Below are positions 1-64,000 of a DNA stretch of 64,000 nucleotides, one piece after another. Each line of letters starts with the position of its first letter. Within the stretch, counting starts at the first letter, position 1. The notes beneath the pieces are model-generated. The model worked only from the letters and a program-made list of their open reading frames with translations, ran no database searches and had not been told where the DNA came from. The stretch is from Alloascoidea hylecoeti. Taxonomy: Eukaryota. The translations under genes were made by a program, and so were the position numbers. The DNA lies in NCBI GenBank assembly GCA_001600815.1, contig BCKZ01000010.1:389527-453526 (forward strand), given 5' to 3'.

Positions 1-316
1 GACCTAACTCTAACCATAATGGTTCATAATATAGATGGGTATCAAAATTTTAACAGTCTAAGGGGATATAAAAACCGAAAGTTATAAATAATGAAGTTTC
101 AAGTCTACTTGTGTATGTAAAACCGGTACCTCGGAAGGGAGGAAAATTAAATATATGTACTTCCTTCATGACTGCAACAAACGGCATCCCTAGATCTAAG
201 CCATCTGACAAACTTAGCCAAAGCCGACAACTCCATAAATAAAATTTTATATAGGACCGACCATCTAACTTCTATTATCTATACGATTATGCTAATTTAT
301 TTACTTATTTATTTGT

Positions 317-1756
317 CTATTTATTAACTCCAGGAACATTATAGTTATTTATCTCATAATATTTCGGAACACAGCTAAAGTCAGTAAAAGCGATATCCTT
401 ATTTGCTGAATCACATAAACAGTTATTCTCCAATTTTATCGCCGGATCTCTTGGACATGTAAACATCGGTGGATGGTAGTAACCAAAATCAGTAAAATAG
501 TGAACCTCATCTCGTTTTAAAAAAATAGAAGCGGCTATTGAATGAACAGGCGCATCTCCCCATCGTTCATAAAAAAATCCACCTGCTTTATCTAAATAGT
601 TGAAATATTCCTGATATTGTTTAGATCTCCAAAAATCCAAATCTGCAACTTCAAAATTTGACCAAAAATGACATAAATTGAAAGAACGTCCATTATCATC
701 CGATATAAATTGTAATAAATTATCAAAATTTTGAGGATTTTTTAAATAATCTGGATAATTTGACATCAAAAATTCTCTTGTTGTTCTCCATAAAGTTTTA
801 ATTGTTTGTGGATATTCTAATATTGAAATTGTAAAACTATATTTTTTCTTAAATTCTCTCATAAATTTAAAAATATCATATTTCAAATCACAATAAATTT
901 TAACGTTTGGTTCAACTCTCCAATAATATTTAAATTGATTCATTAATGGATGTCTCCAAAAAAATCCTGACTGGTATCTACACATATGCCTATATGATAA
1001 TGAATCACCATAAATAACACCAGCACCTGTCATTTTTTTCATACAACTTTTAACCTTAGGTTTATCTAACCAGTCTGGTATACTCCATTCACTTGATTTG
1101 TCTATTTTCCCATAAAATACTTGTCCGGAACATAATGTCGCAGTTCTTAATTTAAATTCTGATGTGAATGGCTCATCGTTTAAAAAAACCCATGGATAGT
1201 GGAAATTCTTATTGAATCGATCTTCAAATATCCTTATTGATGATAATATTGAATCAAGCTCTGAATTCCTGACTAAAGAAACAAATGTAGCATTTTCTCT
1301 TGTTGTAAAATCCACATTGATACTATTAGTACTATTACTGTCATCTGTATCAAACAATGGAACAAATTTTGATGAACCATCATTATTTATAGATAATCTA
1401 TATTCAGGTGTATTATATTTAATCAAAAAATCTTTTTGTTTTAATTTCAAAACTTTCTCAAATTCTTTTTCATACCGTTGTTCTAATAAAAGTTCCAACT
1501 CCTCTTTTTCAACATCAGACATGTCTTTTAACCTTATTTCATCTTCTTTCTTTTTATTTGTTAAGTATTTCCATTTTAATAGTTCACTCTGAACCATATT
1601 ATATTCTGAAAGGTCTTTGGTTGTACCTGATGAACCATTAACAGCATAATAAATTGTTGTTATTATGATGAAAATAATCGATATGAAGAATAATGAAAAG
1701 AGTAGTTGATAGCATTTGTTCGCCTGAGGACGATGTGAAGATCTCACCCTAACCAT
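317..1756 (-). CDS. KRE2/KTR family (GT15) alpha-1,2-mannosyltransferase
   Basis: 479 aa; N-terminal type II TM anchor; GT15 motifs ENATFVSLVRN, YPWVFLNDEPF, SYRHMCRYQSGFF, YYWRVEP, CHFWSNFEV, GGFFYERWGDAPVHSIA. Exact paralog not determinable. Confidence 0.93.
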   Translation of the reverse strand: MVRVRSSHRPQANKCYQLLFSLFFISIIFIIITTIYYAVNGSSGTTKDLSEYNMVQSELLKWKYLTNKKKEDEIRLKDMSDVEKEELELLLEQRYEKEFEKVLKLKQKDFLIKYNTPEYRLSINNDGSSKFVPLFDTDDSNSTNSINVDFTTRENATFVSLVRNSELDSILSSIRIFEDRFNKNFHYPWVFLNDEPFTSEFKLRTATLCSGQVFYGKIDKSSEWSIPDWLDKPKVKSCMKKMTGAGVIYGDSLSYRHMCRYQSGFFWRHPLMNQFKYYWRVEPNVKIYCDLKYDIFKFMREFKKKYSFTISILEYPQTIKTLWRTTREFLMSNYPDYLKNPQNFDNLLQFISDDNGRSFNLCHFWSNFEVADLDFWRSKQYQEYFNYLDKAGGFFYERWGDAPVHSIAASIFLKRDEVHYFTDFGYYHPPMFTCPRDPAIKLENNCLCDSANKDIAFTDFSCVPKYYEINNYNVPGVNK

Positions 1757-3660
1757 AACGATGTTAATATGAGTTTAAGACTATATGGTGAAAATAGGGG
1801 AAAGGAAAAACTGAGAATTGAATAATTTCATGGAATTCTCGGGAGGAGCAGAAATCTCACTTCAATGGAGCACGTGAACTACAACAGAAAAGAGGATATA
1901 AAATGGATGAAAGAAGATAAAACAGGGTAGAAGCGATCAATGTCACTGTTAGGAATAATCTGAGGGTCGTGATTAGTAAATCTTTATGTAACACCCTCAC
2001 ACCTGTGTAGGATGTAGGATGTCTCGCGATATTTGCCAACACCAGGGTCAGAAAGCACCAAACATCCCCAGATACAATGTCGAATATTTTAGAGACCGGA
2101 AAATCTTCATGCAAGGAGCACACAAACCTGGTGTTATCATCTCATAAATTGAAGGGGAGGGAATATAGTATATTATTGGACTTATTCTGTCAGCCCCACT
2201 AACCTCTGTTTGGATTGCATATCTTTTCGCTTTGTATGCCTTATTATAAGGTAAAATCAGGTTGGGAAATAAAAGTAATCTGACCATCTATTATAGATTT
2301 GGGAATATCTAGTCTTTATATAATCTAATCTTCAATATTCTAGTAGTTATTACCGGTAGAATAATGTGTAGTTTAATATCCAACTAATAATCTAACTTTG
2401 CTTCCATGGCGTCAAACTCTAGTATTAATCCGTATGTGAACTCAATTGATGCGCAAAAGAACCATAGACAAAGATGAACCACTCCTTATAACCTGCATGT
2501 ACCGGGAAGCAGAAAAGAAGAGAGATCAACTTTTAGAATATACATGAAGGTCCGTCGACAGAATAGCCCCAAAGTTGTACTCCAAAATTATATCTTGAAT
2601 ACTTGGTGAATGAACTATTGAAAAATGGTGGTGGCTATATGGGAGGTTTAACTGCGATTATTCATCCTAATATGCCATAAATGATAATTCGAGAGACGAT
2701 ATCTTGACCTTTCCTTTCTTCCTTACAAAGCATACGTCTTTTAAGTTGTACCATCTTTAAAAAGCTCAATATTTTCCATTTAATATTGTAAATCACAATT
2801 ATAAGAAAATATTAAACGAAAATCGTTTTTCTTAACTAATAATTATTCGTGAAATTCAACAATATCCCTTACATATTACCAAATACGTTCGTGCATGTAA
2901 GCTGACTGATAGAGCAATAAATAACAAAATAGAAAAAAAATCTAGAGTATGACATTAACAATATACGCTTTATAACATAGACAAGTACTCTTAAACAAGT
3001 TGAAGTAGAGTTACTAAACAAATACCAGCATAGCGCGCAAATGAACAATCATAACTAACACATAATCATAGATTTACATGTTGATAACAAACACAAACAT
3101 ATATATACAACTCGCATAGGTATTAGATAATAACCAACAAACAATCATAGCTAACGATTAAACTTATAGATAATAAGCAAAAATAACTAATTAGCATACA
3201 CAACCATGGTGTAACAGCCCTGTTTCCATCATTTGCGTACGGGTAATAGGAGGGAATAATAATACCACAAATTTTCTGAGTTTTTGGATAATTTTCCAAC
3301 ACAGCTAAGCCAATCGTCTGATTTATACCCCCCTACGGCTGATTAACCTCTCAAGACTTCTATATGATTTTCATTTTCCAATAAGACCTCATCATATAGC
3401 TAACCATTAGCTACCTTACTCACCCAGCCACATGCATTCCGTGGGTCAACTTACATAAAATTTAGATACTTTCCATAATTTAATCTAATTCTATTTGCTA
3501 GTTCTTAAAAAAGGCTACTGTGTGATAATGATATATATTTTATAAAATTTAATAGTGTATCAATACTGTCAAAGCTTTAGAAGTCGAAACACTTTTAATT
3601 TTAATTTTTAACGTTATAAATAATAAATATATGTAGATTTCCCTTAAACTCGCAATAAAA

Positions 3661-3681
3661 GAAAGTGTGGCACTTGTGGCA
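3661..3681 (+). promoter_or_regulatory. Two tandem TGTGGCA (Met31/Met32-like) motifs upstream of the SOA1-type transporter
   Basis: GAAAGTGTGGCACTTGTGGCA resembles the AAACTGTGGC consensus; ~880 bp upstream of a sulfonate-transporter homologue. Confidence 0.35.
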
Positions 3682-4553
3682 CATTTAACTTTTAGGTTGC
3701 CATAATGTATGGCAATTAAAACCTAATTATTATATATATGTTTAGTGAGTTTTATAATTTTAATTCAACATGATCCGGAAAATCTATGCAGGAGAGACTA
3801 TATTGCATCATGACACAACCCCCTCAAAATTGTTCTTTACCAAAAATACAGTTAACCTATGATTACAGTTAACCTATGATGATACTATGAATATAATGAA
3901 AGAATAAGGGTCAGTAATGGCTCAGCATAGAATGTGGTGAGTACAATTCGTTTTAGTAATTATTTAATGCAATCTAATACAACATTCAATATTTCTATAT
4001 CTAATCAACTGTATTTCGAAAGAGGATGCATCGATGTCTTATCTATTGAGAATTATTCCACTTATATTGTATCACACCAAGTGACCAAGCTTGCTTATAT
4101 TTAATTGTAATACAGTATAGAAGATACGCAGTCTATAATATTAATGAAAATTGCCTAATGCGCTCATGTTATACATATCTAATTACCATTAACTAGCACC
4201 AAGTCCAACAAGAAAATATATATATATAACATCTATTATTTATATAAAAAAGAATTTTGTGAAATGGTCTCAACTTTCAGGTGAGAAAAAAAAATTAAAT
4301 AGATTTTTGAAAAAAAAAGATAAGTTAGGTTTATATGCATATGCATGATTGACGTGATTGAGAAAGATATTGCACTAGCACACCATCATCATCAGTTATA
4401 TAACCATACATACAATGTTACTTTCTTGAAAAAAATTGATCCAATCCAGAACTTTGCTTTATTAAATATTCAAATATATAATTATATAAAAAGCCTCTTT
4501 TAGCTGAAGTTATTTATCTTTGAGTTCCTAAAAGAAAAACTACTTCTAGAAAC

Positions 4554-6338
4554 ATGGCTATTTTCACAAAAAGGAATAAGTCCAAAGATAATGCTGAAAC
4601 TGGCAGCAATATATCGGTAGATTCCAATGCCAATTCCAATATAAAGGATGGAAACATTCATAGCTATCAGAAATCAGTTCCTTCTGAAACTGACAATGAA
4701 ATTGACTTACAAAAAGCCGCTGCATTACAGGAAGCGAAGTTGGTTACTGGTAGTGGAAATGTGATTACAGATGATGGAAAAGTTGTTATGGTAACTAAAG
4801 AGACTGATAATGTTTTCAGAGATCCAGAAATAGCAGAATATTATGCAAATATTTATGAAGAAACGAAATATGAATGTAGGCATGAGTTTGATCCATCCGC
4901 TGAATGGACTCCACAAGAAGAAAAACGATTGGTCAGAAAACTTGATGTTAGAGTATGTCTTTGGGCTTGTATCATGTTTTTTTCTCTACAACTGGATCGA
5001 GGAAATCTTTCTCAAGCAGTTTCCGATAATTTTTTAAAGGACCTAGGTTTAAATACAAACGATTTTAACACTGGTAACACAATTTTCTTATGTTGTTTCT
5101 TGGCAACGGAACTTCCATTACAATTAATTTCTAAGAAGATTGGCCCCGATAGATGGCTTCCTACCCAAATGATACTGTGGTCTATTGTTTCTGCCAGTCA
5201 GGCAGCTCTGAAGGGGAAGAAAAGTTTCTATGCAACTAGGGGTTTAATTGGCGGTCTAGAAGGTTCATTTATCGCTGAAATTGTATTATGGTTATCATAT
5301 TTTTATAATTCAAGAGAATTACCCGTAAGACTTTCTTTCTTTTGGACTTCTTTATCGGTGACTCAGATTGTATCATCGTTAGCTGCCTTCGGATTGCTTC
5401 GTATGAGAGGTCTTCACGGAATGGCAGGATGGAGATGGTTATTCTTGATTGAAGGCTTAATAACTGGTGCTGTTGGGTTTGCATCTTATTTCAACATGCC
5501 GGCTTCTGTGGTTCAAACGAAATCTTGGTTTAGACCAAATGGATGGTTCACAGATCGAGAAGTGAAAATTGCTGTCAATCGTATATTGAGAGATGATCCA
5601 ATGAAAGGACAGATGAATAATCGTCAACCTCTTGACTTTCGGGCAATATGGGACTCATTAAAGGATTTTGATTTATGGCCTTTATATGCCCTTGGATTGA
5701 TCGTTTATATTCCTAATTCTCCTGTCAGTACTTATCTTACTTTAACACTAAGAACTCTTGGATTCAGTACCTTTAATACCAACTTACTGACCATTCCGTC
5801 TAGCGTACTTCATATAATCATTCTCCTTTCTATTACAAAAACATCTCAAGTGATTGGTGAAAAGTCATTATTATCTTTAATTCAACCATTGTGGTTTCTT
5901 CCATGTCTCGCCGCTTTAAGATGGTGGCCTGGATCGCAGGTTGAAACATGGGAAACTTACGCTATTTTAGTATTACTTATTGGGGGTCCTTATATTCATG
6001 CAATATTGGTAGCCTGGTGTTCTGAAAATTCTAATACTGTTAGAACGAGAACAGTTTCTGCGTCCCTTTATAATATGTGTGTTCAGGCTGGAAATATCAT
6101 AGCTAACAATATATATCGACAGGACGATAGACCACTTTATCATAGAGGTAACACAGTACTGTTTGCAATTAATTTCATTTCAATTGCTTTATTATTATTG
6201 ACTAAAGTTTACTATGTTCAAAGAAATAAATGGAAGCAGAACAAATGGGATAGCATGACTAATGAGGAAAGATATATTTATCTTTCGACAACTAAGGATA
6301 AGGGAAATAAGAGACTAGAATTTAGATTTGCACATTGA
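4554..6338 (+). CDS. SOA1: MFS transporter, DAL5/allantoate permease family, SOA1 (YIL166C)-like sulfonate/sulfur-compound transporter
   Basis: 594 aa; YECRHEFDP..WT..EEK, QLDRGNLSQAVSDNFLKDL, GWRWLFLIEG, RILRDDP.KG.M.NRQ, C-terminal GNKRLEFRFAH. Confidence 0.8.
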   Translation: MAIFTKRNKSKDNAETGSNISVDSNANSNIKDGNIHSYQKSVPSETDNEIDLQKAAALQEAKLVTGSGNVITDDGKVVMVTKETDNVFRDPEIAEYYANIYEETKYECRHEFDPSAEWTPQEEKRLVRKLDVRVCLWACIMFFSLQLDRGNLSQAVSDNFLKDLGLNTNDFNTGNTIFLCCFLATELPLQLISKKIGPDRWLPTQMILWSIVSASQAALKGKKSFYATRGLIGGLEGSFIAEIVLWLSYFYNSRELPVRLSFFWTSLSVTQIVSSLAAFGLLRMRGLHGMAGWRWLFLIEGLITGAVGFASYFNMPASVVQTKSWFRPNGWFTDREVKIAVNRILRDDPMKGQMNNRQPLDFRAIWDSLKDFDLWPLYALGLIVYIPNSPVSTYLTLTLRTLGFSTFNTNLLTIPSSVLHIIILLSITKTSQVIGEKSLLSLIQPLWFLPCLAALRWWPGSQVETWETYAILVLLIGGPYIHAILVAWCSENSNTVRTRTVSASLYNMCVQAGNIIANNIYRQDDRPLYHRGNTVLFAINFISIALLLLTKVYYVQRNKWKQNKWDSMTNEERYIYLSTTKDKGNKRLEFRFAH

Positions 6339-7545
6339 TCATGTTTGCAACTTTGATTTTCATGCACTGTTAGATAGATTAAATATTGTTTTACCTCTAT
6401 ATATTGAATATTAGAACTCCCAGAAGGGGAGAAACTGTTTTAATCAGTAGAAACCTAACTAGCATGGCTGTGGAAGCTCTTTAAGCTCCAAGAAAGTCGC
6501 ATCAGGATCTAGAATTCTCGCATCTGGAATTATAAATGAAGTCGAAAATCCGAAATCCTTATATTATAATAAGCTTTGGATGTTTTACGAATTAAATCGA
6601 ATCTACAAGCCCTTTTTTCTTTCGTTGGGGGCCTTTTTATGGGGGAGTTCTACATCCTGATACGACCTTCGTGGAGCTACAGCTGAGCTTCCATATCCAT
6701 TTTAATGAGGGATTCTATTAACTAAAGCTGTTCTTCTCGCTCTGTGAGTTCAAATAGTGTTTGTGATATCTTCTAATATAATGGATGCTAGACTTTTTTG
6801 CAGCTAATTTTCTATGGCTTCAGTAATCACCAAAAGATACAGCGGCCTATTTCGAAATTAATATTGGTAAAAATAGATATAAGTTAGTTATAAATATATA
6901 ATCTATTTGTCAATCCTAATCAAAGTGGGAATCAAGATCAATGTCCAAATTTACTAATCCTAGACTTCTATTATCTTTAGTTGGTGAGATTCACTAGCCA
7001 TCCTATCACTTGTTTTGTTTCCATTTATTTCGTTGAACAAATGAATTTAGTCAATAATTGTAAAGGAAATGAAATTAATTGAAAACAATACTGGAGCTGT
7101 GTTAAATCTAGATGTACATACTATAATTATAAGACTCATATTGGAATGAAAAATACATTAGACAATATTGAATGAAAATAATTAAAAAAGTCTAGCTAAG
7201 AATACATACAATAAGAGATATCTCTGTACTCTTGTTTTTGCTTAAATTCTATCACTTGTGCCGTATTAACGTTAATACAATATATTTATAGTTGAAAGTC
7301 GCTTTTATATTTCAATTGTGATAACATCCATGGCTTTTTATGATTATAATTGTAATACTATGCTAATAAGTATAGTTGCAGTTCTAATATTTACACTTAA
7401 ACTTTGAAATCAAAAATACAAGATGGATATCGATAGAATTTTAATTTCAATAATTAAACAATTGATCATGACAAATTATCTATATAGCTAAGTTTGAACA
7501 AGCTTGTGCAATCGATTTGAATCATATATAATCATAATTTTAAAC

Positions 7546-8739
7546 CTATACCTCAAATGTAATCCACCCAGGCCAAGCTAATTCATCTCTTATTATTGAT
7601 CTTATTTTCTCGACCAAGAACTTTTCAACGTTTCCAACATTTCTTAAAACAGAACCATGACCCTGATAATCACCAATTTCAGACTCGATATGCATTGATT
7701 TAATAATATCAATTCTATCCTTCTTTGGTGGAGCACTACCATCTCCGGCTACATCAATATCACATAAAAAGCTAAAGTGAAATTGTTTGGAGTATTCAGG
7801 CGAATCACCAGATTCAGGATTGTTATCCTCATTATCAGAGGAAGAAGGAGAAACCGGAGTCTTGGTATATGCCAAAACGGCCATTGATCTTATTTCTACT
7901 CCCGTAACTCGTAGTTTTACAGGCAATTGCATAAAACTGGGTGATGGATAATTAAGTAAAAGCAACGCAGTTAATTCTAATTTCATATCACCTTTGTAAC
8001 AAATCTCCAGTATTACTTGAACATCGTCCGATCTGTTCATCTTTTCTTGATTATCTTCATTGTTTTCTATATCATTATTAGATTCGGCTTGTTCATTTTG
8101 ATTCTGTGATCGGATAGTGTAATCACTATTAAAGTATGGATTTTGATTGTTGCGAGCTGTTCGTAAGTCTTCATCCATATTAGAAGGAGTATTCATTCTT
8201 GTATGAAGTGGGGTCCTTACACCAGGCATAAAAGGAGTTGAAAAGTTCTTGTATGGATTCCCTACCCCGGTGACTGACAACATAGGATTTGTATGAGACA
8301 TTGTTCCTATAGCACCAGCCGGACCTAAGCCTAAGATGGAAGGTGAAGTAGGCCGTAAATCATTAATACCAGCAGGATAAGGATAAGGTGGAAGTTGCTC
8401 AGAAATAGAAGATGCTACACTCGTACTATCCTGCCTCGACATCGGCCTTCCATTATTTAACCTACTATTTTGTTGAGAATTGGCATTTGCGCTTTCAGCA
8501 TCCGATTGACTATCATCATCATCTTCATCATCATAGAATTCTTTAAATGGATCACCTATATGTCTGATTGTGATCTCTGGTGGAAGGTGCCCTAATGTGA
8601 AGTTCTCTACTGAGACATCTTTAATATAAGGTGGTAGTGAGATCTTTTTGAACTGATCATCCAGAAACTGCCTTATTTTACTGTTGAAATTTGCATGATC
8701 CTCTTCTGTAAGACTGTCCCAATTTATATCTATTGACAT
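7546..8739 (-). CDS. MDM12: ERMES subunit Mdm12 (SMP domain)
   Basis: ATG at 8739 gives MSIDINW; LPPYI, PPEITIRHIGDPF, LLLNYPSPSFMQLPVKL, VLRNVGNVEKF, C-terminal WPGWITF. Confidence 0.93.
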   Translation of the reverse strand: MSIDINWDSLTEEDHANFNSKIRQFLDDQFKKISLPPYIKDVSVENFTLGHLPPEITIRHIGDPFKEFYDDEDDDDSQSDAESANANSQQNSRLNNGRPMSRQDSTSVASSISEQLPPYPYPAGINDLRPTSPSILGLGPAGAIGTMSHTNPMLSVTGVGNPYKNFSTPFMPGVRTPLHTRMNTPSNMDEDLRTARNNQNPYFNSDYTIRSQNQNEQAESNNDIENNEDNQEKMNRSDDVQVILEICYKGDMKLELTALLLLNYPSPSFMQLPVKLRVTGVEIRSMAVLAYTKTPVSPSSSDNEDNNPESGDSPEYSKQFHFSFLCDIDVAGDGSAPPKKDRIDIIKSMHIESEIGDYQGHGSVLRNVGNVEKFLVEKIRSIIRDELAWPGWITFEV

Positions 8740-9111
8740 TTTGCAAAAATCAGATGAGTGGAGGTAGTAAGAAACCGAACTTTTTTTCAATATATTACAA
8801 ATGAAATAGATATATTTTATTTTTATCAACGTCAGTATATAAATACAAGACAGTTGAGCTAGGATAGGGTCCCATTCCTAATCCTATTCTTTTATTGGTA
8901 AAATCCATTAAAAGTAATTATTTTTTTTTATTAGATTTTTTTTTTACTTTTTCAAGTTTTTAGATATTAGAATCCCCCAATCAATCTCATTTAATATGTG
9001 GTGTCCCTGCAAATCTAATATTTTTTCTTAGCTCTAGTGCCTTTTTGATTTTTTTATCTACTTTTGTAGAGAGTATTGCATCGCAAAACGTTTGTCGTTT
9101 GTCAACCAAAT

Positions 9112-9227
9112 GCTCCAGTGGCGCAGAGGTTAGCGCATCGTGCTTATAACCGTACAACGACGTTTATGTTAATGTCACGGTCGTGTGAGGAACGCGACGG
9201 TCGTGGGTTCAATCCCCTCCTGGAGCA
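9112..9227 (+). tRNA. tRNA-Ile(UAU) with 43-nt intron (9149-9191), copy 1
   Basis: Acceptor GCTCCAG/CTGGAGC-A; D-arm GCGC-AGAGGTTA-GCGC; anticodon stem TCGTG, loop CT-TAT-A; intron after position 37; T-loop GGTTCAATCC; T-rich terminator. Layout matches yeast intron-containing tRNA-Ile(UAU). Confidence 0.93.
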
Positions 9228-9328
9228 TATTTTTCTTATTTCTTGGTTTTCGAATTGTTACCTCCATTTATTTTTTTCGACATGCTTCTTTTAGATTACC
9301 ACTTTTAAATTTCAAAATGAGACCAAAT

Positions 9329-9444
9329 GCTCCAGTGGCGCAGAGGTTAGCGCATCGTGCTTATAACCGTACAACGACGTTTATGTTAATGTCACGGTCG
9401 TGTGAGGAACACGACGGTCGTGGGTTCAATCCCCTCCTGGAGCA
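9329..9444 (+). tRNA. tRNA-Ile(UAU) with intron, copy 2
   Basis: Same as copy 1 except the 3' anticodon strand is CACGA rather than CGCGA. Confidence 0.92.
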
Positions 9445-9536
9445 TATTTTTTTCTTATTTCTTGGTTCTCGAATTGTTACCTCCATTTATTTTTTTTCGA
9501 CATGCTTCTTTTAGATTACCACTTTTAAATTTCAAA

Positions 9537-9914
9537 ATGAGTATTAACAGTTATTTCACCCAGTATTACGGTAACCTAATAAGCTACCTCACCTCTTATG
9601 ATGTTGTTACATATATTCGTCTGGCTGCTATTGTAGGTGGATATGTCTTAGCCCGAAGGATTGCCGTTAAATATCTAGCCAACAAACAACTTGAAAGGCA
9701 AATAGCTAACGATAAAGTATCTCAAGAAAAGAAGCGCAAGGAAGCACTGATTCAAAAGCCCATCGAACCTACTACGGAAGCTTGGGGATGGGGTAAGAAG
9801 ACCCGAAGAAGAGTTAAACATCAACAAGCAGCCCTTGAAGATCAGATGCTAAACCAGGAAGTCTATGATGATAAAGAGGACAAAGACATTGAAGAATTTT
9901 TATTAAAAGACTAG
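9537..9914 (+). CDS. PGA2: Pga2-like ER trafficking protein
   Basis: ATG at 9537 (MSINSYF); IRLAAIVGGYVLAR TM segment, WGWGKKTRRRVK, acidic C-terminus DKDIEEFL. Confidence 0.85.
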   Translation: MSINSYFTQYYGNLISYLTSYDVVTYIRLAAIVGGYVLARRIAVKYLANKQLERQIANDKVSQEKKRKEALIQKPIEPTTEAWGWGKKTRRRVKHQQAALEDQMLNQEVYDDKEDKDIEEFLLKD

Positions 9915-10481
9915 ACTCACAGTTACAGAAATGATTCAGCTTGAAATTTTAGCCTGTTCTATTATTTTCACATCTTGAGACCTTAGTTATTAAGAAATCA
10001 TTTCAAATTATCAAAATATTTCATGTTATATGTGCATTTTAAAACATTCGGTTGGTGTTTATGTCTTTAAATTTTTATATGGATTGCTAAATGAGGTCAT
10101 ATTATCAACTGCTTAACCTTGTTTCATTTCTGTGTATACTATATAAATACAGGTATATTTACAATTACACGTTTGTGCTGAATATATATTATTTTTCTAT
10201 ATTTCAATTTGTATTTATAATTATAACCATATAATATAACCAGAACTTTGTTAACTGGCACTTCAACTTTGCAACCTAATTAGATCATCAAATTAGATAA
10301 GATTCGTTACTAAACCCATACTATAGCTACATATACCAATTAATGTTAACATTCTTAAACTGACTTTACATTTGTTGAGATTACAACGTTTAAATTAGCT
10401 AAATATGACCTTCCAAATTAGTTGCGAAATTCAACTATAGGGAATTATCCTGCAGAGCTACCTAAATATATTTATTTATAG

Positions 10482-13162
10482 CTAGTTAAAATATTCTAAA
10501 ACGGATTCAAATTTCTTTCCTAACAATTCTTTTCTAATTTTTCTTAATTCTTCAATCTCTGAAGCGCTCAAGCTTTCGGTTTGAAGTATATTATTAATAA
10601 TAGTTTTGGCTTTGGTTTTAATATTGCGAGTAGGCGTTCCAATTGGTGTAGTATTAGTAGTATCGACCGTTACTATTGATTTATCAGTAGAAATATTTTG
10701 GGGTTCCTCTGATATTACTATACTTTTTTCTTGGTCTATATCAGTAGAAGTGTTTCCGTTTAAATTTTCATAAAACGTATCATTCACATGTTTGCTAGCT
10801 GATATTAATAAGTCTATCTCCGAAAAACAAATACTACCTTCCTGAAAGGAGCATAATCCCTTTAATGCGTATTCTTCTCTTTCTTTCAAGGATTGTATAT
10901 TTAATAACAGTTTTGAGGACAAAATCTCATTACTAACAATATTTTCATATTCTTTTAATATATCAGAAGGACTCTCATTTAATACCCCAAAAGAAAGTAC
11001 ATTACTAGTATTAGGGAGTTGATTAATCTTGTCATTAATAGTTATGATTTCAAATTGTTCGTCTTTCTTGGTGTCCTCTTCAATCTCGAACTCTTTACTA
11101 TGATTAATCGATTCAAGTTCAGTAGATTTTTTAGCTACTATGATTTCAGCTGAGGGAGACTTTGGAGATGTAAATTTAGTCGAGGGAGATAGTGGAGGTG
11201 TAATTTTAATTGATGGATATGACGCTTTTTTAAGAAATCCATTGAGAGTCATCTGTGAAGAATTTGAAGAAGGTCGTCTTTTACTCCAAACTCTCTTCTT
11301 TGCTTTTCTTTTTTTCAATATTGGCATTATTTCTTGTTCTTCTTCTATTTTAGGAGATTCTTCTGGCCATGGAGTTTCGTGTAATTGATCTAGATAATCT
11401 CTATATCCTGTAGCATTATCAACAGTTGTAGTTTTTTCATCATTATCTCTAATTTCAATATCACCATTGTTTTTAAATCCTCTTCGTAAATATACATCAA
11501 TCTTTTTCGTCGTTTTTAATCTTCTATATCTACTAATGGGAAGCAAATCATCAGCGTGCAAAGGACACTTGAATTTCTTACCTAAAGTTGATAATGATGC
11601 TAAAGGAGGATCTAAACAATCAAAATGGAAATAAGAAGAGCAATAATCACAATTCTGTATAGGTCCATGTAACGCAGAAGTTCTACATCGATGACATAAA
11701 ATTGGTTTACCTTTTTTATCAAAAAGCTTCAAAGGATCAGGCTCTTCTTGAACACCAGACTTTACTAATTTGGGCGGTTTCATAGATTCATCCACATATC
11801 TACCAAAATCATCTGTTTTAACTCCGGAAAACATCTCTCTGATGCTTCCTGGGAGTTTAAAAGTTTCACAGTTTTGACATTCGATTTTTTGTATTAATGG
11901 ACTGAATATTGAATTAGGAAAAAATGGTCCAACTGATTGACTCTAATTGATTTTTCAGGTTAATAACTTGACTTCTATTTTCCTTCGAAAAGGGGAGAAC
12001 AGATTATACTTACTCTTTTGGCTTCACAATTTCTACAAAGCCACTCCCCATCGGGTAAATCAGCTTCATCTTCAAAAGGAGGATCACAGCATGTTAAATG
12101 AAACGCTCCACGGCACGAATCACAACATAACAAATTTCCTGGTTCGCCACAACAGGTACAAGTCTCGTCATTTTTCTAAAAACAATTTTGATTAGTATTT
12201 TTCAGTTTAAATCATAAGAGAATATTTTTGATTATTATCCAGCATACATCTGTAGATTCACCATTTGAGTTATTATTGGATTTTGCCCTAGATGTTTTCG
12301 ATATATCAAGAACAACCCCGAACCAAGGGTTTGGACGATTGATTTGTTGTCCACTAAAATATTAATATCTATAGTTAGTTTTCCTTCCCTATTTTAGAGG
12401 TTTCTTTTTAAAGAAAGATACATACGATTGCATTTTTATCCGTCTCCTTTTTGTTCTTGGAGTTTCCGGGTTTGTAGGTGGCTCGATTGAGGGACTTAGT
12501 CCTCGTCCAAGAAGATTTATGCTAGTTGGTGAATCCCTAAGCGTAGTAAAAGAGAGTTGATACTCAGAAGAAGGCGTTAGCCCAGATTTAGATCCATTAT
12601 TCAATTCAAGAGTGCTAATAGTAGATCGTATTGTACTAGGGTGTGTTAATGATTCAGAAATATTTGTGATCAAGGACTTGTCAAGTTTTTCTTTTATAAA
12701 CTCCACAGATTGATTCTGAGGGGTTATGATAAATGAATACCCATTCTGCTGATCCACGTAATTGTCGGTCAGATTATCTATTCCACCACTCAGAATATCT
12801 TGTTGATTGGAATCACTTGTGTATGACGCTGGTGATGCTGGGGCAGTACCATTTGGTGTCGACGATGTTGATGAAGTCGTTCTTCTCCTCCGAGTATCTA
12901 TTTTGACCATAGATCCATCTTTATTATTTTCCAAGTCCTGATGAGTATCACTATCACTATTGAGATCATTTATGATCCCCGAATTTCTTCCAGTTTGTAG
13001 TACATCCAGTTTCTTCGGATTTGACTTACGGTTTCGTTTGTTCTTTCCACTGGTACGACGATTCTTGCCCTTTTTAGAAGAAGGAGGTAGTGCTTCCAAA
13101 GGGTATTTAGTAATACTTAATGTAGGAACCGCTAAAGGTGGTTCTTTCCATTCCTCTAACAT
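10482..13162 (-). CDS. RCO1: Double PHD-finger Rpd3S subunit Rco1; 4 exons (13162-12426, 12353-12248, 12175-12014, 11942-10482)
   Basis: GT..AG introns restore one frame; PHD1 NDETCTCC..NLLCCDSCRGAFHLTCCDPP..GEWLCRNC; PHD2 CHRC..CDYCSSYFHFDCLDPPL..CPLH; FKLP.SIR.MFSGV and NNGDIEI motifs. Confidence 0.85.
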
Positions 13163-13927
13163 TTCTCAAACCGGCAAAAAATTATTATAAAATATTTCAC
13201 CTCTTAGTAAATGTCGTGTCGATATTAAATTTAAAAAAAATAAGTTTGCTATGTTATTTTCTGTAGGTCAACAACATGAAATTCTACCCCTTTTATAAAA
13301 CTTTGTATTAAATATGGTGGAGTGGGATCAAAAGGTTTATCAGTCTGGTTGTAAAATGACGATTGCAATCTATGATGGAAGAGAAAGTAGAAACCACAAA
13401 AAAAAAAAAAGAAAAAAAATTATTTTTAAAAATTGATAAATAATCATCAATGGATTGGTATTATATACCATACCTACTGAATCTGATTTCTACTACAAAA
13501 TCTAATAAATATCAACAAGGCAGCATAAATCTTATGACGTGTTGACTATTCAAATCTAAAATAATGGAACTTAATGATAGACACATGTTGCCTTCCTAAT
13601 TCAGATCGAGGTTAAGTTAACCAACATGGATTGCACGATAAATATTTTGAATACATAAGTCCTTACTATTAGTCTACAATTGGATAACTTTTGAGATCGT
13701 TAATTAAACCATTATAGTATATACATGAAGAAAACCTTTTCAGAGAACTAATTTTTGTTTTGTTCTGAGGGACAGGTAATTTTAGTATACCTTTTCCTTT
13801 TCAATAAGTCATAAATAATAAAGCCTCTTCAAACATTAATCATCCAGGCGCCATACAAACAAGATGTAAATAAATCATGTATTCCTTTAAAAAATGGCGA
13901 AAGATAAAAAATAGGTTACTACTTGAT

Positions 13928-15183
13928 TTAATCGGCTTTAGGAGTAGGGGCAGGAGCAGCAGTCTTCTTATTTTTCTTCTTGTTAGTCTTTAGTGGTTTA
14001 GATAATAATTCTAAAATCTCTTTATCTTCAATTTTTTTATCTGATTTAATTTGATCAAAGTTAATACTTGGGGAGGTAAATTTAACAATACCATTCTTTG
14101 TAATTGCAACAGTTGTATAAAATTGAGCAATAACTTCACCTTCCTTTTCATAAACAATATCATAAGCATTGATCAAACCATGAGCTTGACATTCTTGAAG
14201 ACCCATTCTACCTTTTTTAGGATCATCAAGGATACGGGTAGTGAAAGGGAATTTACCAGCTTTCTTTTGAATTTCAGAAAAAACAGCACGACTTGCCTTT
14301 AATTTTAATTGATAAGTAGTATCAGTTAATTTATAAATTGTAGTTCTAGTTTCACCTTGTTTAACTTTTCCTTCACCAGTAGATACTAAAATATCGAGAC
14401 CATAAACTTCACCTTCTTCAAAGACAAAATCTTCAACTGAAGATCTTTGAGATTCAGTTGGGTTGATGATAATTTCCTTTTTGCCATCAAGTACATTTTG
14501 ATTTTGATTATGGGAAAGCATACCTTCTAAAGGCTTAACTCCGTATTGAGCAGCAACCTTGTCAACAATTGAGGTGATAGCCCAGTTCTTGTTGCCTGGT
14601 TTAATTGTTCTAATAGCAGCTTCAGATGCGTACCAAGCAGCAGTAATTGCATCAGCAACTTTACCAGTGACTACAGCTTTTCCAACAATAGTAGTTTCAG
14701 AAACAATTGAAGCGTAACCATCAATTTGAGCACCGAGAGTAATTTTAATAACATCACCTTCTTTTAAAGTAACATTTGCTTCATCATCAGCAGTTAAAGG
14801 AGTCAAATGAGCAGCAACGTTATTTGGAGAAATTGCAGTTGGGAAAGCAATACCTTTTGGAATTGAAACTGAAGCCTTTTTAACATTATAGATCTTTTCA
14901 GTTTCTTCTGTAATAAGTTTATCACCTTCAAGAGTTAAATCATAGATTTTTGTACCAGCGACTGCTTTTGATTGGACAACTTTTAAAACTTTTGCGGCAA
15001 TATCACCTGCTGCTCTATATTTTGCGACAACATCAGAGTTGGCAATTGAGGTATCAACTAATGTAAAAATTTGTTAGATCTATAATTTATTATTCATCTT
15101 AACCAAATTACCGAGGGTAAAAAGGGTTATATGCGTATAAATAGGACCCAATTGAATAATTTCATACCTTTTTTTTCGGCCAT
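13928..15183 (-). CDS. PA2G4/Ebp1/Cdb4 (Arx1-related) curved-DNA-binding protein, MetAP fold; exons 15183-15168 and 15057-13928
   Basis: MAEKK|VDTSIANSDVVAKY after removing intron 15167-15058 (GTATGA..CTAAC..TAG); GIAFPTAISPN, LGAQIDGY, YQLKLKASR, basic C-terminus. Confidence 0.9.
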
Positions 15184-15350
15184 TTTTCTTTTTTCACACT
15201 TGTTCAATTATAAAGAAGAATTGGAGGAGATCAAATTTAAAGGAAAAATTTGAACCCGAGATGCACGGATGTTTGCAGGTCAGATGATGTTATTGGATAA
15301 TTATATAAAATGTCAGTTATTTCAACCAAGCAGAAAGACATTATTCAGTC

Positions 15351-16727
15351 ATGTTGAAAGCCATTGGGTCACAAATCAGAGCTCCAACAGTTGCTGCTTC
15401 GAGAATTGCAATTGGGTTCAGATCTCTCTCTTCATCGTCTATTCTTCAGACCAGTAAGAGAGAAAGATTTGTACCATCTCAAGGCACATATCCAAAGGGC
15501 TTCAATGTTGGAGGATCAGCAACTGGTGTAAAGAAAAATGGAGCTTTGGACCTTGCCCTTTTAACCTCAGAAACCGTCTGTTCTGCTGCTTGTGTATTTA
15601 CTCAAAATAAGTTTAGGGCTGCTCCTGTTCAAGTCTCAGCTAAGATCTTAAAGGAAATTTCAGAATTCGATGACTCAACCAAGGGAATTAAAGCCATAGT
15701 CATAAATAGTGGATGCGCCAATGCCGTTACTGGTTCTGGAGGACTAGAAGATGCCAACACAATGGTTAAAACAGTTGATACTTCCCTAGGAACAGCTAAT
15801 GTTGGCACTGGAACATTGGTGATGTCAACAGGGATAATTGGTCAAAGGCTTCAAATTAACAAGATTACGGATGGTATTAAGTCACTAGTCAATCAATTGG
15901 GTTCAACACATGACGATTGGCTGAAAACAGCCGAAGCCATTTGTACTACAGATACGTTTCCTAAATTAGTTTCCAAGACATTCAAAATCAAAGAGGATGG
16001 TCATGAATATTCTATTGCTGGATTGGCTAAAGGTGCTGGGATGATTCATCCAAATATGGCGACTTTACTTGGGTTCTTTGTAACAGATGCTCCAGTATCA
16101 CAAGAAGCGCTTCAAAAGATTTTATCTTATGCTGTTGATAGATCTTTCAATTGCATATCTGTAGATGGAGATACGTCTACAAACGACACAATTGCAGCTC
16201 TTGCCAATGGTGCCAAAGGAGGAGATGTTATCGATATTGGCTCAGAAGGTTATAATGTGCTACAGGAAACAATAATGGGATTTGCACAAGATTTAGCCAA
16301 ACTTGTTGTTAGAGATGGTGAAGGTGCTACAAAGTTTGTAGAGATTGAAGTTGTAGACGCTGAGTCGTATTCTGATGCCAAAAAGATAGCAGCTTCAATT
16401 GCAACTTCTGCCTTGGTTAAAACGGCGTTATACGGTAAAGACGCAAATTGGGGTAGAATCTTATGCGCTACAGGATATTCAGGAGGTTCGGTAGAGCCAG
16501 ATAAAACAAGTGTTTCGTTTGTTCCTGTAGATGGAACACCAGAGCTCAAATTACTGGTGAATGGCGAGCCCGAAAACGTAGACGAGACTCGAGCCAGTGA
16601 AATATTAGAGTCTGAGGATCTCAAGATTCGGGTTGAGGTTGGAACTGGAAAGGGCCATCAAGCTCAATTCTGGACGTGCGATTTCAGCCACGAGTACGTG
16701 ACGATTAATGGGGATTATAGGTCGTGA
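15351..16727 (+). CDS. ARG7: Mitochondrial ornithine acetyltransferase (ArgJ family)
   Basis: Presequence-like N-terminus; [57 protein letters not shown]. Confidence 0.97.
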
Positions 16728-16824
16728 ATATAATTATAAATAGTAGAATAGAATATCATCGGAAAAACCCGTGCACCTTCACTATACACAGAAGCCAACA
16801 CCAAAAAACTCAGCTGTCATAAGA

Positions 16825-18342
16825 ATGGCAACCGCACAGCCCCAATTTTACACCCACCAGCCTCCGATCACAGCATCCAACACACATCCAAATGCCAGGC
16901 AAACTTCCATCTCGAGAATAAAACCTCATTTCTGGAAAAATGCGATTTCTGTCCAGACAAAAACACCATCTTCTTCTTTACCAAGTGACCTTCAACATTA
17001 TGATCAATTTGTTGGTAGAGATCTTTCAAATTTACAGTATTCAGGTCGTCACGCAAATAGATTCCATTTATTAGTTAATTCTTTACAACATGATTTGAAA
17101 TATTATGCGGATTTAAAGAATAAACGGCTCATGGGTCAGATGCTATTGCAGAATAGAAACAGAGGGTTACCGCCAAACACAGGTTGGCCCGAAAATATCT
17201 GGGGAGATGGTTATAGAGGTTATGGCAATGGATGGTCAGAAAATAATCTAAAGATATTGTATTCTCAACAACGAAAAAGGTTCTCACAGATTCCAGAGAA
17301 ATTCTATCGTCAAACAGATTTAGAGAAACAAGGCGGGTTAAATGAAAATTTGGTCCCTGTTAGATTGGATTTTGAATATGAAAGAGATAGAATACAATTA
17401 AGGGATACTTTTACGTGGAATTTAAATGAACAATTAATTTCTGTTGATGATTTTGTTAAATGTACAATGGAAGATTTAAAATTGGATTGGAGAAATAATT
17501 CCATTGTTTCATCAGTAGTTAATAATATTAAGGAACAACTTCAAGATTATCAACAACATATTTATAGACCATCTGAATTTAATAATAACAAATTTAAAAA
17601 AAGAAAATATCAAGAAACTTTAGCTGTTGATGATGATGTTGATTATGATATGAGAATTCTAATTAGGATAGATATTACAAGTGGTCCTAAAACACTTACT
17701 GATCAATTTGAATGGGATATAAATGATCCTGAAAACAATCCTGAAGAATTCGCTTTATGTTTATGTGATGATCTTAGTCTTCCTGGTGAATTTGCAACTG
17801 CAATAGCACATTCTATACGTGAACAATGCCAAATATATACAAAGTGTCTTCATTTGACAGGCTATGCTTTTAGAGGAGACCCTGTAGAGGATGAAGATGT
17901 TCGTGGACATATTCGTGCAATAATCAATCCTGATAGTGTATTGAGACTTAAAAGTTCGCTGAATGATTATACACCTACGGTAAATGAGGTGACAGAACTT
18001 GATCTTAGTAAACTTGATCGAGAAAGAGAAAGAGAAACACGGCGTAAGCGCCGTGCAGTTCGTATTGGAAGAAGAGGTGGCCCACAATTACCTGACTTGA
18101 CTGATATGCCTAAAACTTTTAGAACTCCGGTTATTTCTTCTGTTTTGCCTGGTGCAATAACAGCTCAATTAGAAGCAGGAGATTTGGAAAGTGATCTGGG
18201 ATCAGAATCAAGTGAAAACGAAATAGATACTGGAGGTTTCACAACCGGTAGAGATTTGGTTGTGATAAAGAAGGGGTTTGGACGGTTTTTGGTTACATTC
18301 CATCTATCAAGCAATAAACTTGCAAAAGTTGTAAGAGGATAA
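16825..18342 (+). CDS. SNF5: SWI/SNF subunit Snf5
   Basis: First ATG 16825; LVPVRLDFEYERDRIQLRDTFTWN, DQFEWDI, PGEFATAIAHSIREQ, RRKRR..GRRGG..LPDL. Confidence 0.9.
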   Translation: MATAQPQFYTHQPPITASNTHPNARQTSISRIKPHFWKNAISVQTKTPSSSLPSDLQHYDQFVGRDLSNLQYSGRHANRFHLLVNSLQHDLKYYADLKNKRLMGQMLLQNRNRGLPPNTGWPENIWGDGYRGYGNGWSENNLKILYSQQRKRFSQIPEKFYRQTDLEKQGGLNENLVPVRLDFEYERDRIQLRDTFTWNLNEQLISVDDFVKCTMEDLKLDWRNNSIVSSVVNNIKEQLQDYQQHIYRPSEFNNNKFKKRKYQETLAVDDDVDYDMRILIRIDITSGPKTLTDQFEWDINDPENNPEEFALCLCDDLSLPGEFATAIAHSIREQCQIYTKCLHLTGYAFRGDPVEDEDVRGHIRAIINPDSVLRLKSSLNDYTPTVNEVTELDLSKLDRERERETRRKRRAVRIGRRGGPQLPDLTDMPKTFRTPVISSVLPGAITAQLEAGDLESDLGSESSENEIDTGGFTTGRDLVVIKKGFGRFLVTFHLSSNKLAKVVRG

Positions 18343-18434
18343 TTATAAATCGATCGATATATATTTGTAATATTAATAATTATATTTTTCCGTGTCAGGG
18401 TAACTGTTATGTTTGGGTTCGAGATTTTTTCCAC

Positions 18435-18470
18435 TTAGTAAGTTTAGTAATTGCTCAAAGAGTATAAATA
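18435..18470 (+). promoter_or_regulatory. Two tandem Yap1 response elements (TTAGTAA) plus TATA box of TRR1
   Basis: TTAGTAA at 18435-18441 and 18444-18450; TATAAATA at 18463-18470; TRR1 is an established Yap1 target. Confidence 0.7.
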
Positions 18471-18545
18471 CCACAAATATTTCCAGATTTCCATCTTTGA
18501 AGTTTGAAATATTAATAGTATCAATTATCTAGAAACAAAAAAACA

Positions 18546-19514
18546 ATGGTTCATCACACAGCTACAATTATCGGTTCAGGCCCTGCTGCCCACACCGCCG
18601 CCATCTACTTAAGTCGTGCTGAAGTTAAACCAACCCTTTATGAAGGTTTACTCGCTAATGGAATCGCGGCTGGTGGCCAACTTACTACTACCACGGAGAT
18701 TGAAAATTTCCCTGGTTTCCCCCAAGCCATCTCTGGTACAAAACTCATGGAAGAAATGCGGGAACAATCAACTAGATTTGGAACAGAGATCATTACAGAA
18801 ACTGTTGCAAAAGTTGATCTCAGTTCAAGACCTTTCAAGTTTTGGACAGAGTGGAACGAGGACGCCGAACCAAACACAACAGATGCTTTAATTATTGCCA
18901 CTGGTGCTAGTGCTAAAAGATTAAACTTGCCTGGCGAGGAGACTTACTGGCAACAAGGTATTTCTGCTTGTGCTGTTTGTGATGGTGCCGTTCCAATCTT
19001 CCGAAATAAACCGTTAGCCGTTATCGGAGGTGGTGATTCTGCCGCTGAAGAAGCTTTATTCTTGACCAAATATGGTTCAAAAGTCTATGTTATAGTTAGA
19101 AAAGATTATCTCAGAGCTTCTACAATTATGGCTAAAAGATTAAGCAGTAATCCAAATGTTGAAGTTCTTTATAATACAGTTACATTAGAGGCCAAAGGTG
19201 ATGGAAAACTTCTCAAATCTCTTAGAATCAAAAATGTTAAGTCAAACGAAGAAAGTGATTTACAAGTCAATGGTTTATTCTATGCTATTGGTCACACTCC
19301 TGCCACTTCTATCGTAAAAGAACAATTAGAAACCGATGAAGATGGTTACATTATTACAAAGCCAGGTTCTACCTTCACCTCTGTTGAAGGTGTTTTCGCT
19401 GCTGGTGATGTTCAAGATAAGAGATATAGACAAGCCATTACATCTGCTGGTACTGGTTGTATGGCAGCTTTGGATGCTGAAAAATGGTTAGCTGAACAAG
19501 AAGTTGCAAATTAA
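18546..19514 (+). CDS. TRR1: Thioredoxin reductase
   Basis: [18 protein letters not shown] redox motif, [15 protein letters not shown]. Confidence 0.98.
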
Positions 19515-19801
19515 ATAGAATTTAGATGGATACAGTTTTTGTTTATTATCGATATATGATATACTTTCATCCAGATTTATATAGACGATACATATATAAT
19601 ATAATCCGACTTTGATGACGTTGTATAATTAAATCGAACTTAAGATCTGTGCCATTAAAATTCCGGAGGTTTGAGCAACATCATCAGCGTGAAAGATTAT
19701 ATTAAGGTTTATACATCTACCAGTAGCGGCTTATTAGTGTAAGTGTACCATATATTGATCTATTCAATTGACCAAAATATATCCGTATAATGACAGTATT
19801 G

Positions 19802-21253
19802 CTAATGATCTCTAGCCCTTCTATTCTTCCTCAATTGTAATTCCCGTAAATCGCTTATATCTAGCTCTAATCCACGATTAATAGATGCCAATTTCCCTAA
19901 TTCTTCTGCCATGTCATCTCTAAGTAATTTCAAGTTCTTTTCCCATAATGTGAATCTTTCTTCTTCATCCTCAATAAGAATTTTATATCTCTTTCTTAAT
20001 TTTTCTTCTTGCTCTTTAAATTCCGGATTATGTGACCATTTAGCCATTTTAGCTGCATCAATCATATCTAATGGTGATAATTGTCTCTGTTCCAATTGAT
20101 TATTTTTAATAGCTTCCATTCTTGTTGAACGATATGCTTCATAATATATTTCATCAGTTGCTTGAATTAGATCCAACAAGCATTGCCGTATAAGTAATCT
20201 TCGTAATCTTTTAAAATCATTATGAGTTTCATCATCAACAAAAACAGTTCCCCAAATATATTGCCTTCCTTTAACCAATTTTCCGTCCTTATTCATAACA
20301 TCATGTTCCGAACACATTATACAAAAGGGCATAGCTCGTATTATATCTTTCACCCGTTCCTGGACTGTTGTTGGATCACTAGGTTCAAGAGCTGGGGTGA
20401 AAACCGTAATATCTTGTTCTTCAATCGCCCGGCTTACTCTCTCTTTAAAATTTAATTTCTCTTCTTCAGTTAAAGTATCAGCTCTTGCAATTACGGGTAT
20501 TAAATTAACGATTTTGGATAAACGTTTCATTGAAAGGATATCTAATGGAGTTAGGGAATTAGGTCTTATGAAATAGACACAGGCATGCACTCTTAGATCC
20601 TTAATTGCCGATCTATCTGGTTGCATTTCTTGCTTTAAATATGATTCATATTGATCAGTGATGAAATCATAAGGGGCAAAGATCGAAGATTCATTATTTA
20701 TACTATCTCCAAATCCTTCAGTTTTGATGATGTTTAACCTTAAAGAAAAGCCTGATTCTGTCAGGACTGTTCTTGTTATTTCGATCTTTGTTTTGTGAGG
20801 AAAAGTGTGGGAATACCTTTCCGAAATATCGTAACTCTCAACAAGTTTTGTTCTGAATAGATTATTTATAAATGTAGTTTTTCCTGTTTAAATAAGAACC
20901 AAAGGTTAGTTATAAAAAGGCATTCAATTAATGTTATATTAGTATCCAAATAAATGGGAAACTTCGAATATCAAAGTATATAACAAATAAGCATACCTAA
21001 ACCCGGTTCGCCTGTTACCATAAGATTGTAAACAGCTCCCTTCCTCGCAAAAATCTTACGGCTGTGATATTGTTTATATATTAGTCAAATCGTGCACGGT
21101 ACAATATAGGACTAATGCCTGCATTGTATTTATTCAGGGGATCCTCGACCGGAATAAATCTTAATTATTCTAATGATAATATTTTACTTACGCTTGAAAA
21201 GGTAAATTTTTTAGTTCTAATGGATATTGAACTTCTGGCTTCTTTGATGTCAT
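19802..21253 (-). CDS. Divergent CDC12-class septin (possibly SPR3-type); exons 21253-21192, 21061-20997, 20883-19802
   Basis: Spliced product MTSKKPEVQYPLELKNLPFQARKIFARKGAVYNLMVTGEPGLGKTTFINNLF; DLRVHACVYFIRP; GRQYIWG; Cdc12-like tail NPEFKEQEEKLRKRY..EEERF..WE. Confidence 0.85.
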
Positions 21254-23317
21254 TCCTTTATTGATGTTTAGTTATAAATTATTAGTGGAGATGATGTAGT
21301 TATTTATTATGATTTAGTCTTGAGAAGAATCTGCCTGAGCTGAAATTATTATAAGAAGCATTGCGTGGCCGTGGTGCTACTGGCAGCTGTACTACAATAG
21401 CTAGATAATTGCACTAGGTGCATTTATGTCTTGCTATAAAATATTATTATATTATTATCTGGTTTCAGGCCATTCTTCAAAATGCTATTCTAAAAACCAT
21501 ATTTACGGACTCTAGATCACCGATGAGCTTGAGCTAGAGCATACATAAGTTCTTAAAAAATCATCAATACATTTAAAATTGTTTGCGACCCGTATATAAA
21601 CTAAAAACATAGCATACGACAGCTCTGGTTTTAAAATGTAATGTTTAATAAAAAACAATATTAATATTTTTATGAGAAAATCATCATCTAGATCTATTGT
21701 AATAATTCGAGATATAGGCCTGGATATGGCTTGAAATAACATTTTGGAATTATAAATTACCGGATCATTTGTAATATTGATGAAATACTGATCTGCAGCG
21801 GCAATTAAAGGCTTATCATTCCTTTTGGTAGTATTGTATATTAGTACAATAAATGATCTCAAAAATCTAGAAATACAATTTCTACAAGCATAGAAATTGC
21901 AACTAAACGATCATAATTATAGAACTCGTAATTAATAGAAAGCGAACAGAATGATAGAAATAATATCATGATGTGTTGAAGGGTGAATAGCTCAGAATCT
22001 TTAACTTAAGCTTGCAACTAGCAATTTAGCATAGGCTATGGTGTATCTGTGCCCCATCCCATCGATAGGCAAAAAACAAAAATTCATACTGCATCGATCC
22101 ATTTTTCTCCACTTTCAACTCTCAATATTTTTAACATTTTGCATACATGATCCCCTCACCTTAATCCTTCATACATCCAAGTTTTCAAAACAGTTTATAG
22201 AAATCTTTCGAAAAGTTCACTTTTTAAGATAAATGTAAGGAGTCTATGGGCGTTTAGATATTCAAACCCGAGTGAAACATACAAAACTTCTAGGAAATGT
22301 ATACGTAGTTAATGGGTTGAATCATAAGAACCTGTTTTTAGAACTTCGGCACATTTGGAATAGCTACACAGCAGCAATTGTGTATAGCAATTTGCTAACT
22401 TATTTAAATCATAGGATCAGATGAAGATTTCGACAGATTTTACAATTTGGAAAGGTTGCTTCCTGTTGTTGGGCTGTGCGCTTATTGTTACGGCCTACAG
22501 CACTGCAGTACATGTATTCGACAAACGTTATAGAGGATATGGATATTACAAATAACAACGATGGACAGGTCTTACATGCCACCAATATTCATAAATACCC
22601 CTCAAAACTTTTTAATGACATGAATCTATTATATAGTGTTAGTCAACTCATTTCTTTGAAATTGATATTCTTTTCAATCCTAATTAATATAACATCATCT
22701 TCTGTAAAAGTTGCAACTGAGCAGTTGTTGAATTCCAAAGGTACGACTGGTAGAGTTACAATAATGAGCAACAATCTCGTGCGGGAAATGTGACCTCACC
22801 ACCAAAATCACTTCGATTATATATTAAAGACGACGAAAGGTAAATAATTGGCAAATATAAATCTTCTCCTTTTAAGTTAATATTCACACCTCTCTACCAT
22901 ATTATTTGTCCCTATCTTTTAACTATGTAGGCCTCCAAATTTTGCGGTCACACAAATATTTAAGAAATACAGTAACATGGCGTTTGTGATATAATTACGT
23001 GCATAATAACGATAAACACTACTATACCTGGATGAGTGCATGCTTATGGAATCTGATCTATTTCTATATAGCGTATAATGGATAGTTGCATGCATATTAT
23101 TCGGAGACCAAAATTTTGTTCATTTTTAGTGGGATACACCATGGTTTGTGTTTATCTTATAAGATCTACTTGCAACTTACAGTTTGGAATTGATACCTTA
23201 GCTACATTCAAAAACAGATAAAGTAAAGTAAAAAATTAATAACTAGCTAAAGCATGATTAATTATTACCATATCATCAAAATCATATTATATATGTATAT
23301 TAGGGTTATATTGAATA

Positions 23318-24939
23318 TCAATTGATATTCTTAACTGCGTCCAATTTTTCTTTTAATAAAGCAGAATTTGAATCAATCCATTTCAAACTCTCTAAATGAG
23401 AATTTAAAATTGTAACAATAGAACTTAAAGTATTTCCATTATCTTCTGTATTATTACCATTATTTTTACCATCACTAGTATTCAAATGATTTATTGTATT
23501 TGAAACATCATTAATTTCAGTAATTAATGATGATAAATTAGATCCCATCGATTCTAATTTTTCATTTATAGTTTCTGCAACTCTATAAGCAGCTTCTCTT
23601 TCTTTATTTGATTCACTATTACCAGTTGTTGAACTCAACCCACCTAATAATTCATCTGCTTGTTTTTCATAATCATCTAATAACGTTTCAAGATCATCTT
23701 GTTGTTTTGAGACATAAGTAACCAATTGATTAACTTTACCTTGAGTTTGTTCAGCAGCTGTGACATCAGTATATAATTTAGAGATTTTATCACCATTCTC
23801 AACAAGTACACTGTCCCATGATGAAATCTGATTTGCTTGATTTGTGAATTCAGTTGTTGCTTTTGCTAATTGTGAGGTCCATTTTGAAATTATATCTTCA
23901 AGTGATTTATTACGAAGATTACTTGGATTTAATTGAGGTGTTATCTTATCAGTCTGGGTTGTTGTCGTTGTCGTTGTAGTAGTACTTAAAGCTGAGGTTG
24001 TTGGATTGGCTTTATCAGTTTTATCAGTTACATCTTTATTATCCGATTTTCCAAATGAAAAGCCACCACTAGCTGGCTTTTTATCATCTGCAGCTGGTTT
24101 CGTACCTAACGCAAAACCAACAGAAGGTTTAGCAGCATCTTTCTTATCATCTGCTTTTGCTCCAAAACTAAATCCACCAGCTGTCGCAGGTTTATCATCT
24201 TTTTTGGCTCCAAAACTAAATTCGCCAGTGGATACAGGTTTATCATCCTTTTTGGCACCAAAACTAAATCCGCCGGTGGATGCAGGTTTATCATCCTTTT
24301 TGGCACCAAAACTAAATCCGCCGGTGGATGCAGGCTTATCATCCTTTTTGGCACCAAAACTAAACCCCCCAGTTGTTGCAGGTTTATCATCCTTTTTGGA
24401 ACCAAGGCTAAATCCACTGGTAGTTGCAGGTTTATCATCCTTCTTGGCTCCAAATGAGAATGAACCTGACGTACTTGTTGATATTTTATTCTCAGCAGGT
24501 TTGGCGAAATTGAAAATACCACTACCTGTACTTCCTTTATTGTCAGTGCCAGTGGAAACGCCAGTAGTTGGGTTTAATGGTGATGGATTTGAAGGTTTAT
24601 TAAATGAGAAGCCCCCTGTTGTGTTCCCCGTAGTATTAGATCCAGTATTTGAATTGCTAGTACTTCCAAAATTAAAACCACCACCAGGTTTGGAAGCAGC
24701 AGCACCAAATAACCCACCCCCACCAGTATTACCAGAAGTAGTGGATGATCCAAACAACGAGCCTGGTGCTGCAGTAGTGGGTTTGGGTGAAAATAAACTT
24801 CCCGAAGAAGTTGTAGATGGAGTGTTGGAGTTTCCTCCAAAATTGAACAAGGGTTTATCTAATTAAAAAATGTCAGTCATCATACAATTGAATACAGTCA
24901 CCATCGCCTTCGCTTTAAATAAAACATACTTGATGCCAT
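23318..24939 (-). CDS. NSP1: FG-nucleoporin Nsp1; exon 1 24939-24930, intron 24929-24859
   Basis: MASNKPLFNFGG after splicing (GTATGT..CTGAC..TAG); FSFG repeats; coiled-coil NKSLEDIISKW, WDSVLVENGDKI, ILNSHLESLKWID. Confidence 0.95.
24150..24460 (-). repeat. 57-bp coding minisatellite (GGFSFGAKKDDKPA repeats of NSP1)
   Basis: About 5-6 near-identical 19-aa units. Confidence 0.9.
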
Positions 24940-25274
24940 TTTCGGTGAAATCTGGAGGTTATAGGTCAATTTTCATTTTTGGAGTCGATGATTATTTTAA
25001 ACACCCATACATAAACACGTGCTTACCAATTTGGATGTTCCGGAACATATATTCAGGATGCTACGGGAACAGTTTTAGGATACAAAAGATGATCCTTATG
25101 GTATATAATATCGAAATAGTGTTGAATAAAAATACTCCAAAGTGTAGCAGAAATGGAGGATACAAATATTTCCCTCAATACCTGATTCTACTGTTTTACT
25201 GGGTGTTTTTCCTAGCATAAACGTATACGTAATGTGAATATGTTATGGCATCAGACGACGCTCAATTGAAGAAC

Positions 25275-26461
25275 ACATAAAAACCCAAAATTCCCCCCAC
25301 CTTCTTTTCCTTTCAATTTTTTGTTATAGACAATTCTCAGATCAATTGGTACCACAAACTCTAAACATCTTACAAACATGGTTCACACTCTTATTTTAGT
25401 TCGTCACGGTCAATCTGACTGGAATGAAAAGAATCTCTTCACTGGTTGGGTCGATGTTCGTCTTTCTCCTACTGGTGAAAAGGAAGCACACCGTGCCGGA
25501 GAATTGTTGAAGGAATCTGGGTTGAAGCCTGATATTCTTTACACCTCTAAGTTATCCCGTGCTATTCAAACTGCTAACATTGCTTTGGATGTCTCCGATA
25601 GACTTTGGATTGATGTTAAGAGAACATGGAGATTAAACGAACGTCATTATGGAGATCTACAAGGAAAAAATAAAGCAGATGCTTTAGAAAAGTTTGGGCC
25701 TGAATTATTCAAGACCTATAGAAGATCATTTGATGTTCCGCCACCAGTTATTCACGATGACAATGAGTTCTCCCAAGCCAATGATCCAAGATACGCCGAT
25801 GTTCCAGCAGATGTTTTACCAAAAACTGAATCATTAAAATTGGTTATTGAACGTTTATTACCATACTGGGAATCTGATATTAAACCAGATATATTATCAG
25901 GTAAAACTGTTTTAATTGCTGCTCATGGTAATTCATTACGTGCTTTGGTTAAAACATTAGATGGAATCAGTGATGCTGATATTGCCAACTTGAATTTACC
26001 CACTGGTATTCCATTAGTTTATGAATTAGATGATGATTTAAAACCAATTAAACCATCCTATTATTTGGATCCTGAGGCCGCTGCTGCTGGTGCTGCTGCT
26101 GTCGCAGCTCAAGGACAAAAGAAATAGATTTTCTCATGTTATATATTTTACTTAACTATTTAAATTTTAATTATATATTTACGATAAATTGATGTAATTC
26201 TATTATTAACTAAAGAAAATTTCTAACCAATGAGGTTTTGCATCTTCGAATCTCCGAATTTAAGTGTCTCGAATATACCGACTGGTAGGGGATGATAATA
26301 ATTATAAGAAAGCATTACCAGAAATTTTGGGTTTCTCCTAGGCTGTTGTAAAAATGATGATAAAAGGTATAAAATTTCTATATGTAACATAATGAGATGA
26401 TCTGAAATTTTGAAGAATTAGAAAACAGACGTATATCTTTTTGTTTATATGTCAAGTTCAT
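25275..26461 (+). repeat. Inverted repeat, left arm (~1187 bp, contains GPM1)
   Basis: Reverse complement of 32038-33227; identity begins at ACATAAAAACCC and ends at ATGTCAAGTTCAT. Confidence 0.97.
25378..26127 (+). CDS. GPM1: Cofactor-dependent phosphoglycerate mutase, copy A
   Basis: [27 protein letters not shown]-terminal [12 protein letters not shown]. Confidence 0.98.
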
Positions 26462-27299
26462 TGTCAAAGTAGACAACGTTATATTTATGGAGACCAGAAT
26501 TATCTTCAATCTGAAGTTATGGAAAGTTACACCGGTACAATAGTAGTAGTGACTATGTATATATACTAACAATATAGTAATGGTTGTAAATTGATGTTGG
26601 AAAACAGCGTTGCTCAATAAATTTTATGTAGATTCTTAGTTTTGGAGGGAATTATACGTCTGTTTATGTTTTAATTCTGTTTACCTAGGTAGTAATAAGA
26701 CTTCAATTAGTTATACGGAATATGAAACACTAAGAATATGACCTTAAAATTGTGCTCATCAATACATGTATTGCCTTCTCTGATTTGCATTTCCTCTAAT
26801 TAAGGAAAGAGAAGAATTAATGAAATGACATAAAAGCAGGCGACAACAAAAGATTATCTAAATATATTCCAAACTAAAAGGGAAAAAAACCTTTTTAGCT
26901 TCTTTTCTCAATCTTGCTTCATCCAAAGTTAACAATCTTTTACTGAAGTAGAATATCGATTAGACTGGGTTTCATCTATAAAGAATATCTAACTTCAATC
27001 GTTTACCAGATATTTTACTTTTAAGAAGATATCACTATTTACTATAGTTAGTTAAAACCCATCATCTGAGAAAACTTTTGAAGCCAAAAAGGAAAGAACA
27101 GAATAAATTGATCATTTTAAATCTCAAGTTTGAAAGAAACTATTTTCATACTACATATACATACACACACACCAACTATTTTTAATCAACCGGCTACAGG
27201 TCTAGTTGAAATAAAAATTATATAAAGAAAAGGAAATAAAATGGTAAATATAGAATAAATAAAAAAAATGGGATCGATTTCAAGTTTTCAGTTTATCTT

Positions 27300-28209
27300 T
27301 TATGTTTTATCTTTGATATAAAATTACAAATGAGGATTTCATCTTGTGAATCTTATGGTCGCAGAAGTTTCAACATTGTGTTTAATATCGAAATTGAGGT
27401 TTTTGGGTTTGACGTTGATCAAGTTCATTAGCAATGTTCAAAATCTGGAAATGATTTTGTATTCCCATTACATGATTGGAAGTCATCTCCAGATCTTTGC
27501 AATCCTAATTTATTTAAACTGAAATCCAAATTTTTATGATCATTTGCGTTATTATTGGTATTTAATATCAAATTGTATCACCATTTAGATTTCTATTAAC
27601 GATTGTATTTCATTTGCAGCCATAACTAGACACATTCATGCTTAAATTTTGATTCATTTCTATTGGTTCATTCTTTCTTTTATTTTAAACATGTATTCTA
27701 CAGAGAAGATTATAGCAATTAAGGATGTATTGTAAGTGATATAACTTTAACCCATACCAAATTACAATCCTTTTATTATTATAGTTAAGCTCATTAATGA
27801 TTATAAGATCTTATAATATTTATATAATTAGAACTTTGGATATGCAAGAACCCAATTATATAATGTGTGAAATACTAAACACTATGTCGAGCGTTGGGCT
27901 GATGCTGAATTGGCACGTTCAAGTTGAGAAGTGTACTGGGAACTCAAGTTCTTAAGTTAGCTTCCAATCTTGTTTCAATTATTTGTTTATTAACTAACGA
28001 CATTATTATTTTTTCAAATTCTTCAAATGATTATTTAAACTCATTAGAATTGTTATCAGTTGAACTTGAACTTGAACTTGAACTTGAACTTGAACTTGAA
28101 CTTGAACTTGAATTTGATGTTGATTCACGATTTGTATCTTGAACAAGAGATTTATGGTCAGCCAATGTAGTTGGCTAATAAGTAAGTTTTGGTATTGTTC
28201 AGTAATCAT
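27300..28209 (-). pseudogene. Probable decayed gene of unknown family with a poly-Ser tract
   Basis: ATG 28209, then a shifted frame reading IPKLTY*PTTLADHKSLVQDTNRESTSN(S)n..EFK*SFEEFEKIIMSLVNKQIIETRLEANLRT*VP with scattered stops; distal boundary uncertain. Confidence 0.4.
28060..28112 (+). repeat. (GAACTT)n microsatellite
   Basis: About 8 perfect hexamer units. Confidence 0.9.
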
Positions 28210-28509
28210 GGATTTATAAACAAGCTGCTATTTTCATGATTTTAACTGACTATAAAAATCACCTTCTATATGTAAAAATATTCCTGAAGGTTTTACCATA
28301 TTTGATTGTGGATATTATGTATATTAAAGTAAACTAAAGAATAAAAACAAGAAAGGTTTATGTTTATATTTAAGGAAAGTTAAATATTATCCGAGTAAGA
28401 GACTCATGACAGACTGTTATAGGTATATCATAATTATACTCGAATATTATTTCTATTAGCTTTAGATCTCCATAATCACCAAATTTTGGTAGTAGATGGC
28501 GGTGGAGAA

Positions 28510-29787
28510 CTAACTGGAAGAACATTTCTTGGCTCCAGGAACTACACTCTCTCCTTTAGGAATAACTTGAATATTGGAATCCTCTGGAACTGCTGAAAAA
28601 TTAGCCTGAGCAATTGAAACCTCGTTACTGTCGATATCAAAAACCAGATAGGCTGATCTCAAAAATGTATCACCTAGTATAACTTGGCCAACAGTCTTCT
28701 GAAGACCAAAATAATATTTGGGGTTGATAGGATCCCAGTTAATGAAATCACTTTGTGGTACCGGAATGATGAGCGTTGAAACTGGGACTTTGATAGTAGC
28801 ACATCCGAAATTAAAGTCAACAGTTCTTGGATCCGATGCTAGTTCAGTGGCGTTTACTAAGATCATCCCTCCCAATGGATTATAATGTATTCCCAGAGAT
28901 GTTAATAGTGGCACTATAACTTCAGTTGGTAATTGAGTAACAGTAGTGCCACTATCTAAAATAGCGGTCTCTTCAGTTGTAGTTGTAATGCCATCAAAGG
29001 TAACACTGGTTAAGTTAGCACCCCAAAATGATGGATTTGAAGGCATCGGGAAAGTATATAAATCTCCAGTATATAAATTACTATCAACTCCACCAAATAT
29101 AAGGTTTCCTGAGTTAGAATCTGTAGAGTTCAAAAAAAGAGAAAAAGCAGCAGATTGTGTAATTCCTTGGTCAACCAGAGAATGTTGATAATTACGGAAA
29201 CCCCAAATTTCACCACTTCCCTTAGCACCAGTATTACCATCAAACCCAAGACCAAAAATCCCAGGTATACGATTTGCTCTGGATTTTGATAATCCCAAGG
29301 TATAACCTTTAACTGTATGCCCACCAATAGATACATCATCTTTAAACCATTCGCCCCATCCAACAGTCGCATCTGCATAAATATTCTCAAAATTATAATT
29401 AATAAGATCATAAGTACTAGATAGTAATGGGTCAAAAGCACCTAGTGCACATACTGGACACTTAGGGTTCACACGTTCTTTAGAAGTAACCCATAAATCA
29501 CTTGATCCGGTATCGACAAGAACATATACCTTTTGAGGAGGATTTCCAACTTCAATGTTAATCCCATATGATAAACGAGAATTAGCGGGTGAAATATCTG
29601 TATTAACTACTCCAGGAATTGAAGCACCGAGTACTCTTGAATAATTTGTTGTTGCTGTAGTATCCCTTTCAAAATGAAGCTGTTGTACACCCGGAATATT
29701 AGCTCCATGAATAGTTGGAATCAAGCACAAGGATGCAATTGATATCAATTTAATAACTCGACAATAGAATTGATTTTTCATGATCAT
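28510..29787 (-). CDS. Secreted pepsin-like (A1) aspartic protease, SAP/yapsin/Bar1-like, no obvious GPI tail
   Basis: Signal peptide; catalytic DTGSSDLWV and ILDSGTT; flap YADAT; ILGDTFLRSAYLVFD. Confidence 0.92.
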   Translation of the reverse strand: MIMKNQFYCRVIKLISIASLCLIPTIHGANIPGVQQLHFERDTTATTNYSRVLGASIPGVVNTDISPANSRLSYGINIEVGNPPQKVYVLVDTGSSDLWVTSKERVNPKCPVCALGAFDPLLSSTYDLINYNFENIYADATVGWGEWFKDDVSIGGHTVKGYTLGLSKSRANRIPGIFGLGFDGNTGAKGSGEIWGFRNYQHSLVDQGITQSAAFSLFLNSTDSNSGNLIFGGVDSNLYTGDLYTFPMPSNPSFWGANLTSVTFDGITTTTEETAILDSGTTVTQLPTEVIVPLLTSLGIHYNPLGGMILVNATELASDPRTVDFNFGCATIKVPVSTLIIPVPQSDFINWDPINPKYYFGLQKTVGQVILGDTFLRSAYLVFDIDSNEVSIAQANFSAVPEDSNIQVIPKGESVVPGAKKCSSS

Positions 29788-31038
29788 CTTAATTCTTAGA
29801 ATTGCAAAAAAAAAAAAACAGATTTCAACGGTATTTAATATCGGTAAAATTTAAAGTTGAACAATTGTAGATTCTATTTAAGGTTGTGACCTGCCCACAA
29901 ACTTAAATATATCACACAATATACTATATAATAACTAATCATAACTTTAAACACCACATTTCTTTTGTTGTGACCATATTATAAAATAATATAGATATAT
30001 CACACAATTGTCATTATTAAGTAAGTATACATTTGTATTACGTGACAGCTATTTAAAAGATAAGGTAATTAGTTCAATACTCATGCATACTACCTAGATT
30101 ATGCAAGTCGCTTATTTTCCTTATTTGGTAGTATGTTATATTTAAGCATTTTTTAAGGGTGGTAAAAATCATATTTAAAGTGTAAGTTAATAATGCGGGA
30201 AAAAATTCAAAACTGTATTAATGTTAATATATTTATCACGATAACAAAGGCACATCATATCGTATTAAGCTTGCTCTCTTAACTCGACTAATTTTTGCAT
30301 GGATTGCATGATTTTACTCAACTGTTTGATTTGGACAAACCTTTCATTTCAAGTTGAATAACAAGAATAAATCTGGCCGGGAAAATAATCCCATCGGTTA
30401 ATTTTCATTATCTTCTTGATGTATTTCTATTTTAGAAAATTTATTGGAATACAATCTGGTATAACTTATGGAAAAATATACTGAAGCAGAAATGTCAAGT
30501 TTCTACTACTCATACTCGGTCACCTAAAATTGTTACTGTGATGACTCAAGAATGGTTTGTTCTAATTTAAAATTTCGATCTTATTGTGAGGTAATCTTCT
30601 TTTCCTCAAATCGGTATAGCATCTTTTCGATTGCCGAAAGGCCTGTTGAATCAGTTTCTGTAGTTAAATTATCATTGAGATATATTAACTTTTTGGTAAT
30701 CAATCTAAGATATTATCTAATCTTAGTAACAGGCTTCGTTGTGTAATAATCGTATGTATGGATAGTTTTTAATAATCACACGTATGGATGGTTTATAATA
30801 ATTGCTTCTAAATACTTAAGTGTTGATAAATATTAAAAATCTATATTAAAAAGTATCAGATTATGAGTTGTGATGTTATATTTACAGGTGTAAAAAATAT
30901 GTAATAATCTGCAGAAATGGCTCATATTATGTATCGTTTATGATACATGTTTGTCAAAAAGTTAATCAACTAGAATAAATATACAGAAAAGAAAAAGATT
31001 GTCAAGAAGACAATAAGAATGTCCGGTAAGGTTCACAG

Positions 31039-31171
31039 TTAGAGGTTATTCCCAAGTTTTTAGACTCTTTAACTTTATAGGTTATTCCTAAATTGAAAGA
31101 TTATTCTTAAACTTAAAGGTTATTCCTCAGCTTAGAGGTTATTCCTAAGTTTTATAGGTTATTCCTAAGTT
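31039..31171 (+). repeat. 19-20 bp minisatellite, core AGGTTATTCCTAAG
   Basis: GGTTATTCC/GATTATTCT cores at 31044, 31080, 31099, 31118, 31137, 31157. Confidence 0.85.
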
Positions 31172-31799
31172 GTTTCGATATAGTTTGAAAAGTATAAAAA
31201 ATAGTATAGATGACTATATTTTTAACAAAACAGGTACCGGTACATTACAAATACATGTACTAACACGAATTACAAAATCAACATCTCCTTTAATCTTTCT
31301 TAATCTTCATATAAATAAGATTTGTTCTCGATATTTTTGATTTTGCGGCCATCTAAACCTCTTCAAACTTAGATAAAATCTTCTGACAATTAAAAGAGTG
31401 AATTCCAATCCTTATAAAGCCCAAACAAATATTCTTGGGGGTCATAGTCAAGGCGCTTTCCTTCTGGTATATTGTCCCGAAATCCTATTTTAGGGCAGAT
31501 AATTTATGGATTTGCTTCAATTTTTTCGTCACTTCTTTAGCAGATTAGCATATGCATATGTATATTTAAGGTTACACATAATGCATTAATTACTGCACCT
31601 CATTATAGAAAAAGAACAAATTATATAAAAATTTAAGAAGTATCTATTTCCAAAATGAATATAAGAATGATCCACAATTATCTATTACGTCATTAGCTCT
31701 ATTAATAACTAATGTTTAATACTTTAAAGCTCAGCATCGCAGTCCGTCTAAGGGATTAAAATAAGACAGCATGCAGGAAAATCATTTAGGAAATGGGGG

Positions 31800-32170
31800 T
31801 GCTGTATTCAAATCCAGAAGAATAAACTACATAGCTGGTTTCATTAATGGTCCAGAACAATTGATTCAAATATCATTAGACTTAGGTGTAACCACACCGT
31901 GAACAAAAGTCACGCCTCTAAATACCATAAGAAACCCCAGGAATTATGTCCATGTGGTAAAATTGATACAATTGACCACCGACTACTTAAATGTGATCAA
32001 TACAGTTATTCTCAAGATAGGCTAAATGTACGTTACGATGAACTTGACATATAAACAAAAAGATATACGTCTGTTCTCTAATTCTTCAAAATTTCAGATC
32101 ATCTCATTATGTTACATATAGAAATTTTATACCTTTTATCATCATTTTTACAACAGCCTAGGAGAAACCC
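31800..32170 (+). mobile_element. 3' relic of a non-LTR retrotransposon ORF2 (C-terminal CCHC zinc knuckle)
   Basis: ATG-less open frame 31848-32054: WSRTIDSNIIRLRCNHTVNKSHASKYHKKPQELCPCGKIDTIDHRLLKCDQY, preceded by SWFH*. Fits the WF..R..i.RLR.gH..C.CG..eti.H.l..C..y tail of RNase H-bearing LINEs; LYLLSSFL follows in frame past stops. Confidence 0.72.
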
Positions 32171-33227
32171 AAAATTTCTGGTAATGCTTTCTTATAATTA
32201 TTATCATCCCTACCAGTCGGTATATTCGAGACACTTAAATTCGGAGATTCGAAGATGCAAAACCCCAGTTGGTTAGAGATTTTCTTTAGTTAATAATAGA
32301 ATTACATCAATTTATTGTAAATATATAATTAAAATTTAAATAGTGTGTAAGTAAAATATATAACATGAGAAAATCTATTTCTTTTGTCCTTGAGCTGCGA
32401 CAGCAGCAGCACCAGCAGCAGCGGCCTCAGGATCCAAATAATAGGATGGTTTAATTGGTTTTAAATCATCATCCAATTCATAAACTAATGGAATACCAGT
32501 GGGTAAATTCAAGTTGGCAATATCAGCATCACTGATTCCATCTAATGTTTTAACCAAAGCACGTAATGAATTACCATGAGCAGCAATTAAAACAGTTTTA
32601 CCTGATAATATATCTGGTTTAATATCAGATTCCCAGTATGGTAATAAACGTTCAATAACCAATTTTAATGATTCAGTTTTTGGTAAAACATCTGCTGGAA
32701 CATCGGCGTATCTTGGATCATTGGCTTGGGAGAACTCATTGTCATCGTGAATAACTGGTGGCGGAACATCAAATGATCTTCTATAGGTCTTGAATAATTC
32801 AGGCCCAAACTTTTCTAAAGCATCTGCTTTATTTTTTCCTTGTAGATCTCCATAATGACGTTCGTTTAATCTCCATGTTCTCTTAACATCAATCCAAAGT
32901 CTATCGGAGACATCCAAAGCAATGTTAGCAGTTTGAATAGCACGGGATAACTTAGAGGTGTAAAGAATATCAGGCTTCAACCCAGATTCCTTCAACAATT
33001 CTCCGGCACGGTGTGCTTCCTTTTCACCAGTAGGAGAAAGACGAACATCGACCCAACCAGTGAAGAGATTCTTTTCATTCCAGTCAGATTGACCGTGACG
33101 AACTAAAATAAGAGTGTGAACCATGTTTGTAGGATGTTTAGAGTTTGTGGTACCAATTGATCTGAGAATTGTCTATAACAAAAAATTGAAAGGAAAAGAA
33201 GGTGGGGGGAATTTTGGGTTTTTATGT
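32038..33227 (-). repeat. Inverted repeat, right arm (~1190 bp, contains GPM1)
   Basis: Reverse complement of 25275-26461. Confidence 0.97.
32375..33124 (-). CDS. GPM1: Phosphoglycerate mutase, copy B (protein identical to copy A)
   Basis: Same 249 aa; one synonymous difference seen (TTA vs TTG). Confidence 0.98.
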
Positions 33228-33979
33228 AATTAATATGTATACCATTATAGTGATCGTCTGTGGATCACCACATTCCCGCTGTGGGGTGGCCTACTAGCTG
33301 TGTTTCATGATAGATTTTCATTTTCCTTTGTACTAAGTTTGTAGATTGATCGATCACCCATTGTTGGACAAGCCAGCCTCTTTATTGGGTAATATCACTT
33401 AAAAGGTTATGCAATATTAATGGATCGGAAAACCTCGAGATCTCTCACAAATATTAATTTTTCGAGAAAAGGCTTACAGTGTGTGTAAAACTAGGATTAG
33501 GCATATGCATATATTACTGGTGGTACTAATCCCAAAATCAAACACAACAATTGTAGAGCAATCAATCTGTTAAACAGTATAACGCCCTGACAGCCTTTAG
33601 ACCATGACACAAGGAACACCACCACTGAGGAAAGACTAGAAGTAGGACAGAGTTTGACTTGTTCAGTTCATACTCACACGAAATCTGATGAGACAATTGT
33701 ACTGTTCGTATCTATAATCGAATAGGTACCAAATCGTAAAAACAAAAACTACGATACAAATCAAGCAATAACACCCATAAAATAATCATGGAGGAACAAG
33801 AAATCCTTCTTTCATGCGAAAAAACTGTGTTATAATTAGTGCCCCATAAATAAATATAAAGCTTTATAAGCTCTTACATAATCTAATTAACATCCATTTT
33901 CACTTCTTCACTACTTTCTTACTTAATTACCACTTTCACTATTCTCTCTTATATTTTCTGACGGTACTCATTTTTTCAG

Positions 33980-36256
33980 ATGTCTCTGTCTAAATGGCAG
34001 GATTCAAGCAAACCCCCTTCTCTAACAGATACAAATGATGGTGCGCATTTAGGATTAGATTCTGTATCCGTGGAACTAGAAAATAGAATCCGAAATAAAC
34101 AATCTATCACTTTTGGAAATAATACAGAAGATTCCAAAACTCAACCCACGACACATTTATCTAAAACACAACCACAGATTATATCAGCAAAAATGCCACA
34201 AATAATAGACTTAGAAGCCCAGATATCAACAAGTTTACCTCATGAACATTCTTATACAAATTATAGAAATGAAGATGGCTCTCTTCTGAAACGTGTTTAT
34301 CCACGCAATTCAATTAATAAAATGGGTGCAACAATAGAAAGGTGGACTTCAAATCTTCATCATTTAACTAATAATATAAACTGGCATGTATTTTCCAATC
34401 CAAATGTCTTGGGTACGACTTCTGAAATTTATTATTCCGTTTTTAAACCACCTCCTAATTTGATGCTCTCATATTCGGACCCGTATTCAGTTGATTCCGA
34501 ATTCAACAATAATGACTCAATAGTAACCCAAAATCAATTTAATTCAATCATAAATGATGTTATCTTTGCAATTGAAGAACTACATATAAAACCACAAAGA
34601 ATATCAGCTGGATCTTCTGGTTCATATTTCATTTATAATTCAAGCAATAAAATAGTTGGTGTTTTTAAACCAAAAGATGAAGAACCTTATGGCCCATTAA
34701 GTCCAAAATGGACTAAATGGATTCATCGAAATCTATTTCCCTGTTTTTTTGGTAGAAGTTGTCTTATACCAAATCTTGGTTATATTTGTGAATCCGCCTC
34801 AAGTTTATTAGATAGGCAACTGAAAACTTTTATAATACCATACACTGATACAGTTTTTTTATCAAGTGATAATTTCTACTATAACTTTTGGGATAGATTA
34901 GAGATGAAAATGCATTCAAGGAATAGAAAATTACCTGCAAAAGTTGGTAGTTTTCAGTTATTTTTAAATGATTATGTCGGTGCTGATGTTTTCTTAAGAA
35001 AGTATCCTTTACCTGTCGATTTACAATCTAATCGGTATAGCGATATTTCTCCTGATTTAATAGATTTAGAAGATGATGAGGATTTTACGGATACAAATGG
35101 GAATCCTGTATTTAAATGGACACCGAAAGTTCTTCAACAATTCAGAGAAGAAGTTGAAAAATTGGTAATATTAGATTATATTATGAGAAATACCGATCGT
35201 GGCCTTGATAATTGGATGCTTAAAATTGAATGGAAAAAAATCAATAATAAATTAAAACCAATCATCAAATTGGGTGCAATTGATTCCGGATTATCATGGC
35301 CATGGAAACATCCGGATGAATGGCGTTCATATCCATTTGGTTGGTTATTTTTACCATTATCGATTATTGGCCAACCATTTTCTCAAAATTCACGTAATCA
35401 TTTCTTACCATTATTATGTTCCTCAAAATGGTGGGAAGAAAGTAGTTTATTATTTCGTGAAATGTTTAGTCGTGATTCAGAATTTAAAGAAAGAATGTGG
35501 AGAAGGCAATTAGCTGTTTTGAAAGGCCAAGCATTTAATGTTGTTGAAACTTTAAAGAGCTATGAGCAAGGACCATTAGAATTAGCAAGAAGAACAAGAG
35601 TTATGATTTGGGATGATTTTATGGACATACCTGTTCATATACCATTACATGATATGTCGAATGCTATTAATACTCCATTGGACTTTAATGAGGAGTTTGA
35701 TTCAGTTCATAGGGAAAACGCACCTGAGCAGCCAATTACGACCGATGAAAATGATAATATTACTAGCAATAATACATTAAAAGTATCTAAAGGTAAACCA
35801 TCACCAAATATGAAACAACATGGGTTCAACACAAGCCCAAAATCACCATCAAGAGCAAGAGCAAGGGCATCATCATCATCATCACATCGTATTGGAAAAC
35901 GTCCCAAAAAACCAAGAAAAAGTAGTGGTAGTTCATTAACTTTAGAAGCAAGATATAGAGATTTGGAATCAAATAGGCAAAAATCTCAAGAATTAATTGG
36001 TATTTGGCCTGAACTTATCGCAGAAACTCCAAATCCGAAGACAAAAAATAAAAATAAAAATAAAAAGAAAAAGTTTTTAAATATAAATATCAATGAAAAT
36101 AGTGACGAAGAATATAATACTTTATTGGCTGAACATCATAACAATAATGATGTTGGATTTATGTTTGCCGAAGAAACTGAATCTGCCTCGAAAAGAGTTA
36201 TTGTTGAAAGAATACAAACAGTTACTTCAAAACCACCTGTATTCACTTGGTTTTAA
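33980..36256 (+). CDS. LSB6: Type II phosphatidylinositol 4-kinase
   Basis: PQRISAGSSGSYF, VFKPKDEEPYG, PCFFGRSCLIPN, LDYIMRNTDRGLDNW, KHPDEWRSYPFGW, C-terminal PVFTWF. Confidence 0.96.
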   Translation: MSLSKWQDSSKPPSLTDTNDGAHLGLDSVSVELENRIRNKQSITFGNNTEDSKTQPTTHLSKTQPQIISAKMPQIIDLEAQISTSLPHEHSYTNYRNEDGSLLKRVYPRNSINKMGATIERWTSNLHHLTNNINWHVFSNPNVLGTTSEIYYSVFKPPPNLMLSYSDPYSVDSEFNNNDSIVTQNQFNSIINDVIFAIEELHIKPQRISAGSSGSYFIYNSSNKIVGVFKPKDEEPYGPLSPKWTKWIHRNLFPCFFGRSCLIPNLGYICESASSLLDRQLKTFIIPYTDTVFLSSDNFYYNFWDRLEMKMHSRNRKLPAKVGSFQLFLNDYVGADVFLRKYPLPVDLQSNRYSDISPDLIDLEDDEDFTDTNGNPVFKWTPKVLQQFREEVEKLVILDYIMRNTDRGLDNWMLKIEWKKINNKLKPIIKLGAIDSGLSWPWKHPDEWRSYPFGWLFLPLSIIGQPFSQNSRNHFLPLLCSSKWWEESSLLFREMFSRDSEFKERMWRRQLAVLKGQAFNVVETLKSYEQGPLELARRTRVMIWDDFMDIPVHIPLHDMSNAINTPLDFNEEFDSVHRENAPEQPITTDENDNITSNNTLKVSKGKPSPNMKQHGFNTSPKSPSRARARASSSSSHRIGKRPKKPRKSSGSSLTLEARYRDLESNRQKSQELIGIWPELIAETPNPKTKNKNKNKKKKFLNININENSDEEYNTLLAEHHNNNDVGFMFAEETESASKRVIVERIQTVTSKPPVFTWF

Positions 36257-37577
36257 AATATCATAATATACATGTACAACTATATTATCATGTTGTAAGC
36301 AATGACGAATTAGAAATGAGGAGAAGAAAAGGCATATATCCCATTGCTAGAAATTAGCCATGTGAAATTTTATAGGAAAAAGAGTTAGATAATACATAGT
36401 ATGTATCCTCAATTATGAAACTACAGGTAGTACTCTATAGTTATCAAAAATATTGGTCTAATATATATCTATTTCCACAGTATAATTAAACTGATTATAT
36501 GTGTTGCGACTCCACAAATATCAAAATACTTTGAATTATCCTGAAATGAGACGTCTTGTTGATAATTATAAATCAAGAGAAGGAGTTGTGAGGATAAACT
36601 TGAAAACACAGTGATTCCACTTAATTTAGTCCATATTTCGTACTAGTTATCGGATATATACATGATTGGTTTTCGGCTAGATTTGGATCCGAAGTTGCTC
36701 CTGCGGTAATAATACGGGCGATAATGGAGAAATGGATATTATAGTTCAATTATGAGGTAAGCATGTAAGATCAGATTTAGAATAGTGTATGATAGATCTA
36801 TTTACTAGGACAAGTTCTAGGTTTTGGTATTTTATTTTAAAAAAATGGATAAACTGTAGGGTGAATGGCGATCAGAAAATCATCTTGAAGTTTCATGCCT
36901 GTAGAATATATATTTTAAAATACTTAAAGATTTTGAAAGTTTAAAAACTGCATCTACCATTATCACATTGTTAGGGTCGCGTTTCAAAACATACTCCTTT
37001 TTGTATTTTTGTTATATTATTAATAAATCAATGATAGTTGCAGTTTTTAGAATTTTAGGGTTTTTGGATTTTCCAGTCATATAGAGAGACCTTTACAAAC
37101 TCCCAAAAGGTATAGTATGAATGATCATCTATGATGCGATCAGGTCATTAAAATTTAGATAGTTCAATGGTATAATAAATGTAAGGTTGAGCTCATAGAT
37201 ACTAAATATTATGGATAATTAATATTATGAAAGCCACAAAACCCCAGAACCCCAAAATTCAATCGGTGCCCGAACTTTAAATTTAAGAACAAGCTTTTAT
37301 AGATAGAGTTAAGCCCCGATTGCTTGTTCCTATGCTTTAATATTGATTGTTCAACTTTGGAATTGATGCATATCAAAAATGGGAAATGCAGTAATATCAT
37401 TAAGTATTAAAAAAGAATATTAACTATTTTATTATCAAATGATGAAATATTCAAAAGATAACAATATCAACCACAAAATCGTTTAAAGATTAAATATAAA
37501 TAAACACAATCTATCCATACACTTTTTTTTCGTTCATATTATTCAGACAACAGTCATAATTAATATTAAAGTTAGAA

Positions 37578-38882
37578 ATGAAAATAAATATTTTATTAGC
37601 GGCTGCTCTCAGTTCAGTTGGAAGTGTTTTGGGTGGTGTTTATCATGTTGATGTTCGAAACAACATTGAACAAACAACTAGCAAATTTACAGAGGTTACT
37701 GATTGGGCTGAATATTTGCATTATAGTGCTAAAATTACTAAATTAAAATATACTCCTTCAGAGTACTATGATGATGATGATTATGAACTATTGAATTTAA
37801 TTAGCTTAACAGAAGCGGAATCCATTTCAGCTTCAGATTCCTCCACTTCTGCTACAACGGCCAGCTTATCGACTAGTCCTATATTTGATGTTCTTAACGG
37901 TTATTACTTTTCTACTATTACTGTTGGTACTCCTCCACAAATATTCACAGTTGCATTGGATACCGGATCTTCTAATTTGTGGGTTCCAGGAAAAACATGT
38001 AATTCATCTGCCTGTCTCCATCATAACAGATATGACAAGGACCGATCCACTACCTATGTAAAGAATGGAACAGACTTTGCCATTCGATATATCAGTGGTT
38101 CAATGGAAGGTATTATTGATCAGGATGTGGTAAATATTGCTGGGGTGGCCATTCCAAATCAAGGTTTTGCAGAATCTATTGTGGAACCTGGTCCATCTCT
38201 TACTGTTATTTTATACGATGGAATTCTTGGTCTTGGTTTTGAAGCTGCTGCATTGGGAGTTGTTCCTCCACATGTTAATGCCTTTAATCAAGGGTTACTT
38301 ACTGAAAGTAAATTTGCATTTGCTTTTAATGACATTTATAAAGATGGATTATTATCTGAAGGTAGTTTTTCATTTGGAGGTTATGATGAAACAAAGTATA
38401 CAGGAGATCTAGTAGAAATCCCAGTTCAAAAAGCTCCTTACATTAATGAATACATTTATTGGCAAGTCGAACTTCAAGGTGTAAGCGTCCCCGGTTTGAA
38501 TTTAGATTACACTAATGAGCCATTAGCCGCTGCTGTTGATACTGGAAGTGCAGGATTGGTTTTACCACAAGAAATATCAATTCCTCTTCACGAAAAGCTT
38601 GGTTTTACTCTCATAACCGAACCTTATCCTCTTAATGTTATCAATTGCACATTGATTTCAGGGTTGCCTGATATCAGTTTTAAATTAGGAGGCAAGGAAT
38701 TGACTATATCACCAAAAAGTTACACCTTTAATATACTTGATCAAGTTTGTATTTCTGCAATTATTGGTGTGCCAAATGTAGCAGGTCTTAAAATTGCTGT
38801 TCTTGGTGACGCTTTTCTCCGTAATTATTATTCAATTTATGATTGGGAAAAAAAGACTATTAGTTTAGGACAGAGGAGTTGA
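37578..38882 (+). CDS. Pep4/cathepsin D-like aspartic protease, divergent paralogue
   Basis: Signal peptide; GTPPQ.F.V.LDTGSSNLWVP, C.S.AC..H.RYD, KNGTDFAIRY, DGILGLGF, second Asp in VDTGSA, LGDAFLRNYYSIYD. Confidence 0.9.
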   Translation: MKINILLAAALSSVGSVLGGVYHVDVRNNIEQTTSKFTEVTDWAEYLHYSAKITKLKYTPSEYYDDDDYELLNLISLTEAESISASDSSTSATTASLSTSPIFDVLNGYYFSTITVGTPPQIFTVALDTGSSNLWVPGKTCNSSACLHHNRYDKDRSTTYVKNGTDFAIRYISGSMEGIIDQDVVNIAGVAIPNQGFAESIVEPGPSLTVILYDGILGLGFEAAALGVVPPHVNAFNQGLLTESKFAFAFNDIYKDGLLSEGSFSFGGYDETKYTGDLVEIPVQKAPYINEYIYWQVELQGVSVPGLNLDYTNEPLAAAVDTGSAGLVLPQEISIPLHEKLGFTLITEPYPLNVINCTLISGLPDISFKLGGKELTISPKSYTFNILDQVCISAIIGVPNVAGLKIAVLGDAFLRNYYSIYDWEKKTISLGQRS

Positions 38883-40107
38883 TAAAGTTAATAAGTGTGA
38901 GGTACTCCTTTGATTTCCATTTTTACAACCCATATTATTTGTTGTATATTTCTTCTAATTTAATTATTTTTTAATTTCTTGTACTAAATGTCTTTTAATT
39001 TTGTCCTAATGATATAAATTAATAATCTTTCTTTTTAACTTTATTATTGTAATTGATAAAGGGGTTTCTGAATCTTGAGCACGATCACTATAGGGTTATT
39101 TGCAAATGATTAGTGGTAGTGGTTTTTCCTTTTCCTATGTTCAATGTCTGACCAGTGACTACTCTTGGTGCTAACGTTTCTCTTAAACCCCTGTGATTTT
39201 CATCACCAAAGCACCTGTAATTCGTAGTGGGCTACTGTAGTGAGAATGGAATGTTAATGAGTTCTTAGGTGAAGGATTAATTCATGGTTCTATTTTAGTA
39301 TGCCAAAAACATATAAATTGGATGAGCTCCTGGCTGTGGCTATGATCAAGTTGGTATAATGTGCTTATATGGTCATATGAATGCATTAATTGCAGTTGCA
39401 ACATTTAATAGTTGCAGTAAAATGATTGACAGCTGGTATAAAGGATAAACATTTTTTTACCTCTTTTAAATTCTATAAAAGAATATTCATTTTCACCCAT
39501 TTTTTTTATTTTTATACAAAGGATGAAATGTTTAATACTGGTATTATTAACTATATTATTAACTTGCTAAAAAGAAATCAGGTACATGTATATTCATATT
39601 TATTTTATATCGACTAGCAGTATTTAATTCGGAAATCAAGCACATTTCATAGATAAAAACCCGAATACTATCGAAAAGAGTACAGACTAAGTAGTAGATA
39701 AAAGAATACAAAACAGAATTGGTAGGAATGTTAAATACCGAACAATCGAAATCGAAAGATCATTCATACAAAAATCACCCGAGAACATGTGAAGATATCC
39801 AAAAGTGTTAACCTTCATGATCATGATCTTGGAACAAATTCAAGAGTTGACATCAAATGTACTAAGATTAGAAGATTTCGGGCCTCCACGGGCCCACTGA
39901 CCTGAAGACCCAAATACCTAAATACAGACTTGTGGAGAAGCCCCGGGTGTGCCATAGCTAATTGCAGAAAATAATCTGGTGGTTTGTAATTATCGTATAT
40001 CGCAGGCCAATTATATAATTATACCGTTTATTGGGTTTGTACTTGCAAATTTTCTGTTTTCCTCTTTTTTCCATTTTCCTCAGAGTTTTTTTATTTGTAT
40101 TATTTGT

Positions 40108-41605
40108 ATGGATAACGTTGATATCGACCTGTTCTCTTTTTTGGAAGACCAACCGCCTTTGTGCTCTCCAGACCTTCTTGGGCACTCCCATTCCGCAAAT
40201 GACACCATCGTAACACCCTCCAATCGTCTCCATGAATATTTGGCTGACACTAAGACTCTGGATCAATTGCATTTGCAACCTCCAAAACCAGACCCGAGAC
40301 CTGCTTCTCTGTCTGATGAGCCCGACTTACTTTTGGCTCAAAGATACTCCATTTCTGACATTTCACCAAATCTGAACTCAGACGTTTCTGAGGAGGCCTG
40401 CTACATTCTCAAAAGTGTTCCATACTCTTCTTCAATGGCCGCTATCCCAACTATGGAATCTACAATGCACAAGGATCTGTGTAACACCACTTCTCAAACG
40501 ACGGAAAATAATCTTCCTGTTTCGAATGAGAACGATATCAACCATCTTCGTCCCATCTTCAAACCCTCTTATTTAGCAATGAAAGATCGATATCGAAGAG
40601 CTTCTTTTACAACCGAAAATGATTATGAAAATGCTCATGATTCAAGTGTTTTATTAGCCTATAATGATTTAATCGATTGCAATCGACCACATTCAAATTC
40701 TTTTTCTTATAATAATTGTACATGCACATGCAATTGCAATTTAAATTTATCATCATCAATTACAAATTTAACAGTTAATCCTGAAATAATCTCTGCTTCT
40801 TCTACAATTAATGAAAAACCTCCATCATCTCCGATCTTAACAAAATTCGATTTTACATATAATGATGAAATTTCAAAAGTTATATCAATGAGTGAACCCC
40901 CAAAAATTAGAATGAAGATGAAAATGAAAATGAAATCAAAAAATAAAAAAAGATTCATTAGACAGCACCACATGCATATACATGAACTTAAAACTGATGA
41001 TATTATAACCGATGTTAATATTGATCCTCTTGATTCATCAAGTGACTATGATATGTTATCGGATATTGATACGGATATTGATCAAAATCGAAAAACACCT
41101 TCTACAACTACTGATTTAGATTTATTTAGAAGACAACGAAATCGTAATTATAAACATCAACATTCAAATTACATGTCATTATTTAAATCAAATGAAAGCA
41201 AATGTCTTAATTATAATGATGGTGATAAGAGGTTTCCAAAAAAAAGGTCACGTTCACAGCCTATTAATAGCTTTAAGCCAACGAGTATATCAATGTCAAA
41301 ATCTTCATCTTTAATTAATTTAACTACACATCTTCACAAAAATACAAATAAAAATATTAATCAATTGCAAGGTGACACAGATGATGAGGATGACGATTCG
41401 AACTCCGATTCATATACGAGATCTAGATCCTCCTCCTGTTCGAATTCACAATCTTATAGATATGAACTTTCATCATTATCACTAGAAAAACAAAATGATC
41501 AATCTAGGATCACACCACCACGGTATTCCAGGACAACTACATCATCATCATCATCATCGTCATCATCAATATCTTCATCATCATCCTCTTTATCAACAAC
41601 AACAG

Positions 41606-41645
<40 letters not shown>

Positions 41646-41925
41646 TAATTTTATTAGGAATGATAACCACATGAATTCATATTCACGATCAACAACTGGA
41701 ATAGGTAAACCAAGAAGAGGACGTAAACCAACAATCACTGAAGATTCATCAAAAACTTTTATTTGTAGTTTTTGCTCACGACGTTTTAGAAGACAAGAAC
41801 ATTTAAAAAGGCATTATAGATCATTACATACTGATGATAAACCTTTTGGCTGTACTGTTTGTGGGAAAAGATTTTCAAGAAGTGATAATTTAACACAACA
41901 TATGAGGACTCGTGGACATAGATGA
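40108..41925 (+). CDS. C2H2 transcription factor, Com2/Mnl1/Seb1 (Msn2-related) type
   Basis: First ATG 40108; [47 protein letters not shown]; long Ser tracts from (TCA)n at ~41540-41643. Confidence 0.9.
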
Positions 41926-43555
41926 TCATATAATTATAAATTATAATAATTATTTATAATGTAACATGAAATTAAAAAAAAATAAAATCAAAAAAAAAAA
42001 AAAAAAAAGAATCATCATGAAAATTTATCTTATCTTAAAGAATATAAAACAATTTTTTAAATTTGGATGTTATGGAAATTGGATTTTTTCTTTTTATTAT
42101 TGATATTATCAATTTTTCATATTAAATCTAAATTCAGATTTAAAACCAAATTTAAAACCAAATAAGGTAAAATTCAAGACACATTAATTAACTGTTTTTA
42201 AGTGTGTGTGTACCTGGATTCTTTGTTCTAATCAACTAACTTAGGCTTATCTATGACTTAAATTCATAATTATAAAGCAATACATTATATCGTCGCCCAA
42301 ATATTAATTAAGTGGGGTTTCGAAAAATCAACTACGAAGAATCAGTTATATGATTCATCATGAAAGTTTTTGGTTCACTTCATTACTCTTATATCCAATT
42401 CCAATTCCAACTACAATATTTATATTTATATTATTTATTTTTCTTATTCGTTTATATTTTCTTATATTCCTGTATATTCAATGGTCCTTCTTTTTCCATA
42501 TATTCTTCTATTAATTACTATTATTATTAAAATTATATTCTTCATTTTTATTTATATGCATTCTTTTATCGGTTAATTAAATTTAAGGTTATTATTTATT
42601 ATTATTGAAATCAATTGCAATATATTAATTATTGTAAGTATATTTATTTCCTCTTTCTATCTTTCCTATTTTTTTTTCTGATTCACTTTTTATCATTTTC
42701 AATTTGTTCTAAATTCCCACCCTATATTTTGAACAAAATTTTGATTTTATAATATTATACGTATATAAACATAATAGCCTTCAAAATTCAAATATAAGCT
42801 TAATTAAGCTTTCCTAAGCTGTAAACTAAAATTAAATATAAGCTATTTACTGTTAAAATTAATTATAACTAGCATTAGCGTTCACGTGTAAATGCCCATA
42901 TATTATTAGGTCAGGAATTGACCTTATGATTTTTTGTTATAATGAATATTTAGTCCACTTAAATATTAAAACCAAAACCATATATGATTCAAATATAGGA
43001 TATAGCTATAGTGATTCAGTAAGTATGAAAACAATATGGTAAAAACATGAATCGGTGAATATGTAGTAGCGAACGCGGAATAAATCGGAGATAATACCCG
43101 AATCCTAACATGAATCGATTACTATTGCGATTGGTAAACAACATTCAGCACAATAGATTTGAATGCCAAATTAGTTAATTGTTACAAAGTACTAAAGTAG
43201 TCATGATCATCTAGAGAACAATATGAAAATTTTCTATTTTGTGACCTCGAACTGTCACATCTATATTTAAATCTTTAATCATGATATCCCTAGTTTAACA
43301 TTAATACTACTTCTTAATGTTCCACCGAAGCCAGCCCAAGATGACTCCCTCTTTCTCGGGTTAGCTTTCATCCGTCGATCTCAGACATAAAAATAATAAC
43401 AGGGACCATAGGGCTTCAAAATTATTTAAAAACCCCATATTTTGTCTCATTAAAGTTCTTTTCTCCACATTAAAGATTGATATAAAATTTTAATTATATT
43501 TAATTTTTAAAATTATCGCTTGAAGTTGAAACTGAAACTGAAACTGAAATTGAAA

Positions 43556-44326
43556 ATGGTTGGATTACTCGAAGGAAAAGTTGTTGCCATTACTGGTGCC
43601 ACTCATGGTATTGGCTATGCCATTGCATTAGATATGGCGAAACAAGGTGCCAAAGTTGCAATTAATCATTTAGGAGGTCCATCTGATTATGAAATTGTTG
43701 AAGAAATGACAAAAATTATAGGTGCTGATAAATTTTTAGCAATTGCTGGTGATATTTCTCTCCCAGAAACTGGACCACATCTTATTGATGAAACAGTTAA
43801 GAAATTTGGTGAAATAAATGTATTTGTGTCTAATGCAGGTATTTGTCCATTTTATGGATTTGTAGAAATGCCAATTGAAGTTTATCAAAGAACTAGAGCT
43901 ACAAATTTGGATGGTTGTTGGTATACAACTCAAGCAGCTGCTAGACAAATGAAAAAACAAGGAAAAGGTGGAAGTATCATTGGTGTTTCAAGTATTTCAG
44001 CTCTGGTTGGTGGTGCTGAACAATGCCATTATACCCCAACAAAAGCTGGTATTCTATCTCTTATGCAATCAACCGCCTGTGCCATGGGAAAGTATGGAAT
44101 CAGAGCAAATGCTCTTCTCCCGGGAACAATTGAAACAAATATTAATAAAGACGATTTAAGCGATCCAAAGAAGAGAAATTACATGATTAGTAGAACTCCA
44201 TTAGGCAGATTGGGTATTCCCGATGATCTTTCTGGTCCTGCTATATTTTTGGCTTCCGATTTATCAAAGTATGTTACTGGAGCACAAATTTTGGTAGATG
44301 GTGGAATGTTTGTCAATTTACAATAA
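43556..44326 (+). CDS. LRA1: L-rhamnose 1-dehydrogenase (SDR)
   Basis: ATG 43556 (MVGLLEGKVVAITG); GDISLPETG, FGEINVFVSNAG, SSISALVGG..Q.HYTPTKAGILSLMQSTACA, VDGG.FVNLQ, as in Scheffersomyces Lra1/Rha1. Confidence 0.9.
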   Translation: MVGLLEGKVVAITGATHGIGYAIALDMAKQGAKVAINHLGGPSDYEIVEEMTKIIGADKFLAIAGDISLPETGPHLIDETVKKFGEINVFVSNAGICPFYGFVEMPIEVYQRTRATNLDGCWYTTQAAARQMKKQGKGGSIIGVSSISALVGGAEQCHYTPTKAGILSLMQSTACAMGKYGIRANALLPGTIETNINKDDLSDPKKRNYMISRTPLGRLGIPDDLSGPAIFLASDLSKYVTGAQILVDGGMFVNLQ

Positions 44327-44906
44327 ACAGTTAGCCATATGTGAACGAATGATTCTATCTTTTACAAATATTCTTGTTTTAATTATTTTTTATTATGCCA
44401 ACAAAAATATATAATTACCAGTTATTAATGAAATTAATTTAAATCTTTTTAATAGATATCGTAGCGTTCTAGTCATCACAAAGTGTAGTCTTAGTTTTCG
44501 TCACCTGAGTGAAGTGGAGAATGAGTGAGGCTCAGGGTCTCCATTGTGTACTGGTATCACTTCCTATAGGTTTGCCGAAATTGTACAACTCGGTAGCGAA
44601 AATTACAAATATGTTAGGCGAGCATTCTATGACATTTATTACCAATTATTGAACAACTGATCATCGAATTTTCACTTACCAATATTCATGAATAATACAT
44701 ATATAAACGTCAGATTTGGCCATTAAAAAACCTAAGAAAACAGAGGTTGGAGTTGGTCCAAGAGCAAAGCTCGATATCACCGAGTAACCATCGTCTCAAA
44801 AAAGGAAATTTTGGCAAAAATAAAATAAAAAAAAATATTGTATATTTATACCTAGCAACAAAAATTGCGAATAAATTCTTATGATATAATAAATAATTAT
44901 AGAATC

Positions 44907-45941
44907 TCAAATATACTGAATCCTTTTCCCATATCTTACAAAAGGGTGATTTTTTGATTTTTCAAGTCCTTCAAATCCTTCAAGAATTAAAGTTTCAATC
45001 TGGTCTCCCAAGTATGGAATTTTTAATGATTTTGCTACTATACCTACTATAATACCGGCTTCTTTAGGTGTTTTGATAGAAATATTCTTCAAATTATTAT
45101 TACAATTTCCTAATAATAACTCCAACCTTCTTGAAAATTCCCTAAAATCTAACTGATAAGATTGTGAATGTTTGATCATTAAACTCTCAAAAGCAAAATG
45201 ATAATTATTATTATTGTTATTGTTAATATTAATTTGAGTATTAGCGGCTTCAGAATCAATTTCACAATCTATTGAGTTAAAAGTCAAGATTTTTGTTATA
45301 ATATTAGATGATAAAAAATTACAACTAATTTTAAATCCATTTAACTCCAACCCATTCAAATTAGGAAATAAATCTAAAAATTTCATTGGAATATTATCTA
45401 ATGAAGGCTCGTTTTGATTGAATGTATAAGCAAACCCCCATGGCACTTGTTCAACTTCACCATGATTAGAAATTAAATTTGATTCCTCACCACTATCCAC
45501 ATACTTTTTGATAGAACTTAAACAAATATTTTCCACTGATTGGACATGTTGATTTTTAAGATTCTCAAAATCTAATTCATCTAAAATATTAAATGAATTG
45601 GTTGTTTGTAGATCATTTTTGATTGATATTTTCAATGTATTGATCATGGGGCAAATTTCCAAGACTTTAAATATTAACTTCAAATCATTTGAATTGATTG
45701 TTTGGAGTGAAAACTGATAATAAATGACCCTTATAAAGTTCCCCACTCGTTTCAAAAAATTCCCATTATCAACATCTAATAATTCTTTTATATTGCGGTT
45801 ATGATCCACTGTTATATCATAGAAAGTAATCGGTTCTAGTATTGAATGAAGATTTCTGGAAGCGGCTCTAAGACTCAGAAGATCACTTTTATGTAAATGT
45901 TTTGATATTTCTAAAACTAGTTCTGGTGGAATATTTAACAT
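44907..45941 (-). CDS. F-box protein with degenerate LRR-like C-terminus
   Basis: ATG 45941; MLNIPPELVLEISKHLHKSDLLSLRAASRNL is an F-box signature; CPMINTLKI, FPNLNGLEL, NNLKNISI repeats. Confidence 0.8.
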   Translation of the reverse strand: MLNIPPELVLEISKHLHKSDLLSLRAASRNLHSILEPITFYDITVDHNRNIKELLDVDNGNFLKRVGNFIRVIYYQFSLQTINSNDLKLIFKVLEICPMINTLKISIKNDLQTTNSFNILDELDFENLKNQHVQSVENICLSSIKKYVDSGEESNLISNHGEVEQVPWGFAYTFNQNEPSLDNIPMKFLDLFPNLNGLELNGFKISCNFLSSNIITKILTFNSIDCEIDSEAANTQININNNNNNNYHFAFESLMIKHSQSYQLDFREFSRRLELLLGNCNNNLKNISIKTPKEAGIIVGIVAKSLKIPYLGDQIETLILEGFEGLEKSKNHPFVRYGKRIQYI

Positions 45942-47439
45942 CTTAAACTTCAAACTTCAAACTTCAAACTTCAAAATTCTATATGTTGATTACAGAGTTA
46001 TAAATCTAAAGAGAAAAATGGATCTCAAATTTCTTTCTTATTATATATTTATATACTTTTTACCTCAAGTTCAAAGTATATGCATTCGTACGTAGTAACA
46101 TTATTTACCTAGTTGTACGACAATTACAATCAAAATTTGATTAAGCAGTGTTATTGTAAACCTGTTGTAGGTGTGCCTACATATGAAATATTATGAACAT
46201 TATGGCACCAATTGAATAAGAGATAGAGATCTAGCCCTCATCTTTCATTTCTAAATTCCCATCCTTCACCATTCACTATAAATTTTATAGATAGCTATAT
46301 CACTAGTGAGCCATAAAACTGGACTCCGGGACCATATCACATAATCAAAATTTCTGGAAATGGGCTTGAACAGTGAGAATATCAAGATATCAAGATAGCC
46401 TTGAAGAGTAAGGGTGTTATGCGGTGTGTGTTATATACTAAAAATGTAAATCATTTTTGCTAGCTTCTTACTTCAAATTCTATCGGAGCCCCGCATAAGT
46501 GAATAGGATTCCACTTGACAAAGCATCGATATTATTGTTGCAGTGATACTCGTTTAGAGCCTGTTTAAAAGAGTTAATCTCAATGATTATGATGATTTTT
46601 GCAATTTATTGATGATACACATGCCTTATTGGGGGACATGATATATAACTGAGCTGCTATTTCTTTCATGGTAACATTCACATTTCATCAATTTGATACT
46701 GATATTGTTTAGGAGAAAGAAAATTGTGCCTTTCAATTATACATGCTATAACATTTGCAATTTTACTAAATTGTGAATTCATTCTTATTGTAAATTGGAT
46801 GCATATGCATACTAACTTTGACTATAAATAAAAATGATTGTGAATCTTTTTCAAACTCATATATGATATATGAACTTCTGATTCTTAGCGTTTATTTCTA
46901 TAAGGGTAAGTTGCGGCCGGTAGCCAACCGTTCACAATGATACCTAAAATATGAAAAGCCTTCGGCGAGGTGCTTAACCGACGTAAAGGTAATAGTTGCA
47001 ATCGCTCATTGTATTACAGAAGATACGGTGAAAAAAAAATTATTGAAGAAATGAAATCAATTTCAACGACAAAATCCATCAGTTATCTGCAAGAAGAGTT
47101 GCTATAATTAATAGAGAGTCTGAAGAAGCCATTATAATTACTTGGTTCTCCACTTCAACCACAGTAAAACTATATAGGTTTATATTTCTTTAATTTTATT
47201 TTTATTTTTCAGAAAATTTTTGAATTGATATTTGATTTTCCCTTACTCAAGCTTAAGGAATCGACGGAGGAAGACCGGGTGCGTGTGCAGTTTTTTAAAT
47301 ATCTCGAAAAAAAAAAGATAGTATTATAATCAGCCACTAAATACTCGACAACGTATTAAATTGTTCCTAAATTCACATAGTGTTCCTTAGATATCAACGA
47401 TTTTAATCCATTATATAAAATGGAATTTCAAATTTAGTA

Positions 47440-47750
47440 TTTAGTGTACTCGTAATTCCTGCCTTGTGAACTTTTGTGAAAATACTTAATTAGATTCAGG
47501 CCTGTACAATAAATCGAATCTGATTCAAAGGATCGGTATGATTGTAGTGGAGGATATACTTTTCCAAGACAAGATCGTGCGACCGAACAAATAGAACACC
47601 ATTCCAAATATCATGATACCACTCCAATCTATATTCAGACAAAGCAATTCTGTTTATATGGCTCTTCTAATTCAAATAAGATCATTTACTCGAAAAAAAA
47701 TACATATTCATGTTTTTATGGAGAGGATCTTACTACTTAGGTTGTCTTTG
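47440..47750 (+). mobile_element. Possible degraded Mutator-like transposase N-terminal fragment
   Basis: Frame reads IESDSKDRYDCSGGYTF..IEHHSKYHD, loosely like the RfdC.G...H..H segment of fungal MULE transposases; flanked by stops. Confidence 0.25.
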
Positions 47751-48470
47751 ATATCCGATGTTGTATGCATGCCCACTCTGAAGCCTGCTATCAGTAATTT
47801 CTGGAGGAATTATATTATTCAAGCTGGTATTATAACAGAGGAATTGTTGTTATATTTATTTTACGGTGAACCGTACGGTTAAAGGTATTAAGCTTATCTG
47901 CTTATTTCAACAATTGAGAAGCTAATTTTATTCATATTGTAACTTTTAATACTCTTAGGTGGTTGCAAATGCTTTTTAGTGGTAGAATTACCTGAGTCCT
48001 CGTTTAACGGAATTATGGAAGTCATTCTATAGAGAATTTTTAAAAAGGGATTCTTTTTAGAGTGGTATCCAAAAAAGCTAAGCTTGGAATCTTACCAGAC
48101 TGTTTTTATTTTTCAAAATAAATGGCGATACTTTAAATCAATTTCAAGTGCCCACATGGTAATATATATATGATGGTATGGGTATTTTAAACTATAATAT
48201 CAGCAATCTTTGTTGAGAAGGATATATGTACTGTTATTTGAGAAATCATTAATTAAACTAATTTATATAGAATTCTAGAAAGAAGTTATCGGTTTTGTGG
48301 AAGGAGGGCTGGCCTCCAGGGGCAATTCAAGTTTGCTTCATCTAGAAAAAAATTATCGATATATTCAAGAATAAACTATCTGTTTATAATTATTGAAGAT
48401 TAATGAAGGCCGAAATGGTGACGATTAAAAGTTTATCCATGAGATACTCGTAATACACTAAATAAATTGA

Positions 48471-48929
48471 TTACAAATTATCACCCTTCGCCCTTTTCAA
48501 TGATATTCCGCATGTTACTTTTAAATGTTTGCTTAGACCACTCTTTGAAATAGTAAGGCCTTCGAAAGCTTTTGATAACGCATCCTGCATCCCTTTTAAC
48601 GTGACTGTAGGGTCTTTGTCAATAATTTTCTTCAAAAATTGGTCGTGCTCAGGGGTTAATTTGACTGGCCTTCCTCGAGATCCCACTCCGTCATCAATAT
48701 AAGGATTATCATCTAGCTTTTCATTCTTGAGCCATCCCTTTACAGTAGATGGTGGGATTCCTAAATGACTTGCAGCACCCCGTGCACTGTATAGGTGATT
48801 ATGGACAAGATTAAATACTTCCTCTTTATCTTTTGCTGTATATTTCGTATACTTGCTTCTTCGCTTTCCTTGAAGAGTAGCTGTTGGATTATCAATGTTT
48901 CCCTTGGTACTATTACTGTCACCATTCAT
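48471..48929 (-). mobile_element. IS630-Tc1-mariner transposase N-terminal double HTH, truncated before the DDE domain
   Basis: YTKYT..SARGAASHLGIPPSTVKGW (HTH1), GRPVKLT linker, DPTVTLKGMQDAL..ISKSGLSKHLK (HTH2), GISLKR, then stop. Confidence 0.8.
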
Positions 48930-50079
48930 TTGGAAATATCGTCCTCAATTGTTTTGAGTTCAAAATAAGTAAAAGAGTAGCCGAAAACTTGTGATCGACA
49001 TGGCCGAATATTTAGATAATCACGTGATACCATATTTGGGCACTACATGTTTGAAATTGAGTGGTTGATAATCGATTCATAAAAGCACAAGTGTAGACCT
49101 ATAACTTATGTCATAATAATAATTGAATCAGTTGTTATTGCTTAGAATGACTCTACATCGAATACAGAAATTAATAATTATATACACACCTTTACACATA
49201 GCGCTATTTTTGAAAATAATTAGCGACATGTCTGGGTGTTAATTAGCGATATTTCCCTTTACTAATTAGCGTTTGCTTTGGAAATTGATTAAAATAATTT
49301 CTAGTAATTAGTTAGCGATATAATAAGTTATTTGAAGTTGCAATTTTTCCGCTTTAAATTCGCCGCATTGGAGAGAAGTTTTCGTTACTTTCGTATGTGT
49401 ATTTTCGGTACTTGTAAAATTTAAATTTTAGTTATCGGAATGATCTTATTTTTAGTCACTCGGCTTTGAATTATTTGGACGTACATTTGATGCATATTTT
49501 GTTACTATTTTTGACATTGCGTAGAGAAATTAGTTCGCCACTTCAATTTTGAATATTTCGACATTATGAATGTAAATTAGTTTGTGAGGCAACCGTTGGC
49601 CAGGGGAATGACCGGGACATTTAGCGACATTGTCGGTATGCATTTTCCACGAAATAAGGTTAAGGTTACGAGGATGTTGCAGAAAGAAAGCAAGGCTGAA
49701 AATTAGACTCCTATTGTAACTAATTTTACGTATTAATTTTACGTATTAATTATACATAGCAGAATAATAATAAGATACAAATAGTAATATGATTCAATTA
49801 TAATAATCTTTCAATAACCAACTTAGATAAGATAATTTACTCTTTGTACAATCTCTATTTCTATAAACTACCGCTGTGTTAACAACCAGTACCTATTAAT
49901 TGTCCCATGAACAATCCTTATTTATAAATAGAGGATCTCCCAACTACTTCACATTACAAATTAATCTATTCCTTTCCGAGCGCACTCCACATAACAAGAA
50001 TTAAGAGGAAAAATTTTGTATTTTGTATAAAATTAGTGTGTTCAACATAACTTTCTGGCGGAGCCAACTCACATTTTCT

Positions 50080-51586
50080 TATACAATTTTTTTTACACTC
50101 CATAATCATGATATCCTTTCCTATTAACCCCAGATGTGTAAATAGATCTGAATACACAGAGCGTTTAACAAATACCAGTGACTGCACTAAGAAAAATGAA
50201 AAATTCGAACAATGGACAGCTTACTATTAATTTCAAAAACAAAGAGAACGTTTTATGTTCCAGGCGAAATTATTGGAACCATGCCTAGTTAATCAGCTCC
50301 ATGAACCTTTGCCTCCTAGTTTTGAGGACATATTCATCCCTAAAATGTATGAGAGTTTCCATAAAGGTTCTACAACTCAAATGATTCGTTATTTCAATCA
50401 CAGATCAGAGAATCACCCACAGAAATTTTACAGCAGCCATGGTATGGTATGTAATACATGTGTGCTCCACAATGGATATGGCCTTGGCTATCAAAACCTT
50501 CCACATGTATTTCATATGTGCCGTATTTCTGCGGCTAAAGTTTTACCTAATAATTTTAAAGATGATAGTCTAAATATCTCACACACAAAGGTTTGCATAA
50601 TTTATTGTATTGAAGCTAAAATCGAAAATTATACGACATTTACTTCATCTGACACACAACCAATTAAAACAATGAAGGTATAAGGTTCCTTCAACATCAT
50701 CCCTTCTTATCCTGCACTTTCGCCTTGCATGTTGGAGTTATATCTCGATAAGACTAAATATATATAGGAATCTAAATGAGAGTCTGGAATTTAAAACAAT
50801 TCACTCCATATATTCTAAAACGGGGAAGTTATGTTTTCATAAACATTTTGAATGGTCAGCGGAGAATTCAACGATCTGCTCGATCAATAACCCAACCATC
50901 TCAACTATCGAAGTGATCACACCTCGTCCTGATCCAATGCTATTTTCACAAGATATGGGACTTAATGGAATTTATGACCTTTCTCGGAAACCTAAAGTTT
51001 ATCCGAAAGGAAATATCAAATTGACTAGTTATTTAGTATTTCCTTTGAAGTTCATTTATGCTCCAAAAATAATTGATGGAACTAGAGAGGCTCCACCCAT
51101 TATATCAGTGAAGCCACACTTACAAGTTCAGACTATCATAGCAATGCCTAATTCAGCCTGAAACAGATATAACAAGTTTAGAGAATACGCTCTAAAATAT
51201 AATATCCAGGACATTACAAGAATGCTGTTGGTGGTCATGCGAAATTTGATCCTGAGGGCCACATAAAATTGGATGGTTGCATTGATGGTAACATTGAAAT
51301 ACCCCCTTTTGCTTCTGATTTTGGTCCGAATTTTAAAACCTGTTACTTATCAAGATCTTATAAAATAGAATTTAAAATTGAGTTAAAATCACATTTTCAA
51401 GTACCAAAAATAGATGTATTTAAAAGAAAATTAATGAAAATACAAGGTTCTATTACTAACATCAGCGACACTGAATCAATTGAGCTAAATGATAGTTCAT
51501 TTTCCTCAATGCCTTTATGCACCAATGGATATTCTAGTTTTAAAGTCCCTATTGACATTTTATTAAAGGCCAGGGCATATACTTAA
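50080..51586 (+). pseudogene. Fragmented arrestin-like (ART/Bul-type) gene
   Basis: Three same-strand ORF pieces with LPPSF, IIYCIEAKI, PNFKTCYLSRSYKIEFKI, VPIDIL, separated by in-frame stops (MKV*GSFNIIPSYP..YI*ESK*) and frameshifts; no convincing introns. Confidence 0.55.
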
Positions 51587-51959
51587 ACATTTCCGTATCT
51601 TTTTCGGAAGAAGAATTCTTGACTAGTTTGTATATCATACAAATTAAAGAATGTTCTTACATGTGCCGATTAATGTGTACAACCCGGTCAAGATGGTGTT
51701 ATAGCTGAAAGTTGCTAATGAAAAGTAGAGATCTATATCTATAAGTGAAATATTCTGAGAATATTTATACGAATGAATTGGATTGTTTATTAAAGGTATA
51801 AGGTTAATATAGCTATTTATATAGGCTACCAAATTTGTCATATACTCACTCTATTTGTTACTTTCGTCATGCATATGCATATCATTCATTAAAGCTTGCA
51901 AATATTTGCAATTAATTGTATATATATTGATCTTCCCCATAACTATAACTTATAGGACA

Positions 51960-53674
51960 TTAAGATTTAATAACAGCATTCAAACCAGCACCAAAAAGAC
52001 CTCTAACATCTTTTGAATTTCTTTTCGAAAATATAACCAAAATTGCAAAACTCAAAGCAAATGATAATTGTTCCAATTTAATTCTCAATGGAGTTACTTC
52101 AGTTGGCATAATAGTTCCTAAAGACTTAGGAGCAGCTATAAAGAGAATATTGTTAGTATGGTATTAGTAGTATAGCGGTATATTGTGAATATAGGTATGA
52201 ATACGTACTGAAAAGGGCAAGTTCACGACGACGCGAAGGCAGCTCAATTATAGAACCTATCAGTAAAAAGAAAAAATAAGTTAGAACCAAAATTTTAAAA
52301 GCTTTCATAATGTATTCAATATATTTCAATTGAGATTATAATCAATCAATACATATACTTACTTAAACCGCAAGCTAAGCTGGCAGCCAATGGAGCTGAA
52401 GTTTTATCAAAAGCAGTTTGATGTAAATGTGGGAATAATTTAGGTCCTAATCGTGTCCTTACCAAACAAACAGGATACCAATTTAAAACAATAAATAAAG
52501 CTAAAAATGTTGATGATCTGATTGTATTTTTTAAAACTCCTAACAGAGGTCTTTTAGTTCTTAACATCGCTAATAAATTAATAGGAAGATAAATCTATAA
52601 TTATATAAATTTAATATTAGTGTCTATCTTTTTTAACAGAACACGATTACCCGTATGTTAATTTATAACATACCATAAGAGCAGATTTAAAACCTCTATA
52701 AAATCTCCAAAGAGCATGAATTTCACAATTTTCAAATCGATTTTGATGAATAACGCGACAAGGAATGGGACATGTCTATATTAAAAATATTAAAATATTA
52801 GTAAAAACCAGTATAACAGTTGTAATTTCAAATTACTTACCTTTGTAGGATCGACTAACTCTTTATCCAAACCATATCTTTCACAAACTGGATTCAAGAC
52901 ATCATCATGCTCACCTCTCTTACCATAAGTCCATTCTCCATGGTGTAACATTCTTAATGTATCAACAATTTCATCATCCATTGCGGCAGCTTTTGTAATC
53001 CATGCCCGATAAGAAGGTGTTAATTTTTCAGGATATAAGAACCAACAAAACATAATTGGGGTTGTTGAACAACAAAATAAAAACACATCTCCAACTGATT
53101 TTAACCACGTTGGAGCTAAATGACCCAAAGTTGAAGATATAACTGTATCTGCAGCTCTTGTTAAAAGAATTAAATTAAGATCTTGAGATGCAAATCTACT
53201 ATGTTTTAAAGTAAAGCCTTGAAATCTTGGAAATGTCAATAAAGCAGATATAAAAGCTGCTGAAAATGAAGGAAGATGTTTAAATCGACCTTTATGCGGT
53301 ACAAACGGAAGAGCTTTTAATGTTGTTTCCAAGATATGAAACCCAGCAATTAATGTACCGCAAAAGGCAGGGAATCTTTCAGGTCTTAATGCTTTTAAAA
53401 GTAGCCGAGGAATTTCGGAAATTAAAGATTTTGCATCATTTTTCTTTATTTTTGCAGATATTCTAGAAATCAATTTTGGAATACAAATGTAAAGATAGGC
53501 AATCAGAAAGGCTTTCGAACCACTATTGAACATTAAAAAAAAATTTAGTCAACCCGTATATATGTAAAATTAGTGACAATACACAACTTACGTCGTGAAT
53601 GCTGTTTTATTCAGCTTCAAAATATTGAGCAACAAGACTTGATTTGTTGGTCTCACGTATACTGTTTTTTGCAT
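51960..53674 (-). CDS. TMEM135/PXMP4-like membrane protein, 6 exons (introns 53591-53523, 52840-52776, 52673-52595, 52362-52257, 52208-52136)
   Basis: Splicing gives one frame: IMFCWFLYPEKLTPSYRAWITKAA, CPIPCRVIH..CE.HA, IYLPIN, RSSTFLA, IELPSRRRELALFTAPK. Confidence 0.85.
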
Positions 53675-53976
53675 TTTGATAAATCAATTATTATTTTGAA
53701 GGTGTTTAATGTTTGTCAAAGAGATTTAAAACTGTTCAGCACGTGAAAACTAACAGGAATTTATAATTAGAAAAACTCAAATTTTAGTTTATAACTAGCG
53801 TGTTTTTATATCAATTATACGTATTAATTATAATGGTACCATAAGCACTTATTTATCCACTTGTTCAGAATGAAAAAAGATGGTTGTTGGGTCTTAAAAA
53901 TATTAGTAATTGCTTACTAAAATCTTTACATAGACGTATTATATTTTGGGAACTTCTCCTTTTTTTAACCATCAAC

Positions 53977-56900
53977 ATGGAAATCGACACTCCACAAGGA
54001 ATTGAGAAACCACTTTTAGAATTTATCGGTATGTTCTTTTAGATTTTTTGTTCCTAAATAAAAATTGCTTACAGTAATATAATTATTTTCAGAGGTCGCA
54101 AAGTCAGCAATTGCCTTTTTTCAAAAGACTGATGATAAACTAAATAATGATGATCTTACAAAATTAAAATTCAGATTCCATTCTCTTATTCCCATGGCAG
54201 AATCAACAATTAAATCAATAAGGAGATCCAAAGCAGAGGTGAATGAATCATTGATAAAGAATCTTGATGTTTCTGGTATTTATAAGTCGTTGCAATTATT
54301 TAAAAACCACAACTTCAAACATGTAATGTTATATTATATTAACGATACATAAAGGCTCAATGTTGTGGAATGGAGTAACAATGGTTTCAAGAAGCGAGAT
54401 AACTTCAATTGACCCAAAATTAATTTGTGAAGGTACTTTTCTTCTTTTGAAATCTCTTGTCAGAGTATAATGCCTAACTTTTCAAAATTGATATGATAGC
54501 TAAATTATTTGCGAGCCTTCTTTTGGAAATACACGAATCTTTTAGTAAATCCATTCCAAGTTTGTACCTATTTAATTGATTTTAAAATATTATGATGAAT
54601 CATAATCGCTAAAATATTTTAACAGGCAAGTTTCGGGTTTTCAGATGTTTGATAAAAACTATGGGGTCATGTTTAGGTACTTTTCACAATTTCAACTTTA
54701 AAAATCTTATGTTAAGTATTAATGGTTTTACTAAGGAGAAATTTTCACTCTATAGAATCCCATTTTTTGGATCTTGCAAAGAAAATACAAGATAGAACAG
54801 AATTATTCTTTACAGAAATATCTAAAGTTTCACCATCATTTGATGAGGCTACTCAAAATAGATTTTGGTTTCTTGAAGTGGAGTTATACATTATAAACTC
54901 ACAAATTGTAATACTTGATCTTACTTTATTTGTTATATTTTTGTATGATTTTGGCTAACGTTAATTGAAATAATATAAATAGGCATTACAAGAATCAGAT
55001 TTCACATTAGCACGATTTTATATTTCAAAAGTATCATTTGAATCCAATAATCTCAAAGTTCAAATTAGTTTCAATTCATTAATTGAATTTTCACGTTCTT
55101 TATTTAATTGCTGTCTTAATGTTTTTGAAAAAAAAGAATATGATGAATGTGTTTATTGGCTTAAATTAATTCTTAGTAATCATGGTATTGATTCATTGGA
55201 AAATAATCATAATCAAATGAAAATTCAAGAAGAATTTGAAAAAAGTAATTATTTAAGGGAAGTTATTTTTAATGTCTTAAAACTTCTAGTTAGATGTTTA
55301 ATAATTTTAGGAAAAGAGGATGATTTAAAAGAAGCTGAACGTTTTGCAACAAAGTTTGAATCTGTAAGATGTTTTAAAATCAGTTATAATCATAAATATA
55401 TCATTAATAATGGTATCTATTATATTGGATAGATATTTCAATCAACAATTGAAGTTTTTCAAATTCAGTTACAAATACAGAAGTTAAGAAGTAGTTCTCT
55501 TGAGAAGCAAGAAGAAAGTATGTTCTAAACTTCAGTTTAAATAAAATATATCCAAATACAACTAAACTAGAGATTTAACGACTCAAAACTAACAATCTCA
55601 ATTATTTTATCAAGCCTTGATGAGGATGATCACTTCCATAAACATTACAGAAGAATATAATCAGTGAGTTTCTCACCGCTTTAAATATCACATACAATAA
55701 TCTTGATAACTAACAAATCAATCTCATATACAAAGAGTTCTTCCTTTAATATGCTCTCATGCTAAAATTGATCCCAAATGTACATTAAGATGTCTTGATT
55801 ATATCTTTGCAAATAAATTGAATCCCGAGAATGATCAAGAAAATTTGGAAAAATGTTTAGTTTCAAGAGTTTGGGTTTCAACTACGTTAGATGGCTTAGA
55901 TGATAATGAGAGAATTAATGATTTGAAATGTTTTATTGAAAGTATGAATTAACCATTGATTCTTCAAATTAATTCTAACCTATTTATTAGATGCCGAAAA
56001 ACTCTTTCATGATCCATTATCAACAAATACAACACTTTCAGCCCTCACTGTAAGTAATTTTCAATAGTTATCTTTTCTTTAGAATTATAACTAACAATAT
56101 ACTATTTATAGTTGTTATGGAACGCAGGTAGTATAAAACAAAAGAGGAAATTATTTCAAGAAGCAAGTGAATGGTTTCAATTAGGATTATCTCGACTTTT
56201 CTTAAACAACAACCATAATAATATTCAAGAAGATAAAGATAAAATTCAAAGAAGATTACAAGAATGTTATTTAGAACAAGAAAATTACAATAAAGTAAAA
56301 GAAATCTTTGAAACTATGAATAATGAATGTCAAAATAATCATATTACTCAATATAATATGTTTAGAACATATTTACAAGAAAATTATAAACATAATTATA
56401 ATAATGATAATATTGAAACTGATTTTTCAAAATCAAATTCTATTATTGATAAAGCTGAGAAATGTATTGATTTAATTGCAAAATCAAAAACTATTGAATC
56501 TGCAAAAATATTAACTGCTTGTATTTTAACAACAAGAGATTTAAGTTCAAAAGTTAATAATAAATCAAAAATAACAATTTATGGAATGACTAAATTATTA
56601 GAATTTGTAAATGATGAATCATATAAAAACATTCATGATAATGGTAATAAATTTAAAGAAGATATTGATAATTTGGTTTATATTTCATCATCATTAAGAT
56701 TTACAATTCAGTTAATATTAAATGAATTTAATTTAGAAAATCAAGAACCAATGTATCAAAAAGAATGTATTCAAATGATTTTAAATATTCTTTATCAAGC
56801 AAAAAGTATTGCTAATATTAAATCAACTGATATTAATCTTGCAATTGATCATGATGATGTTGAACCGATAAATATAATACAAAAGAAAAACTTTTTCACA

Positions 56901-58611
56901 AGTGATGAATTAAATTGGTTATTTGTTCAAACATATAATTGTGGACATAAATGTTATACCATGGGGTTTATTCATGAGGCTATTCAGTTAGCATCATATT
57001 CTAAAGACGTAAGTACTTACATACAATCTTATACAATTATAAATAATTATGCTAATATTAACAATTTTTAGTTCGTTTTCAATATACGAGATACGGAAAT
57101 TGCTCATACTGAAAGGCTTTATGAATGGAAAAGAAGAGTTCTATTGTTACTTTTAACAAGTTGGAAAAAAGATGCAGAATCTTCTGGGCCTGATCTAGGA
57201 GATACAAAATGGGTTGATGTCGAAAGATTAAGTATTAAACTTCGTACTTTCATTGATGAAAAGAGAAAAAAAGATTCTACAAGTTTAAGTAATGATGACC
57301 AAAATACATTTATGGTAGCTTTAATGACACAATTTCAAATTTGTCTTGAACGAAACCAATGGTCTGTGTTAAACACTCTTATTGAAGTATGACATTCAAT
57401 CTTCAAGTTCTTTTTAACCATCTATCTTGATGAACTATTACAATTATTGAGTTATTTAACTAACAGTCGAATTTTTTTCAAATTTAGGAGGTTTTGCTAC
57501 TAAACACTGAAATTCGAGGACAAACATTTGAACTTATTGTTAATTTATTGTGGGGTAAAAAAGTTAAATTCTATGCAGAAGGTATGACATAAATTTCTTA
57601 ACCACAAAAATAATATCCCGCGATATTTAAAGATAAACTACGCTTTATATTCAATATTATGTTTACAATTGAATGATTTGCTATAATTTATTGCTCTCAA
57701 ACTTTTTTAGTTAACATTTGGTGTTGTAACAATTCTAGAACAATTTAAACTATTAATGGTTAGTGCATATTAATTAAATATTAATAATTCCAACAATAAC
57801 GTTCGATTGGGACGTAATTAAAAAGCCTTGTGAAGCTCTAAAAATCTCACACGTGTTTTACGAAATAACTTAAACACGGTTTACTAACAATTTTAGATTA
57901 TTTTAAATAATGTGATTGGTGATAAGTATCTTGATACAAGTAAATTTGCTAAATGGACACGTTTAGCTATTGAAATTGGAGTGAAAACCCCTTCAGTTGA
58001 TTCTGAAATGATGAAATTTATTGGTCAAGTTTATTCTCGAATACGATTGAATTCGGCAACGGAACGAGAAGTAAGTAATATAAGTTTCGTATCCGAATAA
58101 AATCGCTCACACAACTTAAACTATATCTGCAGGAACGACAATTACAACGGGAAGGATTTCATATTAATTCGAACGAAAACGGTATATATCCGCCGCATGA
58201 GGCTCAATGGTTAGGTAAGTAAAAATTTGTTAATGGTGATGAGTTTTTCGGCTTTTGCGAGATTTGATTGCGGCGGCGAAATTGCACATGAAATAGTTCA
58301 ATATCTGGATGTGAAACTAAGATCTTTCTCATAATCAAGCGACTACTCTTTGGAATCATGGGATATCTCAAATAAGGTAAGTTTTAGGTTTGAAGGAAGG
58401 CAATGAAATGAATTTCTAGCATTGAATTAACAATAGTTTTAACAGTTGTTTAAAGAAACCAGAGGGTCGAATGTGGTGTTCGAAAGCCATAATGATTGCC
58501 GGGTTTACGAATGAAAGACTACAGCAGCAGTTGGAGCAGCAACTTGAAAAATTATTGGGAGAGCTAACTGCAGCGGGGTGGGAACATGGTGATCGGGATG
58601 GTAACCTCTAG
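53977..58611 (+). CDS. SPO22: Meiotic TPR protein Spo22/Zip4 (TEX11 family), 19 exons
   Basis: Manual splicing yields a continuous frame with GSMLWN, CVYWLK, LLWNAG..ASEWFQL, ELNWLFVQTYN, AKWTR, YPPHEAQWLATTLWNHG, WCSKAI; stop TAG 58609-58611. Confidence 0.82.
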
Positions 58612-59430
58612 CGGAAGTACCATGACGATCAACTGACGATCAGAGCTTCATAACAACCAATGAAAAATCACATCATCAAGTGAAATGAAAGATTAAAATT
58701 GGGAGTATAAGTTACTATTGGCTCTGGTTGTTTTTCGTTTATAACAATAGGCTTATTTAGAAGATTTCTTGATAAAATTTGCTATAATTAGATACACACA
58801 ACATTAATCAGAATCTACAATCAAGAAACTTTAAATTTTAACTACGAATACGAATGGTAGAATTCTGTGGCAATGATGGGCGTGAGTTGTCACAGCGTAG
58901 GGATTGTATGGTTAGATAAAGTAACTGATTTCTACAGTTGACGGATAGATTGCAGCTAGAGGAAGGCATCTGCAACTTTGCAGAGTCATTCAAGGAGATG
59001 ATTGTTCAATTATAATAAAATATTTAAATTTTAAAACCGTTATTTTTTGCAAGTATAATTTGCAACTTATGCTCGAAAAAATGCAAACAAAAATAGCCGC
59101 GATCTTTAAATTTATTTATACATCTTTTTAGGAGGTGGTGCAAGGCGAAAATCGTAATTATAATTGTGAAATTCCCTCAATTAGCATGTGGCACGTGTCG
59201 CTGGCGGTTTGTATGCCAAAAAACTTAAAAAACGCCAAAAATGATACAAATATAATTTAAATTATTTTAAATTTATCCGATTTACCTCATCGAAATTATA
59301 AACAAGAAAAGTATTCAGAAAAGTATATAAATCCAAAATATCCCATCTTTATTCCTCCGCCTACAGACTTATTTGTTTACAACTCAGATATTCTATATTT
59401 ACATTAAGCACGAACACAAACACAAACACG

Positions 59431-59655
59431 ATGGAAGCCCTCCGAATAAAACAGACCAAAGAAAACATTTATATCCCACAAATGCCAGCGGATAAAAAAG
59501 CTCCTGTTCCTGATACTCTTCCAACCCTTATTTTAGAAGACAAGGTTCCTGTTCATGACCTTGATGGTTTACACTATGGTCAGCTCCACTCAAACTTCTG
59601 GTGGGAAAACAATACTTCTAAATTCAACAGTAATTCTACACCAAGAAGATTCTAA
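59431..59655 (+). CDS. Putative 74-aa orphan microprotein
   Basis: TATATAAA at ~59324, A/C-rich leader ACACAAACACAAACACG before ATG, coding-like composition, CACGTG at ~59192. Confidence 0.55.
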   Translation: MEALRIKQTKENIYIPQMPADKKAPVPDTLPTLILEDKVPVHDLDGLHYGQLHSNFWWENNTSKFNSNSTPRRF

Positions 59656-59982
59656 TGATTAATGACTTTACGAAATACACACATCAACACTCGTTTATTG
59701 ATTTATTAAAATAAAAATATGAAGTTGGACATAGATTGGGGACTTAATTGGGGTTATAAGTTTGTTATTGTAGTTGGGGTTAATTGGTTATATTAGACAA
59801 GAATATTTATTTTTTCTCTCCCCCTTTTGTTTGTTGACGTTGATTTTAGCTTTCTATTATCAGTCGACACTATTAAAAGGGGTGTGCTAAGTTAATCCTT
59901 ATCATTGTAATATCCGTAGTGACCAATTCCAAAGTAGTCCATTCCTTATCAATTTCAAAATCAAAATCAAGATCAAGATCAT

Positions 59983-60020
59983 TTGGAATTGGAATTGGAA
60001 TTGGAATTGGAATTGGAATT
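59983..60020 (+). repeat. (GGAATT)n microsatellite
   Basis: About 6 units, preceded by TCAAAA/TCAAGA hexamers. Confidence 0.85.
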
Positions 60021-60490
60021 TGATAGGAGATTTATAGTTGTTATCTCTGAAACATCCATATAGAAATTAGTGTCCCTCGATGGATAATTTGAAATGGGAA
60101 AGATTCGAGTATTTAAAGGTTGGCTTGAAAGGTCCCAATCATAATAAACTTAAAGAGCCCTGCGCAATCTACATTTACGACGACAAATTAAAACAAAGAA
60201 TTGGTTTGATTTCTATTTAATATTTAATAGATAACAATGGACTATTTGTAAAGACGTAGAATATAAAGAAAGGATAAGAATCAAATAATTGAATATTAAT
60301 GGAGATCTAAAGAATTAATATTGAAAATTGAAGAGTTTTATTAGATAGAAGAATTCGAGATATCGATTATGTTTTTGTAACTCACCTGACACCCACAAAG
60401 GCCCTCCACCTCCGGTATCAACGGTTATCTAAGCTTATATATTCGTTTCTTTGTGCTCTTCTTCTTCAACTTCAATTAATCATTTCTCAA

Positions 60491-63475
60491 ATGTCTAAAC
60501 TCGACGATAAAAATCCTCAATTGGTCAATGGAACTTCCTATTTCTCCTTGACTACAAATAACAAGGGACTTTTCAGGAAAACCGCTGATTTTTATTCCCG
60601 ACTCGGCTTCATCTCATCATCATCGTCATCAACAGAAAAAATAGAAACAATTTTATTAACAATCAATTCAAATCCTTTTTCAACTTTTAATCTTAATTTT
60701 AATTCAAAATTAAAAGAAGAAGTAAAAATAAAAGATTCTTGTTCACCATCAATCAAATTGATTTTAAATAAAACAAATAATAATGATAATGATGATGATA
60801 CAAAAAAAATTGAAAAAAAAATAAATGAATTTAAAAAATTATTTAATTCTAAAAAAGATTGGAGAATATTTAATTCATCAATTGTTTTATATACACCAAA
60901 TATTGATACAATTTATCAAACATTAGAAAAATTATCATCATCATCAAATATACCTATTTTTGCAAAACCAACTGAATTAACACCAATTGAAATTTATACA
61001 ATTGATCCATTAGGTAATTTAATTGGTTTTACTTCACTAAGTAATCCTTTTAAAGAAACTCCTCCTCCTTATAATGTTTTTGAATCTTTCCGTCATAGAC
61101 CTTCAATTGCAAGTATTTCAAATGATATTTTTGATGGTATTAATAATAAAAAATTATCTAAAAATATTGCTATTATGACTTCTGGTGGTGATTCTCCTGG
61201 TATGAATTCTGTCGTTAGAGCTGTTGTTAGAACTTGTATTACAAAAGGTTGTAAACCTTATGCTATTTGTGAAGGTTATGAAGGCTTGGTACAAGGTGGT
61301 AAATTGATTAAAGAAATGAAATGGCAAGATGTTTCTGGTTGGTTAGCAGAAGGTGGTACAAATATTGGAACAGCAAGATGTCAATCTTTCAGAGAAAGAC
61401 CTGGAAGATTAAAAGCTGCTAAAAATATGATTAGACATGGTATTGATGCTTTGATTGTATGTGGTGGAGATGGTTCATTAACTGGTGCTGATATGTTACG
61501 TTCAGATTGGCCTGATTTAATTAAAGAATTACATGAAAATAATGATATTTCAGATGCAGAAGTTAAAAAATTTGGTCATTTAACTATTTGTGGATTAGTT
61601 GGTTCAATTGATAATGATATGGCTTTAACTGATTTTACAATTGGTGCTGTTTCTTCATTACATCGTATTTGTGAAGCAATTGATTATATCGATGCTACTG
61701 CAAATTCTCATTCTCGTGCTTTTGTTATTGAAGTAATGGGTCGTCATTGTGGTTGGTTAGCTTTAATGGCTGGTATTGCAACAAGTGCTGATTATATTTT
61801 CATTCCCGAACATGCTCCTAAACCAAGTGAATGGAGAGATGATTTATGTGATGATGTTTCAATTAATAGAAAACATGGGAAACGAAAATCAATTATTATT
61901 GTTGCTGAGGGTGCAATTGATGATGAATTAAATCCAATCACTTCAGATATGGTTAAAGATGTCCTTGTTGAAAGATTAGGTCTTGATACAAGAGTTACAA
62001 CATTAGGTCATGTTCAAAGAGGTGGAACAGCTGCAGCTTATGATAGAGTACTTGCTTCAATTCAAGCAGTTGAAGCAGTTCAATGTGTTTTAGAATCAAA
62101 TCCTTCAATACCATCTCAAATGATAAGTATTATAAATAATTCAGTTTCTCGTGTTCCATTAATGAATGCAGTTAAAGAAACAAAACAAGTGGCAACTGCA
62201 ATTGAAAATAAGGATTTTAAAAAAGCAATTTCTTTAAGAAGTCCTGATTTTATTGAACAATTAAAAAATTTTAAAATATTAAATACTGCTATAAATGAAA
62301 ATAAAAGATATAAACATTTACATGGTGATTGTTTAAAAATTGCAATTGTTAATATTGGTGCTCCAGCTGGTGGTATGAATGCTGCAAATAGAGCAGCTGC
62401 TGTTTATTGTTTATCAAGAGGTCATAAACCTTATGGAATATATAATGGATTTTCAGGTCTAACTCGTCATGAATCAATTAGAGAATTATCATGGTTGGAG
62501 ATGGAAGATTGGGCAAGTCTTGGTGGATCAGAAATTGGTACAAATAGAGATACTCCTTTAAAAACAGATATTGGTATGATTGCTTATTATTTTAAAAAAT
62601 ATCAAATTGATGGTTTAGTTATTGTTGGTGGATTTGAAGCATTTGCATCACTTGAACAATTAGAATCTCATAAAGATATTTATAATTCTTTTAATATACC
62701 AATGGTTGTTATACCATGTACTTTATCAAATAATGTACCAGGTACTGAGGCAAGTATTGGTAATGATACATGTTTAAATGCTTTAATTAATTCATGTGAT
62801 GTTATTAAATTAAGCGCAAGTGCAACAACAAGAAGAGTATTTGTTGTTGAAGTTCAAGGAGGTAATTGTGGATATGTTGCAACATATGGTGGATTAATTT
62901 GTGGTGCAATTTCAGTTTATACACCAGAACAAGGAATTGATTTAAAAAGATTAGAATCTGATATTAAAGTACTTAATGAAGCATTTGATTATTCAAATGA
63001 AAGATATTCATCGTCAGGAAAAATGATAATTGCGAGTGAAAAGACATCAAAAGTTTTCACAACAGATGTCATTGCAAATTTAATAAAAGAAGAATCAAAA
63101 GGTCGTTATGATTGTAGAACAGCAGTTTTAGGTCATGGGCAACAAGGTACAAATCCATCACCATTAGATAGAATTAATGCTTCAAGACTTACAATTCGTG
63201 GTATTACATTTATTGAAAATCATTATAATTGTAAAATAAGAAAGCAAAATAAAAAACCAGTTGTAATTGATCATAATAATGGTGGATTTTTAACTATTGA
63301 TCCTTTACATGTTGTTATTGGTGTTGAATCTGGTGCATTAACTTTAAGTTCTGTTAGACAATTATGGGATTTTGAAACTGATTCTGTAAAAAGATGTCCA
63401 AAACATGGACATTGGAATAGAATATCCCAAATTTCAAATATTTTGGCTGGTAGAGGTTTACAATTTAATAAGTGA
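60491..63475 (+). CDS. PFK2: 6-phosphofructokinase, beta-subunit-like
   Basis: 994 aa; yeast N-terminal extension VNGTSY; MTSGGDSPGMN, GGDGSLTGA, GSIDND, EVMGRHCGWLA, GLTRHESIR. Confidence 0.92.
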   Translation: MSKLDDKNPQLVNGTSYFSLTTNNKGLFRKTADFYSRLGFISSSSSSTEKIETILLTINSNPFSTFNLNFNSKLKEEVKIKDSCSPSIKLILNKTNNNDNDDDTKKIEKKINEFKKLFNSKKDWRIFNSSIVLYTPNIDTIYQTLEKLSSSSNIPIFAKPTELTPIEIYTIDPLGNLIGFTSLSNPFKETPPPYNVFESFRHRPSIASISNDIFDGINNKKLSKNIAIMTSGGDSPGMNSVVRAVVRTCITKGCKPYAICEGYEGLVQGGKLIKEMKWQDVSGWLAEGGTNIGTARCQSFRERPGRLKAAKNMIRHGIDALIVCGGDGSLTGADMLRSDWPDLIKELHENNDISDAEVKKFGHLTICGLVGSIDNDMALTDFTIGAVSSLHRICEAIDYIDATANSHSRAFVIEVMGRHCGWLALMAGIATSADYIFIPEHAPKPSEWRDDLCDDVSINRKHGKRKSIIIVAEGAIDDELNPITSDMVKDVLVERLGLDTRVTTLGHVQRGGTAAAYDRVLASIQAVEAVQCVLESNPSIPSQMISIINNSVSRVPLMNAVKETKQVATAIENKDFKKAISLRSPDFIEQLKNFKILNTAINENKRYKHLHGDCLKIAIVNIGAPAGGMNAANRAAAVYCLSRGHKPYGIYNGFSGLTRHESIRELSWLEMEDWASLGGSEIGTNRDTPLKTDIGMIAYYFKKYQIDGLVIVGGFEAFASLEQLESHKDIYNSFNIPMVVIPCTLSNNVPGTEASIGNDTCLNALINSCDVIKLSASATTRRVFVVEVQGGNCGYVATYGGLICGAISVYTPEQGIDLKRLESDIKVLNEAFDYSNERYSSSGKMIIASEKTSKVFTTDVIANLIKEESKGRYDCRTAVLGHGQQGTNPSPLDRINASRLTIRGITFIENHYNCKIRKQNKKPVVIDHNNGGFLTIDPLHVVIGVESGALTLSSVRQLWDFETDSVKRCPKHGHWNRISQISNILAGRGLQFNK

Positions 63476-63819
63476 ATACTATAAGTTTATAACAATTGCA
63501 AATATAAAATATCAGATTACATATATTAATTATATCTTTTAGTTGTATACTTTCATTCATTGTAAACATTATTGTCAAATAATGTATTGTATATCGGGTT
63601 ATATGATCAACAATAAGTGGAAACATGTAGTGTTTATTCTAAGGTATAATTGCGGGATTGGACAGCCGATGATTAATACATCATATGGTCAACGTTGAGT
63701 AGAAACATTGTGTTGTTTCTTTCACTTTCGTAACCATCTTTTCTTATATGATTAATGTGTTAATTGAGTGAAGATGAAGGGATTAAAACTATTTATATGG
63801 CATACGAAATGATTTAAAT

Positions 63820-63995
63820 GTTTCAGCAATGATATATTTATGAGTTTATGTTAAAACTAATGGATTAAAGACATGGCTTAAAGTGATTGATATCTATTAT
63901 GACCATTATTGAATTTAATGAAAATGCTTTAAAAACTAAATAAGTGATGGTCATTGGAACAGGAAATACACCATCAAACTATATTCTCGAATAAT
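63820..63995 (+). pseudogene. Possible decayed AIM6/PLC-like phosphodiesterase fragment
   Basis: YL*VYVKTNGLKTWLKV and VMVIGTGNTP resemble Aim6-family motifs; broken by stops and a frameshift, at the window edge. Confidence 0.3.
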
Positions 63996-64000
63996 CCACA

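Follow-up and report, generated by a model that had tools for sequence, protein, structure and literature searches.

Does a glycolytic gene duplicated as an inverted repeat mark a segment that flips by design, or a duplication that flips, if at all, by accident? The question is raised by a 64,000-nt window of the Alloascoidea hylecoeti genome (contig BCKZ01000010.1), in which an initial annotation had proposed that two inverted GPM1 genes flank an invertible cassette and that selection on the enzyme keeps the two arms homogeneous. We consider it fairly probable that the locus arose by one recent local inverted duplication, with arms that are alike through youth, and that it is a passive recombination substrate whose inversion would be nearly silent.

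Structure and content of the inverted repeat

The window is free of any N, and the two arms (Table 1) are 98.995% identical over 1194 alignment columns (7 mismatches, 3 gaps), which bears out the near-identical inverted copies annotated initially, with the inner ends moved from 26461 and 32038 to 26464 and 32035. A complete convergent GPM1 in each arm, also annotated, was found in both. The second-longest ungapped inverted pair within the window measures 49 nt. Identity reaches the outer edge (the outermost 95 nt are identical), and the outer 880 nt carry two differences, one in the 5' leader (25370) and one synonymous (26028); the inner 310 nt carry five substitutions and three indels, with ~1.6% substitution in the inner non-coding part. 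Beyond the arms there is no homology shoulder, the outer flanks scoring 27 against a shuffle mean of 31 and the inner flanks 45 against a mean of 38 and a maximum of 57. A 657-nt tract is fully identical between the arms; conversion over it is possible (one assembly), an observation unfavourable to passive duplication. The arms of the Saccharomyces FF region, alike up to their edges after 17 Myr (PMC9731477), point the same way.

Table 1 Features of the GPM1 inverted repeat and its surroundings (window positions)
Feature	Position	Strand	Remarks
NSP1 nucleoporin gene, left flank	23321..24939	-	Pfam Nsp1_C; ATG about 24939
NSP1/GPM1-left divergent upstream DNA	24943..25274		outside arm, unique in genome, one CACGTG at 25016
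Left arm	25275..26464	+	TATA-like core promoter, 103-nt leader region, GPM1, 337 nt of 3' DNA
GPM1, left copy	25378..26127	+	249 aa, intact
Relic of ~330-bp dispersed repeat family	26323..26516	-	spans left inner junction
Interior (spacer)	26465..32034		5570 nt, 30.6% GC
(TTGAAC)n microsatellite	28060..28117	+	9.7 copies
Aspartic protease	28510..29787	-	intact, 425 aa, DTG and DSG motifs, hydrophobic N-terminus by eye
Short dispersed repeat relic	30700..30862		3 other loci, 70–73%
19-bp minisatellite	31066..31172	+	5.2 copies; arrayed nowhere else
Degenerate multi-copy relic, DNA-transposase-like	31302..31494	-	9 matches at 69–73%; no Pfam match
LINE-like 3' relic with CCHC knuckle	31756..32034	+	ends cut at right inner junction
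Right arm	32035..33227	-	inner end truncates dispersed repeat; putative daughter copy
GPM1, right copy	32375..33124	-	249 aa, intact, protein identical to left copy
GPM1-right/LSB6 divergent upstream DNA	33228..33979		unique, without CACGTG
PI4-kinase gene (LSB6-like, as named initially), right flank	33980..36256	+	Pfam PI3_PI4_kinase

The GPM1 proteins carry Pfam domain His_Phos_1 and match the best-ranked named yeast phosphoglycerate mutases at 79–81%. Beyond the arm pair, the genome has two further intact and three broken GPM1 copies; the third intact gene lies on scaffold C6, and fourfold-site divergence of the other copies amounts to 19% (C17), 40% (C6) and 61% (C25). P0001 was rejected as an outgroup, being identical to the C6 copy.

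Between the arms, the annotated aspartic protease was confirmed as the only ORF reaching 100 aa; it lies 2.0 kb from one arm and 2.2 kb from the other, belongs to a multigene family and is about 50% identical to the closest three paralogues compared. With this one gene and mobile-element relics inside, the term 'accessory cassette' proved an overstatement. No protein homologue of the supposed interior pseudogene was found among 963 ORFs from loci of the same genome, and two fragments drew no Pfam match, so that this element was dropped. The 'palindromic' minisatellite exists as a 19-bp array, but hairpin formation came out weak in a prediction made without a shuffle control; as a candidate telomere repeat it was rejected, with 8 matches at ≤1 mismatch (4 in its own array, 4 scattered) against 2 for a control. 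The 'LINE relic' stands as a repeat relic (~70% identity to a sequence on C31, plus a match on C21), but Pfam gave no match, and the LINE label is one we presume from its CCHC motif. The transposase-like relic is presumably of pogo/Fot1 type. The whole locus lies mid-scaffold, with housekeeping genes on both sides; splice signals in the sequence point to a short first exon and an intron in NSP1.

Assembly check and variation among sequencing runs

Short-read assemblers have inflated or mis-oriented inverted repeats in yeasts, as described in PMC6692504 and PMC5010909, and no run contig spans an arm, the contigs breaking at the microsatellite and near 29050–29085. Nevertheless, an assembly artefact is extremely unlikely here. 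All four unique junctions are present in contigs of three runs from three studies (X1, X3 and X4; a further run, X5, was left out for its thin coverage), and in X1, the deepest run, arm depth is 109–111 against 55–68 elsewhere; this roughly twofold depth, a check proposed with the initial annotation, excludes a copy-number artefact. Inner-arm depth (1.64x) is close to 1.60x, the value expected for genuine arm differences, and the one thing that might be misassembled is how the interior is oriented. Both GPM1 copies are intact, and each of the three well-covered runs contains the two, which is what dosage selection would produce and counts against passive duplication.

Relative to the assembly, X4 has 10 substitutions in 4937 nt of interior and none in 5628 nt of flanks (p = 0.0005 uncorrected, and about 0.007 with an approximate correction for neutral sites), and X3 has 9 in about 5150 nt and 3 in 4422 nt, respectively (p = 0.12). 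Seven substitutions and two indels, all between 28216 and 32032, are shared by X3 and X4 against the assembly, and interior divergence between isolates is about 0.2%. This excess of interior over flank divergence is a hint that passive duplication leaves unexplained.

Within the arms, X4 shows one arm-private change, an insertion at 33203 that is confined to the right arm. Apparent arm SNPs at 25596–26131 were mostly alleles of the C17 paralogue and were dropped; the 25724 variant in X3 does not match the C17 allele. No strain-specific change was demonstrable in both arms from these unphased contigs, the lone candidate (25596 in X4) being a C17 allele. Mosaic inner-arm contigs were rejected as signs of conversion and taken as popped assembly bubbles.

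Junction polarity and origin of the duplication

The left inner junction is crossed by a relic of a dispersed repeat family with 30 matches in the genome, the query itself included, and the family profile matches 26516–26323 with E = 2.3e-9. On this side, 7 of 11 family members match 66 nt of the interior, each equalled by no more than 8 of 300 shuffles; at the right junction none of the 11 matches the interior side, the best being equalled by 16 of 300 shuffles. With the repeat continuous on the left and cut on the right, and with arm homology stopping abruptly, this sequence pattern is best read as a parental left and a new right inner junction. The outer junctions gave no such polarity signal, either from upstream DNA of the paralogues or from a continuation of the LINE-like relic, which was found in neither outer flank. 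Promoter words common to PGK, ENO, PFK and the C6 GPM1 singled out neither flank, apart from CACGTG, which is present upstream of the left GPM1, PGK and ENO and missing upstream of the right GPM1 and PFK.

A local inverted gene duplication is marked by one parental and one new junction, sharp ends and a nearby paralogue, intact or decaying; the GPM1 repeat shows these features. Such pairs recur in this genome, where GPM1 itself has duplicated often. A 664-kb survey centred on the window gave nine entries at seven loci for inverted pairs ≥400 nt long and no more than 70 kb apart (75–99% identical), including nitroreductase (convergent, 92% identical), ATO/FUN34 and MLP1-like genes. Against this, the 200 kb of C1 yielded a single, old pair (75%), and the MLP1-like pair, as assembled, contains an N at two corresponding sites of each copy.

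We suggest that 1.19 kb, comprising the core promoter, GPM1 and 3' DNA ending midway through an old dispersed repeat, was copied in inverted orientation 5.6 kb away, the new copy being inserted against a cut LINE-like relic. The route would most likely have been template switching during repair or replication, with the left copy as parent, and we propose that the arms are alike because they are young. Their inner non-coding substitution of ~1.6% compares with about 0.2% between isolates in the interior and with the fourfold-site divergence of 19%, 40% and 61% for the C17, C6 and C25 copies.

A yeast-like metagenome contig (L074) bears on this proposal in two ways: GPM1 adjoins NSP1 there, which is in its favour, but the two are in tandem, like the right copy, whereas the left copy is divergent from NSP1, which speaks against it. 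The scan that yielded L074, for the same or a sister species, retained 80 loci, the best of them 75% identical, and the inspected loci were bacterial, L074 excepted; among the ORFs listed, yeast-like synteny with a window neighbour (NSP1) occurred at one of the 80, and a second GPM1 gene at none. GPM1 and NSP1 are presumably also neighbours in Candida albicans, which a literature search did not confirm. An inversion with staggered breaks would leave the same inner junctions: a single ancestral GPM1 would have stood beside LSB6 and formed a tandem with NSP1, and one inversion of the interior would have duplicated the 1.19 kb. This variant of the best explanation, differing in origin only, also predicts an intact left inner junction, gives the L074 order, and in size and one-sidedness fits the Drosophila cases of up to about 1.9 kb described in PMC1885836. 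We nevertheless regard it as unlikely, given the outer flanks without LINE-like continuation, CACGTG on the NSP1 side (weak evidence), and L074 being a single distant outgroup.

Inversion and arm likeness

The geometric part of the initial proposal holds. Recombination between the arms would turn the interior around without damage to either GPM1 gene, and comparable repeats are described as inverting in yeasts (PMC9731477, PMC5010909). Under recent duplication, the arms would serve as a substrate for non-allelic homologous recombination, with occasional conversion or interior inversion possible. Inversion should have almost no effect: with the core promoter inside each arm and the upstream DNA outside the arms, no promoter would be rewired.

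Selection for homogeneous arms, the second part of the proposal, fared less well. At roughly neutral sites, outer and inner arm divergence do not differ significantly (2/297 vs 5/310, p = 0.45), a truncated MLP1-like fragment on the same scaffold is equally 99% alike, and there is the third intact GPM1 on C6. The locus does have near-identical, gene-containing inverted arms around a unique segment, as in the FF region of Saccharomyces, and the pair could be older than it looks, with repeated, dosage-favoured gene conversion, a toggling interior and both orientations among isolates. The identical tract, the two outer-arm differences, the intact ORFs, the presence of the pair in three studies and the interior divergence with its changes shared by X3 and X4 all agree with this, as does precedent described in PMC9731477 and PMC5010909. 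However, given the non-significant gradient, the arm-private differences of X4, no demonstrable two-arm change in the unphased contigs, and a 5.6-kb inversion that should not decouple the interior from flanks 1–2 kb away, we think it improbable. It is distinctly doubtful that this is a second budding-yeast locus of FF type, GPM1-based and in a distant lineage, where conversion keeps the arms alike, the protease segment is repeatedly inverted, and exchange at the arms lets the interior follow a genealogy of its own. Read as a passive duplication, the locus may rarely invert in the manner of the Saccharomyces region, with recurrence and homogenisation as candidate features.

Switch and centromere readings

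As the initial annotation had stated, no MAT genes were found inside, the single ORF of at least 100 aa being the protease. A profile search for MATalpha1 gave its sole match in the genome on another scaffold, C8, whereas MAT flip/flop loci (FF1/FF2) hold MATa and MATalpha genes in the invertible segment and have a repression site (centromere or telomere) beside one arm. The non-MAT switch proposed instead, a regulated, programmed one such as phase variation of the protease, borrows its appeal from a geometry resembling the one-repeat flip/flop loci of PMC6692504. It is nevertheless hardly credible: no promoter crosses an arm, a flip changes no promoter–ORF link, the only intact interior gene lies at a distance from both arms, neither side appears to be a silencing domain, and there is no telomere or evident centromere on one side, the scaffold continuing over 340 kb either way. 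Stability through about 53,800 mitoses and 950 meioses is described even for the FF region (PMC9731477).

It is likewise very unlikely that an inverted-repeat centromere arose in place here, enclosing a unique core. Such centromeres generally have gene-free arms and cores; here three intact ORFs occupy them, two in the arms and the protease gene in the core. NSP1 starts within 0.34 kb of one arm and LSB6 within 0.75 kb of the other, the GC content is unremarkable (lower in 39 of 92 5-kb bins), the scaffold has longer stretches free of ORFs, and the arms have no counterparts on other scaffolds, GPM1 and the short repeat aside. These points stand against mobile-element relics in the interior and arm and core sizes of the order of known cases (K. 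phaffii repeats of 2.0–2.7 kb), whose base composition need not be unusual, as described in PMC5010909. The main text of that paper does not mention GPM1, NSP1 or LSB6, nor does PMC12711049 mention these or SFH1.

Comparison with known systems

A young inverted duplication is ordinary, yet this one is clean and dated, from a genome that often makes such pairs, and the locus is a place where short-read orientation deserves no trust. Should both orientations prove to segregate and the arms to be homogenised, the locus would offer a compact second test of a question left open by the FF paper, why the repeats stay alike, with enzyme dosage as an obvious, testable candidate cause.

Inversion-breakpoint duplications in Drosophila (Ranz et al. 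2007, PMC1885836) share with this locus a one-sided inverted genic copy of <2 kb with sharp ends; they are described for large inversions and with mostly degenerate copies, whereas both copies here are intact. MAT flip/flop loci FF1/FF2 (Krassowski et al. 2019, PMC6692504) likewise have one inverted repeat flanking an invertible segment, inversion here being a candidate. The inverted-repeat centromeres of Komagataella phaffii (PMC5010909) and other yeasts (PMC12711049) share kilobase arms and a unique core, but arms and core here are protein-coding. The FF region of Saccharomyces chromosome XIV (Salzberg et al. 2022, PMC9731477) is described with 4.2-kb arms, a 24-kb interior and sporulation genes, against 1.19-kb arms and a glycolytic gene in one species here; it has been conserved for 17 Myr, with proven homogenisation and both orientations, two traits that are at most candidates for the GPM1 pair. 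Common to the two are a gene-containing, near-identical inverted repeat, a unique interior, and an inversion that would proceed by non-allelic recombination and be close to silent.

The GPM1 inverted repeat and its support in reads

The two arms align at 98.995% identity over 1194 columns (seven substitutions and three indels in the alignment), and each carries a complete GPM1 in convergent orientation encoding an identical protein, which confirms the near-identical inverted arms described in the initial annotation. No further ungapped inverted pair longer than 49 nt was found in the window. The genome is that of a budding yeast (24.8 Mb, 136 contigs), and the top-ranked named relatives of Gpm1 among the matches listed are yeast enzymes (79–81%). 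Two more intact and three broken GPM1 copies occur elsewhere in the genome. On contig C17 the broken copy covers no more than −83 to +90 relative to the ORF and terminates in an A-rich stretch, which suggests a processed retrocopy; the copies on C9 and at C10:22031 (C10 being the scaffold of the window) are 5′-truncated relics.

The stretch, or part of it, is present in five of the ten sequencing runs listed, from three studies. Runs compared with the assembly as contigs were X1, which may be its source, X3 and X4, from two other studies, and X5, which was too thin; the comparison rests on 31 of 377 pieces and 40 of 80 difference rows, and counts are among those listed. At the four junctions, unique contigs stop just inside the arms in X1, X3 and X4, and arm contigs in X1 have depths of 109–111 against 55–68 for unique DNA, so that the proposed read-depth check for an assembly artefact favours a real repeat. 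The inner-arm contig in X1 has 1.64x depth, where genuine arm differences would give 1.60x. With two copies, and with both interior ends running into the 3′ end of an arm, an inverted repeat follows independently of the assembler if the interior is one piece; that condition depends on the assembly, because contigs are broken at the interior microsatellite and near 29050–29085. No contig piece among those listed spans an arm, and the orientation of the interior is given by the assembly only.

Features of the repeat and related loci (window positions unless a contig is named)
Feature	Position	Size, identity, spacing	Remark
Left arm (+)	25275-26464		GPM1
Right arm (-)	32035-33227		GPM1
Deletion in X3	27203-27255	53 nt	
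Microsatellite	28060-28117		interior
Decayed repeat	30700-30862		interior
Transposase-like relic	31302-31494		interior, decayed; presumed label, from motifs
LINE-like relic	31756-32034		interior, decayed; presumed label, from motifs
Second aspartic protease gene	37578-38882		4.4 kb right of repeat
Old inverted pair	6154-6387/6893-7093	70% over 236 columns, ~500 nt apart	MFS transporter gene 3′ end
Tandem direct duplication	9105-9541	220 nt, 97.7%	
Nitroreductase genes (L198-L199)	C10:377972-387840	convergent pair 92%, 2.7 kb apart	third copy present
MLP1/TPR-like fragment pair (L161/L167)	C10:467813-469871 and 530486-532424	99% over 1183 nt, 60.6 kb apart	as assembled
Retroelement palindrome (L161-L162)	C10:472796-474891	2.1 kb, 96%	two reverse-transcriptase fragments, almost without spacer
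ATO/FUN34 pair		78%	
Two older inverted pairs			C10/C1 survey
LINE-like 3′ end, inversely duplicated (L047)	C31:163041-164004	347 nt, 90%, ~300 nt apart	
Intact GPM1 (L004)	C6:754387-755133	90% protein identity	
Intact GPM1 (L006)	C25:50532-51275	67% protein identity	
Broken GPM1 (L003)	C17:139976-140882		
Single MATalpha1 match (L200)	C8:368524-368721		next to apparent SLA2 3′ end (presumed label)

Interior content and polarity of the junctions

The aspartic protease expected between the arms is indeed there, as the sole interior ORF of at least 100 aa (425 aa, both catalytic motifs present); it belongs to a many-locus family and has ~50% identity to its three closest paralogues among those compared. 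The minisatellite was also recovered, its 19-bp unit being arrayed only in the interior. As for the LINE relic, a decayed LINE-like repeat is present, but Pfam returned no domain in the four window fragments tested. The pseudogene claimed for the interior was not confirmed. Interior GC is 30.6%, with 39 of 92 5-kb bins of the scaffold lower.

The inner arm end sits within a remnant of a dispersed repeat of ~330 bp (solo LTR or MITE; L048, L143-L153) with 30 matches in the genome, the query included (68–96%). A profile from 12 copies, found via the arm part alone, matches 26516-26323, reaching 52 nt beyond the left arm into the interior. When interior DNA alone was scored, dropping one copy without the anchor motif, 7 of 11 copies matched on the left, each equalled by no more than 8 of 300 shuffles; on the right none of 11 matched, the best copy being equalled by 16 of 300. 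The right arm adjoins the LINE-like relic, which stops short of an end present in the C31 copy. Because the dispersed repeat crosses the left inner junction and the LINE-like relic is cut at the right, the left junction is the old one and the right is new. No homology shoulder was found outside the arms, and neither outer flank holds a continuation of the LINE. CACGTG, a motif linked to glycolytic regulation, occurs upstream of the left GPM1, PGK and ENO and is absent upstream of the right GPM1 and PFK. In L074, a yeast-like metagenome contig, GPM1 adjoins NSP1, but in tandem, which fits a staggered-break origin (PMC1885836) and later rearrangement equally.

Divergence between arms and between isolates

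The arms differ by ~1.6% in their inner non-coding DNA, compared with ~0.2% for the interior among isolates; divergence of the older GPM1 copies at fourfold sites is 19% (C17), 40% (C6) and 61% (C25). The outer 880 nt of the arms contain two differing sites and an identical tract of 657 nt, the inner 310 nt five substitutions and three indels; at roughly neutral sites (outer 2/297, inner 5/310) the difference is not significant (p = 0.45). X4 has a one-base insertion confined to the right arm, and other strain-specific arm changes lie on contigs of ~1.5x depth, the value that a change in a single arm would give; we read these as popped-bubble contigs. The data fit the presence or absence of conversion between the arms alike.

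In X4 the interior shows 10 substitutions over 4937 nt versus none over 5628 nt of flanks (p = 0.0005 raw, ~0.007 after a rough neutral-site correction), and X3 has 9 in ~5150 nt versus 3 in 4422 nt (p = 0.12). The two have in common at least seven substitutions and at least two indels against the assembly, all within 28216-32032, the flanks being nearly identical. Linkage between the sites, in an interior largely free of constraint, makes this excess a single observation rather than ten. It would be accounted for by a divergent haplotype block, and perhaps by arm-anchored exchange. The excess counts against a purely passive duplication, and because of it we retain, as an unlikely alternative, a passive repeat that inverts recurrently, like the FF region (the inverted repeat of Saccharomyces chromosome XIV).

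Inverted pairs in the genome and consequences of a possible inversion

A survey of 664 kb (464 kb of C10 with the window in the middle, and 200 kb of C1; minimum length 400 nt, partners at most 70 kb apart) gave nine inverted alignments at seven loci, the GPM1 pair included, with only one pair (75%) on C1. The GPM1 pair is the youngest in a familiar series, not singular. The nitroreductase pair has the same layout at an older stage. The MLP1/TPR-like pair, in which an internal stretch of that gene (~2 kb, with matching Ns) recurs inverted, encloses ~60 kb and is a larger candidate invertible segment; the retroelement palindrome is either a real fold-back or an assembly artefact.

Each arm starts at a TATA-like element, similar to the ENO and PGK elements, and ends beyond the GPM1 3′ end. 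With upstream DNA outside the arms and identical ORFs, a crossover would leave the protein expressed from each promoter unchanged; inside the segment the protease is accompanied by 2.2 kb of upstream and 2.0 kb of downstream sequence. The direct neighbours, mid-scaffold, are NSP1 and the PI4-kinase gene. No MAT gene is visible between the arms, as initially stated, and the genome's sole MATalpha1 match is on C8. Given the geometry and the identical ORFs, the proposed crossover would flip the interior and keep both GPM1 genes intact; a role as a switch is not supported, the sequence offering nothing evident for a regulated switch to act on. Passive inversion is plausible by analogy. Overall, the inverted repeat is confirmed and its flip-flop interpretation partly supported.

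Comparison with known invertible loci

Titles and abstract openings, with few subscription journals, described no GPM1 inverted repeat, although supplementary tables could list the locus. Natural isolates of K. phaffii vary at 2–2.7 kb centromeric repeats (PMC5010909), and the FF region varies among natural isolates, yet was stable over ~53,800 mitoses (PMC9731477). The GPM1 repeat lacks a defining feature both of MAT flip/flop (PMC6692504) and of IR centromeres (PMC5010909, PMC12711049). It is a candidate member of the FF type and, if it flips, would work as a passive repeat of that type.
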